This document shows, one piece after another, positions 1 through 64,000 of a stretch of 64,000 nt of DNA. A model generated the notes under the pieces. That model was not told the DNA's origin and did not search any database. It worked only from the letters and a program-made list of their open reading frames with translations. The stretch's first letter is position 1; each line of letters starts with the position of its first letter. A program made the translations under genes and the position numbers. Origin of the DNA: Armatimonadota bacterium (GTDB lineage: Bacteria > Armatimonadota > UBA5829 > DSUL01); NCBI GenBank assembly GCA_039811685.1, contig JBDHZC010000005.1, positions 143,150-207,149 on the forward strand. Direction: 5' to 3'.

Positions 1-161
1 GGTCCGTCCTTTTGCGCCAGCGCCTTTTCTGCCCAGACGTCTCTGAGGGCGCTGGCAGCCTGGCTGTACGCCGGAGGCCGTCTCGCGGGAGAGGCTGAAG
101 CGGCACAGGCGGAACAGACGCCCGCCAGACAAACCAGAATACGAAACGCTCGTTTTGACAT
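1..161 (-). CDS. N-terminal part of a secreted hypothetical protein (runs off the window edge)
   Basis: ATG at 161 reads MSKRAFRILVCLAGVCSACAASASPA..., a signal-peptide-like start; frame open to position 1. Confidence 0.55.
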   Translation of the reverse strand, partial: MSKRAFRILVCLAGVCSACAASASPARRPPAYSQAASALRDVWAEKALAQKDG

Positions 162-368
162 ATAACACTTCCCATGGCAGGGTGGTAGCGGTTATTCGAG
201 AATCAAAATCTGTGCGACCACCGCCGGTGCGCCCAAAGACCGCACGCCTGACCCTGTGCGCATAGAATAGCAGGAGTTGACCTGTTCTGTTAAGAATGTG
301 CGACGTCGGGCGTCCATATCACTCCCAAAAAGCGTGTAACTGTTTCGCCCGCTCAGGAGAGAGAATCA

Positions 369-1916
369 ATGCCGAGTCAAGCCACAAGCGCAACTGCTTG
401 CGCGGCCACACCACACCCACTCGCAGGAGAGACAGCTCACCAGATACTGGCGTCCGGTGGCAACGCCGTTGACGCTGCTGTAGCCGCGATGCTTACTCTG
501 TCCGTTGTGATTCAGGGCTCCGTCGGGCTTGGAGGCTACGGTGGGAGTCTGGTGGTGTGTTTGAAGGACGGCAGCGTCGCGGCGCTCAACTTTGATTCCC
601 ACGCGCCAAAGGCCTACCGGAGGGAGCTCTTCGCCGGAAAAGCAGACGCTGAAGTATTTGGCTATCTCGCGATAAGTGTGCCGGCTGTTGTAGCGGGTCT
701 GGCGGAGGCGTTGAGGCTGTGGGGCACGCTTTCGTGGGCGCAGGCGAGCGAGCACGCAATCAGAATTGCCTCCGAGGGCTTTCCAGTGGATGCAATTCTC
801 AAGGCTCAGATGGAGACGATGGCCGCGGGTACGGACGCTGACTCTCGGCAGGCGATGTTTCCACAGGGGCGCACGCCAGAGGTGGGAGAAATCTTTGTTC
901 AGCGGGACCTGGCTAATCTTCTGCAAAGTCTGGCGGACGAAGGACCGGAGAGCTTTTACAGGGGCGATCTGCCGAGCAGGCTGTGCACACATATTCAACA
1001 ACACGGTGGGATATTGAGCGCTGAGGATTTCGATTACCAGCCAGAGCTCGTCCAACCGCTTCACGCCCACTACCGGGGACTGGATCTGTTCACACCGCCG
1101 CTGCCTTCCGGCGGCCTGACGACGCTGCAGATTCTGAAAGCGCTGAATCACTTTGACATCCAGGGCTTGCGCGGGCGTGAGGCAGACTACTTTCATCTCT
1201 TCGCTGAAGTTGCAAAACTCTGCTGGCAGGATCGCGAAGCCCACTCCGCAGACCCCAACTTCAGAGAGGTTCCGGTAGCGCAGATACTCTCAGACGAGCG
1301 CGCCGCAGACATTGCAGAGCAGATTTCATCTTGCGCCAACGCCGCGGAAAAGCCGAAAGAGGCGCCGGGGTCTTCACACACGGGCAACGTAGTCGTGAAG
1401 GATGCTGCGGGGAATATGGTCTCCCTCACGGCGACACAGGGCGGAATGTTTGGATCGCGCGTGGTCATTCCAGGGCTCGGCCTGGTGATGGGGCATGGCA
1501 TGTCGCGCTTTGACAGCAACCCGGCAAGCCCGAATGCCGCGCAGCCGGGCAAGCGAATGTGCCACAACATGTCCCCTCTCCTGGCGCTTCAGAATGGAGG
1601 CGCGCATATCGGGCTGGGAATGCCGGGCGGGGAGACCATCGTTACAGTCACAGCTCAGATGCTCATGAGTCTGGTAGATTTCCAGATGCAGCCACTGGAC
1701 GCAGTCTGCCGCGCGCGTGTCCACGTTCAGTCTGCCGAGCCGCTGCAGGTCTGGAATGTAGAAGGCGATATTCGCTCCGAGCTTCGTCGCAAGGGACACA
1801 GCCTGCTAATCAAAGAAAGCATTGGCGGGCCCTGCAACGCACTTGCGGTTCATCCTGAGACTGGGCAGATCACCGCCGCGTCCCAGGGCGAAGAAGGCTC
1901 AGCTATCGGCCTTTGA
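369..1916 (+). CDS. ggt: gamma-glutamyltransferase family protein
   Basis: GGNAVDAAVA, GLGGYGG, nucleophile region HTGNVVVKDAAGNMVSLT, PGKRM, GMPGG; AGGAG RBS upstream. Confidence 0.9.
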   Translation: MPSQATSATACAATPHPLAGETAHQILASGGNAVDAAVAAMLTLSVVIQGSVGLGGYGGSLVVCLKDGSVAALNFDSHAPKAYRRELFAGKADAEVFGYLAISVPAVVAGLAEALRLWGTLSWAQASEHAIRIASEGFPVDAILKAQMETMAAGTDADSRQAMFPQGRTPEVGEIFVQRDLANLLQSLADEGPESFYRGDLPSRLCTHIQQHGGILSAEDFDYQPELVQPLHAHYRGLDLFTPPLPSGGLTTLQILKALNHFDIQGLRGREADYFHLFAEVAKLCWQDREAHSADPNFREVPVAQILSDERAADIAEQISSCANAAEKPKEAPGSSHTGNVVVKDAAGNMVSLTATQGGMFGSRVVIPGLGLVMGHGMSRFDSNPASPNAAQPGKRMCHNMSPLLALQNGGAHIGLGMPGGETIVTVTAQMLMSLVDFQMQPLDAVCRARVHVQSAEPLQVWNVEGDIRSELRRKGHSLLIKESIGGPCNALAVHPETGQITAASQGEEGSAIGL

Positions 1917-1965
1917 CACCAGCGCCGGTTAGACCGGTGGGCGGGCGCCACGTCCGTACGAACGG

Positions 1966-3728
<1,763 letters not shown>

Positions 3729-3796
3729 TTTTTCAATTTCTCTGTACGCTTCGCCAGGTACACAGGCTCCGACATCGTCCAGAAAGAGGGAGAACC

Positions 3797-5080
3797 TCAG
3801 CTTCTCACGGGGCGAAGCGCGCTGCCGTTGAGCTCCCAGTCCCCGTGGCAGAACGCAAGACCGCTGCGCGGGTCCGGCACGCGTCCCGTGCCGTAAACGT
3901 CCATGGGCGACACAGTCAGCTGTGCGGCATTCTCAACATAGTCCGCAACTTCGCCGACCCGTCCAATCCAGATATGCACCCAGTATGTCCCATGCATCAT
4001 CGGAAATCGGCGGAACGTGCAGCGGATTTTGCTGGGCCCGTCCAGGCTCAGCGGCGCGTTCACCTGCTCCCAGGAAAAACAGCGAATCGCCTGTGTGCTG
4101 AGTGAGTTTCCAACAAAGATGCCTACAATCGCATCCGGATAGCTTCCCTCCGTGTCCACTTCCACGCAGAAATCTCCACCCATCGGGACGCTGTCTGTGA
4201 GCTGATCCGCATCGTCCACAATACGCACCGCCACCGCACGCGCCGCGCCATGACCCTGTCTGTCCTTGCGTTCGCGCAGGTCCTGAGACTGTGTGGCTCT
4301 TGAGGCTGAATACAGCCGGATCGCCTCAGCCGTGCTGCCGTCAAACTCCGAGCGTCCCTGTTTCAGCAGAATGGCGCGAGAGCACAAGGAGTCCACCGCC
4401 ACCAGGTTGTGGCTGACGAAAAATACCGTGCGCCCCTCTCGTGAAGCCACATCCTCCATCTTGCCCAGACACTTTTGCTGAAACTGCGCGTCTCCCACTG
4501 CGAGCACTTCGTCCACCACCAGAATCTCCGGCTCCAGGTGCGCCGCTACCGCAAAGGCCAGCCGGACATACATGCCCGATGAATAGCGCTTGACCGGCGT
4601 GTCCAGAAACTTCTCAATCTCCGCAAACTCCACAATCTCATCGAACTTGCGCCTGATCTCCGCTCTGGACATTCCGAGAACCGCGCCGTTGAGGAAGATG
4701 TTCTCGCGTCCAGTCAGTTCCGGATGAAACCCCGTGCCCACCTCCAGCAGGCTGGCCACGCGACCCCGCACGCGAAAGCGCCCCTCGGAGGGCTCGGTGA
4801 TGCGGCTGAGCAGCTTCAGAAGTGTAGATTTGCCCGCCCCGTTGCGCCCGATTATGCCCACAGCCTCCCCGTGACGCACTTCGAAGGAGATATCTCTGAG
4901 TGCCCAGAACTCCTCCCGCGTCATCTTCGCAGAACCGCGCCGCAGCGTGAACAGAGATTTCGCGCCCTGCGCTAACACATCGCGCAGAGCCGTATAGCGC
5001 GCCTGCCCCTGACTCTGGTGGCCAATGATGTACTTCTTGCCCAGCCCTTCCGCCCGGATTGCCAGCTCTTCAGATGACAT
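3797..5080 (-). CDS. wzt: polysaccharide ABC transporter ATP-binding protein with Wzt C-terminal domain
   Basis: GRNGAGKSTLLK, LLEVGTGFHPELTGREN, YSSGMYVRLAF, DEVLAVGD; start set at MSSEELAIR overlapping wzm end. Confidence 0.92.
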   Translation of the reverse strand: MSSEELAIRAEGLGKKYIIGHQSQGQARYTALRDVLAQGAKSLFTLRRGSAKMTREEFWALRDISFEVRHGEAVGIIGRNGAGKSTLLKLLSRITEPSEGRFRVRGRVASLLEVGTGFHPELTGRENIFLNGAVLGMSRAEIRRKFDEIVEFAEIEKFLDTPVKRYSSGMYVRLAFAVAAHLEPEILVVDEVLAVGDAQFQQKCLGKMEDVASREGRTVFFVSHNLVAVDSLCSRAILLKQGRSEFDGSTAEAIRLYSASRATQSQDLRERKDRQGHGAARAVAVRIVDDADQLTDSVPMGGDFCVEVDTEGSYPDAIVGIFVGNSLSTQAIRCFSWEQVNAPLSLDGPSKIRCTFRRFPMMHGTYWVHIWIGRVGEVADYVENAAQLTVSPMDVYGTGRVPDPRSGLAFCHGDWELNGSALRPVRS

Positions 5081-5894
5081 CGGCAAAAGTCTTCTCCGTG
5101 CGGCGAAAATACCAGATCGCCCCCACCAGCAAGCACACTGTGGCGACAACCGACATCACAAGGCCGGGCAGGTACAGCTCAAAGTTGCGTCCCAGAATAG
5201 CCCATCGAAAGCCATCAATGACACCTACCATCGGATTGATCGAGTAGATCAGCCGCCACCTGGCGGGGACAATGTCGCTTGTAAAGCCCACCGGCGATAT
5301 GTAGGTCCCGAACTGCACAATAAAGGGGACGATGTAGCGAAAGTCGCGATACTTGACATTCAAAGCCGCCAGCCACAGCCCGGCGCCCGCCGCCGCGCCT
5401 CCCGCCAGCAGGACGAAGGCGGGAATGAAGAGGATGCGCCCGGACGGCGCAAACCGGTAGAGCGCCATCAAGACTCCCAGGAGAGCCGCTGAGATCAGCA
5501 GATCCACAAAGCTGACGATGACCGAGCTGGCAGGCACGATGATGCGCGGGAAGTACACCTTGCTGATCAGTTTTTCGTTGTTGAGCAGGCTGTTGGAAGA
5601 CTCACTCAGCGCATTGGAGAAAAACTGCCACGGAAGCATCGCCGCAAAAACCAGCAGCGGATACGGAACGCCCTGCGAAGGCAGTCTGGCGAAGCGCCCG
5701 AAAACAACGGTGAGGATGAGCATGGTCAGCAGTGGCCGCAGCACGCTCCAGGCGACGCCGATCACCGTCTGTTTGTAGCGCACCAGAACGTCGCGCCACG
5801 CCAGGAAGTAAAACAGCTCCCTGTAGCGCCACAAGTCCCGCCAGTACAGCCTCTCGCCCCGGCCGGCCTCAACCAGTAACTCTTGTGTGCTCAT
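5070..5894 (-). CDS. wzm: polysaccharide ABC transporter permease
   Basis: YRELFYFLAWRDVLVRYKQTVIG, LISKVYFPR, YRDFRYIVPF, EKTFADVI; start set at MSTQELL. Confidence 0.92.
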   Translation of the reverse strand: MSTQELLVEAGRGERLYWRDLWRYRELFYFLAWRDVLVRYKQTVIGVAWSVLRPLLTMLILTVVFGRFARLPSQGVPYPLLVFAAMLPWQFFSNALSESSNSLLNNEKLISKVYFPRIIVPASSVIVSFVDLLISAALLGVLMALYRFAPSGRILFIPAFVLLAGGAAAGAGLWLAALNVKYRDFRYIVPFIVQFGTYISPVGFTSDIVPARWRLIYSINPMVGVIDGFRWAILGRNFELYLPGLVMSVVATVCLLVGAIWYFRRTEKTFADVI

Positions 5895-6165
5895 AGATAG
5901 AAGGACGAACAACCCCGCTTCCGCAGCGCACAGCTCCGCCGAAGGTGGGCACGGAGCGCAGAAACGCCGGGAGCAGGCAACACTGCCCGGGCACGAGGAG
6001 TTTAGCCGGAACCAGCCCGCGCGCGCAACGCAGGAGGCCAGCCCTTGTCCTTCCAGCCACAAGTGTGCTCTAACTGCACACGGCAAATCTCTCCGGGTAC
6101 AGAGAGCAACTGGAACTAACCAGGAGACAATTCGCTGTTATGTGTTCAGAACGGCCTTGCGAACG

Positions 6166-7698
6166 CTAGGCCCAGTACTTGCGGTCCAGGCTGCGGTACT
6201 GGATCGCTTCGGCGACGTGAGCCGCGGTGATTTCGTCGGAGTCCGCGAGATCGGCGATCGTGCGGCCGACCTTCAGAATGCGGTCATAGGCTCTTGCCGA
6301 GAGATTCAACTGACTGATAGCGTTCCTCAAAATGTCTCTAACGGGCTGCCCGACCTGACAGTACTGTTTGATCTGCCGAGTCTGCATCTGGGCGTTGGTG
6401 AAGAAGCCCGTTCCGCGATAGCGCTCATTCTGACGCTGACGCGCGCGTCTGACACGGTCGCGAATCGAGGATGAAGGCTCCCCGCTCTCCTGTTGCATCA
6501 GTTCATCCTGCTTCAGGCGCGGCACCTCCACGTGAATGTCCAGCCTGTCCAGCAACGGACCGGATATCCTCTGCAGGTACTGCCGGATTTGGCGCGGCGT
6601 GCAGGTGCAGGAAACAGCCAGATCGTTGAAATACCCGCACGGGCACGGATTCATACTGGCGACCAGCATGAACCTGGCGGGGTAGGTTAGCGACCCGGAC
6701 GCGCGGCTGATGGTGACAACGCCATCTTCCAGCGGCTGGCGCAACACTTCCAGCACGTCCCGCCGGAACTCCGGCAGCTCATCCAGAAAGAGCACTCCGT
6801 GATGCGCAAGACTCACCTCTCCGGGCCTCGGATGCGCTCCTCCTCCGGAGAGGCCGGCATTGGAGATGGTGTGGTGCGGGCTGCGAAAGGCGCGCCTGGT
6901 AACCAGGGCCTCATCCTGTTGCATAAGTCCCGCCACCGAGTACAGCTTTGTCGTCTCCAGCGCCTCCTCCAGAGTCAGGCTGGGGAGGATGGTCGGCAGA
7001 CGGCGCGCGAGCATGGTTTTCCCAGAGCCAGGTGGCCCGATCATCAGCACGTTGTGACCACCGGCAGCCGAGACCTCCAGCGCCCGCTTCACCTGCTGCT
7101 GACTTTTGACGTCTGAGAAGCAGACCGGGTAAGGAGGCTCCTGGAGTTCGACGTCGGCGATCGAAGCCTGGATGGGCTCTGCGGCGAATCCACTTTGAAT
7201 GAGTTCGTACACTTCAGCCAGATTGCTGACACCATAGACGGGCGGCCCCTGGACAATAGCGCCTTCGCCTGCGTTGCTCACCGGCACAATGAGGCGCTTC
7301 ACTCCGTCACACTTGGCTTTGATTGCAATGGGCAGAACACCCTGCGTGCTGCGCACAGATCCGTCCAGAGACAGCTCTCCAAGAAAGAGACACCCTTCCA
7401 GCTTGTCTATCTCTATCTGTCCGGTAGCCGCCAGCAGGCCCATAGCAATGGGCAGATCAAAGGATGGCCCTTCTTTGCGGACATCTGCCGGCGCAAGGTT
7501 GATGGTGATGCGCCGCTGGGGAAAATCGAAACCGGAGTTTTTAACGGCGCTGCGGACGCGCTCACGGGATTCCTGCACGGCCGTATCTGGCAGGCCAACG
7601 ATGGTAAATGCGGGGAGTCCTCCCAGCAGATCCACTTCGACGTCAACTAAGTAGGCGTCCACGCCCAGGACTGCGCTGGATGTTATACGTGCAAGCAT
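6166..7698 (-). CDS. comM: YifB/ComM family Mg-chelatase-like AAA+ ATPase
   Basis: IVGLPDTAVQESRERV, INLAPADVRKEG, GPPGSGKTMLARRL, FRSPHH, LDELPEF, NPCPCGY. Confidence 0.95.
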   Translation of the reverse strand: MLARITSSAVLGVDAYLVDVEVDLLGGLPAFTIVGLPDTAVQESRERVRSAVKNSGFDFPQRRITINLAPADVRKEGPSFDLPIAMGLLAATGQIEIDKLEGCLFLGELSLDGSVRSTQGVLPIAIKAKCDGVKRLIVPVSNAGEGAIVQGPPVYGVSNLAEVYELIQSGFAAEPIQASIADVELQEPPYPVCFSDVKSQQQVKRALEVSAAGGHNVLMIGPPGSGKTMLARRLPTILPSLTLEEALETTKLYSVAGLMQQDEALVTRRAFRSPHHTISNAGLSGGGAHPRPGEVSLAHHGVLFLDELPEFRRDVLEVLRQPLEDGVVTISRASGSLTYPARFMLVASMNPCPCGYFNDLAVSCTCTPRQIRQYLQRISGPLLDRLDIHVEVPRLKQDELMQQESGEPSSSIRDRVRRARQRQNERYRGTGFFTNAQMQTRQIKQYCQVGQPVRDILRNAISQLNLSARAYDRILKVGRTIADLADSDEITAAHVAEAIQYRSLDRKYWA

Positions 7699-8061
7699 AG
7701 ATGGAGCCCCGAGCCGGGGACGCTCCATTATAAGTCGCGGCCTGACCCGCCGTCAATTCATACGCCTTGCCCCATCCAAGATCAAACCAGAAAAATCGGA
7801 GAGGCCACACGGAATGAAAACAGCCTGGGGAGCAATTCGTGGAAGCCAACGTGGGTCCGTACCGTGGCGTTTTTTTAGTGTGATGCCGGCTTTTTCCAGC
7901 GCAGCGTCACTCGATTAGCCGTATGTTCAACTGTCCGAAACCGTAGCTCTGGCTTCGGAATTACGAGGTCTCTGGTCTGCTCCTGGTCGGCGCTGTGCGC
8001 ACATGAGTCAGTCTCTGTGATATGCTGTCAAGTCTTGCGAAACTGTGGACGACACTAATGG

Positions 8062-8799
8062 TTGCCGGTATTGCCTGAGATTTCCTACGATACATCCATC
8101 TTCCTGGCCTTCATTCTTGGAGCCTTTCACGTGCTGGAACCGGCGCACGGCCGCAGCATTATCCATGCGCTGCTCGTGGGGTCGCGTGGCAGCAAGCTGG
8201 ACGTGGTGAAGTTTGGCTCTGCCGTCATGGTCTCCCATCTGGGCCTGGCTACGGTGCTGGCCGTAATCGTGTGGTTTGCGGGGGAGCGCGTGGGCTCGCA
8301 GGTTGTCGCCCCGGCGTTCAAGATCATCGGTTCACTGGCGACGGTGGGAATCGGTGTTTTCATGCTCACGTGTGGCGTCGGGCGCCACACCACTTGCGTT
8401 CACAAACATCACGGTATCGAGTTCGAGCATGACCCGGCGCACGAAGAAATCCACGCGCGACACATGCTGCAGGCGCATGTTGTCAACCCAACAATTCTGG
8501 GTGTAACGGGCGGCCTCATTCCCTGTCAGGGAACTATCGCGCTCATCACTCTTGCTGTAGGCGCCGGGCGGCTTCAGTCCGCAATCTGGCTTCTTCTGTC
8601 GTTTGCTCTCGGACTTGGGCTGTGTCTGATGGTTGTGGGGCTGATTACGGCTATGGGTCGCGCTCGGGCCGAGTCTCTGTCGCAGAAGCTCGGAGGTTCA
8701 ACAGCGCTGGCGCTTGCGCCAGGTGTGGTCGTTGCGCTGATGGGCTTGATTTCGCTGGGCTTTTCGGTAGCCGAAATTACAAGCGGGCACGTTCACTGA
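8062..8799 (+). CDS. RcnA/HoxN-like nickel/cobalt transporter
   Basis: LGAFHVLEPAHG motif, His-rich loop (HKHH...HEEIH), GGLIPC motif, multiple TM segments; start uncertain. Confidence 0.8.
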   Translation: MPVLPEISYDTSIFLAFILGAFHVLEPAHGRSIIHALLVGSRGSKLDVVKFGSAVMVSHLGLATVLAVIVWFAGERVGSQVVAPAFKIIGSLATVGIGVFMLTCGVGRHTTCVHKHHGIEFEHDPAHEEIHARHMLQAHVVNPTILGVTGGLIPCQGTIALITLAVGAGRLQSAIWLLLSFALGLGLCLMVVGLITAMGRARAESLSQKLGGSTALALAPGVVVALMGLISLGFSVAEITSGHVH

Positions 8800-8832
8800 G
8801 ACTTTCAGCAAAGCCCTCTCTTCCCGGAAAAA

Positions 8833-11664
8833 CTACAGCTCCACCAGAGCGAAGTGCTCGTGGAACCATTCGGGGTCTTCCCGCTCCATCAGACGGTGGC
8901 GGTCTTCGTGGCAGGTCACCAGAATCACCTGGTTGTCCTGATTGACCCGCTCCGCCAACAGACGCATTCCCTTGCGGAAGCGCGGATCGTCCCAGGTCAG
9001 AAACGGGTCGTCGAGGAGGATTGGCACAGCTTCATCGCGTGACAGAGCGCGGCAGATACCGGTCCTGGCGGCAAACCACACCTGATCTCTGGCGCCCGAA
9101 GACAGGTGCGCGCTTGCTTCCAGCATATCCAGCCAGCGCCCGGACGAAGCGTCACGCACTTTGAAAGAGAGGTCTTCGGAGAAGACCACGTCCGACCAGT
9201 TTACGTCAAGCTCCTTGAGCATGCCATTCGCCGCAGAGTTGAGCCACAGCGCCCACTGTCTGCGAGCGTTCTCTCCCACATCCGAGAGTACGCCAATAGC
9301 AATTTCAGCGGCTTTTTGAAATCTCTGAGCGCGGTCGAGATAGGCCTGCAACCGGGCAGCGTCGTCTTCCACCTGCGGGAGGTCCTGCCGGATACGGTTC
9401 AGCGTCTCCCACAGCCCGGCGGATAACTCCGTGTGGCGGGCGGTAGTGAACTGAAGCTGAGACCGAATCTCGTCAAGACGCGCGCGCGCCTGTCCGGCGG
9501 CCTGAGAGGTCTGAGGCCCCGTCCGCAAGCCAACCAGACGTGTCTCAAGCTCGGCCTTTTCACTCAGCAACGCGCTGAGTTCCTCGCCGGGGATCAGTCC
9601 CACCTGTCTGGCCGGAAGAAGCTCACTTGTCAGATAGTGATAGCGCCGTGTTTTTTCCGCCTGCTCGACGAACTGTGCCGTCGCCTCATCCAGCCCGCCC
9701 TGTGGTGGGATGCCGGCTTTCTGGAGGATTTCCAGAATCTCCTGTTTTTGTCTGCTGAGCTGCTCGCGCAGCGCTTCTACTTCACTTGAGAGCGTGTCAT
9801 ATCGCGCTTTGATCTGAGCGCGCTCGCGTGAAAGCTCCATCATCTGCGATGCTGCCAGAGCCAGGCGCTGAATCTCTGTGGAGTTTGTTTCCGCCGTCGA
9901 GAGCTGCTGCCCACATTCTGCGGCCACGGATATCGCTTTGAACTGCGCCGCTTCGAGCCTCTCGGACATCTCACGCATGCTGGTGTGCACGCGCGCCCAT
10001 TCCCGGATCAAATGCCGATTGCCGACGTACTGCAGCCAGTCCTCGGCTGCCGCGCGTCCGGACTCGAGTCCCAGATTCTGAGCTGCCTTGTCCGCCTTTT
10101 TGTGCAGCTCTTCCAACTCCGCAGAGCGTTTGGCGTACTCCAGGGCAATTTCTCCCAGACTCTTATCCAGAGACGCAATTTCTGTTTTTCGCGAGAGAGC
10201 CTGGTTGGCCTGCACAGCGCAAAGCAGCAGAAACAGCGCAGACAGCCCCGTGCACACATAGAAAACCGGCCCCACGCCCGCAAACAGCGACACCCCGCCA
10301 AAGGCCGCGGCGCACACCATCAGAAAGGCAGACACGACAGCAAACCGTTTGTGCAGCGCCTTTCGCTTGAGCAGGCCGTCTTTCGCGCCGTTCTTCTCCT
10401 CTTCACTGCGGCGGTAGCCTTCGCGATCCTGATCGTACACGCGTGTGCGCTCGATCCACGTCGTAATCGCCAACTGATCGTCATACAAAGCGGAGTCAAA
10501 GCAGTTGTACAGCCGCTCCGCGCTCTTTTCCGTCAAAGAGTTCTGATCCAGCAGACGCCCTAAGGACTCCAGCTGCCCCTTCACCGCCTTTTGATCGCGC
10601 TCCAGCTCTCTGAGAACCGTCGCCGAGTCGCGCAGCAGATCGGCCTGCGTCTGTCCCGCCTCTGCCAGCAGCCCAGCCTGTCCAAGTTCTCCCTCCAGCT
10701 CATCGAGCTTGCCTTTGATCTCCTCGAGCTGCGTGTCCTTTTCCAGAAGTACGGGAGCATTCGTCTGAACGGAGATGGCCAGGCGAGTCAGAGTGTCCTG
10801 GCTGGCCTGCGGAAAGTCTTTGAGGTATTCCAGAGCTTCCGCCTCCTGCTGAAGGCCGAGGGATTCCATTTCTGAGTGCTGATGCCGGGCGAGACGCTCA
10901 TTGATCTCGGCAAGCCGCAGGCGGGCCTCTTCAGCGCCAGCTTCTTCTTCCTCTGCCTTAAGCGCCTCGATACGGCGCTCAAGGTCTTCCATTTCCGCGA
11001 TTTCCGCCGAACGCTGCGCCCGCTGCGCTTCCATTTCCGTTTTGCGCGTCTCAGCCTCGCTCAGTTGAGCCTGCGCTCGGGCAATGGCCGTCGAGAGCAA
11101 AACCAGATTGCCGTTCGGATCGCGGTAGCGCTGCGTAGAGTGTTCAATGAGCTTGGCCGCCGCTTCTGCTGTCAGCTCTGATCCGGACAGCAACTCTTCC
11201 AGCCGCTCGCGCACACCGCCGGAATCACTGAGCTGCAGCGTCTCCTTGCCTGAAATGCACGACAGCCGCCTGAAGTCCTCCGCGCTTATGCCCAGCCAGG
11301 CGCGCGCGCCTTCCCCGTTTGTTGAAGGAGTGAGGTCTTCTCCGCTGGTAAGGTTCATGGCTTGATAGCGCTTGCCGCCAAAATCCCGAATGAGCCGGAC
11401 ATGCGAACTCTGCACCTCCACATCCAGCTCTAGCCCGAACTCTTCAGACTCCCAGGGCTCATACACTGTTTTGAGCGGCACTTTGGTTCTGGAGGCGCGC
11501 TCCTTCTCCGGCAGGCCGTAAAGCCCTGCAATAATCGCTTCGAGCAGAGCAGTCTTCCCACTCTCGTTAGGGCGGGCAATCAATGCGACCTTATTCTCAG
11601 GCAAATGGATTTCGCGGTTGATCAACTTTCCAAAACCGCGAACCAGCAGCTTCTTAATGCGCAT
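8833..11664 (-). CDS. YhaN/SbcC-like SMC-type AAA ATPase with long coiled coil
   Basis: GFGKL, Walker A NESGKT, LSSGARDQ signature, PILLDDPF Walker B, TCH; overlaps stop of upstream nuclease. Confidence 0.85.
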   Translation of the reverse strand: MRIKKLLVRGFGKLINREIHLPENKVALIARPNESGKTALLEAIIAGLYGLPEKERASRTKVPLKTVYEPWESEEFGLELDVEVQSSHVRLIRDFGGKRYQAMNLTSGEDLTPSTNGEGARAWLGISAEDFRRLSCISGKETLQLSDSGGVRERLEELLSGSELTAEAAAKLIEHSTQRYRDPNGNLVLLSTAIARAQAQLSEAETRKTEMEAQRAQRSAEIAEMEDLERRIEALKAEEEEAGAEEARLRLAEINERLARHQHSEMESLGLQQEAEALEYLKDFPQASQDTLTRLAISVQTNAPVLLEKDTQLEEIKGKLDELEGELGQAGLLAEAGQTQADLLRDSATVLRELERDQKAVKGQLESLGRLLDQNSLTEKSAERLYNCFDSALYDDQLAITTWIERTRVYDQDREGYRRSEEEKNGAKDGLLKRKALHKRFAVVSAFLMVCAAAFGGVSLFAGVGPVFYVCTGLSALFLLLCAVQANQALSRKTEIASLDKSLGEIALEYAKRSAELEELHKKADKAAQNLGLESGRAAAEDWLQYVGNRHLIREWARVHTSMREMSERLEAAQFKAISVAAECGQQLSTAETNSTEIQRLALAASQMMELSRERAQIKARYDTLSSEVEALREQLSRQKQEILEILQKAGIPPQGGLDEATAQFVEQAEKTRRYHYLTSELLPARQVGLIPGEELSALLSEKAELETRLVGLRTGPQTSQAAGQARARLDEIRSQLQFTTARHTELSAGLWETLNRIRQDLPQVEDDAARLQAYLDRAQRFQKAAEIAIGVLSDVGENARRQWALWLNSAANGMLKELDVNWSDVVFSEDLSFKVRDASSGRWLDMLEASAHLSSGARDQVWFAARTGICRALSRDEAVPILLDDPFLTWDDPRFRKGMRLLAERVNQDNQVILVTCHEDRHRLMEREDPEWFHEHFALVEL

Positions 11665-12829
11665 TGGGAGCCTTTCCGTAGATGGCGTCCAGTCCAAGGT
11701 AAAGCGCTTCGTCCAGCACACTCTGATCTTCGGCTCCGGACTGTTTCATCTCCTGAATCCGGCGCACAAAGCGCCCTGGCAGGCCTTCAGATGCCGCGGG
11801 ATCCATCAGCGCGTCAATGTCGTAGTCGGGAACCACCTGGGATGTGTCGCAGGTGAAGGCATAGAAGCGATCAGTCATGAAGCCCGGTTGCATCTCCAGC
11901 GATATCTCCCGAGCTATCCGGCCTGTGAACTGCACATAGAGCAGGTCCCCACCGGGGTGTTCCACTGCCGCGTTCTCCACCGCTCCCATGATCTCCGGCA
12001 GCCCTTTGCCCGTAACATCCACTGAAAGCTTCCAGAGGCTGCGAGAAGATATTGCGCAGAACTCGGCGGTGACGCCAGAAGAGGTTGTTTCGATCAACAG
12101 GGCGCCTTTCGGGCCGCATTCATCCAACCCGCGTCCCTGAGGACACCCGCTATAGGCGCCCAGAGCCTTCCCGTTCTCATCAGCAAATATCCGGGCGCTG
12201 TGATAGTGCCCGGCGGCTATCCAGCTTACCTGCTGGCGCTCCAGGTCTTCGGTTGTAAACGGGAGAGTGTTGTCTTTCTCAGGCAGGTCCACAGCTTTGT
12301 ACGAACCGTGCACCATCAGAATGCGCGTGGGAGTTGCCCCGCAGTCCACTTTCTCAGAAAGCAGGCGCTCTTGAATCTGGGAGGACTGCGTATGGGCAAG
12401 CGACGTGACGGAGAATCTCCCGTCCGCGCTGGTGAGCGTCTGAAAGGTGGGTGAGGTGAAAACGTGGGCGTTTTCCGGCCAGGCTGACTGCGGATAGCGC
12501 TGTGCCCACATGGAGTGGTAGGGGCTTCCGGGCCAGAGTGGATCGTGGTTGCCAGGCGCGATGAAAACCGGAATTGGCGCTATCTCGCGGATGCAGGAAA
12601 CCGCCCATGACACGTGCTCGGGATGCACGCTTTCGTCGTCAAAGAGATCTCCTGGAATGAGAACAGCGTCCACAGAGCGCTCTTTGGCCAGCAGCATAGC
12701 GCGGCGGAATGTGTCCCGCACGCAGCGAGTCAGCTCTTCGCACTGGGCCGGGCTCAGCCAGTTCAGGCCGACCCGCGATCCGAGATGAACGTCTGAAACT
12801 TGCAGAAACCTCACGTGTTCCTCACCCAT
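11654..12829 (-). CDS. SbcD/Mre11/YhaO-family DNA repair metallophosphoesterase
   Basis: SDVHLG, GDLFD, PGNHD, HG, GHYH, YSGCPQGRG motifs. Confidence 0.9.
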   Translation of the reverse strand: MGEEHVRFLQVSDVHLGSRVGLNWLSPAQCEELTRCVRDTFRRAMLLAKERSVDAVLIPGDLFDDESVHPEHVSWAVSCIREIAPIPVFIAPGNHDPLWPGSPYHSMWAQRYPQSAWPENAHVFTSPTFQTLTSADGRFSVTSLAHTQSSQIQERLLSEKVDCGATPTRILMVHGSYKAVDLPEKDNTLPFTTEDLERQQVSWIAAGHYHSARIFADENGKALGAYSGCPQGRGLDECGPKGALLIETTSSGVTAEFCAISSRSLWKLSVDVTGKGLPEIMGAVENAAVEHPGGDLLYVQFTGRIAREISLEMQPGFMTDRFYAFTCDTSQVVPDYDIDALMDPAASEGLPGRFVRRIQEMKQSGAEDQSVLDEALYLGLDAIYGKAPNAH

Positions 12830-12986
12830 GGCGCTCACCGGCTGAATACAGTGCCACGTGCGCAACGCTCACAGAAGCCAGGCAGGAACGCCGCAGCCGG
12901 ACGCCGACGCTCTATTTTCGGCACTTTGACGCTTATCTTCCAGATGCGAATTCCTCACCAGAAACGCACCCGAGACACCTGCCGCG

Positions 12987-14210
12987 CTAGGCTTTCTCCA
13001 GTTCAAAAGCCTGGTGCAGCACACGCACCGCCTGCTGAATATCGTCAGAGTTGATCAATACAGTGATGCGAATCTCGCTTGTTGTGATGGAAAGGATGTT
13101 GATTCCAGCCTCAGCAAGCGCGGAGAACATTTTGTCCGCATAGCCCGGGTGCGAGCGAATGCCCGTGCCGACAATGGAGACCTTGGCCACATCTTCATCC
13201 ACCGTCACCTCACCGGCGTTCAAGTCCTTGGCGACGGCGGTAGTGACCGCCAACGCCGTGCCAAAGTCCTCGTCGTTCACGGTGAAGGAGAGATCCGTCA
13301 CGCCTTTTGAAGAGACGTTTTGCACGATAATGTCAACGCTCACATTCTTCTCGGCAAGGGCGTGGAAAATGCGGGAGGCTGCGCCGGGAATGTCCGGCAC
13401 GCTTGCTACAGTAATGCGGTTGGTTTTCGCATCATGCGCAATTCCTCGTACCGGATTGCGAATTTCCATCTGCTCGTCTTCATGTCTGATCACTGTACCG
13501 GGTGCCTCCGTCTGGCTGTGCGCCACCAAAATCTCAATATCGTATAGCTCACCGAGCTCTACCGCGCGCGAGTGCATCACCTTCGCGCCCTGTCCCGCAA
13601 GCTCCAACATCTCTTCGTAAGAAACGCTGTCCAGCTTGCGCGCTTCCGGGACAATGCGCGGGTCTGTGGTGTAAACGCCCTCGACATCCGTGTATATCTC
13701 GCAGCGGTCCGCGTCCAGAGCGCGCGCCACAGCCACAGCGGTAGTGTCCGATCCGCCGCGCCCCAGCGTCGTAATGTCAGCCCAACTGGCGTGCTCCGTA
13801 ATGCCCTGAAATCCCGCGATGACCAGTACGTTGCCCTTGTCCAGCTCGCGGCGCATGCGTGTTGGGTCAATTTTCGAGATACGCGCTTTGCGATGAACCA
13901 CTTCCGTGATAATGCCAGCCTGTCCGCCTGTCAGGGACACGGCCTTGCAGCCAAGTGACTGAAGCGCCATTGTCATCAGAGCGCTTGAGGCTTGCTCGCC
14001 TGTTGCCAGCAGCTTGTCCATCTCGCGGGGGTCAGGAGCTGTGCTGAGCTGTTGCGCGAGAGCGATGAGGTTGTCCGTGGTTTTTCCCATAGCGCTGACC
14101 ACGATCGCTACATCCGCTTTTTCGCGTGTCCGGGCTACGCGCGTCGCCACCGCCATTATCCGGTCGGCATCCGCAACCGAGCTGCCCCCGTACTTCTGCA
14201 CCACAAGCAT
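12987..14210 (-). CDS. lysC: aspartate kinase
   Basis: VQKYGGSSV, VSAMGKTTD, TTLGRGGSDTTA, YTDVEGVYTTDPR, two ACT domains. Confidence 0.97.
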   Translation of the reverse strand: MLVVQKYGGSSVADADRIMAVATRVARTREKADVAIVVSAMGKTTDNLIALAQQLSTAPDPREMDKLLATGEQASSALMTMALQSLGCKAVSLTGGQAGIITEVVHRKARISKIDPTRMRRELDKGNVLVIAGFQGITEHASWADITTLGRGGSDTTAVAVARALDADRCEIYTDVEGVYTTDPRIVPEARKLDSVSYEEMLELAGQGAKVMHSRAVELGELYDIEILVAHSQTEAPGTVIRHEDEQMEIRNPVRGIAHDAKTNRITVASVPDIPGAASRIFHALAEKNVSVDIIVQNVSSKGVTDLSFTVNDEDFGTALAVTTAVAKDLNAGEVTVDEDVAKVSIVGTGIRSHPGYADKMFSALAEAGINILSITTSEIRITVLINSDDIQQAVRVLHQAFELEKA

Positions 14211-14288
14211 ACTGAATCTGTCCCTCTAGCGCGTGCTTTTTGCGCCGCCGGCAATCTTGGAAAACCGTTGGCATTTTAGCACGGACGG

Positions 14289-14684
14289 TCAAGGCCGTCT
14301 GAGGGCGCCCGGTAACTGGATGCGGGTCAGTTGTTTGCGTGAAGGATTTAGCAGGTCCTCCGGCTCTTTCGGCTCATACGCGGCGATGTACCAGGCTACG
14401 CCGATGTCCAGGAGAGGAACGATCATCAGCGCGCCAAGCCAGTCCGGCTTGTCCATGGATCGCGCAATCTCCATCCAGAGAAGCGCCCACACCAGGATGT
14501 TTATAACGGGAAGAAGAAGCCCAACAAGCCACAGAAGGTTTTTGTCCGCTATCTCGCACACCAGATAGAGCTGGAGAAGGGGAATGAACGCCATCCATTC
14601 GTTGTCAGTTGAGGTCTTTGTGGCGACGACGTATATGGGTATGGCAATCGCCACATAGCTAATGACCAGCCAAATGTACTCCAC
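14289..14684 (-). CDS. small membrane protein (DUF5684-like)
   Basis: WMAFIP motif, 3-4 hydrophobic segments, GGAGG RBS before GTG. Confidence 0.7.
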   Translation of the reverse strand: MEYIWLVISYVAIAIPIYVVATKTSTDNEWMAFIPLLQLYLVCEIADKNLLWLVGLLLPVINILVWALLWMEIARSMDKPDWLGALMIVPLLDIGVAWYIAAYEPKEPEDLLNPSRKQLTRIQLPGALRRP

Positions 14685-14775
14685 AGTAAATACCTCCCTG
14701 CAGTCCGCGACAGCGGGCGGCTTGTTCCACTGTAAGCCTTCCAGATATGCCTGTCAAGCATAGAGGCGCAGGATG

Positions 14776-15873
14776 CTAGTCGAGGTCGAAGAAGCGCTGT
14801 AGAATTGCGCTCGCCGTCTCCACCTGTGCCAGTGGAACGCTCTCTCGGTCAGTGTGCGCCAGAGCTATGTCCCCCGGACCGAAGACAACCGAGGGCAGCC
14901 CAGCCGCCGAATAGACGGCGGCGTCAGTCGCGTAGTTTGCGGAGATGCTGGGGAGCGTGGAGGCGTCTATGAGACGGCGCACAAGAGGCAGGTCTTCGGG
15001 AGTCTCCAGCGCAGGGCCCGCCAGATATGGCGCGTGAATTTCCACATCTGACGGGAGGTGCGACCGCAACTCATCCAGCAGCGCCTCCTGCGTGTCTCCC
15101 GGGAGGCTTCTCACGTCCACATGCGCTGACGCCGAAGCCGGAATCACATTGGCGGCCTGTCCGCCCTCAATCATATTCACCGAAAGCGTCCGCGTTCCAA
15201 GCCCCGCTCTCTCCTCACTCGACCAGCGTTCGGCCTGCTCTTGCAGCGCTGTGATCGCTGTAGCCAGAGGATAGATAGCGTTGACGCCCAGCTCGGGTGT
15301 GGCGGAGTGGCAGCTTTTCCCTTTCGCGCCAAGCACAAAGCGCATAACGCCCTTGTGCCGGGTGAGGATATGCAAGTGTGTCGGTTCCCCGGCGATCACC
15401 AGATCGGCTTTCAGGTGAGTCGCGGCTGCCTGTGAGCCTGCAAAGCCCGCTTCCTCATCGCAGACGGCGGCAAAGGTCAGGTTGAAGGCGCAGTCACCGC
15501 GCCGCGCCGCTTCAAGAAAACTGTGCGCAAAGACCGCCAGACTCGCTTTCGTGTCGCAGCTTCCACGTCCGAAGATTGTCCCGTCCCGCTCGATCGGGTC
15601 AAAAGGATCGCCTTCCCAGTCCTCTGCGGGTACAGTGTCAGTATGCGCGGACAGAACCACCGTCTGAGGCTTGCCGAAGTCCAGGTGCGCAAACAGATTT
15701 GGCCGTCCCGGAAGGACTTCGCGCAGTTCGCAGTCCAGGCCCGGCTGCTTGAACAAAGCGCTGAGATACGCGCAGACGTCGGCTTCTCCGTCCGGGCTGA
15801 ACTCCGGCCTGATACTCGGGCTCACGCTGCGGATAGCGACAAGGTCTTTGAGGACTGATCTGATATCCTTCAC
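14776..15873 (-). CDS. M20 family (ArgE/DapE-like) deacylase
   Basis: HTDTVP, GRGSCDTK, DEE, GEPT, HSATPELGVNAI, TDA, FGPGDIALAH. Confidence 0.9.
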   Translation of the reverse strand: MKDIRSVLKDLVAIRSVSPSIRPEFSPDGEADVCAYLSALFKQPGLDCELREVLPGRPNLFAHLDFGKPQTVVLSAHTDTVPAEDWEGDPFDPIERDGTIFGRGSCDTKASLAVFAHSFLEAARRGDCAFNLTFAAVCDEEAGFAGSQAAATHLKADLVIAGEPTHLHILTRHKGVMRFVLGAKGKSCHSATPELGVNAIYPLATAITALQEQAERWSSEERAGLGTRTLSVNMIEGGQAANVIPASASAHVDVRSLPGDTQEALLDELRSHLPSDVEIHAPYLAGPALETPEDLPLVRRLIDASTLPSISANYATDAAVYSAAGLPSVVFGPGDIALAHTDRESVPLAQVETASAILQRFFDLD

Positions 15874-15915
15874 AAGCGCATGTTGCGCCAGCGCGCGCCG
15901 GAGCGCAAGGCGTCT

Positions 15916-17055
15916 TTAGGAAGCGGCGCCAACGGCCTGCCGGACACCGGAGATACCGCGTGTGTTTTTCAGGTGGAGCAGACCCGCGACTAATCCGTCC
16001 GAAGGGTCCAGAAGCAGCTTGTAGAGGACCTGCTCAAATTTGTTGAAGCTGCGCTTTGGCGGCTCGCTCACGCGCCCCGCCACCAGGCTGTATATCTGGA
16101 CGGTGGACGCGCCGCTCAAAATATAATCCAGCGCGTGCAGCCCGGTGTACACGCCTCCGGAGGCGCTGAGTTGCATTTCCGGCAGCGCCTTGCGGAGCAG
16201 CCCGATGTCTGATACTACTGTCGCGCGCGACTGCTTGCGAAGGGTATCGACGCGCATGGCTGATCGGTGGGCTACGGTCAGGCCGGCCGGTACTCGGGAG
16301 GCGCTTTTGATTGCTGAAGCGCAGGCCATGAGTACCATTGAAGAGGTCTGCAGCTTAGGCCACAACGCCGCTTTGCTCTCGTCAATCAGACTTCCAATAG
16401 CGCTCAAAAAAGCCGAAGCCCGCGCAGCCGCTTCTTCCGCGGAAGTCGTGTCAAAATCTGCCGGCAGCGGTATCTCCAGAACGTCAGACCCCGCCTCGTG
16501 AAGCTGTGTAGCTGTGTGTGTCCACTCCTCGCGCAGTGTCTCTCCCTCTCGCGGAATCTGCCCGAGAAAGGAGCCGATTACCTGCGTTTGACTGGCTCTG
16601 ACGGCCTCTGCGCAACTGCGTACGAACGCAATGTACTCATCCAGTCTCCGCGCGTCCAGTCGCCCGTGCCACCGCACAACAGGACGGTTGCGCCGTTTGT
16701 CAGAAGGCTCGTACGTGCTCGGTGTTCCGGAGGTCTCCAGCTTTGCCCGCTGGTCCTCCAGAGAGCTCATGCCCGAGCTGTCCTCAGCAGCCACCGTACG
16801 CAGGATTACCGCACCCCATCCAGCCTGCGCCGCCTTTTCAATCTGTGAAATCTCCTGCGTCATCTCGCCTGCGCCCACGACAAACGGATTGCGCAGCTTC
16901 AGCGGTCCGAAACTCGTCACCAGATCAACATCCAGCCGCTCGGCGACGATTTCAGGCAGATCCAAAGGGAGCGCTTCGCGAGCGTAGCGCTTCCAGAGGC
17001 GCTCCAGACGCTCCTTCTGACGCAGCGTCATCTCCAGATCCCGCGCTTTCAGCAA
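15916..17055 (-). CDS. divergent dihydroorotate/dihydropyrimidine dehydrogenase-like FMN barrel protein
   Basis: LKLRNPFVVGAG, GWGAVILRT, SASGGVYTG, GASTVQIYS. Confidence 0.6.
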   Translation of the reverse strand: MLKARDLEMTLRQKERLERLWKRYAREALPLDLPEIVAERLDVDLVTSFGPLKLRNPFVVGAGEMTQEISQIEKAAQAGWGAVILRTVAAEDSSGMSSLEDQRAKLETSGTPSTYEPSDKRRNRPVVRWHGRLDARRLDEYIAFVRSCAEAVRASQTQVIGSFLGQIPREGETLREEWTHTATQLHEAGSDVLEIPLPADFDTTSAEEAAARASAFLSAIGSLIDESKAALWPKLQTSSMVLMACASAIKSASRVPAGLTVAHRSAMRVDTLRKQSRATVVSDIGLLRKALPEMQLSASGGVYTGLHALDYILSGASTVQIYSLVAGRVSEPPKRSFNKFEQVLYKLLLDPSDGLVAGLLHLKNTRGISGVRQAVGAAS

Positions 17056-17067
17056 CTGCCGCGCCAG

Positions 17068-18021
17068 CTACTCTTCACCCCAGAAACGCCGGATTGGACG
17101 GGAAGCAGCCGCGTACTCCTTCTGGAATACATTGCCGTCGAAGCCGGGATCGTCCGCAGGAATGTCAGCGAGCGCCACAGGTTCACCGCCCCGCTCTCGT
17201 GAGAGCCGGCCCGCGAGCAGGATCTTCACAGACTCTGTCAACTCCTCCATCGCCGCGAGGCGATTCTGTCCGGTTTCAAGTGTGTCCAGCAGCCGGTCCA
17301 GCAGTGCAGAATAAAGCCGGCTGTTGTCCACCTTGATGAAGCGATGCCCTTTCGTAGTAAGAATTGAGAACGTGAACGGCTGGTAAACACCTATGACGGT
17401 GCTGTAGGCGGCTGTGCGGCTGCCGTCGTAGGTGATATGAAAGCTCTCACATCGGGTCTCGCCCTGCGAAGCGGCGCCTGCAAATCGAACGCTGGTCGCT
17501 CCAGCGCCGATGATGCGCGTGAGGCCTTCCACGGCGTGACAGCCGTAGTTGAACTCATCCACCCCTACCGTCGCCCAGACATGCACCGGATCGCCCCGCT
17601 CACCCGCTTCTTCTGCCAGAAACTCATCTATTTCCAGAGCGTACCGGACCGACGAGCAGCCGAGTACCGTCGCGCCCTGAGCCGCCATCTCTTCCAGCGC
17701 CTTGCAGTCCGCCAGGTTGCCCGCCAGCGGCTTGTCAATGAATACCGGCTTGCCGCGCTCCACGAACGGGCGCGCCTGGCGGAGGTGATCGTCCCAGTTG
17801 CAGCTATGGATGATTCCCGCGTCCACCTTATCCGCCAGCTCCTCCAGCGACCGGGCGTGGAAATCGAGGCCGTACCTGTCCACGAACGCCTGCGTCTGGG
17901 CATCATCCCGGAACGAATCGTTGAAGACACCGCTGTAGCGCGCGCGTCCTGTTTTCTTGAAGTACTCCGCAAAGGAGACACAGTGGGAGGTGTCCAGCGT
18001 GACCGCGCCGATTTCAATCAT
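17068..18021 (-). CDS. Gfo/Idh/MocA family oxidoreductase
   Basis: DTSH, GKPVFIDKPLA, YGCHAVE motifs. Confidence 0.8.
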   Translation of the reverse strand: MIEIGAVTLDTSHCVSFAEYFKKTGRARYSGVFNDSFRDDAQTQAFVDRYGLDFHARSLEELADKVDAGIIHSCNWDDHLRQARPFVERGKPVFIDKPLAGNLADCKALEEMAAQGATVLGCSSVRYALEIDEFLAEEAGERGDPVHVWATVGVDEFNYGCHAVEGLTRIIGAGATSVRFAGAASQGETRCESFHITYDGSRTAAYSTVIGVYQPFTFSILTTKGHRFIKVDNSRLYSALLDRLLDTLETGQNRLAAMEELTESVKILLAGRLSRERGGEPVALADIPADDPGFDGNVFQKEYAAASRPIRRFWGEE

Positions 18022-18196
18022 AGCCGTAGTTGATTCCTTTTCCGAGTTGTTGTGAGGCTGGCGCCGCTGAATACATTAGAGCGCTAAGCTGTTCGTGTCA
18101 ACCCTTTGCAGACAGGAAGCGCCGATAGTGACGACTAAGTCTGCCTGACAAGCTAAAGGCCACTCCATTACGGTCTTTTCACAGCAGGAGACGCCA

Positions 18197-20206
18197 GTGT
18201 CGTACCATCTTCGCTTCAGACAGATTCACCTGGACTTCCACACCTCACCTGACATTCCGGGCATTGGTGAGAAGTTTGACACAGCGCAGTGGCAAAAAGC
18301 GCTCAAGGAAGGACATGTGAACTCCATCACCACCTTCGCAAAGTGCCACCACGGCTGGAGCTACCACAAGACGCGCGTCGGCAAGATGCATCCGGGACTG
18401 AGTTTCGACCTTCTGCGTCAGCAGTATGACGCCGCCAAAGAGATTGATGTCAACGTCCCCATTTACATATCCGCGGGCGTTGATGACGTGGCAGCAGCGG
18501 AGCATCCAGAGTGGCGCGAGGTCGGCGTTGACGGGCAGTACATCGGCTGGGCAGGTCCCATCACGCGGCCCGGCTTCAAGTCTATGTGTTTCGCAACGCC
18601 TTATCTGAACTACCTGTGCGATCAGATTCGGGAAGTCGTGGAGCTGTTTCCGGAGTGCGACGGCATCTTTCTGGACATCATTCATCAGGATGAGTGCTGC
18701 TGCCGGTGGTGCCTGGCAAAGATGGAGGAGATGGGGCTGGACGCTGAGAAGCCGGAAGACCGCCGCGCATGCGCTGAGGCCGTTTTGGAGAACTACTATA
18801 TTCGCGCAACGGCTGCTGTTCGGTCGCTGAATCCGCAGATGCCTGTCTTTCACAACAGTGGTCACGTGGCTAAGGGACGCCAGGGTCTCCTGAAGCACTT
18901 CAGCCATCTGGAGCTTGAGTCGCTGCCAACGGGCGGGTGGGGCTATGACCATTTTCCGCTGTCCGCCAAATACGCCCAGAAGACCGGATTGGACGTGTTG
19001 GGGATGACCGGCAAGTTCCACACCACGTGGGGGGAGTTTGGCGGTTACAAGCATCCGAACGCTCTGCTCTATGAATGCGCGGCGATGCTGGCGCACGGGG
19101 CCAAGTGCTCTGTCGGCGACCAGCTTCATCCGAACGGTTGGATGGACGAGACGACGTATCGCATTATCGGACAGGCGTACGAGGAGGTCGAAGCAAAAGA
19201 GCCGTGGTGCGACAACGTGGAGGCCGTCGCGGACGTGGCGGTACTATCCAGCGAAGCGGAGACTGGCCAGCGCCTGCCGGACACGGGCGCGGGGCGGGTG
19301 CTTCTGGAAGAGCACTTTCTGTTTGATCTGATTGACCGCAACGTAGATTTCGCTGGCTATCGTCTGCTGATTCTGCCGGATGTCATCCGGCTGGACGGCG
19401 CTCTTACGCAGAAGCTCCGGCGGTATCTGGAGGGTGGTGGAAGACTGCTCCTTACGGGGGAGAGCGGGCTGGGCAAAGACGGCGGCGGTTTCGGCGTGGA
19501 TATTGGCGCAAGCTACGAGGGGCTCAGCCCGGATCAGCCGGACTATCTGGTCGCGGGTGAGCGCCTGAAGCCGGATTTCGTGGACAGTCCTCTGGTGATG
19601 TACGGGCGCTCGCAGCAGGTGCGCCCGACAACTGGAGAGAGCCTGGCCGCCATCCGTCTGCCGTACTTCAACCGCACCTGGCGGCATTACTGCAGCCACC
19701 AGCACGCGCCGGATGCGAAAGACAGCGTGTTTTCGGCGGCAGTGCAGACAACGAACACTCTGTATCTGGCGCATCCGATTTTCACCATTTATGCGGGATC
19801 CGGCGCGGTCGCCTATCGCCAGTACGCCTCCAGCGCCATTTGCGCAGCTCTGGGCGCAGAGCCATCCTTGACCACGAACATGCCCTCCACTGCGCGCGTA
19901 TCGCTGATGCGCCAGCCGGATGAGAAGCGCTACGTACTCCATCTGCTTTACGCAAATACCATCGCCCGCGGCTCGCATCAGAGCTTTTCAGCGGAAGGCT
20001 ACGTCCGGGACTCTCATGGCGTGGAGGTGATTGAGGAGCTTCTGCCGCTGCACGATGTGGATGTGACACTTCGCCTGCCGGAGGCCATCCAGAGTGTGAC
20101 GCTCCAGCCGCAGGGACAGAAGCTGGAGACTCGCGCAGCAGATGGAAAGCTGAGCGTGCGCCTGGACAAGTTCACCTGCCACCAGATGATTGAGCTTGGG
20201 TACTGA
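18197..20206 (+). CDS. putative glycoside hydrolase (GHL6/alpha-L-fucosidase-like) with beta-galactosidase trimerization domain
   Basis: RQIHLDFHT, FAKCHHGWSY, DGIFLDI, ELESLPTGGWGY, KFHTTWGEFG, LLILPD; AGGAG RBS. Confidence 0.8.
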   Translation: MSYHLRFRQIHLDFHTSPDIPGIGEKFDTAQWQKALKEGHVNSITTFAKCHHGWSYHKTRVGKMHPGLSFDLLRQQYDAAKEIDVNVPIYISAGVDDVAAAEHPEWREVGVDGQYIGWAGPITRPGFKSMCFATPYLNYLCDQIREVVELFPECDGIFLDIIHQDECCCRWCLAKMEEMGLDAEKPEDRRACAEAVLENYYIRATAAVRSLNPQMPVFHNSGHVAKGRQGLLKHFSHLELESLPTGGWGYDHFPLSAKYAQKTGLDVLGMTGKFHTTWGEFGGYKHPNALLYECAAMLAHGAKCSVGDQLHPNGWMDETTYRIIGQAYEEVEAKEPWCDNVEAVADVAVLSSEAETGQRLPDTGAGRVLLEEHFLFDLIDRNVDFAGYRLLILPDVIRLDGALTQKLRRYLEGGGRLLLTGESGLGKDGGGFGVDIGASYEGLSPDQPDYLVAGERLKPDFVDSPLVMYGRSQQVRPTTGESLAAIRLPYFNRTWRHYCSHQHAPDAKDSVFSAAVQTTNTLYLAHPIFTIYAGSGAVAYRQYASSAICAALGAEPSLTTNMPSTARVSLMRQPDEKRYVLHLLYANTIARGSHQSFSAEGYVRDSHGVEVIEELLPLHDVDVTLRLPEAIQSVTLQPQGQKLETRAADGKLSVRLDKFTCHQMIELGY

Positions 20207-20374
20207 GTAGGCGGCCTTCTGTCCCGTCAAGGCGAAGGTGTGAGATGGGCAGGATGATATCCCTAAGTCGTTCTCAAGTCTGAGGGCTGTTGTGAGGGTT
20301 GGCACTGGTAAGCGTGGCGAGGCGCCGCAGAACGTACGGACAGTGAAAAATCACAGCCTTTACGCTCAGGCCGG

Positions 20375-21256
20375 CTATGCGTTTCCTCGCATCCTGATCC
20401 GGCGGGAACGGGCTTCCTCTTCCCGTTTCAGCGCCTCCTCACAACAGTCCAGAAAGGCGAACGTCGCTTCCATCTTTCGGACTACTTCTGGCGCCATCCC
20501 GGTATCCGACCCGCGTTTGAAGGCCGCCTCCATCCCACGCCTGAGTTCCGAAGGGTCGCGGGTTGGTACTGACATTACAGGATTCAATACCGGGCGTAAT
20601 TTCACATTTGGCGCATCCGGCGAGCCAGAGGATTTCAACGGAACCTGATAGTTCAGCAAGAGTGGGCGAAGGGTGTATTCTGGCGAAGGACTTCCCCCGG
20701 CCGAACTTAGTATCAGCCCGTGCGGCGCCCATTCGCGCAAGCCATCGCTGAGCGTCGGCGCCTGTTCCAACACGTAGTCGGTGAGCCAGACAAAAGCGCC
20801 GTCAGCTTGCTGGTGGTTGCGAGCCGCGTCATCAACCGCCGGACCCACGAAAACGTCTCCTGTAATCAGACATTTGCCCGCCGATATAGCGCCTCTAAAG
20901 TTAAGCGGAATCTCCTCAAGAGCTGCGCCGTGGATGAGGGCAAGCGCCCCTTCAGCCACTAGCTCAAAGCAACGCCTTCTAAGAACCACGTCCTCGTGAC
21001 GAGCGTAATTGACAATGATAGCAGCGAGGAGAAACGTATCGGAAAATGATACGACATCGTACCTGAGCGCCTCTGGGTCCTCGAACGTCTCATTCTGCTG
21101 GCCTAAGCTACTTGCCTCACTTCGCAGATTCACCATGACATCGGAAAGCCAGAGCGGATCTACATGGTTCCATATCCCTGCAAATCCCAGGATATCCATG
21201 AAGCAGACGACTCCCCAGTCCATGTGCTGGACACCCGCGAACTTTTTCTCATCCAA
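20375..21256 (-). CDS. stand-alone class III nucleotide cyclase-like protein
   Basis: FMDILGF, SFSDT, FRGAISAG, FVGPAVDDAAR in cyclase order; TTG start after GGAG. Confidence 0.6.
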   Translation of the reverse strand: MDEKKFAGVQHMDWGVVCFMDILGFAGIWNHVDPLWLSDVMVNLRSEASSLGQQNETFEDPEALRYDVVSFSDTFLLAAIIVNYARHEDVVLRRRCFELVAEGALALIHGAALEEIPLNFRGAISAGKCLITGDVFVGPAVDDAARNHQQADGAFVWLTDYVLEQAPTLSDGLREWAPHGLILSSAGGSPSPEYTLRPLLLNYQVPLKSSGSPDAPNVKLRPVLNPVMSVPTRDPSELRRGMEAAFKRGSDTGMAPEVVRKMEATFAFLDCCEEALKREEEARSRRIRMRGNA

Positions 21257-21398
21257 GGTTTATTAATGTCTCCAGGGTCGGATTCTTGCGCTGCTAGATG
21301 GGCTGTGATTCCGGAGTTGCTGCGGGTATTTTGATTTCAGACGCGCGATTACGCTTGCGTGCTCTCTTTCAATATCCCTCGGGATGGTCAACCCGAGC

Positions 21399-23741
21399 TC
21401 ACAGCCCTGCGTCGCTGCTGACGGCTCGCAGCAGACGCACCGGCTTTCCGTTGATCAGCGTTGCGCCCATAGCCCCTGTTACGCGGACAAAGGCGCCCAT
21501 TTCAGGCAGCGCCAATCCGCCTGCTTGAACGCGCACGCCTCCTGGCCCACTGCCGTCGTCCAGAGCAGAACCGTCGTCCAGGTAGAAGAAGCCACCGGAG
21601 GAGTCAACGGAGGTGACCCGGCCAGACAGCGTGACCAGCAGGCCGACGTTGGAGAGGCCGACGGCGTTGCTATTGCTTGTGGCGTCATTCAGCAGGGCGG
21701 GCTGTGCGCCGAAAGACTCGCCACCGGACATGTAATTGTTCACTGTGAGAGCTGTGGGAACGGCGCCGGGATGAGCGTCCAGCAGTGTCCCCGTCACAAC
21801 CAGTTCTCCGTTAACCAGATCCGTGGGACCAGCAACTGCCACGCGGTCGCCCGGCTGAACCTGGGCTGAGCTGACAACGGCGATCCCGGCAGACCGGTCT
21901 TCGTTCTGTACGTAGAATCTGCCTGCAAAGATGGAAGAGACCACCACCTTGTCCAGAATGACGTAGGAGCGAAGAGGACGAAGCTTCGCCTCGGAGATTG
22001 TCTGTGGCGGCGGAGTCTTTCGGATTCCGTCGGAATAGCCTTTCGGGCTCCAATGGCCTTGAGCGTCCTTTGCGCGCACGGAGAAATAGTAAGTCGTTCC
22101 GCTTATCAGGTTCAACCCCGTGCGCTCAACGGATTGCGCAGGCCCAACGCTCTCCCACGCAGTGATGTTTGCAAGCCCCGGAGCTGTGCCAATGGCATAC
22201 TCGTAATCCACAATCGGCTGTGCTCCGCCTGTCGTTGTCCACTGAGCGCTCAAAGTATTGGCGCTCGATGTTATGGCTCCTTCATCGGTTACTGTTGGAG
22301 CTTTGGGGCAGGTGTAGAGCGTAATGTTGGACACCAGAGCGTGCCACTCCTCAGTTGGTTGCCCGTACGTAAAGCTGGTGTTAGTGAGCAGTCCAAGGGA
22401 TATCCAGTCCACGGGGTTCGCGCTCAGGTCAATTTCTACATAGTCGGTGCTGGTCCCGTACTTGTTGACCTGCCAGGCGTTTGTCTGTGCGGAGGTATCC
22501 ATGGCAAGCACGCACTTTGCGTTGTCGTAGTTGGTGCGATAGTTGAAGGCCACTTTGTAAATGGCCCCATCCTGCGGCGCAAACTTGCGCGCGCGCATAC
22601 TTTGAGCGGGATAGGCTGTTCCCTGGGTCAGGTAGAACTTGACGCCGGGCGCCGGCATCCTCTGCCCGATGTTGTTGTTCTGTGTCCAGCCCGGGCGGAT
22701 GTAGTCGGTGGTCTGGTCGTAGCTGAACGTGTACGGGTAGTGCGTGAAGCTGGCTCCGTCCGGCAGCTTTGCGATAGCCTGGTAGGCCTTTGCAAGCTGG
22801 TTCGGCTGTCCGTTGGCGTCAAACAGCTCACAGTTGTGGAAGGTGGCGTAGCGGTCACTTCGGGTGAAGAAGAGGAACCAGCGCTCCATCCAGGGCTGGT
22901 CGCGCATCCAGAGCGTCAGTCCGGACATCATATCGGCGGCTGCCGTCAATGAGTTTGTGATCAGGCTTCCGTATTCTGTGTTCCAGATCTTCAGCCCGGC
23001 AGTCTCCGGAAAAGTCTGCAGGTCGTCATAGCACGCCTGCATGTCGTCTCTGCACCACCGCCAGTCGTCAATGCCCGTGCCCCAGCCCAGATGGTAGGAA
23101 TGCAGAGAGAAGCCGTCCTGCGGTGGATAGTTGGTTCCGTTCACAGACTGACTGTAGGCTACACACGCTGGATCCGCAGCCCAGGCGTTTCGGAACGCCG
23201 TGTACCAGTTCTTGCCCGTCTGGTAGCAACTGGCGTTCGTAAATCGCCAGTCCAGAAGGCCCGGGCCAATGATCTTGCAGGTGGGATCCCCTATACGCAG
23301 ATTTTTGTGAAACTTAAGGTACTTCTGTGGGTACGTGCTCGCTGCTTCGTTGGCCTGCCCCCGGTCGTTCGGCTCATTGGACATCGCCCACCAGATGGTG
23401 CGGGTCGGATCGGCGGCTTTGGCGCCGGCGGCCAAGGCCTGTATCTGAGCATCCGTGTACGTCCCTGCGAGAGTCCAGAACATATACAGCCGCTGGTAGC
23501 CCGGCCAGAACAGCGTCAGCCCCGCAACGGCGTTGCTTGTCAGATTCGGTGAGTAATTGTACCACCACGCGCAGTTCAAAGGATCGAAGAACTGCGGTCC
23601 CTGCATGGGCATTACGGGACCATTCCAGCCGCTGGTGTCAGTCGCAACGACACCGAAGCGCTGGTCATAGGTTGCCGGATCATCCGCCAGAGAAGCCCCG
23701 GCTACCAGCAGTGCCGCCAGAAACACTGTTACTAGACGCAT
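21399..23741 (-). CDS. secreted clan GH-A-like glycoside hydrolase with FN3-like domain and C-terminal tandem OB-like module
   Basis: signal peptide, WWYNY, NEP acid/base, HSY, IWNTEYG nucleophile, YEYAIGT...YYFSVRA. Confidence 0.75.
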   Translation of the reverse strand: MRLVTVFLAALLVAGASLADDPATYDQRFGVVATDTSGWNGPVMPMQGPQFFDPLNCAWWYNYSPNLTSNAVAGLTLFWPGYQRLYMFWTLAGTYTDAQIQALAAGAKAADPTRTIWWAMSNEPNDRGQANEAASTYPQKYLKFHKNLRIGDPTCKIIGPGLLDWRFTNASCYQTGKNWYTAFRNAWAADPACVAYSQSVNGTNYPPQDGFSLHSYHLGWGTGIDDWRWCRDDMQACYDDLQTFPETAGLKIWNTEYGSLITNSLTAAADMMSGLTLWMRDQPWMERWFLFFTRSDRYATFHNCELFDANGQPNQLAKAYQAIAKLPDGASFTHYPYTFSYDQTTDYIRPGWTQNNNIGQRMPAPGVKFYLTQGTAYPAQSMRARKFAPQDGAIYKVAFNYRTNYDNAKCVLAMDTSAQTNAWQVNKYGTSTDYVEIDLSANPVDWISLGLLTNTSFTYGQPTEEWHALVSNITLYTCPKAPTVTDEGAITSSANTLSAQWTTTGGAQPIVDYEYAIGTAPGLANITAWESVGPAQSVERTGLNLISGTTYYFSVRAKDAQGHWSPKGYSDGIRKTPPPQTISEAKLRPLRSYVILDKVVVSSIFAGRFYVQNEDRSAGIAVVSSAQVQPGDRVAVAGPTDLVNGELVVTGTLLDAHPGAVPTALTVNNYMSGGESFGAQPALLNDATSNSNAVGLSNVGLLVTLSGRVTSVDSSGGFFYLDDGSALDDGSGPGGVRVQAGGLALPEMGAFVRVTGAMGATLINGKPVRLLRAVSSDAGL

Positions 23742-23995
23742 CCTATCTAACCTTTCACATCAGCTTAGGCCGCGCGCGGGCTCAGCCTGACTCACCTCAT
23801 TCTACCGCACGACAGCGGATTTTGGAACTGGTAATTGAGAATTGATGGCAGCGTTACTGGCGGGCTGGAATACGGGAGGCTTTGGTCGCAGAAACCGTGC
23901 GACGCACCCGCCGCAGCGCCAGCGCGCCCAGCGCTAGCGGAAGGGCGGCGCTTGGTTCGGGAACCAGGGCCGGTGCCGTGTACCCGGGAGAGGCT

Positions 23996-26182
23996 TCAGG
24001 AGAACAGATCCAGGCTCTGCTGGCCGTCCAACTCCTGCTTGATGGGCCCTCGCGGACTGGGGCAGAGAAGCTCGAAGCGATCCTCCAGGGCTGGCGCAAG
24101 GCGCTGTGCGAACTTGTACAGCTTGTCCTCAAGGTACTCACGGTCTTCATCCGAGGCGTAGTCTTCAAGGCGCGCCAGCGTCCCGTCCAGCCGCCGGTAG
24201 AGCCGCACGTACTCCCCGCGCTCCGCGCCCTGCAGCGCTTTCTGCGCCCGTTGAAGCGAGCGCCCCTGCAGGCTCTTCTCCGTTACGCGCTCGCGTCGGG
24301 CGAACTCCTCCGGCCTCAGCTCTCCGCGATGAATGCGGCGCAGGCACGCCATGTACAGCGCTTTGATCTCTTCCGTGCGGCCGTCCGCTATCAGGTCTAC
24401 GGCTTCCGTGAGAAACTGCTGCCCAAAGCGCTCATCGGCGCGCGAGCGCAGCGCCGCTCCCCGGTAAATGCGCCGCCCATCATAGCCCAGCAACACATAG
24501 TTCTTGACCTTCAGAGAGATCATCGCCTTCCAGCGTCCGTCATGCGCCAGATGGATGGCCTCCGGCAGAACGCGGGCGACGCTTCGGATATAGTCCTCTT
24601 CTTCAGCTTCGGACACCGCCTCCCGGGGAGGCTGGAAATACACGCCGTCCGTGTCCACTTCGATAACAGAGCTGCCGGTGCGCTCCAGCTCAGCCTCGAC
24701 CGCCCGGATGATCTCCTGTCCGCCCAGTGTGACGCGCTCGGCGGCGTCAGGGTCGTTGAACAGAGAGTTCGTGCCCAGATAGCCGTAAAATGAGTTGATG
24801 AGGATCTTGAAGGACGCCTGAAGCCCGTCCCAGTAGGTGCGCTCGGCGCCCTGCGTGGCTGCCTTCCGGGCCTTGGCGTCCAGACGGCGGCGGGTCAACT
24901 CTCTCAAGAGCGGCAGGAAGACGCCGAGAGTATCTGAGGATGGAGCGATGTTGCGCGAGAGCATGAGGCTCGGATACAGGCTCTCGACGTCGGCCTTCAC
25001 CACGCGCTCAATCAGCCCCGTGCGCTTCAGCTCTGTGTAGCCGCCTGTTACGGTGCGCCCTGGCTTCGGCACGGGCAGCGCGCGTCTCTGACGCAGGTAT
25101 TCGCGCACAAGCAGCAGATTGATCTTCTCGCCCGTGCCGCCCGTAGCATTGGCCTGATAGGTGTCGGGGACCATCTGGCTGACGTAGAAGTCCGGGGGCA
25201 TCACAATCCGCGCAAGCTCACCCGTTTCGTACACGTCCTGCAGAGCGTAGGCTTTGACGCGCTCGGGATCTTCGCGCCAGAGCCGCTCCATGTTCTTGGC
25301 GTCCAGATAGACCCTGTCTTCCGGCGCAATCCCAAGCTGGATGGCGACGTCTTTCAGCCCGTGGCTGGTAAGCTCACCGCGCGCCACGTCGTAGCGCTGC
25401 ACTCCAAGCAGGGTGTCAATGATGGAGCGCCCCTGAATGTGCACGGGAATGTAGGGGCGCGTGATGCCGCCGAAGGGCATGTTGCGCTCCTGTCCGAAGC
25501 AGGGCAGGCTGAGGTCCCGGCCCCAGCGCATCTCTGCGCCGCACGCCTCAGCCCGCGCCGCAAGAAACGGCATATCGAAAGAGTAGAAGTTGTGCCCTTC
25601 GATGATGTCCGGATCGCGCTCGGCGATAATGGCGTTCAGGCGCTCGAAAATCTCCGGCTCATCGCCCGCGACCGCCTCCTGAAATCCCCTGTTGTCCGAC
25701 ACCGCGACCATCAGGCACTTGGCTCCGGGACTGCGCGGTCCCAGCGCGTTCGTCTCGATGTCAATCTGCATGCGGCGTGGGCCGTCAAAAGCCATCCCCT
25801 TGAAAAATGTGATGCCAGTCGAGATGAGAAACTGCCGCTGGAGAGATGGGTAGGCCACGATACCGGCGTGTGCCTCGCGCAGAGCGTCGCGTGCGCTATG
25901 AAAGTCGTCCTCGCCGTCAAACTGATAAAGCCAGCAGTGCCCTGTGCCGTCCAGATGCGTCACATCGCCAGGCGCTTCGCTCAACTGTTGAGCGCTGAGC
26001 AGCCAAGGGCGCCACGGGACTTCATCAACTTCGAGCTCATCGTTTATACGCCGGTAGAGAAGCGCAACTGGAGTCCGGGCTTCCAGTCCGACGACGCCCT
26101 CCAGAGTGTTGGCTCCGGATAGAGCAGGATTAGCTGATGCTTTGTCGTCAAGCGCCATCTCAGAATCGTTGTAACTGTCCAT
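23996..26182 (-). CDS. polB: family B DNA polymerase with 3'-5' exonuclease domain
   Basis: DIET, HNFYSFD, YALQD exonuclease motifs; DVESLYPS, KILINSFYGYLG, DTDG polymerase motifs. Confidence 0.92.
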   Translation of the reverse strand: MDSYNDSEMALDDKASANPALSGANTLEGVVGLEARTPVALLYRRINDELEVDEVPWRPWLLSAQQLSEAPGDVTHLDGTGHCWLYQFDGEDDFHSARDALREAHAGIVAYPSLQRQFLISTGITFFKGMAFDGPRRMQIDIETNALGPRSPGAKCLMVAVSDNRGFQEAVAGDEPEIFERLNAIIAERDPDIIEGHNFYSFDMPFLAARAEACGAEMRWGRDLSLPCFGQERNMPFGGITRPYIPVHIQGRSIIDTLLGVQRYDVARGELTSHGLKDVAIQLGIAPEDRVYLDAKNMERLWREDPERVKAYALQDVYETGELARIVMPPDFYVSQMVPDTYQANATGGTGEKINLLLVREYLRQRRALPVPKPGRTVTGGYTELKRTGLIERVVKADVESLYPSLMLSRNIAPSSDTLGVFLPLLRELTRRRLDAKARKAATQGAERTYWDGLQASFKILINSFYGYLGTNSLFNDPDAAERVTLGGQEIIRAVEAELERTGSSVIEVDTDGVYFQPPREAVSEAEEEDYIRSVARVLPEAIHLAHDGRWKAMISLKVKNYVLLGYDGRRIYRGAALRSRADERFGQQFLTEAVDLIADGRTEEIKALYMACLRRIHRGELRPEEFARRERVTEKSLQGRSLQRAQKALQGAERGEYVRLYRRLDGTLARLEDYASDEDREYLEDKLYKFAQRLAPALEDRFELLCPSPRGPIKQELDGQQSLDLFS

Positions 26183-26711
26183 GAATATCTTCTGTTTGAG
26201 AGCCTTCGGGTAGCGTCACCTGTCACGGCTATTGATGCTTTACTGATGGCCTGTCCCGCCGCAGTTCTGCTCAAGTGAGTGCCTGCTGGGCCATATTCCG
26301 TAACTCAACACGCCGAATTTTGTGCGGATTTCCGGTCCAAATGGAACACGGGTATTGCCTCAGTCGTTCTACATGTAACGCTGAGCGGGCAGTTTTTGTT
26401 AGTAGAGCTGCCACTAAGTGTTATGTTCATTTGAAAAGACTCCGGTTCAATTTGTAAGCTCGGAGTGCAGGGTGAGGCAATGGGTCTGGAGTCTCGCTTT
26501 CATCCGCTCCTGAAAGTGTATGCTCCAACGCCTGCGCAGCAGTGAACACGTGGTCATTGTCTTGCAGGCGACGATCGTGGCCGCCGTCGGGATGACTTCT
26601 GGAGATGTAAGTCTGGGGAGGAAGCCATCGGAATTATCATTTCTACTTATTTCCCTTCCCACCTTCTTCCAGCGGTCCGCCTGTACGAGCTTCAAAGAGG
26701 AGGCGGTTTGC

Positions 26712-27599
26712 ATGGCAGCGAAGCGCGTAAGAACTTATCAGGAGCACGATAGCTCCTGCGCCCACAAACGCGTCGAGCTTGACCCCACAGATGCTTACCT
26801 CAACCAGATAGGACAATCCCGTCTTCTGACCCGGCAGGAAGAGTTGGATCTTGCGCGCCGGGTGCGGGTTGGTGACGAGTTGGCTCGCAGACGTCTGGTG
26901 GAGAGTAATCTGAGGCTGGTTGTCAGTGTGGCAAAGGGATACCTGCGGAGTGGGTTGCCCTTTGGAGACTTGATTCAGGAAGGAAATCTCGGTCTGATCA
27001 AGGCGACAGAAGCCTTCGACTGGCAGAGAGGGTTCCGGTTCAGCACTTATGCGGTAGCGTGGATTCGGCAATCCATTTCGCGCGCGATTGAGAAGCAGAG
27101 CAGGTGTATTCGCCTGCCGTCCTACGTTATCCAAACTCTCCGGCGCCTCAGCCGGGAGCAGGAGAGACTGTCTCAGGAACTCGCCAGGGATCCTGTCCCT
27201 GAGGAGCTGGCACAGCGGGTAGGTTTGTCGTCAGACAAAGTCCGGAGGATGCTGCGCGCGCAGGATCTTGTGCTTTCGCTCGATGACAGGGCCAGTGATG
27301 ACGACGAAATGCCGAGTATTCTCGAGAGTGTGCCGGGGTCTGACGATCCCGCTGTTCTGGCGCTGGAGGATGAGGCGGATGACTATCTGATGCGTTTGCT
27401 TGGCGTTCTGTCGGCCAAAGAGCGAACAGTTATTGATTGCCGGTTTGGTCTTTCCGGCGACCAGAAGATGACATTGCGGGAGGTGGGAGAGCTGTTGAAT
27501 CTGACACGTGAGCGCGTCCGGCAAATTGAGACCAAAGCCTTGCAGAAGATGCGGATGGCGGCGGGCAGATACGCATTGCGGCACTATTACAGTGCTTAG
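26712..27599 (+). CDS. sigma-70 family RNA polymerase sigma factor (RpoD/RpoS-like, no region 1.1)
   Basis: [44 protein letters not shown]; GAGGAGG RBS before ATG 26712. Confidence 0.93.
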
Positions 27600-27610
27600 T
27601 AAGGAAGAGT

Positions 27611-27874
27611 ATGAGCAGCGAAACGGAAAAGGAAGGCGCTTTCGAAGCGCCTTCGGAATCAACGCATAAGAAGCGCACAAACCTGCTGACTGAGCGTGAA
27701 GTCGAGATACTCAAGCTTATCTTTGCTGGCAATCCATCCAGTGACGTCGCACGGGCGCTATGTGTCTCAAAGAGAACTGTTGACTTCCACCTGAGCAAGG
27801 CTTACGGAAAGCTGGGCGTGTCCAACCGCGTTCAGGCGTTCAAGAAGGTAACGGAGTTGGGACTGGTCCTTTAG
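27611..27874 (+). CDS. stand-alone LuxR-family HTH regulator
   Basis: LTEREVEIL...VARALCVSKRTVDFHL...KLGVSNR. Confidence 0.9.
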   Translation: MSSETEKEGAFEAPSESTHKKRTNLLTEREVEILKLIFAGNPSSDVARALCVSKRTVDFHLSKAYGKLGVSNRVQAFKKVTELGLVL

Positions 27875-27904
27875 GACTTTGTTTCACTTGACTGGCATTG
27901 CGCG

Positions 27905-27929
27905 GGCGGCTCTTCGGAGCCGCCTTTTT
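27905..27929 (+). terminator. intrinsic terminator
   Basis: GGCGGCTC-TTCG-GAGCCGCC followed by T-tract. Confidence 0.85.
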
Positions 27930-28078
27930 GCTTTTTGCGAAGAGTCCCCGTGGTAATACCTGAATTTGCTGAGGTTGCTCCCGCGCAACCAGTGGCGTGG
28001 TATCATGAGGCTGCATGGTCTGTGTGTGTCGAATCCGGAGTGGGCAAGACCCACGCGTAGTGGTCAAGTTTGCTCCGG

Positions 28079-28130
28079 CAGAATTTACTGAAAATTCTGT
28101 GTTGACAATGACACAGCGCCATGTTAGGAT
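28079..28130 (+). promoter_or_regulatory. sigma70 promoter with adjacent inverted repeat
   Basis: TTGACA (28102-28107)-17 bp-TAGGAT (28125-28130) with TG extension; CAGAATTT-N5-AAATTCTG at 28079-28099. Confidence 0.75.
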
Positions 28131-28136
28131 TTAGTT

Positions 28137-28260
28137 ACCAGCATACGCACTGTCTGGATATCGGCGAAGGTTAGAGCACGATTACACGCTTCGGTTTCCG
28201 TAATTGGCTCATCTAACCAGGCTTCTATCCCACCGGTCCAGATGGCGTATCGGTTTTTTT
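28137..28260 (+). ncRNA. putative rod-shaped structured RNA or attenuator, family not recognised
   Basis: nested pairings ATACG/CGTAT, CTGTCTGGA/TCCAGATGG, GGTTAGA/TCTAACC, CGATTAC/GTAATTG; ends in T7; begins right after promoter. Confidence 0.55.
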
Positions 28261-28555
28261 CCCTGAGTGAGGGTCCGTTTGTCAGGCTGGCCTTGTTACA
28301 CTGCTATGTGTGCAGCGCAAGGTTAGTAAGGGACAGTGGACGGCCGCGAACAACCACGGCGCTGCTGGCTGCCTGACACTTGTCTGCTGCTATTTTAGCG
28401 GGGAAGACAACCCTCGGTTCGCGACTGGCGGACGAGTTGGGTTCTTACGAAGGGGTAAGAGGCTAAGCTGGTTCGGATCCTCCAGCTATATTTTTGGCTG
28501 GGACATCCAGATCAGTCAGATCTGACTTAACAAGCAGAAGGAGGACTCTCAACAA

Positions 28556-29317
28556 ATGAACAGGATGCTTACTGTTTCCTGCTTGGCCGGCATCTTGGTT
28601 TCTGCAATTGCCATCGGCGCACAGGCAAGCCAGGACAACTGGAATGTCAAGTTCCAGGGCGGAACTGCGTTTACCACTATCCCGACGGACTCGGCCGGCG
28701 CAGCGTTCGCCTTTAGCAGCACATTGGCCGGCATTGTGGATGACACTAGCGTACTCGACCCAAAGGACGGTAAAACTACACCATCCGCAATGCAGCCCGT
28801 TGTAGCGACTGCCTGGTATCGTCCAGCGTGGACAAAGAACGACCCAACAGACAACCAAGCTGCTCCTTGGGCTTTTCAGCAGGACTATCGCACGCCGCTG
28901 ACGAATGCGCCGCAATACATTAAGGTGTGGGAAGATCTGGTTCTGTGGACCACATTCGGGTGGAACGCTACGGAGAATCCGACGATCAATCTCTATGTGA
29001 CACCCGCGACTGGGGCCAACGCACCACCTACAGCTATCAATGGTCAGCCGATCATCTTCAAAGTTGTGATGACTCAGAGCCCCGCAGGTTACGATGGGCC
29101 GAGAGAGTGGACGATCAATTCCAGTGGTATGACGACAATCGGACCGCTGACCTCTGTCGGAACCTCGGCGAGTAATCCGATCTCTGGAAGCGGCCCACTG
29201 GCTGCTACCCAGAACGCTGGTTATCGCTTCAACTTCGTGACTCCTGAGCCTGGTAGCATTCTGGCTCTGGGCGCCGGACTGGTTGGCTTTGCCGGCCTGC
29301 TTCGCCGCCGCAGCTAA
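28556..29317 (+). CDS. PEP-CTERM sorting domain protein
   Basis: signal peptide; C-terminus TPEPGSILALGAGLVGFAGLLRRRS; AAGGAGG RBS. Confidence 0.92.
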   Translation: MNRMLTVSCLAGILVSAIAIGAQASQDNWNVKFQGGTAFTTIPTDSAGAAFAFSSTLAGIVDDTSVLDPKDGKTTPSAMQPVVATAWYRPAWTKNDPTDNQAAPWAFQQDYRTPLTNAPQYIKVWEDLVLWTTFGWNATENPTINLYVTPATGANAPPTAINGQPIIFKVVMTQSPAGYDGPREWTINSSGMTTIGPLTSVGTSASNPISGSGPLAATQNAGYRFNFVTPEPGSILALGAGLVGFAGLLRRRS

Positions 29318-29353
29318 GCTCACTTAGCGCGAGTCAAATATCCAGTTGAACTC

Positions 29354-29384
29354 AGCCGCCCCGGATATTCCGGGGCGGCTTTTT
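29354..29384 (+). terminator. intrinsic terminator
   Basis: AGCCGCCCCGGA-TAT-TCCGGGGCGGCT then T-tract. Confidence 0.85.
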
Positions 29385-29597
29385 CTATGTAATCGGGTTG
29401 GGGTAATCTGGCGCAATAACGCCGGGTCACCCGGCGATAGTGACACCTTGACCTTGTTCTGGCCAGCTCCTGATTTCGTGCCCGGCGTGGTATAATGCCG
29501 CCTGAGCTCGTGTTGCGAGGTCGCAGACGCGTTGAGCGCCGCCCAAGCGCGGGTGCGTCGCGCTAGTCTGGTGAATCCATCCGTCGAGGAGGTCGGT

Positions 29598-31406
29598 GTG
29601 TTGAATACAGTAGTCGTCGTTGCCATTGCTGTCTGCGCTCTGGGTCTGGTTGGGAAACCGTCTCAAGGCGCAAAGGAGATTCAGCTTACAACCGCTGGGA
29701 ATACCGACTACGTGGTTGTCCTCGGACGAGGCGCCACTCCCTCGGAGAAGCACGGGGCGCAAGAGCTTGCGCGCTTTCTCAAACAGATGTCCGGAGCTGA
29801 GTTTCAGCTCAAAGCTGAAGAGGCAGTGTTGCCGCAGAAGTGTCTCTTCGTCGGCCACGGCCCTACGGCTGAAGATATGCTTGGCGCTGGCGCTTTGCGA
29901 GGGTTGGGCAGTGACGGGCTGGTAGTGAAAGCTGTGGGGGATCGGATCGTCCTCAGCGGGGGTGCTGAGCGCGGGACGATGTATGCGTGCTACAGTCTGC
30001 TGGAGGACGTGCTGGGCTGCCGGTGGTACTCCAGCACAGTCAGCGTCATTCCGAAGAAGCTGACAATTCGCATCCCTGCGAACATCAATCGGCGCGAGAT
30101 TCCTGCCTTTGAAAACCGCGACCCGTTCTACACAGATGCTTTTGACGCCGATTGGGCGGCGCGCAACCGTTCAACTTCCAGCGCTTCCAGGCTGGATAAA
30201 AAGCGCGGAGGCAAAATAGCCTACTGGCCGTTTGTGCACTCGTTCAACCTCCTCGTGCCGCCACAAGACTATTTCGACTCCCATCCTGAGTATTTTTCTC
30301 TGGTGAACGGCCAGCGCCAGAAGGACTATTCTCAGCTCTGTCTTACGAATCCAGATGTTGTGCGGATCGCTACAGCGCAGGTTATGAAGTGGATTGACGA
30401 GCACCCGGAGGCCAAAATCATCTCCGTTTCACAGAATGACTGGGGCGGGGCGTGTCAGTGTGAGAAGTGTCAGGCTATCGTCAAGGCTGAAGGCTCCGAA
30501 AGCGGTCCGCTGCTTGCGTTTGTGAATCAGGTAGCCGAGCAGGTAGCGCGTAAGCATCCGGACAAGCTCATAGACACCCTTGCCTACCAGTACACCAAAG
30601 ATCCTCCGAAGACCATCAAGCCACTGCCAAACGTGCGCGTCCGGCTGTGTCCCATTGAAGCGTGCGTCGGGCACCCGTTCGAAGAGTGCGAGCAGAACAA
30701 GCTGTTCGTAGATCTGCTCCGGAAGTGGAGCAGCCTGACCGGCAACCTCTATGTCTGGCACTATGTGACAAACTTCGCGAACTACATGCAACCCGTTCCG
30801 AACTTCAAAGAGCTGGAAGCAGATATTCCGATGTACCACCGGATGGGTGTGAAAGGCCTGATGCTCCAGGGTAACTATCAGGAGGGGGGCAACGGGGAGT
30901 TCTCCGAGATGCGGGCGTGGGTGGAGGCGAAGATGCTGTGGGACCCGTCCCGGGACTTCGATGCGCTGGTGGGCGACTTTCTGGCTGGCTATTACGGCCC
31001 GGCCGCGCCCGCGCTGCGCAAGTACTACGACCTGATGCACTCCAGGGTAATGGATAACCACATCCACGTGCATATCTACGATCCCCCCAGCGCTCCCTAT
31101 CTGGATAGTGAGACGCTTGCGGCAGCGGAAGGGTGCTTCGAGGAGGCGCAAAGAGCGGCCCGGATACATCCCGAGTATCTCAGGCGTGTGAAGCGCGATG
31201 CTCTGTCGTTGCGCTATGTGCGGTTGTGTCAGGACAAGGCAGCGTGGGAGCAGTCCGGAAAAAACGCGGAACAGGCTGCGGGCCTGTGGCGGCGGACGAA
31301 GGAGTTTTGTGAAGAGTTCGCCTCCTACGGCGCGGTGTGGATTCGCGAAGGTCAGAGGCTGGATGCCTGGGAGAAGGAGTGGCAGGCACAGCTTGCCACG
31401 AATTAG
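29598..31406 (+). CDS. secreted DUF4838-family putative glycoside hydrolase
   Basis: signal peptide, RGTMYACYSLLEDVLGCRW, HSF, HPEYFSL, QLCLTNP, SQND, TLAYQ, KMLWDP; GAGGAGG RBS. Confidence 0.8.
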   Translation: MLNTVVVVAIAVCALGLVGKPSQGAKEIQLTTAGNTDYVVVLGRGATPSEKHGAQELARFLKQMSGAEFQLKAEEAVLPQKCLFVGHGPTAEDMLGAGALRGLGSDGLVVKAVGDRIVLSGGAERGTMYACYSLLEDVLGCRWYSSTVSVIPKKLTIRIPANINRREIPAFENRDPFYTDAFDADWAARNRSTSSASRLDKKRGGKIAYWPFVHSFNLLVPPQDYFDSHPEYFSLVNGQRQKDYSQLCLTNPDVVRIATAQVMKWIDEHPEAKIISVSQNDWGGACQCEKCQAIVKAEGSESGPLLAFVNQVAEQVARKHPDKLIDTLAYQYTKDPPKTIKPLPNVRVRLCPIEACVGHPFEECEQNKLFVDLLRKWSSLTGNLYVWHYVTNFANYMQPVPNFKELEADIPMYHRMGVKGLMLQGNYQEGGNGEFSEMRAWVEAKMLWDPSRDFDALVGDFLAGYYGPAAPALRKYYDLMHSRVMDNHIHVHIYDPPSAPYLDSETLAAAEGCFEEAQRAARIHPEYLRRVKRDALSLRYVRLCQDKAAWEQSGKNAEQAAGLWRRTKEFCEEFASYGAVWIREGQRLDAWEKEWQAQLATN

Positions 31407-31456
31407 CAAGCTAAGTATTCTTGGCAAGCCAAGCCTTCTTGGCAAGCCAAGCCTTC
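31400..31456. repeat. 18-bp tandem repeat (two exact copies plus one degenerate)
   Basis: TTCTTGGCAAGCCAAGCC at 31418-31435 and 31436-31453; degenerate copy at 31400-31417. Confidence 0.85.
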
Positions 31457-31530
31457 ATCAGGCGACCATGAGTGCTGCTGCGCCGTGTGAAGCTGCCGCG
31501 CGCCTGCACCCAGGTAAGGTTCGATCTGCG

Positions 31531-32043
31531 ATGAGGCGCTGCGTTTGGATGGCCATGGCCATAGCGATCCTCGGTGGCTGCGCGCGTGACACAACACAGC
31601 GCTTTGAAACGATGGGCAAGAGCGCCACTGTTGAGCAGAAGGGCGACTCGACGCGGGTTACTGTTGAAGGACTGGGCGCCAACAGCCGCGTCATTGACAT
31701 CAAGCCCCAGGAAGTGATGAGCGAGCTGGCAATCCCACGCTATCCCGGCTCCACACTGGTACCAGGTTCTGAGCAGTGCGCTGTTGACAGGGATTCCGGT
31801 GACCGTGGGTGCCGGGCCGACCTGCGAGTCAACGCACGCTTTGACGATGTCGTGACTTTCTACAAACAGCGTCTAAAAGCCAGCCCCACAACGATCAGTG
31901 TCGGTGGGATGCGCACGGCGCTCATGGTCAAGAGTGAGGGTCTCTCCACGCGCAGTGTCACTGTCAGTCAGCGTGGCGGGACTGGGGATGTCCGCCTCCT
32001 CTTGCTGAGAATTGAGCGGGCTGCGCCGTCAGCGCGAAAGTAA
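31531..32043 (+). CDS. hypothetical lipoprotein
   Basis: MRRCVWMAMAIAILGGC lipobox; PRYPGS and VVTFYK motifs. Confidence 0.7.
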   Translation: MRRCVWMAMAIAILGGCARDTTQRFETMGKSATVEQKGDSTRVTVEGLGANSRVIDIKPQEVMSELAIPRYPGSTLVPGSEQCAVDRDSGDRGCRADLRVNARFDDVVTFYKQRLKASPTTISVGGMRTALMVKSEGLSTRSVTVSQRGGTGDVRLLLLRIERAAPSARK

Positions 32044-32104
32044 CGTCAGATGCGAAGATCAGGAGGGCGAGCTAGTCTCCGCTGGCGACGGCGTCCCGGA
32101 GGGC

Positions 32105-32512
32105 TCAGGCGGCCCTGCGGGTCTCCATAAGTCTGTGCGCCATTGAAATCAGCGCCTGTTTGTCTTCGATGGGTTTGGAGAAGTAGTCGTCTGCGCCGGA
32201 GAGCTCGAGAAAGTGCTCCCTGTCTCCACGCATCGCGTGTGCGGTCGTCAGGATAATCGGGATGGAAGACGTCTTTGTGTCACCTTTGAGGAGTCTGCAC
32301 ATATCCACGCCGTCTACCAGACGGCCCTGATATTGCGTGTTGGACAGCGAAACATCCATCAGAATGAGGTCAACCGTTCCGCTGGAGGCTATCTCCATCA
32401 CTTCGCTGGCGTCCTCAGTCACAGTGACGTCGAATGCACCGACTCTATTCAAGACAAGCTCGAAGAGCTTCGCGTTTGCTCTGTCGTCTTCAACCACCAG
32501 AATATGAGGCAT
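32105..32512 (-). CDS. single-domain response regulator (CheY/DivK-like)
   Basis: ILVVEDD, DLILMD, TAHAMRGD, SKP. Confidence 0.93.
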   Translation of the reverse strand: MPHILVVEDDRANAKLFELVLNRVGAFDVTVTEDASEVMEIASSGTVDLILMDVSLSNTQYQGRLVDGVDMCRLLKGDTKTSSIPIILTTAHAMRGDREHFLELSGADDYFSKPIEDKQALISMAHRLMETRRAA

Positions 32513-32692
32513 GTAATCCTTTACTCCCCTTCGGATCGAATTCGTTGCACCCGTGCTGCAGGGCGCTGATTTTCGTAATAGTTATGCTCGATTGAGCGCG
32601 GTGTCTTACTATATTTTTTTGTCTGCGCAACCGATGTCGCACCGGGCGCGCAAGCGTACCTCACGCAAGCATTTTTAGGCTACGGCGCCCGC

Positions 32693-34750
32693 TCAGGCAG
32701 CCTTTGGCTGGTTCGCGCCCGTGATGTCCTGAATGACGCGCAGGAAGTACCCGGAGTCCATGGGTTTTGACAGGATAGGCGGTTCAGGAGACAGGGCGTG
32801 GTCTCGCAGGAATCGCCGGACGGCTGTTTCGTACCCGGTGAGCACGACGACGGGCAGGCTCTGGTACGAAGTATAGATCTCTTTGAGCACAGACTCGCTG
32901 GTAGGCGACTGTGGATCGTTGCCCAGCCGCCAGTCGAGGCAGATGGCTGAGGGCCTCACGTCTTTGAGGAAATCGAGCGCCTCCGAGCTTTTCGCCACCA
33001 GGCCCGTGCGGTAGCCCGCCTTGTTCAGCAGCCTGCAGACGTACGTTCCAAAGGTCACGTCGTCCTCCAGTACAAGCACCAGCGGCGACTGGTTGTCCGG
33101 CTCCGGTGTGTTGTCCTGTAGAACCTGGGGCGCCAGCGGAAGTCTGAGAGTTACAGTAGTTCCCAGATTCTTGCCAGCGCTTTCCACAGACGTTGTTCCG
33201 CCCATCATATTCGTAATGCTGCGTGTAAGCGCCAGCCCCAGTCCGGTCCCGTCGTACCGGCGGGTGGTGGACCCATCCATCTGCTGGAACTTGTCGAAAA
33301 GTCTGTGCTGGAGGTCTGGATCGATTCCGATGCCAGTGTCGCGGATACAGATTCTGCACATCGGGCCGTCCTCATCAACGGACACCTCCACCGATCCGCG
33401 CGGTGTAAACCGGACTGCGTTGTCCAGGACGTTGTCCAGTATCTGGTCCAGACGGCCACGGTCGCAGAGGATATCCGGACGGCTGGTCTGTGTGACGCGC
33501 ATCTCCAGTCCCTTCTGCTCCGCCCGCTTCACAAATCGATCTACGGCTGTGCGTACGGCTTCAACTGCGCTGATCTTCTCCAGCGTCAACAGGGCGCTTC
33601 CGGCCTCGATTTCCGAAAGGTTGAGTACGTCGTTGATCAAGGCCAGCAGATGTTCCGCGCTTGTGTAGGCGCTCTCTACGAACTCCTGTTGCTCTTCAGG
33701 AGTCTTGGCCAGCCCGTCCTTGATCAGGCCAAGAAAGCCGATTATGCCGTTGAGCGGGGTGCGCAGCTCATGCGACACAGTGCACATAAACTCTGACTTC
33801 AAACGATCCGCCGCCGTCAACTGCTTGTTGATCTCGTGCTGGCGGGCATTGGCGGCTTCCAGGTTGGCCGCTGTCTGGCTGACCTCCACAAAGCTCTGAC
33901 CCTTGGCCAGTGACAGCGCAACGAGCTGTGAACAACATTCGAGAATGCCCAGGAACACTTCTGAGAGCACTGCGGAAGAGAACACCGCAAGCGCGCCGAC
34001 GCTTTCGCCGCGGATCATCAGGGGAAAAGACGCAAACGACTGAACTGATCGCTGCTGCAACCAGCTACTGTTGAACAGCCAGCCCAGCGACTGAGGATCG
34101 CAAGCGCTCAAGCGATGACCTGAGTCCACAACGCCCAGCACTGGCGCGCCTCGCGAGTGTTCCAGAGAAGGTTTGTCGTCCTGCAGGCCGCGGCCTGCCA
34201 CCAGTTTCAGTGGGATGCCGCGCGGTGTGCTCTGCTCGGCCAGCGCTGTAACGGGCCCGAGCGCATCGCTGCAGCCTTCAGAAAGCCAGAGCTCGCAAGA
34301 GATGACAGCATAGGATTCCTGGCAATGTTTGAAGATGTCGTTTACTAACGACAGGGGAGTCTCGGAAAGGGCTGTGGAGCGAACGATCTCTGTCAAGCGC
34401 TGCAACTCGAAAGCCATCTGCCGCGCTTCCGCCCGCTCAATGTCCATCTGCCGCTCGTTGGCGGCCAGTCGCTGATCGACGGCTTCGATGTACTCGACCA
34501 TCGACACGGGAAGATCCATAGACTGAAAGCCGTTTCCGTTTGTCTGAGGTCCGCGGAACAGCGCTTCCAACGGTGTCAAACCGCGGATTTTCACAACACC
34601 GCCAATGCCAACTCCCAGAAGCACGCCTGCAAGTGATAGGATATAATGGCGCCCGGTGAAGGCGGCCAGCAAAACGAGCGCGCACAACACCAGCGCCCAC
34701 AGGGCGGTGACGGTTTGGGGCTTTACAAACTGGGGCAGTCTCTGCTTCAT
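32693..34750 (-). CDS. membrane-anchored hybrid sensor histidine kinase (GAF, HisKA, HATPase, receiver)
   Basis: two N-terminal TMs, SHELRTPL, NAVRFT, DTGIGI, GTGLGL, LVLEDD...CLD...SKP. Confidence 0.92.
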   Translation of the reverse strand: MKQRLPQFVKPQTVTALWALVLCALVLLAAFTGRHYILSLAGVLLGVGIGGVVKIRGLTPLEALFRGPQTNGNGFQSMDLPVSMVEYIEAVDQRLAANERQMDIERAEARQMAFELQRLTEIVRSTALSETPLSLVNDIFKHCQESYAVISCELWLSEGCSDALGPVTALAEQSTPRGIPLKLVAGRGLQDDKPSLEHSRGAPVLGVVDSGHRLSACDPQSLGWLFNSSWLQQRSVQSFASFPLMIRGESVGALAVFSSAVLSEVFLGILECCSQLVALSLAKGQSFVEVSQTAANLEAANARQHEINKQLTAADRLKSEFMCTVSHELRTPLNGIIGFLGLIKDGLAKTPEEQQEFVESAYTSAEHLLALINDVLNLSEIEAGSALLTLEKISAVEAVRTAVDRFVKRAEQKGLEMRVTQTSRPDILCDRGRLDQILDNVLDNAVRFTPRGSVEVSVDEDGPMCRICIRDTGIGIDPDLQHRLFDKFQQMDGSTTRRYDGTGLGLALTRSITNMMGGTTSVESAGKNLGTTVTLRLPLAPQVLQDNTPEPDNQSPLVLVLEDDVTFGTYVCRLLNKAGYRTGLVAKSSEALDFLKDVRPSAICLDWRLGNDPQSPTSESVLKEIYTSYQSLPVVVLTGYETAVRRFLRDHALSPEPPILSKPMDSGYFLRVIQDITGANQPKAA

Positions 34751-34970
34751 CGTTAGTCTCTTGCGGACGTCTCCTGACGCTGGTGAGACCACTGCGTTCT
34801 GCAGACCTCTGTCGCGTGGGACAACGGCGAAGGCCGATCAGAGAAGGACTCTGGCTGGTCTCAGGCGCGGCGCTCTATCTGTCAGTACTATTCCACGTTC
34901 GGCCGCCGGATTTCACTAGTTGGAGGGTATGCTGGCGCCGGCGGATACATCTGAAAGGAGTTGCAGGCCC

Positions 34971-35447
34971 GTGGGAAAAATCGAGGAAGGGCAGAAGGCT
35001 CCGGACTTCTCCCTGGTCTGTGAGACTGGGGACTCTATCAGTCTGAGCGACTATCGAGGGAAGAAAAACATTGTCCTCTACTTTTATCCAAAGGACGATA
35101 CTCCAGGGTGTACAAAAGAAGCCTGCGCGTTTCGGGATGACTGGTCTGAGTACGGTAAACTGGACACGCAGATTCTGGGAGTGAGCCGGGACGACGAGAA
35201 GTCTCACTTGAAGTTCAGTCAGAAGTTCACTCTGCCGTTTCCACTTCTCGCCGACACTTCCGGGCAGGTCGTGGCAGACTACGGAGTCTGGCAGGAGAAG
35301 AACATGTACGGGAAGAAGTCGATGGGAATTGTGCGCTCGACTTTTGTCATCGACAAAGAGGGAACAGTACGCAAAATCTATCCGCGCGTGAGCGTTGACG
35401 GCCACTCTCAGGCCATCCAGGAGTTCATCCGCGAGAACCTGACTTAG
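34971..35447 (+). CDS. bcp: thioredoxin-dependent thiol peroxidase
   Basis: YFYPKDDTPGCTKEAC, RSTFVID; AAAGGAG RBS before GTG. Confidence 0.95.
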   Translation: MGKIEEGQKAPDFSLVCETGDSISLSDYRGKKNIVLYFYPKDDTPGCTKEACAFRDDWSEYGKLDTQILGVSRDDEKSHLKFSQKFTLPFPLLADTSGQVVADYGVWQEKNMYGKKSMGIVRSTFVIDKEGTVRKIYPRVSVDGHSQAIQEFIRENLT

Positions 35448-35504
35448 CTCGGCGCTTTGAAGAGCAGGCTACAGTCTTGAAAGTTGAGACAGCAAGCAGA
35501 ATAC

Positions 35505-37457
35505 ATGCCTGATAATGGGACCCTTGGGATAAACCGCGCCAGACTGACCAGCGAGACTACGCGCCTTGAAAAGGCTCTGGCGGTCATAGGCGTACTGATA
35601 ATCGCAGCCCTGGTTTATGGAGTCGTAACCGGCGCCTACGAGACATTTGTTTTTCTTATCTCGCTCGTTCTGCTGGTGGGAATCTCATGGCTGTGGAGTG
35701 TTGCGGTTGACCGCATGTTTCACCGTTTGCGCGACTGGAACCGCAGCCAGAAGCCCAAACCTGTAGCGGATGACAGCGCGCGCAAAGAGGCGGCGGTGCG
35801 CATCGTCCAGTTGCGTCCGGTTACCGACGGACCGGCCAGTTTGAGTCTGGCTTCACTCATCCGTTCCGGCCATCTGCCCCTTGTGAGCGTCTCCACTGAG
35901 AGCGCTGACCCCGCAGAGCGTATTGAAGCTCTGAAGCTTGAGGCGGCTGAGGCGCTAAAGGCGCTGGCGAAGGAAATGGAAAATGCCGGCAGAGGAGAGG
36001 CCAAAGCGGTCTATGCAGCCGCGCGCCAATATGATCCTTTCGATCCGGAGCTGGAAGAGAAGGCGCCCTCGCAAGTCCAGGAAATCGGACCTGATGAGTT
36101 GTCCAGAGTGCTGGCTCTTCTGAGACGCTCCGACGTTGACGAGGCTCTTCCCGCGCTGGAAGAGCTCTCCAACAGCAGCTCTTCGGGGGCTTTGCTTTAC
36201 TCTCTCGCGCTGTGCAACGGGGCGGCCGGGCGCCATGGCAGGGCGGCAGAAATGCTCCTGAAAGCGGCAGAGCAGGGCGCTGAGTCCGCAGAGCTTCGTG
36301 AGGCTCTCGGTATCTTGTATCTCCAGGGCGCTGATACTGATCGCGCCATAAAACAGCTTCGGGCGTCCGTTGCCATGGATGACGCACTCGCTGGATCTCA
36401 TGCTGCCCTGGGAGCCGCTTTTCTGGAAACGGGCAATACGCAGGAGGCCCGACAGGAACTGGAAGAGGCGCTGTCTCTGGATCCAGACTTTTCACCGGCG
36501 CGCATGGCGCTTGGCCGGCTGCTCTACGAAAAACGCGACTTTGCGGGAGCATCCCGTGAGTTCGCCCGCGTTGTGACTTCAGATCCGGACAACGTCAACC
36601 TGCTCTTCAACACCGCCGCAGCTGAAGTGGCTGCTGGACGGTATTCTGAGGCGATAGCGCGGCTCAGTCCGATAGCGGATGAGGTTCAGGATTCGCAGAT
36701 TGTGCAGTTGCTGGCGGAAGCGCACGAGAAAAGTGGAAATAAGGTGCTGTCGCAGCGTTATTACGCCCGCAGTGCCGAGCTTACACCCGCATCTGCTGCG
36801 CAGTCGCCGCGTCTCAAGCTGGCGGCGTCATTTCGTGAGGAAGGGCGTCTGGATGAGGCGCGCCTCGAAGCAGAAGCGGCTGTTCAGGACAACCCCCGGT
36901 CTGCAGAAGCTCTTACAGAGTTGGGACTCGTTCAGGAAGCGCAGGGAGATGCGGACGCGGCTCTCAATACCTTTCGCTCAGCCTATCAGATTGACCGCTC
37001 TTCCGCCGTTGCGGGCACGCAGCTTGGGCGCTTTATGGTGGAAGCTGGCCGGCTGAAAGACGCCGCGGGATATCTGAAGTCTGCGGCCGCTTCGAGCGGA
37101 GCCAGCGCCGACACACACTACTGGCTGGGTGAAATGCATTTGCGATCCGGCAAACCGCTGCTGGCCATTAACGCCTTGCGGGAGGCAGCGCGTCTGGCGT
37201 CGCGCCCACGCGGTGACATCAGTTCTGCGCTTGGCAAAGCTCTTCTGGATGCAGGGCGAGCGCAGGACGCTTCCGAAGAGCTCCGTCGGGCTCGCAAACT
37301 CAGCGACCAACCGGAAGTGCTCCGGGATCTGGGGTATGCCTATCACCGCACACGCAACTACCAGGACGCCGTCCGGTCGCTGCGGGATTATCTGCAGGAG
37401 CGGCCAGACGCCGCCGACGCCGCCGAAGTTCGAGAGCTCATCCAGAAGCTGTCGTAA
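35505..37457 (+). CDS. membrane-anchored tetratricopeptide repeat protein
   Basis: two N-terminal TM helices followed by many TPR-like repeats; start uncertain. Confidence 0.85.
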   Translation: MPDNGTLGINRARLTSETTRLEKALAVIGVLIIAALVYGVVTGAYETFVFLISLVLLVGISWLWSVAVDRMFHRLRDWNRSQKPKPVADDSARKEAAVRIVQLRPVTDGPASLSLASLIRSGHLPLVSVSTESADPAERIEALKLEAAEALKALAKEMENAGRGEAKAVYAAARQYDPFDPELEEKAPSQVQEIGPDELSRVLALLRRSDVDEALPALEELSNSSSSGALLYSLALCNGAAGRHGRAAEMLLKAAEQGAESAELREALGILYLQGADTDRAIKQLRASVAMDDALAGSHAALGAAFLETGNTQEARQELEEALSLDPDFSPARMALGRLLYEKRDFAGASREFARVVTSDPDNVNLLFNTAAAEVAAGRYSEAIARLSPIADEVQDSQIVQLLAEAHEKSGNKVLSQRYYARSAELTPASAAQSPRLKLAASFREEGRLDEARLEAEAAVQDNPRSAEALTELGLVQEAQGDADAALNTFRSAYQIDRSSAVAGTQLGRFMVEAGRLKDAAGYLKSAAASSGASADTHYWLGEMHLRSGKPLLAINALREAARLASRPRGDISSALGKALLDAGRAQDASEELRRARKLSDQPEVLRDLGYAYHRTRNYQDAVRSLRDYLQERPDAADAAEVRELIQKLS

Positions 37458-37462
37458 CCGCG

Positions 37463-37491
37463 TTGACAGTGCCCGATGGCGTGCCTATAAT
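37463..37491 (+). promoter_or_regulatory. consensus sigma70 promoter of gltA
   Basis: TTGACA-17 bp-TATAAT. Confidence 0.85.
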
Positions 37492-37651
37492 CCACGCTGG
37501 AATCGGTCGCGCTGCGGCGTAGCGGCGAAGCCGGCGACCGGCGCCAGATCCTCGCCTGAAACTGAAGTCTTCGGGCAACACTCGCCGCGTCAGTTTAACC
37601 GCCGTCTGTCTGGAGGGTGGCAGACAATCCTCTCAGCAAGGGAGATCACCA

Positions 37652-38917
37652 GTGAGTACAGCCAAACTCATTCTCGACGGACAGGAATTTGAGCTGCCTG
37701 TCGTTGTCGGGAGCGAGGGTGAGGTCGGTATCGACATCACTTCTCTACGCAGCAAGACCGGCGCCATCAGCCTGGATCCTGGGTACGGCAACACGGGCGC
37801 TTGCCGCAGCTCAATCACCTATATAGACGGCGAAAAAGGCATTCTCAGATATCGCGGGTACCCGATTGAGGAGCTTGTCAACAGCTCTTTGAGCTTCGTG
37901 GATGTGTCTTATCTCCTCATCTACGGCGAAATGCCTGACGCTCAGCAAAAGGCCGAATTCTCATACCTCATGACCAGAAACAGCACCATCCATGAGGGAA
38001 TGAAGAATTTCTTTGACCACTACCCTCCTGGCACCCACCCGATGGCCATTCTGTCCGCCATGATGGCGTCTATGTCGGGTTACTACCCGACGGAGGATGA
38101 TGAGGGCAACATTGTCCGCATCCTTGCCAAAGCCAAGACGATTGCGGCCTACGCCTACAAGAAGTCCATCGGTGAGCCGTTTATGTACCCTGTTCCCAAG
38201 AACAGCTACGCAGCCAACATCCTCTACATGATGTTTGCTCACCCCCGCGAGGAGTACGAAGTCCCTGAAGTACTGGAGAAGGCGCTCCGGATGCTGCTTA
38301 TTCTCCACGGCGACCATGAACAGAACTGCTCCACGTCCACTGTGCGGATGGTCGGCTCCAGCGGCACTAATCTTTTCGCCTCAATATCGGCCGCCATTAT
38401 GGCTTTGTGGGGTCCGCTGCACGGTGGCGCCAACCAGCAGGTCATCGAAATGCTCGAGCACATTCGGGACAATGGTGGCGACTACAGGGAGTATGTGGAC
38501 AAGGCAAAAGATAAAGACGACCCGTTCCGTCTGATGGGCTTCGGGCACAGGGTGTACAAGAACTTTGACCCGCGAGCGCAAATTCTGAAGAAGCAGTGCG
38601 ACGACGTGCTGGACTATCTCGGCATCCAGGACCCCCTGCTGGATATCGCCAAGCATCTCGAGGATGTTGCGCTCCACGACAGCTATTTCATCGAGAAAAA
38701 GCTCTATCCGAATGTGGACTTCTACAGCGGGATTATCTACAAAGCCCTTGGGATACCGACGGACATGTTCACTGTGATGTTTGCCCTGGGCCGGATGCCC
38801 GGCTGGCTGGCGCATTTCCGCGAGATGAAGCACGACCACGACACGCGCATCAACCGTCCGCGACAGATTTACATCGGCGCCGGCGAGCGGCACGTGAGTG
38901 AGGATCTGGCGGGATAA
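37652..38917 (+). CDS. gltA: citrate synthase
   Basis: DPGYGNT, GILRYRGYPIE, DHEQNCST, GPLHGGAN, LMGFGHRVYK, YPNVDFYSG, RPRQ. Confidence 0.98.
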   Translation: MSTAKLILDGQEFELPVVVGSEGEVGIDITSLRSKTGAISLDPGYGNTGACRSSITYIDGEKGILRYRGYPIEELVNSSLSFVDVSYLLIYGEMPDAQQKAEFSYLMTRNSTIHEGMKNFFDHYPPGTHPMAILSAMMASMSGYYPTEDDEGNIVRILAKAKTIAAYAYKKSIGEPFMYPVPKNSYAANILYMMFAHPREEYEVPEVLEKALRMLLILHGDHEQNCSTSTVRMVGSSGTNLFASISAAIMALWGPLHGGANQQVIEMLEHIRDNGGDYREYVDKAKDKDDPFRLMGFGHRVYKNFDPRAQILKKQCDDVLDYLGIQDPLLDIAKHLEDVALHDSYFIEKKLYPNVDFYSGIIYKALGIPTDMFTVMFALGRMPGWLAHFREMKHDHDTRINRPRQIYIGAGERHVSEDLAG

Positions 38918-38947
38918 GCAGCGCCTTGACGGGTGTCGCGGATGCGG

Positions 38948-39553
38948 CTACTTCCGGGACACCCACTCCACTGAGCGCCGAGGATAGAACCGCCACGGCT
39001 TGTCAGCGGATGAGGTGATGCCCACGCGCGTCGTTTCGACCAGCGGGCCGGGGTCCCACCCGTCATCCAGTAGCTGAAGTGGGCCCACGTCCAGCGGGTG
39101 GGAGTTCAAAGCGCCCGTGATCCCCATCGCCTGACACAGCTTGCCGGGACCACTTAGCAATTCGTGCTTCCCCTGCCGCCTGCGTCTCTCAGCCATTGTT
39201 TCCAGTCCTTGAAGAGGCTCAATCGCCCGGATCAGGACCGCCTCCCCAACGCCCTCCGGTGCGCTGACGAAGTTCAGACACCAGTGATTGCCGTAGATGT
39301 AGTAGACGTAGACTCTGCCCGGTGGCCCGAACATAGGCGCATTGCGGGGGGTCTGGCCTCGGTAGGAATGTGAAGCCGCATCGTCCTGCACATAGGCCTC
39401 GACCTCGACGATGCGGCCGGCCGTTCTCCAGTTACCGATGTCCGACACAAGCAGCTTACCCGGCAAGGCTCGCGCAACCGCCAGTGTATCCTGTTGCCAG
39501 AAACGCTCCGGCAACGTCTCAGGGCGCGAGCAAATCTGTGCCTGCGGGTTCAC
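38948..39553 (-). CDS. mpg: DNA-3-methyladenine glycosylase (MPG/AAG family)
   Basis: GRIVEVEAY, YVYYIYGNHWCLN, AVLIRAIEP, GPGKLCQA, RVGI; GTG overlaps polX stop. Confidence 0.93.
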   Translation of the reverse strand: MNPQAQICSRPETLPERFWQQDTLAVARALPGKLLVSDIGNWRTAGRIVEVEAYVQDDAASHSYRGQTPRNAPMFGPPGRVYVYYIYGNHWCLNFVSAPEGVGEAVLIRAIEPLQGLETMAERRRRQGKHELLSGPGKLCQAMGITGALNSHPLDVGPLQLLDDGWDPGPLVETTRVGITSSADKPWRFYPRRSVEWVSRK

Positions 39554-41268
39554 TTTGGCCGGGCGCTCTTCCACGCACGAATCGCTTCCCAGCTCATGGT
39601 GTTCACAACGTCATCCTTCGTCAGCCACGCGCGCCGCGCCACGCCAATGCCGTGTTCAATTGCGCCGAAGCCGTTTGGGCGATGGCTGTCTGTCGAAATG
39701 ACAATCTTCACGCCGGCGTCTCTTGCGCGCCGGGCATTCGGACCCGACAAATCAAGCCGGTCAACGGAGGAGTTGATCTCCATTGCTTTGGAGTGCTCTA
39801 CAGCCGCCGATATCACCGTGTCCAGATTGAGCGCATAGGGCTCGCGCATGGCTATCAGGCGTCCGGTCGGATGCGACAGTACGTCAACATAAGGCGATTC
39901 AATGGCTCGGATGGCGCGGGTAGTTGTCTGCTCCTCCGAGAGCTCAAAGCCTGTATGGATGCTTGCGTTCACCCATTCCAGCTTCGCCAGCGCGTTGTCA
40001 GGCAGGTCCAGCGCTCCGTCCTGCCTGATGTCCACCTCCGTGCCCTTCAGCAGCCGGAAGCCACGGCTTGAGCGGTTGACCTCATCAATAATCCTGCCCT
40101 GCTCCTCCAGGCGCTCTGGCGTAAGTCCCCTGGCTACGGTCAGCGCCTGGGAGTGGTCTGTTATAGCCAGGTACTCATAGCCTCTGGCGCGCGCCGCCTC
40201 TGCCATTTCCAGAGCCGTTCCGTGTCCGTCTGAGGCATCTGTGTGGCAGTGCAGATCGCCCAGCAGGTCCTCAACTGTAATCAACTCCGGAAGTCTGCCC
40301 TGAATCGCCGCGTCAATCTCTTCATCTCCGTTCCGGATTTCGGCTGGAATGTGAGGCAGATCGAGAAGACTGTAGAACGTTTCTTCGTCCGGGGCTTCCA
40401 GAGGCGTCCCATCTGAGCGGAGAAGCCGAGTGCCCGCGTATTTCAGGCCGCGCTGCGCCGCCATCTCTTCCAGACGTTGCAGGTGCCGCTCAGAGCCAGT
40501 CGCCCTCACAACGGCGCCTCCGGCGAACGCTGGCTCTTCCGCGTAGCAGGCGATTGGCCCGAGGTCGCTCTTGGCCTGCGCCATGAACGGCAAAACGACT
40601 TTGGCGTCTCCCTTTGGGAAGCCGCCTACAAAAGCGTCCAGAGCGCCGGAAGGGTTGTGCGCTGACGCCACCGCGACAATCTCGCTGCAAAACTCTTCAT
40701 AGCGCCGCCTGTCTCCTGCCTCATAGACTGCCAGGACACCAGAGATATGCGCAAGCTGACCAGCGAGAGATTCCGTAGCCGCCAATGCGCGAGCAAAAGG
40801 CAGGCCGTTCGGACGCGCTTCCACCTGCGCGATTCCTTCAAGAATGCGTTCCTGCGCTCGGGGTCCCATTCTGGGGAGAGCTTGCACGCGCCCGTTCTCC
40901 GCAGCTTCTTTCAACTCCGCCAGATTGGTTACGTGCAGGCCTTCAAACAGCAGACGCACGGTTCTCGGTCCGACGCCAGGCAACTCGAGAAGCTCAATGA
41001 GAGTGGGAGGAAGCTTGGCCCGCAGTCTTTCATACAGTTCGCATGTGCCGGTTGCGAGAATCTCCCGCGTCTTAGATTCAATGGCTTCGCCAACGCCTGG
41101 GACATTTCGCAGCTCATCGCGCTCGACCAGCTCTTCAAGATTGTCCGTCAATGACCGCATCGTGTCCGCCGCATAGCGATAAGCGTGGATTTTGAAGGGA
41201 CTGTCGCCGTCAATCTCCATCAGATCGGCGATATTCTCGAAAACAGAGGCTACCTGGTAGTTTTTCAT
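39550..41268 (-). CDS. polX: PolX-PHP DNA polymerase/3'-5' exonuclease (non-canonical polymerase site)
   Basis: HhH motifs PGVG, PHP motifs DLHCHTDASDG, TDHS, HPTGR, STDSH. Confidence 0.92.
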   Translation of the reverse strand: MKNYQVASVFENIADLMEIDGDSPFKIHAYRYAADTMRSLTDNLEELVERDELRNVPGVGEAIESKTREILATGTCELYERLRAKLPPTLIELLELPGVGPRTVRLLFEGLHVTNLAELKEAAENGRVQALPRMGPRAQERILEGIAQVEARPNGLPFARALAATESLAGQLAHISGVLAVYEAGDRRRYEEFCSEIVAVASAHNPSGALDAFVGGFPKGDAKVVLPFMAQAKSDLGPIACYAEEPAFAGGAVVRATGSERHLQRLEEMAAQRGLKYAGTRLLRSDGTPLEAPDEETFYSLLDLPHIPAEIRNGDEEIDAAIQGRLPELITVEDLLGDLHCHTDASDGHGTALEMAEAARARGYEYLAITDHSQALTVARGLTPERLEEQGRIIDEVNRSSRGFRLLKGTEVDIRQDGALDLPDNALAKLEWVNASIHTGFELSEEQTTTRAIRAIESPYVDVLSHPTGRLIAMREPYALNLDTVISAAVEHSKAMEINSSVDRLDLSGPNARRARDAGVKIVISTDSHRPNGFGAIEHGIGVARRAWLTKDDVVNTMSWEAIRAWKSARPK

Positions 41269-41349
41269 CGTGTATTATCCATACAGCGGCCGTTGTGGCT
41301 CGCTACTTGGATGATACCCCAGGGACGCATTCAGAGGGCTCAGATACAG

Positions 41350-41383
41350 CAGAAGCTCCGGACCTTGCTATCCGGAGCTTCTG
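41350..41383. repeat. perfect 13-bp inverted repeat hairpin
   Basis: CAGAAGCTCCGGA-8 nt-TCCGGAGCTTCTG. Confidence 0.8.
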
Positions 41384-41646
41384 AGAGAAAGGAGAGTGGG
41401 AAGCTTTCTGTCTTCTAATACGGTTGCCACGCCGTAACAGTTCCCTTTCCCTTTTGTTTTTCTGACAAACGATTTGAGTGCGTCTGCAAGGCCGTCTCAG
41501 ACTAACACCGCACACCCGCGGGAACCGTTTTCAGTGGCTCGTCTGGCACAGGCCGGGTGGGCTGCCCCCGTTTGGTGCAGGATTCACGCCAACCAGAATC
41601 GAACACCCAGGTGTACCATCACACTTGAGGTCGGGCACACATCGCA

Positions 41647-42678
41647 TTGGGAAAATCGTTTGGTTTTGGCCTGATTGGCGCGGGAATGATCAGTCAGATG
41701 CACGCCGAAGTTGTGAACCGGCTTCCAAATGCGCATCTGGCCGCAGTCACCGCTGTGCCGTTTGAAGCCGCCCGGAGCTTTGCAACGCGAAATGGCGGAG
41801 ATGCGTGCCAGGACGTGCGGGCGCTTCTTTCACATCCTGACGTAGAGGTCGTCGTGCTCGGCACTCCGTCAGGACTGCATCCTGAGCAGGCTGTGGCCGC
41901 AGCGCAGGCCGGAAAGCACGTTCTCATAGAGAAGCCGATAGGCGTCTCACTCGCTGGCGCGGATGCGGCGATTGCAGCGGCCAAACAGGCGGGCGTGAAG
42001 CTGGGCGTAGTTTCCCAGCGGCGCTTTGACCCTCCCTGCCGCGCCATCAAACAGGCTTTGGAGCGGGGTGAGTTTGGGCGCTGCGTTCTCATAAACGGGT
42101 TTGTGAAGTATTACCGCGAGCCCTCATATTACAGCTCGAGCAACTGGCGCGGCACATGGGCGCTTGACGGCGGTGGAGCGCTCATCAACCAGGGCATCCA
42201 TACGGTGGACCTCGTGCGGTGGATGGGTGGGCCGGTCAAGAGCGTTACTGGTTTTGCGCGCACACTCAGTCACGATATCGAAGTCGAGGACACAGCCAGC
42301 GCAGCCATCGAATTCGAGAGTGGCGCCCTCGGGTGTATCCAGTCCACAACCAGCGCCAGCCCTGGCCTGCATATCAGCGTCGAGGTGCTCGGGGACAAAG
42401 GCTCCGCAATTCTCAAGGACTCCGATATTGTGTTCTGGAAGACTGAGACTTCCGACTGCGCTCCGTCACAGGAGGGGCCCAAGACAGGGTCCGGGTCCAG
42501 AGACCCGATGGCGTTTTCCGCCTCGGGGCATGCGGCGCAGTTTGAGGATTTTCTCAAAGCCATTGCCGAGAATCGCGAGCCGCTGGTCACCGGGCAGGAC
42601 GGACGCGACACTCTGGAGCTTGTGCTGGCTGTCTATGAAGCCAGCCGATCGGGCAGGGTAGTGCATCTTCCGTTATAG
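41647..42678 (+). CDS. Gfo/Idh/MocA family oxidoreductase
   Basis: GLIGAG, TPSGLH, GKHVLIEKP, WRGTWALDGGGALINQGIH, EVED. Confidence 0.93.
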   Translation: MGKSFGFGLIGAGMISQMHAEVVNRLPNAHLAAVTAVPFEAARSFATRNGGDACQDVRALLSHPDVEVVVLGTPSGLHPEQAVAAAQAGKHVLIEKPIGVSLAGADAAIAAAKQAGVKLGVVSQRRFDPPCRAIKQALERGEFGRCVLINGFVKYYREPSYYSSSNWRGTWALDGGGALINQGIHTVDLVRWMGGPVKSVTGFARTLSHDIEVEDTASAAIEFESGALGCIQSTTSASPGLHISVEVLGDKGSAILKDSDIVFWKTETSDCAPSQEGPKTGSGSRDPMAFSASGHAAQFEDFLKAIAENREPLVTGQDGRDTLELVLAVYEASRSGRVVHLPL

Positions 42679-42781
42679 TCCTGTTCCGTGCGCACTGTTG
42701 CGCAATCCCGGACAAACCGCGATAATCTACTGGTTTGGACGGCCTGGCGGCGAGACGTCCAAACGGCTTCATCTGTTCAGA

Positions 42782-43549
42782 ATGTGGCAGTGGCACAGAC
42801 AATTGAAGCGGGCAGGCGCTGTGATTGCGCTGATGATTTTCGCTTTCACGGCCGCATGTCACGCAGACACGCGCAAGCAGTACAGCGTGGAGGGTAAGGT
42901 GGCTAGTGTGCGTGTCTTTCGAAAGGACAGCGCTGTTGTCAGCCTTACCCGGCTGCGGTGGACACACTCGCCGAAGGCGCTTTCGCCTTTGTCAGTCAAA
43001 GCGGTATTGTACGGGGACGCGCAGGCGCTTCGTTCGGATCTGCGTCCCGGTACTAAAGTAAGGGCGACTCTGGTGGAATCTGCAGCAGGAAAATGGCACG
43101 CTCTCGCTTATACAGTCATGGCGAAGAATGCGAACAACTCAACCAGTCCACCGCCACCGGCTGACAAGAACACCGATACTCTGGTGTTCGGGCTCTGCGT
43201 AGAGCCAAATCCTGCAACTCCGCACAGCAGGGTCAGCTTTGCAATGACTTTGCGTAACACCGGCGCTGAGGCCGTCACCTGTCACAGATCCAGCTCACAG
43301 CGATTTGAGATCGTCGCTGAGCGCGAGGGTCGGGCTGTGTGGAAGTGGTCAAGCGGCCGGTTTTTTACAGCCGCTATCGAAACCTTCACCGTGCGGCCGG
43401 GTGAGAACGTCACCTACAGGGCTGAGTGGGATCTCACTGACGAGGAAGGCCGCGCTGTGAAGCCTGGGACATACCAGATCAGGGCGTGGCTGAAGACTAT
43501 GGGTAAAGAGCTGCCGCAGGCGGAAGATGTGAGCCTTGCGGTTCGCTGA
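42782..43549 (+). CDS. exported protein with C-terminal BsuPI (proteinase-inhibitor-like) domain
   Basis: hydrophobic N-terminus ending FTAAC; SSQRFE, VWKWS-GRFF, PGTY motifs; start uncertain. Confidence 0.65.
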   Translation: MWQWHRQLKRAGAVIALMIFAFTAACHADTRKQYSVEGKVASVRVFRKDSAVVSLTRLRWTHSPKALSPLSVKAVLYGDAQALRSDLRPGTKVRATLVESAAGKWHALAYTVMAKNANNSTSPPPPADKNTDTLVFGLCVEPNPATPHSRVSFAMTLRNTGAEAVTCHRSSSQRFEIVAEREGRAVWKWSSGRFFTAAIETFTVRPGENVTYRAEWDLTDEEGRAVKPGTYQIRAWLKTMGKELPQAEDVSLAVR

Positions 43550-43633
43550 GGGCCGAGGCGGATACCAAAAGGGCGCCCGTTTGGCCAGAAGCTGTGGGCT
43601 GAACCAGTACAGATTGAATTCTTGAGGAGTGCT

Positions 43634-46315
43634 ATGAGTAACAAGCGTGTCTATCTTTTCTCTGAAGGCAACGCCAAAATGCGAGATCTGCTTGGCGGAA
43701 AAGGAGCTAACCTGGCGGAGATGACCAACATCGGCCTGCCTGTGCCGCCGGGGTTTACCATCACCACTGAGGCGTGCAATGAGTACACCAGGCTCAAGGC
43801 CATGCCTCCGGGGCTTCTCGATGAAGTGAAGGCAGCGCTTGCGCAGGTTGAGAAGGATATGGGACAGAAGCTGGGAGATCCGGCCAACCCGCTTCTTGTG
43901 TCCGTGCGCTCCGGAGCCAAGTTCTCCATGCCCGGGATGATGGATACGGTCTTGAATCTTGGCCTCAACGACCAGACTTGCGAAGGCATAATCAAGCTCA
44001 CGGGCAACGAGCGCTTCGCCTATGACGCCTACCGCCGCTTCGTCATGATGTTCTCGGACATTGTGCTCTCAGGGCAGTACAAGGAGTTGAAGAAGGAGAA
44101 GTTTGAGCACATCTTCGACGCTTTGAAAGAGGAAGTCGGCGCCCGGCAGGACACTCAGGTGGATGCGGCCGGCCTGAAAAAGCTGGTCAAGCAGTTCAAG
44201 GACTACTTCAAGAAGATCACGGGCGAGGATTTCCCAACTGACCCTCTTCGCCAGCTTGAGCTTGCTGTCGAAGCGGTCTTCAAGAGCTGGAACAACGACC
44301 GTGCCATCACCTATCGCAACCGCGAGAAGATTTCGCACGACCTCGGCACTGCTGTGAACGTGCAGACGATGGTCTATGGCAATATGGGCGATGACTCTGG
44401 CACAGGCGTGGCCTTCACCCGCGACGCTGCCACTGGCGAGCATACCATTTACGGCGAGTTCCTGATGAATGCGCAGGGCGAAGACGTGGTCGCGGGAGTG
44501 CGCACGCCTGAGACCATTGACCAGCTTGCTGAGCACAATCCGGAGATCTACAAGCAGTTTGTGGACATTGCCAGGCTGCTGGAAGATCACTACAAGGATA
44601 TGCAGGATATCGAGTTTACGATCCAGCAGGGCCGGCTTTTCATCCTGCAGTGCCGCGCTGGAAAGCGCACTCCACAGGCTGCCATTGAGATTGCTGTTGA
44701 TCAGGTCAATGAAGGTCTCATCACAAAAGAAGAAGCCATCAAGCGCATGCCCCCGGATGTGCCGGGCCTCATGCTTCTGCCTTCGCTGGATTCGGACTAC
44801 GTGAACCGGCAGAAGCCACTGGTTCTTGCCAAAGGGCTGAATGCCGGCCCCGGTGGCGCTGTTGGAAGGATTGCAATTGGATCACAGTCTGCCCTGAAGA
44901 TGGCGGCCTCCGGCGATCCGGTGATCCTGGTTGGGCGCGAAACGACACCGGACGACCTGGGCGCCATGCTGGCCTCCGTAGGCGTGCTGACCGCCACAGG
45001 CGGCAAGACTTCACACGCCGCTCTTGTCGCCCGGCAGTACGGTATTCCCACAGTTTGTGGCTGTGGTGTGCTGCGTATTGACGACTCCGCGCGCACCATC
45101 AGCGCCAACGGCTCGGTCATGAAGGAAGGGGATTTCATCTCTCTTGACGGAACGAACGGGATGGTCTATCAGGGACAGGTCCCGACCAGAGAGCCGCAGG
45201 TCTCTGGAAAGTTCGCCACTTTTATGGAGTGGGTTGACTCCTTCCGGAAGATGGGTGTGCGGGCAAATGCGGATACTCCCGAGCATGCAGCCGAAGCCGT
45301 AGAGCTTGGTGCGGAGGGTATTGGGTTGTGCCGCACGGAGCACATGTTTATGGGTGACCGTGTGCCACTTGTCCAGGCGATGATTCTGGCTGAGGACGAG
45401 AAGGGACGGGACGAAGCGCTGGACAAGCTTCTTCCGCTGCAGCGGGGCGATTTTGTGGGCATTTTCAAAGCCATGGACGGACGTCCTGTTACTGTTCGCC
45501 TGATTGACCCGCCCCTGCATGAGTTCCTGCCCAGCCTCGAGGAGCTTCTGGTTGAGACTACAGAGATGCGCGTGAAGGGCGATCTTGGCAAAGACTACAT
45601 CGCCAAGATGGCCATTCTTCGCAAGGTGCAGGATTTGCACGAAGCTAATCCGATGCTTGGGTTGCGCGGTTGCCGCCTGAGCATTTACTTCCCGGGAATC
45701 GTCAAGATGCAGGTTGCGGCGATTATCGACGCGGCCTGTGAGCTCAAGAAGCAGGGCCTGAGCGTTCATCCGGAAATCATGATCCCGCTCGTCGGCGTTG
45801 TCACCGAGCTGACCTTCATCCGGGAGCAGCTTGAGCGCGTTGCGCAGGAGACGATGGAGGCTGAAGGCGTGGAGGTCGAGTACAAGTTCGGCACTATGAT
45901 TGAGATTCCGCGCGCGGCTCTGACGGCGGACGAGATTGCCAGGGAAGCGGCTTTCTTCAGCTTCGGAACCAACGACCTCACGCAGATGGCCTACGGTATC
46001 AGCCGCGACGACGCTGGCAAGTTCCTGCCGCTCTATATTGAGAAGCAGATTCTGAACGTAGACCCCACCGAGTCAATCGACGTCAAGGGAGTTGGGAGAC
46101 TGATGGAGATTTGCGTGGAGGATGCGCGGAAGGTGAATCCAGATATAAAGCTGGGTATCTGCGGTGAGCACGGCGGCGATCCGGACTCCGTAAAGTTCTG
46201 CAGCAAGCTGGGTCTGAACTACGTTTCCTGTTCGCCCAAGCGCGTGCCGGTAGCCCGGCTTTCGGCGGCGCAGGCTGAGCTTGAAAAAGACGGCGGTGCG
46301 ACTCGCGACGTCTAG
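43634..46315 (+). CDS. ppdK: pyruvate, phosphate dikinase
   Basis: LLGGKGANL, SMPGMMDT, GEDVVAG, TSHAA, GLCRTEHM, GTNDLTQ, CGEHGG. Confidence 0.99.
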   Translation: MSNKRVYLFSEGNAKMRDLLGGKGANLAEMTNIGLPVPPGFTITTEACNEYTRLKAMPPGLLDEVKAALAQVEKDMGQKLGDPANPLLVSVRSGAKFSMPGMMDTVLNLGLNDQTCEGIIKLTGNERFAYDAYRRFVMMFSDIVLSGQYKELKKEKFEHIFDALKEEVGARQDTQVDAAGLKKLVKQFKDYFKKITGEDFPTDPLRQLELAVEAVFKSWNNDRAITYRNREKISHDLGTAVNVQTMVYGNMGDDSGTGVAFTRDAATGEHTIYGEFLMNAQGEDVVAGVRTPETIDQLAEHNPEIYKQFVDIARLLEDHYKDMQDIEFTIQQGRLFILQCRAGKRTPQAAIEIAVDQVNEGLITKEEAIKRMPPDVPGLMLLPSLDSDYVNRQKPLVLAKGLNAGPGGAVGRIAIGSQSALKMAASGDPVILVGRETTPDDLGAMLASVGVLTATGGKTSHAALVARQYGIPTVCGCGVLRIDDSARTISANGSVMKEGDFISLDGTNGMVYQGQVPTREPQVSGKFATFMEWVDSFRKMGVRANADTPEHAAEAVELGAEGIGLCRTEHMFMGDRVPLVQAMILAEDEKGRDEALDKLLPLQRGDFVGIFKAMDGRPVTVRLIDPPLHEFLPSLEELLVETTEMRVKGDLGKDYIAKMAILRKVQDLHEANPMLGLRGCRLSIYFPGIVKMQVAAIIDAACELKKQGLSVHPEIMIPLVGVVTELTFIREQLERVAQETMEAEGVEVEYKFGTMIEIPRAALTADEIAREAAFFSFGTNDLTQMAYGISRDDAGKFLPLYIEKQILNVDPTESIDVKGVGRLMEICVEDARKVNPDIKLGICGEHGGDPDSVKFCSKLGLNYVSCSPKRVPVARLSAAQAELEKDGGATRDV

Positions 46316-46341
46316 GAGCCTTCACGGCATTGACTTCTGCG

Positions 46342-46370
46342 AAGGCCGCCCCGAAAGGGGCGGCCTTTTT
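46342..46370 (+). terminator. intrinsic terminator after ppdK
   Basis: AAGGCCGCCCC-GAAA-GGGGCGGCCTT then T-tract. Confidence 0.9.
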
Positions 46371-46419
46371 CAATGATAACCTGGCTCAGTTTCTGTCGCG
46401 TATGTCCGGTCGCTCCCGA

Positions 46420-47307
46420 TCAGCTTTCCAGCAACCCTCTGTGATCCAGCCCCGATAGCAGCATGTGGAAGTAAACCAGACCCGCATAAGGACGCCACGC
46501 ACTCAGAATCTCGTGCACGCTCTTGTAGTCCAGGGGGGCCTCGATTCCCAGCCAGCTCTGAAGTCTTCCGCGGGCGCCAACATCGTCGCCCGGGAACAGA
46601 TTCGTACGTCCAAATCCTCGTAAAAGCGCATATTCCGCGCTCCAGCGTCCGATGCCCTTCAGGCGGCTCAGCCGCTCGACTATCGCCTCATCCTCCAGCG
46701 GTTCCAGCTCTGCTTCATCAACTTCGCCGTTTGCGAAGGCCTCTCCGAGAGCTATCAGCGAGTTCGCTTTGGCCCGGCTCAGCTTCAGCGCTCGCAGCTC
46801 ATCAAAATCCGCTGCGGCAAGGGCTTCAGGTTCGGGAAAAGCTGCAAGTCCGCTGGCAGAGTGTTGTCCAAGTGCTGCGCACACCCGGCTCAGTATCTGC
46901 AGGCCGACCGTGAGCGTAATCTGTTGACAGCAAACTGCGTTGACCAATGCCTCGAACAATGTCGGGTAGCGCGGTGGATGAAATCCTTGAAAGCGCATGG
47001 CCAGCTCCCACAGACGGCTGTCTTTGCGCGCCATCTCGAAAAACGGCTTCATATTCACATTCAACCCGAGCAGCCGCGTCAGAATCGGCGCTGCGTCAAC
47101 CTCTGCGTCCGTTACGCTCGCCTGCAGCTCCGTTGGCCCGCTCTGGGTGACTGACACTTCCACGGCACCCTTGCGGGTCAGGAAAGCGCGGGAGTAAGTC
47201 TGACCATCCCATCGGTCTATCTGGTTGTCCACCCGCCTGCGCAGCGCCCACACGGTGAAATCCAGCCGGAAAGGAGGCGCCGCCTGTATTCTTATCAGTT
47301 CACTCAC
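46420..47307 (-). CDS. alkA: AlkA-family DNA-3-methyladenine glycosylase (HhH-GPD)
   Basis: FEAL...QQI, FPEP, LKGIGRWSAEY, FPGDD, WRPY; start uncertain. Confidence 0.85.
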   Translation of the reverse strand: MSELIRIQAAPPFRLDFTVWALRRRVDNQIDRWDGQTYSRAFLTRKGAVEVSVTQSGPTELQASVTDAEVDAAPILTRLLGLNVNMKPFFEMARKDSRLWELAMRFQGFHPPRYPTLFEALVNAVCCQQITLTVGLQILSRVCAALGQHSASGLAAFPEPEALAAADFDELRALKLSRAKANSLIALGEAFANGEVDEAELEPLEDEAIVERLSRLKGIGRWSAEYALLRGFGRTNLFPGDDVGARGRLQSWLGIEAPLDYKSVHEILSAWRPYAGLVYFHMLLSGLDHRGLLES

Positions 47308-47439
47308 GATAGTATTTTTATCCCCGAGAAGCCGGTGCGGCAATCCTGAGCGCAACCAGACGCTAAATGGAGCGCCAGACTGCGGGTGCGGCAGGTTGAA
47401 TACTGCGGGGCGGTGAAATCGCTTACTGGAGGAGGCTGT

Positions 47440-50013
47440 ATGAAGCGTTGTGGCTATGTGAGTCTGGTTCAGATTCCGCTTCAGGCTCGGGTATTAGTAG
47501 TAGCGGTTGTAATTGGAGGAGTTGTGGCGATGGCGGCACACGCGCAGACGGGCAGTACAACAGGCTTTGTCGAGAAGTTCAGTTCTACAAAGCTGCCATC
47601 CCCGTTGCGCTGGCATGCGCCCGTGCCGGGACCGGTGTACCGCATCAGTAATGGCGCCCTCCACATTGAACTCCCTGAATCCGTGGGTGGATTTGACGTC
47701 TGGACAGAGTCCGATAACGCTCCCTCGCTCTTTGCTGAGGCGCCTGTGGGAGACTGGGACATGTCTGCGCGTATCCGCCTGGAGCATGTGCCAGCGGAGG
47801 CAGAGTTCCACGCAGGGCTGGCGGAGCGCTTCTCAGATGGGCACACGATGCTATGGGGACCTTATCAAAGCCGGCGTTTCACGGGAGTTGATGGACGGCA
47901 GATATGGCTTGAGCGCACGGGTGAAGGGCGGATGGATGCGCTTTCAATGTCTGGAGATGTAGTGGATTTGCGCGTTGAAAAGCGGGGCGCGCACTACACG
48001 TTCGCCCTGCGCCGTGAGGGAGAAGCCTCCTGGAGTGAGGTCGCAGCCACCTCTTCACTCAGCGAAGCGAAGCAGGTTGGCGTCGTGGTGAAGACATTTT
48101 CTTCGGATGGAGGCCGTTCACAGCCGGTCTCTGTGGCGGTGGAGGAGCTCGCGCTGACACCAGTGGAGGAAGCGAGCGCAAGCGCAAATGACGGCTCTGT
48201 CAGGATTGACGTCACACGCGATGGCCTGTTCAAAGTGGATCGCAACATATACGGGCACTTCATTGAGCACCTCGGAAAGTGTATTCACAGGGGCCTGTGG
48301 GCGGAGCTTCTGAACAATCGGAAGTTCGCCGGGTCAACCTCGGCAAAGGGAGTTATTGAGCGCTGGGAGCCGGTTGGTACGGCGGACTTTTCTGACGGAC
48401 ACGACGATCCCTACACGGGCGGACAGTATCAGCGCATCGTTCTGACTGGCGCTCCGGCTGGCATTGCTCAGGCGGGAATTGGGTTGATTGCTGACAAGAG
48501 CTACGATGTGCGCATCATCGCCCGCGCGCCTGACCAGAAGGCCAGCCTTCGAGCGCGGCTCGGTGCGGCAGAGGTGGAGGTCGGCGCCCCGCGTGTGACC
48601 TGGCAGGAGTTCAAGGTGACCCTGAAAAGCGCTCAAAACACGGCGCAGGGACGCTTTGAGATTCTCGCATCCGGCTCAGGCCGAGTGGATATCGGCTGTG
48701 TCTCCGTCATGCCCTCAGACAATCTGCAGGGCTTCCGGCGTGACGTGATTGAAACCGTGCGGGCTATCAAACCGCCGAATGTCCGGTGGCCGGGTGGAAA
48801 CTTCGTCTCCGGTTACGACTGGCGCGAAGGCATTGGACCCCGGGACAGACGTCCGCCGCGCTGGGATCGAGCCTGGCGCGCGTGGGAGATGAACGACGTC
48901 GGGACAGATGAGTTCATAGACTTCTGCCGTCTGCTGGACACGCAGCCCTATATTTGCGTGAATGCGGGGGAGGGCACGCCACGACAGGCTGCGGAGTGGG
49001 TAGAGTATTGTAACGGCTCAACGAACACGGCGATGGGCGCTCTGCGCGCAGCTAACGGCCATCCGCAACCGTACGATGTCCTTTTGTGGGGCACCGGTAA
49101 CGAGATATGGGGTGACTGGCAACTGGGGCACGTCAGCGCCGTGATTCACGCGCTAAAAGCGGTGGAGTTGGCGCGGGCGATGCTCGCAGTGGATCCACGG
49201 CTGAAGCTTGTGTTGTGCGGTGTGGATGGCGACAGCTATGGTGACTGGAACCGCCAGATTCTTCCTGTCGCCGGACAGTACCACGACTATCTTGCTGTCC
49301 ACTACTACAAACGCGCAAGCTTCGCTGATCCGCCAGCCCTGCTCTACGAAAGCGTTGTCACTGCGCCGGACGACGTAGAGCAGCGTCTGCGCCACACCCT
49401 CGAGATCATCAGAGAGAAGATTCCCCAGCGTCCGATTCCCGTCGCCTTTGACGAGTGGAACGTCAGCTATGCAAGAGCATTGCAGCAAAATCCGCTCACC
49501 GACCAACCGCCGCTTGCTGATGCTTTGTTTGAAGCTGGTGTCTTCCACGCGATGATCCGGCTGGGCGATCGCGTGACGCTGGCCAATCTCGCGCAGCTTG
49601 TGAATGTGCTCGGGCTGCTTCGCGTGTCAGACACAGAGGTCCTCAAGACGCCGGGTTTTCTGGCTTTCGAGATGTATGCGCCACACTTCTATGGTCAGGC
49701 GCAGAGCGTGACGCTTCCAGAGCGCTTGCGCGGGCTTGTTGACATTGTCGCTGTGCGTCCGGAAAACGCAGGGACCCTTGCGGTCGGCCTCATTAACCGC
49801 AGTCTGGACCGCGCATGTCCGGTTACGTTAGCGCTCAGTGGATTCAAGCCTCAGCGCGTCAGCCTGATGCGCATCAACGCAAGCTCCATCGAAGCCACGA
49901 ATACCTGGAAGAATCCTGATGCCATCAGAATCCTGCGCGAGAATCCGAAGTGGACGCCGCACTGGGAGCTGCCTGCGCACTCTGTCACAGTGCTGCTGTT
50001 GAGTGAGCGCTAG
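47440..50013 (+). CDS. secreted GH51 alpha-L-arabinofuranosidase-like enzyme
   Basis: YGHFIEH, RWPGG, GTDEF, WVEYCN, GNE, HYY, FDEWN, AQLVN; GGAGG RBS. Confidence 0.9.
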   Translation: MKRCGYVSLVQIPLQARVLVVAVVIGGVVAMAAHAQTGSTTGFVEKFSSTKLPSPLRWHAPVPGPVYRISNGALHIELPESVGGFDVWTESDNAPSLFAEAPVGDWDMSARIRLEHVPAEAEFHAGLAERFSDGHTMLWGPYQSRRFTGVDGRQIWLERTGEGRMDALSMSGDVVDLRVEKRGAHYTFALRREGEASWSEVAATSSLSEAKQVGVVVKTFSSDGGRSQPVSVAVEELALTPVEEASASANDGSVRIDVTRDGLFKVDRNIYGHFIEHLGKCIHRGLWAELLNNRKFAGSTSAKGVIERWEPVGTADFSDGHDDPYTGGQYQRIVLTGAPAGIAQAGIGLIADKSYDVRIIARAPDQKASLRARLGAAEVEVGAPRVTWQEFKVTLKSAQNTAQGRFEILASGSGRVDIGCVSVMPSDNLQGFRRDVIETVRAIKPPNVRWPGGNFVSGYDWREGIGPRDRRPPRWDRAWRAWEMNDVGTDEFIDFCRLLDTQPYICVNAGEGTPRQAAEWVEYCNGSTNTAMGALRAANGHPQPYDVLLWGTGNEIWGDWQLGHVSAVIHALKAVELARAMLAVDPRLKLVLCGVDGDSYGDWNRQILPVAGQYHDYLAVHYYKRASFADPPALLYESVVTAPDDVEQRLRHTLEIIREKIPQRPIPVAFDEWNVSYARALQQNPLTDQPPLADALFEAGVFHAMIRLGDRVTLANLAQLVNVLGLLRVSDTEVLKTPGFLAFEMYAPHFYGQAQSVTLPERLRGLVDIVAVRPENAGTLAVGLINRSLDRACPVTLALSGFKPQRVSLMRINASSIEATNTWKNPDAIRILRENPKWTPHWELPAHSVTVLLLSER

Positions 50014-51458
50014 GCCTGAGATTCGGACTCAGCTTCTGCGGCCATCGCCAGCGCGCCATTTGCTCCGTCCGCTGTCCCTCTCACTCCGGAGACGACAGCT
50101 CCAAGAGCCGCAACGATTGCTGCCGCCAGAAAGCAGGCGCGAGAAGCGAAGAACACGACTTCCCCGGAGAGGTCGCGGGGCCCAGTCAACGTGGTGAATA
50201 TAGCGCCTGCCAGCCCGACGCCGCACGCCATCCCCGTATTGCGGGCTGTCGCAAGCATTCCGGAGGCTATGCCCTGCCGGTTGGCCGGCGCTGCGCCCAT
50301 GAGAGCAGAGTTGTTGGGAGAGGTGAATAGCCCGGAGCCCAGTCCGGAAAGGGCGAGGCTGAGCGCGATGTAGGTCAGAGGTGTCGCTTGTCCGACTCTT
50401 GCCAGCATCAGGCTGCCTGCCGCAAGCGCCAGCATGCCGGCTGTGGCTGGAAACCGCGTGCCTATGCGGTCGGAGAGCGTTCCGCTGAGCGGTGCGACAA
50501 TGGCCATTACCAGAGGTTGCGCTGTCATCACCAGGCCGGCTCTGGCCGCATCCAGCCCGCAGCCCTGGATCAGATAGAATGGCAGGATAAACAGCACAAC
50601 ATAGCTGGTCGTGTATTGCAGAACAGCACTCACTGTAGAGGTCGAGAACAGCCAGCTTCGAAACAGACTCAGGTCCAGCATGGGCTGGCGATCTATATGC
50701 TCCCACCAGAGAAACACGCTCAGGAGAACGGCCGAAGTCGCGACAAGCCCCAGCGTTAGCGCAGACTTCCAGCCCCAGGCATGTCCCTGGTTGAGCGCCA
50801 GAAGCAGACACACCAGACCTGAGGTGAAGAGCGCTGCGCCAGTGAAGTCAAAGCGTTCGTGTCCAGCGCCCGGATCTTTTGGGATAAAGCGCCAACCCAG
50901 CCACAGTGCAAGGGACCCTGTCGGCACGTTGATATAGAACACCGACCGCCAACCGAGTGAGTGCGCCAGAAATCCTCCGAGCGCCGGCCCGACAGTCAGA
51001 CCGAGATAAGTCATTGTTGCCTGCAAGCCCAGAGCTTTTCCACGTTCTGAAGCCGGGAAGCCGCCTGTGAGAATAGCTGGTGCGTTAGCGAAAAGCATAG
51101 CTCCGCCGACCGCCTGCACACCCCGAAACGCTACCAGCCACCAGACGCTCCATGACAGCCCGCACAACCCAGAGCTGATGACAAAGATGATGAAGCCCGT
51201 GAGATAGATGTTTCTGTGACCGCGCATGTCGCCCAGGCGGCCAAAGCTGAGGAGCACGCCGCTGAGGACCAGTAGATAGACTGTGACAATCCACTCCACG
51301 GATGCGACGTCTGTGCGCATCACCTCGCGGATGACCGGCAGTACGACGTTGACAACGCTTGCGTCCAGCGCAGACATGAAAGTGCCGGCGCCTATCGCCA
51401 GCAGAATCATCCACTTGCCGGTATCGTTGGGCGCGGATAGAGGCCGAGGGCTGTTCAT
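50010..51458 (-). CDS. DHA2/EmrB-QacA family MFS efflux transporter
   Basis: FMSALDASVVNV, GRLGDMRG, GPALGG, WRSVFYINVP, PMLDL; about 14 TMs; start uncertain. Confidence 0.92.
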   Translation of the reverse strand: MNSPRPLSAPNDTGKWMILLAIGAGTFMSALDASVVNVVLPVIREVMRTDVASVEWIVTVYLLVLSGVLLSFGRLGDMRGHRNIYLTGFIIFVISSGLCGLSWSVWWLVAFRGVQAVGGAMLFANAPAILTGGFPASERGKALGLQATMTYLGLTVGPALGGFLAHSLGWRSVFYINVPTGSLALWLGWRFIPKDPGAGHERFDFTGAALFTSGLVCLLLALNQGHAWGWKSALTLGLVATSAVLLSVFLWWEHIDRQPMLDLSLFRSWLFSTSTVSAVLQYTTSYVVLFILPFYLIQGCGLDAARAGLVMTAQPLVMAIVAPLSGTLSDRIGTRFPATAGMLALAAGSLMLARVGQATPLTYIALSLALSGLGSGLFTSPNNSALMGAAPANRQGIASGMLATARNTGMACGVGLAGAIFTTLTGPRDLSGEVVFFASRACFLAAAIVAALGAVVSGVRGTADGANGALAMAAEAESESQA

Positions 51459-51537
51459 ACAGCAGGGAGTATAGTCGCCCCGCTTCCGCCTGTCAGCCCC
51501 GGCGAAGGCATTCACTCACCCAGGGCAGCGTCTGGTT

Positions 51538-52080
51538 TTAGTCCGCTCCCGCGCCCCAGCCGCCGGCGTACGGCAGATAGTCTCTCCACGCCTCATTGCG
51601 CTGGCCATCTACGTACTTCGTGAGGCTGACGAAAGGAACCCACTTTGGCCGTCTCGGAGGATGCGTCAGATGGAAGCCGATCTGCTGGAGGCTTTTGTCG
51701 CCCTTCTTGATGTTACATTTGCGGCAGCAGCAGACCAGATTCTCCCAGTCCGTGCGTCCGCCAAGCCGGCGCGGGATGACGTGGTCAATGGTCAGCTCAT
51801 GTGAGCGCGCGCCGCAGTACTGACAGGTGTAGTTGTCCCGTGCGAAAATTGAGCGCCTCGACAACCGCAGCCGTGGATACGGCCGCTTGATATGATAGCG
51901 CAGCCGCACAACGGAGGGACTGATCATCGTGGTACTGCACGAATGGATCTCCATGTGATCGCTATGCAGCACATCCACCTTGCCGAGGTAGATCAGCCCG
52001 ATAGCCCGCTTCATATTGCAGATGTTAATCGGTTCGTAGTCGCTGTTCAGGACCAGGACATCCTGGTTGAGTGGGTTCAT
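51538..52080 (-). CDS. HNH endonuclease with PLMP-like N-terminus (IshB-like)
   Basis: VLVLNSDYEPINI...RAI N-terminus; RDNYTCQYCG, TIDHVIP, WENLVCCCRKCNIKKG; 180 aa. Confidence 0.88.
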   Translation of the reverse strand: MNPLNQDVLVLNSDYEPINICNMKRAIGLIYLGKVDVLHSDHMEIHSCSTTMISPSVVRLRYHIKRPYPRLRLSRRSIFARDNYTCQYCGARSHELTIDHVIPRRLGGRTDWENLVCCCRKCNIKKGDKSLQQIGFHLTHPPRRPKWVPFVSLTKYVDGQRNEAWRDYLPYAGGWGAGAD

Positions 52081-52150
52081 ATATGTCCCATCGCTGCCAG
52101 AGGCTCAGCCATCTCACTGGCGTATTAGCCCCTCGGAGCGCGGACCGGCA

Positions 52151-52192
52151 ACAAAAAAGCCCGCTCTTCGTCAGGACGAGTGGGAGCGGACT
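52151..52192 (-). terminator. intrinsic terminator/attenuator upstream of HNH gene
   Basis: minus strand AGTCCGCTC...GAGCGGGCT then T-tract. Confidence 0.75.
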
Positions 52193-52361
52193 TCAGGCGC
52201 GCAAAAACATCTGGCCAGAGGTTGAATGGCGGAAGACGAACTCTTCCAGCGCCCTCTGTCTATCCTTGAGGCAAATCGCGTTGTGTTCAGGTGGGGTGGC
52301 GTTCATTCAGTTGACACCCGGGAAAAGCGCCGGCGAACCGGCGCAAAAACCTTTCCCAACT
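52151..52361 (-). ncRNA. putative structured leader/ncRNA containing a 37-codon uORF (52193-52306)
   Basis: three hairpins, bounded by consensus promoter and terminator. Confidence 0.55.
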
Positions 52362-52366
52362 CTTTT

Positions 52367-52396
52367 ATTATAAAAAGCCGGGACAAGGCGTGTCAA
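52367..52396 (-). promoter_or_regulatory. consensus sigma70 promoter
   Basis: minus strand TTGACA-18 bp-TATAAT. Confidence 0.8.
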
Positions 52397-52525
52397 GACG
52401 TCTTTCGGACGGGGTGATCTGAGGGTTATCAACGGGTGCGCATGGCTCTCGTTTGCAGGCTATGCTATGATGGTTTCTGGAGAGCGGATCGCGGTGCAAA
52501 GCGAGCCGCCAGAGGACAGTTAGGT

Positions 52526-52873
52526 TTGCGTCTTGTCACGCTGTTAAAGGGAAAAATCCACCGGGCCACTGTAACTGACGCCAATGTTGACTATGTTGGC
52601 AGCGTCACGGTGGATGCGGACTTGCTTGAGCGCGCGGGCATTCTGGTTGGGGAACTGGTGCACGTGTGGAACGTCACAAATGGTGAGCGCCTCACTACGT
52701 ACGCCCTGGCGGGTGAGCGCAATTCCGGTATTATCCAGGTGAATGGATCGGCGGCCCATCGGGCAAAAGCGGGTGACAAAGTCATCATTGTTGCGTTCAT
52801 ACATACAGATGAGCCTGTGGAGCCCAAAGTCGTTCTCGTGGACGACGCCAACAAGTTTGTCAAGTATCTCTAG
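52526..52873 (+). CDS. panD: aspartate 1-decarboxylase
   Basis: [16 protein letters not shown] cleavage site, [13 protein letters not shown]; TTG start after AGAGGA. Confidence 0.95.
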
Positions 52874-52946
52874 GCGCCTGCGCTTGAGCGGGGCGCGGGC
52901 ATCATCTCGCTTTTGTCTCGTATCTGACAGGCACAGGAGCCAACAC

Positions 52947-54062
52947 ATGCGATTTCCAGACAGCGTCTGGCCTTACCGAACTATCCTGCTTGCGTGCGTT
53001 TCGCTCGCCCTTGTTGCCGCGCCCTCTTCCAGTTATGCGCTAAATGAACAGAAGCTGGGAGAGCAGTACCACCAGGAGTTGCAGAAGCAGTATCGTGTTT
53101 ACAAAGACCCCCGCGTGACGGAAATCGGCAGGAGAGTCAGCGACGTCGCTGGCATTCATGATGTCGAGTTTTTCGCGATTGATATGGGGCGCAACGACCA
53201 GCCTAACGCCTTCCAGATTCCAAACCACATCTACGCAACCAAGAGCCTCCTCAAAGAGTTTGACGACACCGCGCTGACCTTCATTCTGGGGCATGAGCTT
53301 GGGCACCAGAATGGGCACCATCTCGCGAAGCAGGTAAAGAAGAATCAGACCATCGGGATAGGCGCGGCAATTCTGGGCGCCATCATAGGTGTGCGGCCCA
53401 ACACCGTCGGAGACTATGCCATCAATATCGCGGGTGGCGCTCTCGTGAACCAGTATTCGCGCGAGCAGGAGACCGAAGCCGACACCTTCGGTCTTGAAGT
53501 CCTGCATGACCTGGGGATTCCTTACCAGAAAGCCGCTGACTCGTTCAAAAAGCTGGCCGGAGACCGCAAAGAGGACAAGACCATGAACACGCTCTTCGGG
53601 TCTCACCCTCTGATGGCCAAGCGGATTCAGAACGCCGCTTCGGCCGGGGAGTGGCTGGGGATGCGCGCGGTGGATGTGTTTGATGGGCCGGCCGGGCACT
53701 TCGCCGTCGTTTGGCCGCATCCAACCGAGGGTGAGCTACCGCCTGATCTTCAGCGTCTCAGACAGAGTGTCCGCGTCGAGCTCAGCCGGCAGGGAATCAA
53801 GCTCGCTGTGAACCAGCCGTCCAGCACCCTGCCCATCTGGACCAGGCTCAGCAGGCTGGAAGTGCTGGAAGGTCAGGATATCGACTACGTGGCGTCGCAG
53901 ATAAAGGCCGACCGGATGATCGCGGGTACACGAATTGACAAAGGCCGGTGGCAGGGCGTCATTCTGGATGCGGGACGCAAAGAGCGCCAGGACATCAACT
54001 GGGACGCTACAAACCCCGCGCGGCTGGCTTCTCAGATAGCCAGCGCCGCTTCATCCGGCTAA
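52947..54062 (+). CDS. secreted M48 family zinc metalloprotease
   Basis: signal peptide, PNAF, HELGH, YSREQETEAD, SHP...R. Confidence 0.88.
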   Translation: MRFPDSVWPYRTILLACVSLALVAAPSSSYALNEQKLGEQYHQELQKQYRVYKDPRVTEIGRRVSDVAGIHDVEFFAIDMGRNDQPNAFQIPNHIYATKSLLKEFDDTALTFILGHELGHQNGHHLAKQVKKNQTIGIGAAILGAIIGVRPNTVGDYAINIAGGALVNQYSREQETEADTFGLEVLHDLGIPYQKAADSFKKLAGDRKEDKTMNTLFGSHPLMAKRIQNAASAGEWLGMRAVDVFDGPAGHFAVVWPHPTEGELPPDLQRLRQSVRVELSRQGIKLAVNQPSSTLPIWTRLSRLEVLEGQDIDYVASQIKADRMIAGTRIDKGRWQGVILDAGRKERQDINWDATNPARLASQIASAASSG

Positions 54063-54171
54063 CCCACAGGGTCCGAAAGCCTTTTCGTTTCGGCTCGCTC
54101 GCTTGCCTGTCTTCTGTTGACCGACCAATCTACCGGTTGATCAACGCACACCAGAGTTCGGGCACTTCACA

Positions 54172-54204
54172 AAGTGAAAGGCCCGGAGCGCCTTGCTCCG
54201 GGCC
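54172..54204 (-). terminator. hairpin/terminator
   Basis: GGCCCGGAGC-5 nt-GCTCCGGGCC with T-rich tail on the minus strand. Confidence 0.65.
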
Positions 54205-54377
54205 GGTCAGGATGGGAGGGAGAGCAGCCTGGCCAGCCGCTTGATTACTGGCCAGACCGCCGCTCTTTTTTTGTCGAGGCGTTTTGCGGGTCTTTCCGTA
54301 CCCCGCGCACATCTGTGTGCGCCCATGCCGCACGCCCCCGCGGCATATCTGAAACTCTTTTCTTCGGCTGGTGTGTC

Positions 54378-54566
54378 CTAAGGCACAGAGGGCTTCTGTG
54401 AAGAAGCGCTCACTGCGTCAGCCCGAGTCTGCGAGTGAGTCCGGAGGGCGCCGACACCCACCAGCAACAGGGCGGCGGCGCCGATCCAGACGAGGTTCTC
54501 AAGGAGTCCGATGAACCTTTGCATAAGGCCGCACGGACTGTTATTCTGCTGGAAGGAGGTCGTCAT
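54378..54566 (-). CDS. putative small single-TM protein
   Basis: 62-aa ORF from MTTSFQQ with hydrophobic stretch LVWIGAAALLLVGVGAL. Confidence 0.4.
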   Translation of the reverse strand: MTTSFQQNNSPCGLMQRFIGLLENLVWIGAAALLLVGVGALRTHSQTRADAVSASSQKPSVP

Positions 54567-54817
54567 GAGGTTGTCATTATGATAATGCCACGCCCGGGGC
54601 ACACAGCAATGCTGTCGCATGTACCGGTATTGCCTATCTCTTTGCTAAGCGCTTCAATGTGACAGATCAGATACTGTCCTCCTCAGGGCTATCCCCCTGT
54701 TTACACAGCGCGAGCGTTGACTGTTGCGTAGTCAGTGCAGTAAGATAGGTTTTCTGGGAGCAGCCGGCCAACTGTGAGCGTCAAAGGCTGCAATGCGAAA
54801 GAAGAGGGGAAGTCAGG

Positions 54818-55588
54818 ATGAGACTCAAGCGACTTGTTGTGTGGTTTGTTGGCGCTGTGGCAGGGTTGTCTGTCACTGGAGCGCAGGCGACGCCGCAGCC
54901 AGCTTACATTTCCGGTGTGGGTGAGCCTTACGGGGTGAATGGCAATCTTGATGCGATGAACGCAGCCTTTGGCTCGGGAAACTGGCAGCGCTTGACGTTC
55001 TCAAATGCGGTGGCCTCCGGCGCTTTTACCCCCGGCAACTACAGCATGCTCTTTTTCGACGGCAGCGACGGATACGACGGTGAGTTCACCACCTTTATTG
55101 GGGACAACAAATCAGCGCTTGAGAACTACGTCAGCGGCGGCGGGCACGTCTTTCTGAATGCCGCACGGCAAAGCGGAGCCGATTTGGATCTGGGCTTCAG
55201 TGTGACTCTCCATTTCTACCAGGACAAGAACGCCTCTGCTTACGACTCCAATCATCCGATCTTTCACGGGCCGCTCTCGCCTACCGGAACCTCCTGGAAC
55301 GCGACCTACTTCTCGCACGACTACATTGTCAGCTCAAACGCGCAGACCATTATTAAGAACGGCATTGGGAATCCGATTCTGGCGCAACTCAACTACGGAA
55401 GCGGCGTAATCCTCTTTGGCGGCATGACCCCCAGCAGCTACCACAGCCCGGGACCAGAAGCGCTCAATTTGCGCGCAAACATTCTCAGCTATACGAATAA
55501 TTACGTCGTTCCCGAGCCGACTTCGCTTCAGATGGGACTGATGCTGGCCTTTGGAGGCTTTGGGCTGCTGCGCTCCAAAAAGCGCTGA
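54818..55588 (+). CDS. PEP-CTERM sorting domain protein
   Basis: signal peptide; C-terminus VPEPTSLQMGLMLAFGGFGLLRSKKR. Confidence 0.9.
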   Translation: MRLKRLVVWFVGAVAGLSVTGAQATPQPAYISGVGEPYGVNGNLDAMNAAFGSGNWQRLTFSNAVASGAFTPGNYSMLFFDGSDGYDGEFTTFIGDNKSALENYVSGGGHVFLNAARQSGADLDLGFSVTLHFYQDKNASAYDSNHPIFHGPLSPTGTSWNATYFSHDYIVSSNAQTIIKNGIGNPILAQLNYGSGVILFGGMTPSSYHSPGPEALNLRANILSYTNNYVVPEPTSLQMGLMLAFGGFGLLRSKKR

Positions 55589-55605
55589 GAACAGCCCTCA
55601 CCTCT

Positions 55606-58600
55606 TTACAATCCCAGCACAAAGCGCGCCAGGATAACAGGCGACACCCCTGCGTTTGTCTGGCGCACCGAGCTGATACCCGTGACCTGTACCCACGCTC
55701 CCGGAGCCTGAACCGGCGCCGTGCCGGTCCACACCCAGACACCTGTAGCGCCTGACCCATCGCGCAGTCCGCTTCCGTCGTCGAAGTAGAAGCCGTCAGC
55801 GCCTACTGATTTTACCTGCCCGACGCTGCGGATCATCAATCCAACGTTGTTCAGGTCCACTGAGTCTGAGACCCCGGGCGTCTTTGAGTTGAAAGCGGAA
55901 CCACCCAGGTGTGAGTGGCGCAGAATAAGTGGGCGCAGAGGTGTGGTGGGTGAGCCTGGAGTGACAATGCAGTCCACCAGACGACGTTCGCCGTCAATCA
56001 GCGCAAGCCGTCCACTGACCTGTGCCATCCGATCTGCGGAAATTGCTACTGGTGAGTCCACTCTGATTCCTGAGGCCCGGCTGTCATCCTCAATGTAAAA
56101 TCGGCCCGGAAAGACCGCTGTGACAACTTTTGGCGTCAGCGACACAGCCTCACCGTCATCCAGAGCCTTGGCCTGCGCTATGGTCGCCAACTGGGAAACG
56201 ACGCTCACGCCCGGCGAGCTCAGGACAGCAGACGTGAGGTACTGGTTGTTGACTGCGCGCACGGAGACATAGTAGGTGTGTCCCTGCTGCAGCGTTAGTC
56301 CCGCAATCGCCGCGGACGTATCCGTTCCTGCGTCTGTCCAGCCTTTGATATCCGAGAGACCCGCAGCGCTGCCAACAGCGTACTCAAAGCGCAGTATTCC
56401 GCTCTCCGGATCCGATCCTGCCCACTGCGCATTTAGCGTGGTGAGCGACGTAGTGTAGGTCTCATCTGAGACAGACGTCATAACCGGCGGTGTAGAGTCA
56501 CTGCTCTTCAGAACCCATTTCACCGCGTCCGCGCTCACGTAACGTGTGTCCGCGGAAAGATTGGTCAACTCGACATAACCCGCCGTGCCCGCCGCAAAGG
56601 GCAGATTTTCACCGATAAGGAACCAGCCACCTTGATTGGGTGTGTCGGAGTTCTGATTCTGCACGCTCGTGACCTGCCCGCCGTCGTAGTGAACTGTGTA
56701 GGGCGCGGAGCTGTTGCGGTTCTGCCCCATCTGATAGTACGCGTACACGTCGTACAGTCCCGCGGCTGGAAGGTTCGGCCGCCACGTACAGGAGCGCGTC
56801 GGGCTGGCTGGCGGTACGGTTCCACTACCGCTTGTGTACAGATAGTCCGCCCCGATTTTCGGAACAGACGCGCTGGCCCCAACGCTCCACGAACCACTTG
56901 GTGACGTGTCCTGCCATCCCGGGTCGGAGTTGTCAACCAGGTACTCCACCGGGATTGGCGGCGTTGTAAAGGTCAGGTCGCCTGATGCGCCGGCGCCATA
57001 CGGGTTGGCGGAGAGCGCTTGATAGTGGTAGGTCTGATTCGGAATCAGGCCGCTGAGCGTAATCTGGTGTGTAAGTGTCAGATTTCCATTCTGCTCCTGT
57101 TGTCCGTAGGATACGCCCGGTCCATACTTTACAATCGAATCCGATGGTGCGGCAGTCTTCCACGTGATGACAGCGGACGTCGGCGAAGGCGCTGACTGAA
57201 TATCGCTGATTCCGGGCGGCCCGTACGTCGTAAAGGTGTAGTCACTGGATGTGGACGTCCCGCTTGGGGCAGTTGATTTTACGCGGAAGTGGTAGGTCGT
57301 GCTGGGGAGAAGACCCGTGAGAGCCATGCTGTGGGAGGTTACAGGCGTATTGTCTATAGATGTGCTCTGCCCGTAAGCCGCCGTTATTCCGTACTCCACT
57401 TGTGAAGAGGCTGCCTGGTCGGTAGTCCATTGGACCGTGGCCGAAGTGTTGGTTACCGAGTTGACACCCACTCCGGATATCTGCGGCGGCGGTGTGCCTC
57501 CCAATACGAAGTTTTGCTCCGACATCAGACCAGCCGTCACGGTCACGACCGCAGACTGATTCGGATATCCAGCTTTCGAGCAGGTGACCGAGTAGCTCCC
57601 TGGGGCCAGGTCTATGAAGGCATAGAAGCCCGTTCCGTCACAAGTCATCGTCCGGTTCTCTGGACCGGTCAGTGTGACGGTGGCGCCGTCCGCCCAGTCT
57701 CCAGTTGACTGAATCGTAGCTGTGCCCATCAAGTGCCCTTTGGTCGGATTGGTTTTCCATGGCATTGCGGGCAGGTCTTCCCAGGTCGGAGTAACCTGGG
57801 AGACGAGCGACGGGCTGAAGTTGTCCCATGTTCCGCCGTTGTAAGGCACGCGGTAGGAGTAGCCGCTGAAGCCATCCGCGTAGTTACCGGCGGGCGAAGG
57901 GTTGCGTGTCATCTGGAGCTGGAGGATAGCATTGGAGAGTGAGTTGAGATATATCCCCGGGCCAATGACCATCTGCCTGTTGGCTTTGCGGTCTTTCTCG
58001 AAGTTCATCCAGCGGATATAGTCGTTTGGCAGCGATGCGTTGTTGTAGTACGTCATCGGTACTGCAAAGTCCAGAATGCCTTCCTGGAGCCACGAGTCCC
58101 AGTCAGAGTAAACTTCGTAGTAGGGGCGGGTATTCATAAATGCAGCGCGAGTGGAAGCGACGGGGGAGGGGTTCCACGTCACAACTGAGGCGGACTGCTT
58201 CACCCAGGGCTTGTATTTCTGAATGTTCGCATAGACTTTGCGCACAACGGAGGTGACCTGGTCACGGCGCCACTGGCTGAACTGTGGGTCTGACGGTGAC
58301 GGCTGCCCAGTGCGTCCGAATCGCTCGTTGAACCGCGCAACGCTCACCGGATTGTAACCCTGGTTCCCTCCCGTAAAGCGGATGTAGTCGTAATGCAGGC
58401 CGTCAATGTCGAAGTTGCGCACCAGATCCATGCACACATCAACAATATACTGCTCGCACTTCGGGTGTCCCGGATCGAAGGCTTTGTCGTCGGTCTCGTT
58501 ACCGTTGTTGTCCAGTGTCACCCAGTAGTTGTCCAGATCTGCCGGGTTGTTGTGCTGATAATAGACCGGTGAGGCAGTCGCGCCGCTGGCGGTGGCAAAA

Positions 58601-58995
58601 GTGACAATCCAGCAGTGCACTTCGATGCGTTTCTTGCCGCCGGTGGTGTCGTGGGCCGCGTTGATCATCGCCTGAAGCGCGTTGTAGTTCGCAGGAGAAA
58701 GACCAGAGAAGTACGGTTCGCCCATTCCTGACGGATAGCACACATCGGCGCGTCGGCGGACCTGAACAATTACGGCATTACAGTTTGTGTTGCGGATGAC
58801 CCCTTTGTTGTTGGGATCGCCAACCTTTCCGAGCAGCTTTTCAACCTGGGTCTGGTTGAGAAGCCCCGCGCCCCAGGCATCCACCCAGAATGCGCGAAAC
58901 TCATCGGCTCTGGCGTCGCTGCAGGCCAGCGCCAGAACCAGCGCGCAGGCAAGCGCCACTGCTGTCCGCGATATGCGGCATATCTTCATATCCAT
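55606..58995 (-). CDS. secreted GHL10 (DUF187/YddW-like) glycoside hydrolase with FN3, golvesin-like and C-terminal tandem OB-like domains
   Basis: EFRAFWVD, QVRRRAD, IEVHCW, DGLHYDYIR, WRRD, PMTY; GLYDVY...ADAVKW; FN3 repeats; GAGGAG RBS. Confidence 0.88.
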   Translation of the reverse strand: MDMKICRISRTAVALACALVLALACSDARADEFRAFWVDAWGAGLLNQTQVEKLLGKVGDPNNKGVIRNTNCNAVIVQVRRRADVCYPSGMGEPYFSGLSPANYNALQAMINAAHDTTGGKKRIEVHCWIVTFATASGATASPVYYQHNNPADLDNYWVTLDNNGNETDDKAFDPGHPKCEQYIVDVCMDLVRNFDIDGLHYDYIRFTGGNQGYNPVSVARFNERFGRTGQPSPSDPQFSQWRRDQVTSVVRKVYANIQKYKPWVKQSASVVTWNPSPVASTRAAFMNTRPYYEVYSDWDSWLQEGILDFAVPMTYYNNASLPNDYIRWMNFEKDRKANRQMVIGPGIYLNSLSNAILQLQMTRNPSPAGNYADGFSGYSYRVPYNGGTWDNFSPSLVSQVTPTWEDLPAMPWKTNPTKGHLMGTATIQSTGDWADGATVTLTGPENRTMTCDGTGFYAFIDLAPGSYSVTCSKAGYPNQSAVVTVTAGLMSEQNFVLGGTPPPQISGVGVNSVTNTSATVQWTTDQAASSQVEYGITAAYGQSTSIDNTPVTSHSMALTGLLPSTTYHFRVKSTAPSGTSTSSDYTFTTYGPPGISDIQSAPSPTSAVITWKTAAPSDSIVKYGPGVSYGQQEQNGNLTLTHQITLSGLIPNQTYHYQALSANPYGAGASGDLTFTTPPIPVEYLVDNSDPGWQDTSPSGSWSVGASASVPKIGADYLYTSGSGTVPPASPTRSCTWRPNLPAAGLYDVYAYYQMGQNRNSSAPYTVHYDGGQVTSVQNQNSDTPNQGGWFLIGENLPFAAGTAGYVELTNLSADTRYVSADAVKWVLKSSDSTPPVMTSVSDETYTTSLTTLNAQWAGSDPESGILRFEYAVGSAAGLSDIKGWTDAGTDTSAAIAGLTLQQGHTYYVSVRAVNNQYLTSAVLSSPGVSVVSQLATIAQAKALDDGEAVSLTPKVVTAVFPGRFYIEDDSRASGIRVDSPVAISADRMAQVSGRLALIDGERRLVDCIVTPGSPTTPLRPLILRHSHLGGSAFNSKTPGVSDSVDLNNVGLMIRSVGQVKSVGADGFYFDDGSGLRDGSGATGVWVWTGTAPVQAPGAWVQVTGISSVRQTNAGVSPVILARFVLGL

Positions 58996-59189
58996 TCTCC
59001 TCTTGTCGCACAGGCGCGGGCTGCAGATGCCAAAGGATTGCCAGAAAAGCGCCAGATACCAACCGTTGTCCCATATCTACTATAAGGCTCTCAGGCTCTT
59101 TTAGTCAATAGTGAAACCGATTTCGCACCGTCCTTCCCCGTAGCCAGTCACCGGTCCGAAAAATCCGCAAAAGTTTGCAAACTACCCTC

Positions 59190-59218
59190 TTGCGCGGACA
59201 GGGAAAGTGTGAGACAAT
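59190..59218 (+). promoter_or_regulatory. candidate promoter of the GH144-like operon
   Basis: TTGCGC-17 bp-GACAAT with TG extension. Confidence 0.45.
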
Positions 59219-59232
59219 GCTAACGTCGCTTG

Positions 59233-59246
59233 TGGGAGCGCTCCCA
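59233..59246. promoter_or_regulatory. LacI-family (CelR/CebR-type) operator 1
   Basis: perfect palindrome TGGGAGCGCTCCCA. Confidence 0.85.
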
Positions 59247-59367
59247 TAGACGGCGGAAGAGCGTCTCTGTGAGAGGAGGTGCTTTCACAGAGGGGCGCAG
59301 TGATCTCTCATTCTGGCTTCAGGCGTGAGGCTGGTCGCCTTGCGGGAAACGCTTACTGTATTTGTCG

Positions 59368-59381
59368 TGGGAGCGCTCCCA
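59368..59381. promoter_or_regulatory. LacI-family (CelR/CebR-type) operator 2
   Basis: second exact TGGGAGCGCTCCCA. Confidence 0.85.
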
Positions 59382-59425
59382 AATATCTTGGAGTATGGGT
59401 GGCCAGGTCGTCTGGACTGGCTGTT

Positions 59426-62188
59426 ATGAACAGAGTCTGGCTCTTGACAACAGCGCTGATGCTGATATGCTCTCACAATGTTGCCGCCAACCTCCTGGCC
59501 AACGCCGGGCTTGAGTCGGCAGATAGTGGCGCGCCGCCCGACCCGATTGGCTGGACCGAATACGGGCCGGACCTCACTGGTGAACGCTCCCTGACCCATG
59601 CCCGCTCTGGCGCCGCCAGCGCCAAGCGCTGGACCGGAGGCGACTTTCAGGAGTACGGATACTATCAGGACTTTCCTGTTGTCCCCGGACGTGAATACGT
59701 CGCATCCGGCTATCTGTTCAGCCCTGCGGGAGATGCGCTCTCAGGCTCCAGCTACGCCTGCATTCGCCTCGAGTTCTACAACGCGCAGAATCAACTCCTG
59801 CTCACCAGGCAGAGCCCGCGGCTGCACTCTGCAAACAGCGCATTCCAGAAGTATTCGACCGTGGCCGTGGCGCCTGGCCTGGCGTCGCACGGGCGCTTTG
59901 TGTACGGGGTCGGCGGGGGCGCCTCTCCACATCTTGGAGCGGCCTATCTGGACGATGCCAGCGTGATAGAAACGGATATCTCCGCGCTGGATGATGAGCA
60001 GTTTCTGGACTTGCTGCAGCGGCGCATCTTCGATTTCTTCTGGAATGAGTCCAGCTCAAAAGGCCTCATCAAAGACCGCGCAGGCAATTTCTCACCCGAC
60101 AGCTACACTCACTCTAGCATCGCGTCTGTCGGTTTTGGGCTCCCGGTGATCTGCATAGCTGAAGAGCGCGGCTGGGTAGGTCACGCCGACGCTTATCAGC
60201 GCGTTTACCAGACTCTTCTCAGCTTTCGCGATGAGCTGTACAACGATCACGGGTTTTTCTATCACTTTGTGAATATGAACACCGGCCAGCCGGCGCCTGG
60301 CAGTGAGATTTCCACGATTGACACGGCGCTGTTCGTATTCGGAGCGCTTATGGCGGGTGAGTACTTCGCCGCCCGCTACGGGGATGATTCCCTTAAGCAG
60401 ATAGCCGGGCAAATTTACGATCGCGTGGACTGGCCGGCGCGATACGCGGGCTGGAGCACCTATTCTGAATACATCATGATGGATTTGCTGGCGATGGGGT
60501 CCGCCACGCACCCCATGCCCTCGTCCATCTGGAACATCATCAACAGGCCTTTGCGTGACAGCATCACCACCCGTCCTCTCGATCATAGTTATCCGCGCTA
60601 CTTCTATCCGGTTCTGTTCGTCCACCAGTACCCGCACTGCTTCATCGATTTTCGCTTCCGCAACGATGCCTACACACCCATCTGGACCTATTTCGACAGC
60701 TCCACGCAGAGCACGATAACCAACAGACTCTACTGCATAGATCACTCTGTCTCCAGCGGTTCCGCGCTTCCGAAATTTCAAAGCTACGGACCCGATAGCT
60801 GGGGGTTGACCGCAGGCGACAGCCCGGACGGCTATGAGGCAATCGGCGAGGCGGAGCCGAATCAGAGCGAGCCTCAGGGTTCGCGCGGCATTGACGGCAC
60901 AGTCTTTCCGCACGGCCCCGGCGGATCGGTCATGTTTGCGCCGGACATCTGCGTACCGGCACTGCGCTGGATGTTTGACACCTACGGCGACAGAATCTGG
61001 GGGCGCTATGGCTTCTCCGATGCGTACAACGTTGACAGGAACTGGTGGGGTCCGGACGTTATTGGCATTGATGCAGGTTCCATGTTCCTCAGCATTGAGA
61101 ACTACCGTACCGGCAGGCCGTGGCGCTATTTTATGGCCAACTCCGGCATCCGGCGTGGACTGAGCGCAGCCGGATTCACAGGCCACCCGCAACCCTCCAC
61201 CGACGACTTCAACGACGGCCCGGTCAATGCCTGGAACGGTGGATGTGACAGCGGCGTGACCTACGTTTCGATTCCCTACCAAAATCCGTGGGTCAACGGG
61301 CAGGCGCTGCGCGTCAGCTCCCAGCAGCCTGGCGTGCTTTGTTTCGGACGACTAGACCTTACCTATGACGACTATATCAGTTTCCATGTGCGCGGAGAAG
61401 CCGGAGGTGAGAGCCTCACTGTCAGTCTGCAGGATGCGTCCGGACGAATTGCTCAGGTCAACACAGGCGCGTATCTCACGGGAGCGCTGGTGAGTAATCA
61501 GTGGCAGCGCGTACAGATTCCGCTGGCAGACTTGGCGGGGCTCCACTGGCCTTCCATTGAACGCCTCACTTTCACGCTCAGCGCGCCGTCATCAGCCGTT
61601 CTTATTGACTCTCTCGGGTTCTACGGATCTCACCCGGACGGCGGAGCAGCGCCACTAAGCTCCATTGGCGCGGCGGCGCAGTTACCTGACGGGGAGTCTG
61701 TTTCTCTGTCCGGCCTGGTTGTCACTGAGAACTTCGGCGCTTTCTTCTACGTGGAGCAGGCGGACCGATCTGCGGGTATCAAAGTCGCCTCTCCTGCTGC
61801 TCTGGTTCCTGGAGATGTTGTCTCGATAAAAGCAGAGCTTGCCACCGTTGATGCAGAGCGCTCGCTTGTCAATCCCGTCATCACCAGAACCGGGCACGCA
61901 CAGCCGCCGTTACCGCTTGGCGCCACTCCTATGACGATCGCCGGAGGAGCGCTACCTCTGACCGGGCTGCGGGTGCGGACCTGGGGTGTCGCTGGCGAGA
62001 CGGTGGCGGATGAGTTTACTGTTTCGGACGGAGGGAGGAGCCTGACTATCTCCGCTCCCGCACTGCCAAAGCCGGCGCCCGGGCAGTTTGTCGTTGTTAC
62101 CGGCGTGGCCGGAGCGCGAAGCGCCTCCGGTGCGCCTCTGCCACTCGTGAGAGTGCGCCAGGCCAGTGAGATTAATACCGCGCCGTGA
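59426..62188 (+). CDS. secreted glucoamylase-family (GH144-like) glucanase with CBM-like domains and C-terminal tandem OB-like module
   Basis: SSIASVGFGL, HGFFYHF, EISTIDTALF, LFVHQY, WGLTAGD, YGFSDAYN, IGIDAG, IENYR; signal peptide from MNRVW. Confidence 0.88.
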   Translation: MNRVWLLTTALMLICSHNVAANLLANAGLESADSGAPPDPIGWTEYGPDLTGERSLTHARSGAASAKRWTGGDFQEYGYYQDFPVVPGREYVASGYLFSPAGDALSGSSYACIRLEFYNAQNQLLLTRQSPRLHSANSAFQKYSTVAVAPGLASHGRFVYGVGGGASPHLGAAYLDDASVIETDISALDDEQFLDLLQRRIFDFFWNESSSKGLIKDRAGNFSPDSYTHSSIASVGFGLPVICIAEERGWVGHADAYQRVYQTLLSFRDELYNDHGFFYHFVNMNTGQPAPGSEISTIDTALFVFGALMAGEYFAARYGDDSLKQIAGQIYDRVDWPARYAGWSTYSEYIMMDLLAMGSATHPMPSSIWNIINRPLRDSITTRPLDHSYPRYFYPVLFVHQYPHCFIDFRFRNDAYTPIWTYFDSSTQSTITNRLYCIDHSVSSGSALPKFQSYGPDSWGLTAGDSPDGYEAIGEAEPNQSEPQGSRGIDGTVFPHGPGGSVMFAPDICVPALRWMFDTYGDRIWGRYGFSDAYNVDRNWWGPDVIGIDAGSMFLSIENYRTGRPWRYFMANSGIRRGLSAAGFTGHPQPSTDDFNDGPVNAWNGGCDSGVTYVSIPYQNPWVNGQALRVSSQQPGVLCFGRLDLTYDDYISFHVRGEAGGESLTVSLQDASGRIAQVNTGAYLTGALVSNQWQRVQIPLADLAGLHWPSIERLTFTLSAPSSAVLIDSLGFYGSHPDGGAAPLSSIGAAAQLPDGESVSLSGLVVTENFGAFFYVEQADRSAGIKVASPAALVPGDVVSIKAELATVDAERSLVNPVITRTGHAQPPLPLGATPMTIAGGALPLTGLRVRTWGVAGETVADEFTVSDGGRSLTISAPALPKPAPGQFVVVTGVAGARSASGAPLPLVRVRQASEINTAP

Positions 62189-62256
62189 CCGCGGTCGCTG
62201 CGCGGTATCCTGTTTGGAAGTATCTTCGACACTCTATCGAAAAAAGGAGACATCGC

Positions 62257-63936
62257 ATGAGAAGCTGCACTTGGCTGACGCTGGGACTCCTCAGTTGTAT
62301 GCTAGCACCGGCGGCTCTGCCGGCGCAGAACCTGCTGTTGAATCCCAGCTTTGAAATCGACCCTGTTGAGGACGGCATCGCGCCTGGGTGGGCCAAGTAT
62401 CGTTCGGGAGATGGAATGGACGGCTGGTTGAAACCGTGGAGCGGGCCGGACTCAGACTGGGTCGCTGTGGCAGGCCAGTGGGCGCCGGGACAGTGGGTGC
62501 TCTGGGGCCAGAGTGTTCCGTGCACACCTGGCAAGAATGTCACTTTTCGCATCTGGTCGGGAGGTTATCCGGGCTTCACCGGTTCAACATCGGCGAAGCT
62601 GGAGTTCTACTATCCCAATCAGGAAGGCGGTTCTATGGCGATTTCCACCGCCGAAAGCTCGATCATCACCGGTACGCACCCGTGGAGCCTGCAGGAGATA
62701 AGCGCCACTGTTCCGGCGCAGGCGGCGCGTGTCCGGGCTATGGGCTGGATCCAGGGCGCCGCCGCAAGTCCGGCCACTGGAAGCGCCAAGTTCGACGATG
62801 CGTATCTGGAGACTTCCAGCATACCTGCCATGGTGACGCCTGGGGAGGCGAAGGGTCTTGCGGACAACACGCAGGTCTGGCTGAAATGGCCGGTGGTCGT
62901 GCGTGATAACGGCAGCGACACGGCCCACACAGACTGCTACGTCACAGGGTATCATCGCGAAGGCACGGTACGTGTTACCTCTAACAGTCCCATTTATAGC
63001 AACGGCGCACCTGTCGCGGTCAGACTTGGTGCGATGCTGCACGTGGTTGGAACGGTCACAACGGTCAACGCAGAGAAGGTGGTTCAGGCTTCGGACGTCG
63101 TGCCCACTAACTGGGATGGCCCGTGGCCGAAAGCCATTACGATGAATACCCGGTCTATGTCCCTCCTGCCGGATACCTCAGGCCTGATTGCGCGGTTGGT
63201 CGGTAATGTCAGCTGGGTATCGGGTGACAAGACCTTCTTCTATCTGGACGACGGCGCCAATGTCCCGGCGGAGGGCGCAAAGACCGGGATAAAGGTCTAC
63301 CACACAGCCAGCCCGGACGACTATCCACAAATCGGTGACACGGTGTCCGCTACCGGCATTGTGTGGACAGAGCAGGGTGCAGACAGCAAGACCTACTACA
63401 ACCTGACCACGCGCAAATCATCAGACTTCGCCGTGCTCAATATTGGCAGTGGTGGCGTCGGACGTAATCTCCTGCTGAACCCGGGATTTGAGTCAGGATC
63501 GGAAGCCTGGACCCTTCCAGATTCCAGCGTAGCTCCAGAGGCCTGGGCGGCCCTCAACGGCGCCAAAGGGATGGCGTTCTACACCTGGGATTCCTACACA
63601 GATATTTCGTTCCATCAGACAGTTCCAAACATTGTGCCGGGCGCAACCTACGAATTCAGCGCTCAGCTCAAAGAAGAACCGAACCATATCGGGACTATCA
63701 AAATGATTATCGAATGGCTCGACTCTTCCAACAACCCCATCGTTCCCTCAGCGGATCTGACCGTTGATCCGCCGGACAACTGGGGCAAGTTCATCCTGAG
63801 CGCTGTCGCTCCTGCGGGCGCAGCTTCGGCGAACTTCACCTTCGCCGATACCAATCATTCACCAAATCTGGAAAATCCGAATCTCCAGGCGGTGATGGTG
63901 GACGATACGGTAGCAAAGATAACGGCAATGCCGTAA
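62257..63936 (+). CDS. secreted non-catalytic protein: CBM-like / tandem OB-like module / CBM-like
   Basis: signal peptide, two NLLLNPxFE...DD domains flanking an FFYLDDG module; AAGGAG RBS. Confidence 0.75.
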   Translation: MRSCTWLTLGLLSCMLAPAALPAQNLLLNPSFEIDPVEDGIAPGWAKYRSGDGMDGWLKPWSGPDSDWVAVAGQWAPGQWVLWGQSVPCTPGKNVTFRIWSGGYPGFTGSTSAKLEFYYPNQEGGSMAISTAESSIITGTHPWSLQEISATVPAQAARVRAMGWIQGAAASPATGSAKFDDAYLETSSIPAMVTPGEAKGLADNTQVWLKWPVVVRDNGSDTAHTDCYVTGYHREGTVRVTSNSPIYSNGAPVAVRLGAMLHVVGTVTTVNAEKVVQASDVVPTNWDGPWPKAITMNTRSMSLLPDTSGLIARLVGNVSWVSGDKTFFYLDDGANVPAEGAKTGIKVYHTASPDDYPQIGDTVSATGIVWTEQGADSKTYYNLTTRKSSDFAVLNIGSGGVGRNLLLNPGFESGSEAWTLPDSSVAPEAWAALNGAKGMAFYTWDSYTDISFHQTVPNIVPGATYEFSAQLKEEPNHIGTIKMIIEWLDSSNNPIVPSADLTVDPPDNWGKFILSAVAPAGAASANFTFADTNHSPNLENPNLQAVMVDDTVAKITAMP

Positions 63937-63948
63937 GAGTTGAGTTTT

Positions 63949-63991
63949 GCCAGCCGGGCAGACGCGTATCGCTTGCGTCTGTCCGGCTGGC
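63949..63991 (+). other. long stem-loop downstream of stop codon
   Basis: GCCAGCCGGGCAGACGC-9 nt-GCGTCTGTCCGGCTGGC (17 bp, one G-U), no T-tract. Confidence 0.75.
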
Positions 63992-64000
63992 AGACGACGC

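Follow-up and report, generated by a model that had tools for sequence, protein, structure and literature searches.

In the window, i.e. the whole stretch of 64,000 nucleotides of Armatimonadota DNA that was analysed, a gene for an IshB-like HNH nuclease is preceded on the same strand by a small open reading frame (ORF), which lies between a promoter and an intrinsic terminator. The features, in the order in which they would be transcribed, are the following:

52391..52396, minus strand: -35 hexamer TTGACA (12/12 match together with the -10 hexamer, 18-nt spacer)
52367..52372, minus strand: -10 hexamer TATAAT (12/12 match with the -35 hexamer)
52320..52357, minus strand: stem-loop in the 5' UTR, predicted from the fold of the sequence
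52193..52306, minus strand: small leader ORF with ATG at 52306, 37 codons (52306..52196) and TGA at 52195..52193, recognised from its frame and codon conservation
52216..52258, minus strand: second hairpin, within the small ORF, seen in the sequence
52150..52192, minus strand: intrinsic terminator, a hairpin followed by T6-G-TT (dG about -15 to -18; compensatory pairs in the family)
52081..52149, minus strand: spacer of 69 nt from the terminator to the nuclease start codon, without a promoter-like site
51538..52080, minus strand: IshB-like nuclease gene, 180 aa, recognised from its ORF and a match to HNH_5
51901..52065, minus strand: PLMP-like N-terminal domain, residues 6-60, from hhalign against the IscB N-terminus
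51667..51825, minus strand: HNH domain, residues 86-138, from HNH_5 and invariant residues

The leader transcript is predicted to start at about position 52360. The leader consists of a UTR of about 54 nt and an ORF of 114 nt, and the whole promoter-to-terminator unit is about 210 nt long. The elements named in the original prediction, a TTGACA-18-TATAAT promoter, two hairpins and an intrinsic terminator followed after about 70 nt by a 180-aa HNH gene, are all present on the minus strand at the places given there, the measured gap between terminator and gene being 69 nt. Three promoter-like sites were found in the leader region, while 0.8 were expected from shuffled sequences.

The comparison set included 56 Armatimonadota loci (30+8+18); L046 and L047, which have almost no upstream DNA, were left out of it. 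When 300 nt upstream of the orthologous genes were read, the same order of elements was found in almost all cases, i.e. a near-consensus promoter, about 200 nt, a terminator and the start of the nuclease gene. Also an ORF of 35-60 codons is present between the promoter and the terminator at nearly all orthologous loci. The terminator is conserved, 52 of the 56 loci having one ahead of the nuclease gene, and 36 of these 52 include a promoter matching at least 10/12 positions at the place equivalent to that of the leader promoter.

The nuclease ORF encodes 180 aa and those of the relatives 165-190 aa. Pfam searches of the window protein matched HNH models only, all within residues 86-138 (HNH_5, E 7e-16). 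Across the family, residues C86, C89, D99, H100, N114, C119 and N123 do not vary, and at least 90% of the members share C122; judged from this alignment the HNH domain is intact, with its zinc cysteines and its D-H/N/N residues conserved. Neither RuvC nor any further domain was found with Pfam, with the NCBIfam IscB model or in the family alignment, and the NCBIfam model itself was matched only at positions 184-243 with 59.8 bits against a cut-off of 175.

The N-terminal part was compared with that of a true IscB of 425 aa (RRXRR + HNH) from another Armatimonadota genome, aligned with 26 relatives. The hhalign input consisted of the first 62 residues of the IscB alignment and the first 74 residues of an alignment of 55 members of the nuclease family, and the local probability of the match with the IscB PLMP domain was 95.2% (E 2.7e-8, score 40.4). 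The scores of 200 column-shuffled IscB profiles were 9.7 +/- 2.1 with a maximum of 17.0, and none of them reached the real score. Because of this N-terminal match and the shuffled controls, the protein is read as a PLMP-like domain followed by HNH. The relationship was seen only when the N-termini were compared alone, since whole-length hhalign against one IscB aligned the HNH part only. Also single-sequence and profile searches against PDB chains matched the HNH part only and gave no PLMP match, the best solved relatives being the HNH domains of IscB, Cas9 and small HNH enzymes. The Pfam RRXRR profile, with which the original prediction had proposed to check the N-terminus, gave a mixed outcome, as the window protein was left without a match and weak matches were obtained in four of the 55 family members (best E 0.0042). 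The PLMP-like N-terminus suggested from the sequence was thus borne out by the profile comparison, and so was the predicted layout of about 180 aa with PLMP-like and HNH parts and no RuvC.

The nuclease gene is single-copy in its own genome. Among the 61 genomes searched, 48 included one full-length match each and 52 a match at E <= 0.001; according to the source names the matches belong to Armatimonadota. The nucleases are 76-79% identical within the family of the window, 60-72% within the class and 47-61% elsewhere in the phylum. At E <= 1e-30 the protein family includes 159 cluster representatives, and members are also found in Chloroflexota, Gemmatimonadota, Balneolota, Ignavibacteriota and others (at least 593 confirmed stretches). 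In a quick tree of 125 rows, the 53 Armatimonadota rows formed one clade (SH-aLRT 97) and 59 rows a second one (SH-aLRT 100), which is Chloroflexota save one Bacteroidota-labelled record. GTDB families cluster within both clades.

No Y1 transposase (IS200/605 TnpA) was found in the 97%-complete genome of the window, while the control search matched 6 of 14 genomes. The neighbours are ordinary genes, including panD, an MFS transporter, an M48 peptidase and glycosidases. With no Y1 transposase, one copy and a tree following taxonomy, the gene has no IS200/605 insertion-sequence context. This agrees with the earlier observation that neither IS200/605 ends nor tnpA are visible at the locus; the term domesticated, used in the same connection, is doubtful for a gene that is single-copy and follows taxonomy in a genome in which no Y1 transposase was found. 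Judged from its distribution the gene looks like a member of an old chromosomal family, not a recently captured IS gene.

The name IshB reportedly goes back to Altae-Tran et al. 2021. In the passages that concern it in PMC10734217, PMC11610941 and PMC13284715, IshB denotes proteins of about 180 aa with PLMP and HNH, related to IscB and IsrB, and the passage in PMC11610941 states their association with omega RNA only loosely. The window protein is like IshB in its length of 180 aa, its PLMP-like N-terminus, its intact HNH and its lack of RuvC. It is unlike IshB in that the gene has neither IS200/605 context nor genomic TnpA and is single-copy and taxonomy-congruent, in that the locus has no omega-like RNA, and in that RRXRR leaves the protein unscored. 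As far as can be told from sequence, the protein corresponds in its structure to IshB as these secondary sources define it, not in its IS or omega-RNA context.

The small ORF is conserved as a protein. A class-wide small-ORF family, built with jackhmmer from a seed ORF picked by its position, was matched in frame at 23 of the 56 loci. In a codon analysis of a 19-codon core from 22 relatives (one near-duplicate dropped), the synonymous fraction of the differing codon pairs was 0.382 in frame and 0.091 and 0.053 in the other frames, and the core included no stops in frame versus 12 and 15 out of frame. Serine codons of the core swap between TCN and AGY, and arginine codons between CGN and AGR. 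Small-ORF dN/dS was 0.02-0.49 in seven of 11 pairs, the remaining pairs not being estimable because of saturated dS. Also the frame of the window ORF is kept in its four family relatives L002-L005, and in the last 20 codons pS within this family is 0.64-0.75 versus a pN of 0.31-0.44. Judged from these codon patterns, the small ORF is coding and under purifying selection.

Starting from the small ORF of the window, jackhmmer did not reach beyond its own family, and hhalign did not link the ORF family of the window with the class-wide ORF family. In a comparison without gaps, lined up on the stop codon, the last 25 residues of the window ORF matched eight tails of the class-wide family with a z of 4.1; none of 5000 shuffles scored as high and shifted registers scored far lower. 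Because the eight tails were picked after the alignment had been seen, this link is supportive, not decisive. On this comparison the window ORF appears to be related to the phylum-wide small-ORF family found upstream of the orthologous gene, the peptides of which are conserved in their core and in the pattern of the C-terminal tripeptide and have an acidic pair.

The stop codon of the small ORF in the window ends 1 nt before the terminator stem. In 27 of the 52 terminator-bearing loci, window included, the stop codon is at most 2 nt from the first paired base, and in six it lies 3-16 nt upstream of the hairpin. In the remaining 19 the small ORF extends into the hairpin or past it; two of these (L012 and L124) are artefacts of the automatic choice of terminator or ORF. 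In four of the 19 (L014, L016, L017 and L021) the ORF continues across the terminator to a stop codon that overlaps the start codon of the nuclease gene. The control consisted of 138 terminator-like sites behind open frames of at least 100 codons in the genome of the window, and only two of these had a stop codon within 2 nt of the terminator, most stops being 25-60 nt away. Measured against this control, the placement of the stop codon so near the stem is unusual.

No second promoter was detectable after the terminator. In many loci the T-run lies just 11-20 nt before the start of the nuclease gene, and in the window no promoter-like site was found in the spacer 52081..52149. A promoter-like match of at least 9/12 was present within the 130 nt that precede the nuclease start in only three of the 52 loci, and an extended -10 in none of them. 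In 67 loci of other phyla, a terminator-like hairpin was found within the last 150 nt in 10 and an extended -10 near the start in 24. The leader module is therefore regarded as an addition found in Armatimonadota. Pairing of the terminator 5' arm with the ORF gave no sign of an antiterminator duplex in the window (z 0.05) or over 36 loci (mean z -0.35, median 0.14, six below -2); as no antiterminator structure was detected, the unit is not a classical switch.

As the leader stop codon touches the terminator, the nuclease is probably made only on read-through. In the E. coli experiments on tR2 described in a section of PMC4824070, termination fell from about 90% to less than 10% when the stop codon was shifted closer to the terminator, from a distance of 28 bp to one of 5 bp, and the effect of the stop codon was gone when translation was uncoupled. 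From the stop-terminator geometry together with this precedent, the unit is read as a translation-coupled leader-ORF attenuator before a chromosomal IshB-like nuclease gene, a reading that we hold to be moderately probable. A strong sigma-70-type promoter would produce a transcript with a short 5' UTR, and a ribosome would translate the leader of 37 codons up to a stop codon placed directly against the 5' arm of the intrinsic terminator, the nuclease gene following without a promoter of its own. In the default state, transcription would mostly stop at the terminator and yield a small-ORF mRNA of about 210 nt. Read-through would take place only if, at the moment when the polymerase arrives at the T-run, the ribosome finishing the leader is sitting on the hairpin's 5' arm, and nuclease synthesis would then be tied to translation of the leader and held far below it, possibly subject to a modulating signal.

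Occlusion by the ribosome may be inefficient here because the leader is short and, according to the same section of PMC4824070, ribosomes have often not caught up with the polymerase in the first ~100 bp. It also speaks against the attenuator that the 69-nt spacer of the window may hold a promoter of a non-sigma-70 type. Two contigs from RNA libraries, X2 (52041..52194) and X1 (52075..52314), both cross the terminator into the start of the nuclease gene, and the depth of X1 is 21 versus 4-5 for the contigs of the nuclease body; the regions 51858..52040 and 52315..52400 are without contig cover. These contigs give a weak hint of read-through; they cannot show transcript ends or levels and could represent DNA carry-over.

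Among known regulatory systems, the unit would be most like an attenuator of the pyrBI type, not of the trp type. In E. coli pyrBI-type attenuation, as here, a short leader ORF ends at, in or past an intrinsic terminator before the regulated gene, and the following ribosome can block the hairpin, so that an antiterminator is unneeded. As read from the sequence, the locus has the coding leader ORF, the terminator without a later promoter and the stop codon near or in the hairpin that characterise this type. The differences are that the leader peptide is here conserved and under purifying selection and that the regulated gene encodes a nuclease and does not belong to a biosynthetic operon. The trp, his and leu attenuators share with the locus the order promoter, leader ORF, terminator and gene. 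Unlike in them, no antiterminator pairing was found at this locus, and no run of regulatory codons was noticed in an informal look; furthermore, according to that part of PMC4824070, their leader ORF and terminator are over 20 bp apart, while here the distance is 0-2 nt. The literature search gave no description of a leader ORF before an IshB-like gene, although the supplements of Altae-Tran et al. 2021 may list family context.

The peptide is conserved well past the need of plain coupling, and this suggests that it has a role of its own. It is possible, if rather improbable, that the small ORF encodes a free micro-protein serving as a partner or restrainer of the nuclease (inhibitor, antitoxin-like or cofactor), the terminator then just setting a high ratio of peptide to nuclease. 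The purifying selection on the peptide, its conserved core, acidic pair and C-terminal tripeptide pattern would agree with this, as would the fact that the small ORF always adjoins the nuclease gene, and with a strong promoter and then a terminator ahead of the enzyme gene, the small partner would be made in the excess typical of inhibitor-enzyme pairs. The peptide nevertheless evolves much faster than its supposed partner, being profile-unrecognisable between families whose nucleases are 60-79% identical, and in the four loci mentioned above, in which the ORF reads through across the terminator, its C-terminal part has been replaced. The nuclease family also occurs without the small ORF in the 67 loci of other phyla, and the placement of the stop codon against the hairpin would be left unexplained.

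That placement is in line with another explanation, in which the leader would be a regulatory nascent peptide, a conserved motif of which holds the ribosome at or near the stop codon, on the terminator arm, upon a signal and so turns the nuclease on, as in TnaC or SpeFL but with an intrinsic terminator. An acidic pair is present 15 residues before the C-terminus in 11 of 25 sequences tallied by eye, window included, and by the general geometry of the ribosome it would sit in the exit tunnel with the stop codon in the A site. Also the pattern in the last three residues, and purifying selection on a peptide that is never found away from the terminator, are in line with such a role. The spacing from the motif to the C-terminus varies, however, from 11 to 23 residues across lineages, the type of stop codon is not conserved, and to our knowledge the leader peptide contains no known arrest motif. 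The explanation is considered unlikely, and equally so the form of it in which the leader would be a new nascent-chain sensor, whose acidic motif about 15 residues from the C-terminus keeps the terminating ribosome on the 5' arm of the terminator and thereby licenses transcription of the nuclease gene under a specific condition.

The original prediction had seen in the upstream unit a self-contained structured RNA, possibly forming an RNA-associated module with the nuclease in the manner of an omega RNA. The first 50 nt fold with -22.4 kcal/mol (z -2.2), and the 5' stem-loop is strong in the family of the window (z -2.2 to -3.75); it is not general, the mean z over 36 loci being -0.87 with nine loci below -2. 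The stretch of 290 nt as a whole had a z of -1.33, and 23 of 200 shuffles folded at least as well. RNAalifold found no consensus pairs in the conserved core of 22 relatives, and in an alignment of five family leaders compensatory pairs were present at the terminator only (covariation term -0.4), so that the covariation looked for in the upstream regions of the homologues was confined to the terminator of the window's own family. The second hairpin, which lies inside the ORF, is not kept (0 consensus pairs). Rfam, which presumably includes HEARO, gave no match in the window at E values up to 10 and none at the gathering score in 20 related loci. The promoter, the terminator and the ORF thus exceed chance and the claimed structured RNA does not, the conservation being at the amino-acid level.

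The upstream stretch resembles the omega/HEARO RNA of IscB and IsrB in being placed directly upstream of a PLMP nuclease gene and in ending in a hairpin beside the ribosome-binding site, and differs from it in being protein-coding and in lacking a covariance-model match, a conserved multi-helix fold and a guide segment; as a candidate omega RNA/HEARO it was rejected on these grounds. That the ~210-nt transcript is an omega-RNA-like non-coding guide or scaffold for the PLMP-HNH protein is very unlikely and already largely refuted, in spite of the PLMP-like domain, the hairpin just upstream of the gene and the existence of a discrete promoter-to-terminator unit, as the hairpins are not conserved, the unit is absent from the relatives in other phyla, and there are neither IS ends nor TnpA. 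According to PMC9581776, the PLMP domain of IsrB contacts the 3'-terminal hairpins of the omega RNA and the Shine-Dalgarno region just upstream of the gene. By analogy with these contacts, a bolder variant of the sensor reading is conceivable, in which the nuclease would use its PLMP domain to bind its own leader, at the terminator hairpin and the ribosome-binding region, and so exert feedback control; this would give a glimpse of how the pairing of omega RNA and protein could have begun.

Among the possible ancestors or relatives of IscB and Cas9 that have been named are IshB-like PLMP-HNH proteins. In one phylum such a nuclease appears as a vertically inherited chromosomal gene, and a conserved mini-gene and terminator before it would imply tight, translation-linked control of a potentially dangerous enzyme. 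Read as a translation-coupled attenuator, the unit would be a testable new example of regulation through a stop codon set against a terminator. It also serves as a warning that a unit running from promoter to terminator ahead of a mini-nuclease need not be a guide RNA.

The small-ORF profile was matched in nine of 151 genomes of the phylum, at one place per genome, which in the five genomes that could be checked was 71-103 nt upstream of the nuclease gene. The profile missed the family of the window (0 of 3 genomes, and the window's own genome). Three of the nine matches are weak and lie inside long frames; these are probably due to chance. The small peptides matched no Pfam family, and the protein Atlas gave nothing usable for them. 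The mini-gene is almost never annotated: only eight called proteins among 5.8 billion matched the profile of the small-ORF family.

In the genome to which the window belongs (G000), a whole-genome scan of 138 sites showed that the stop codons of ordinary genes typically lie 25–60 nt before the terminator stem, with the distances peaking at 30–35 nt. The 37-codon leader ORF upstream of the nuclease gene ends 1 nt before its terminator.

In some related loci carrying a homologue of the nuclease gene, the leader departs from this arrangement. In four loci of one genus-level group (L014, L016, L017 and L021) the usual stop of the leader ORF has been lost, and the frame crosses the terminator as far as an ATGA, in which its stop codon overlaps the start codon of the nuclease gene. 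The leader peptides of these four loci have an acidic N-terminus in common, while the remainder downstream is not conserved. In locus L020 a tandem array of at least four copies of a ~93-nt repeat, located ~400 nt upstream of the nuclease gene, takes the place of the leader region, and the typical small ORF is missing.

On the other side of the leader promoter the window includes panD, transcribed divergently from it:

52436–52873, plus strand, panD, listed frame of 145 aa

As the Pfam match begins only at residue 34 of this frame, the true panD start is probably near 52535, and therefore a divergent control region of ~140 nt, common to panD and the leader, probably extends from there to the leader -35. 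Further along, a secreted-looking protein is encoded:

54818–55588, plus strand, secreted-looking protein of 256 aa

The Pfam search gave no match for this protein, the C-terminus of which resembles a PEP-CTERM sorting signal.

Downstream of the nuclease gene, 70–490 nt from its 3' end, a tRNA-Met(CAT) gene was present in six of 20 related loci (L007, L018, L019, L022, L023 and L024), in either orientation; no tRNA genes were found in the window. The example is:

L024, 2104–2180, tRNA-Met(CAT)

This copy, the only one of the six inspected, has a promoter-like site of its own and lacks typical hallmarks of an initiator tRNA.

True IscB genes, with RRXRR and HNH, were detected in two of the 151 sampled Armatimonadota genomes (loci L031 and L032), both separate from the ubiquitous PLMP-HNH gene. 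The former is:

L031, 760–2037, minus strand, IscB of 425 aa with RRXRR and HNH
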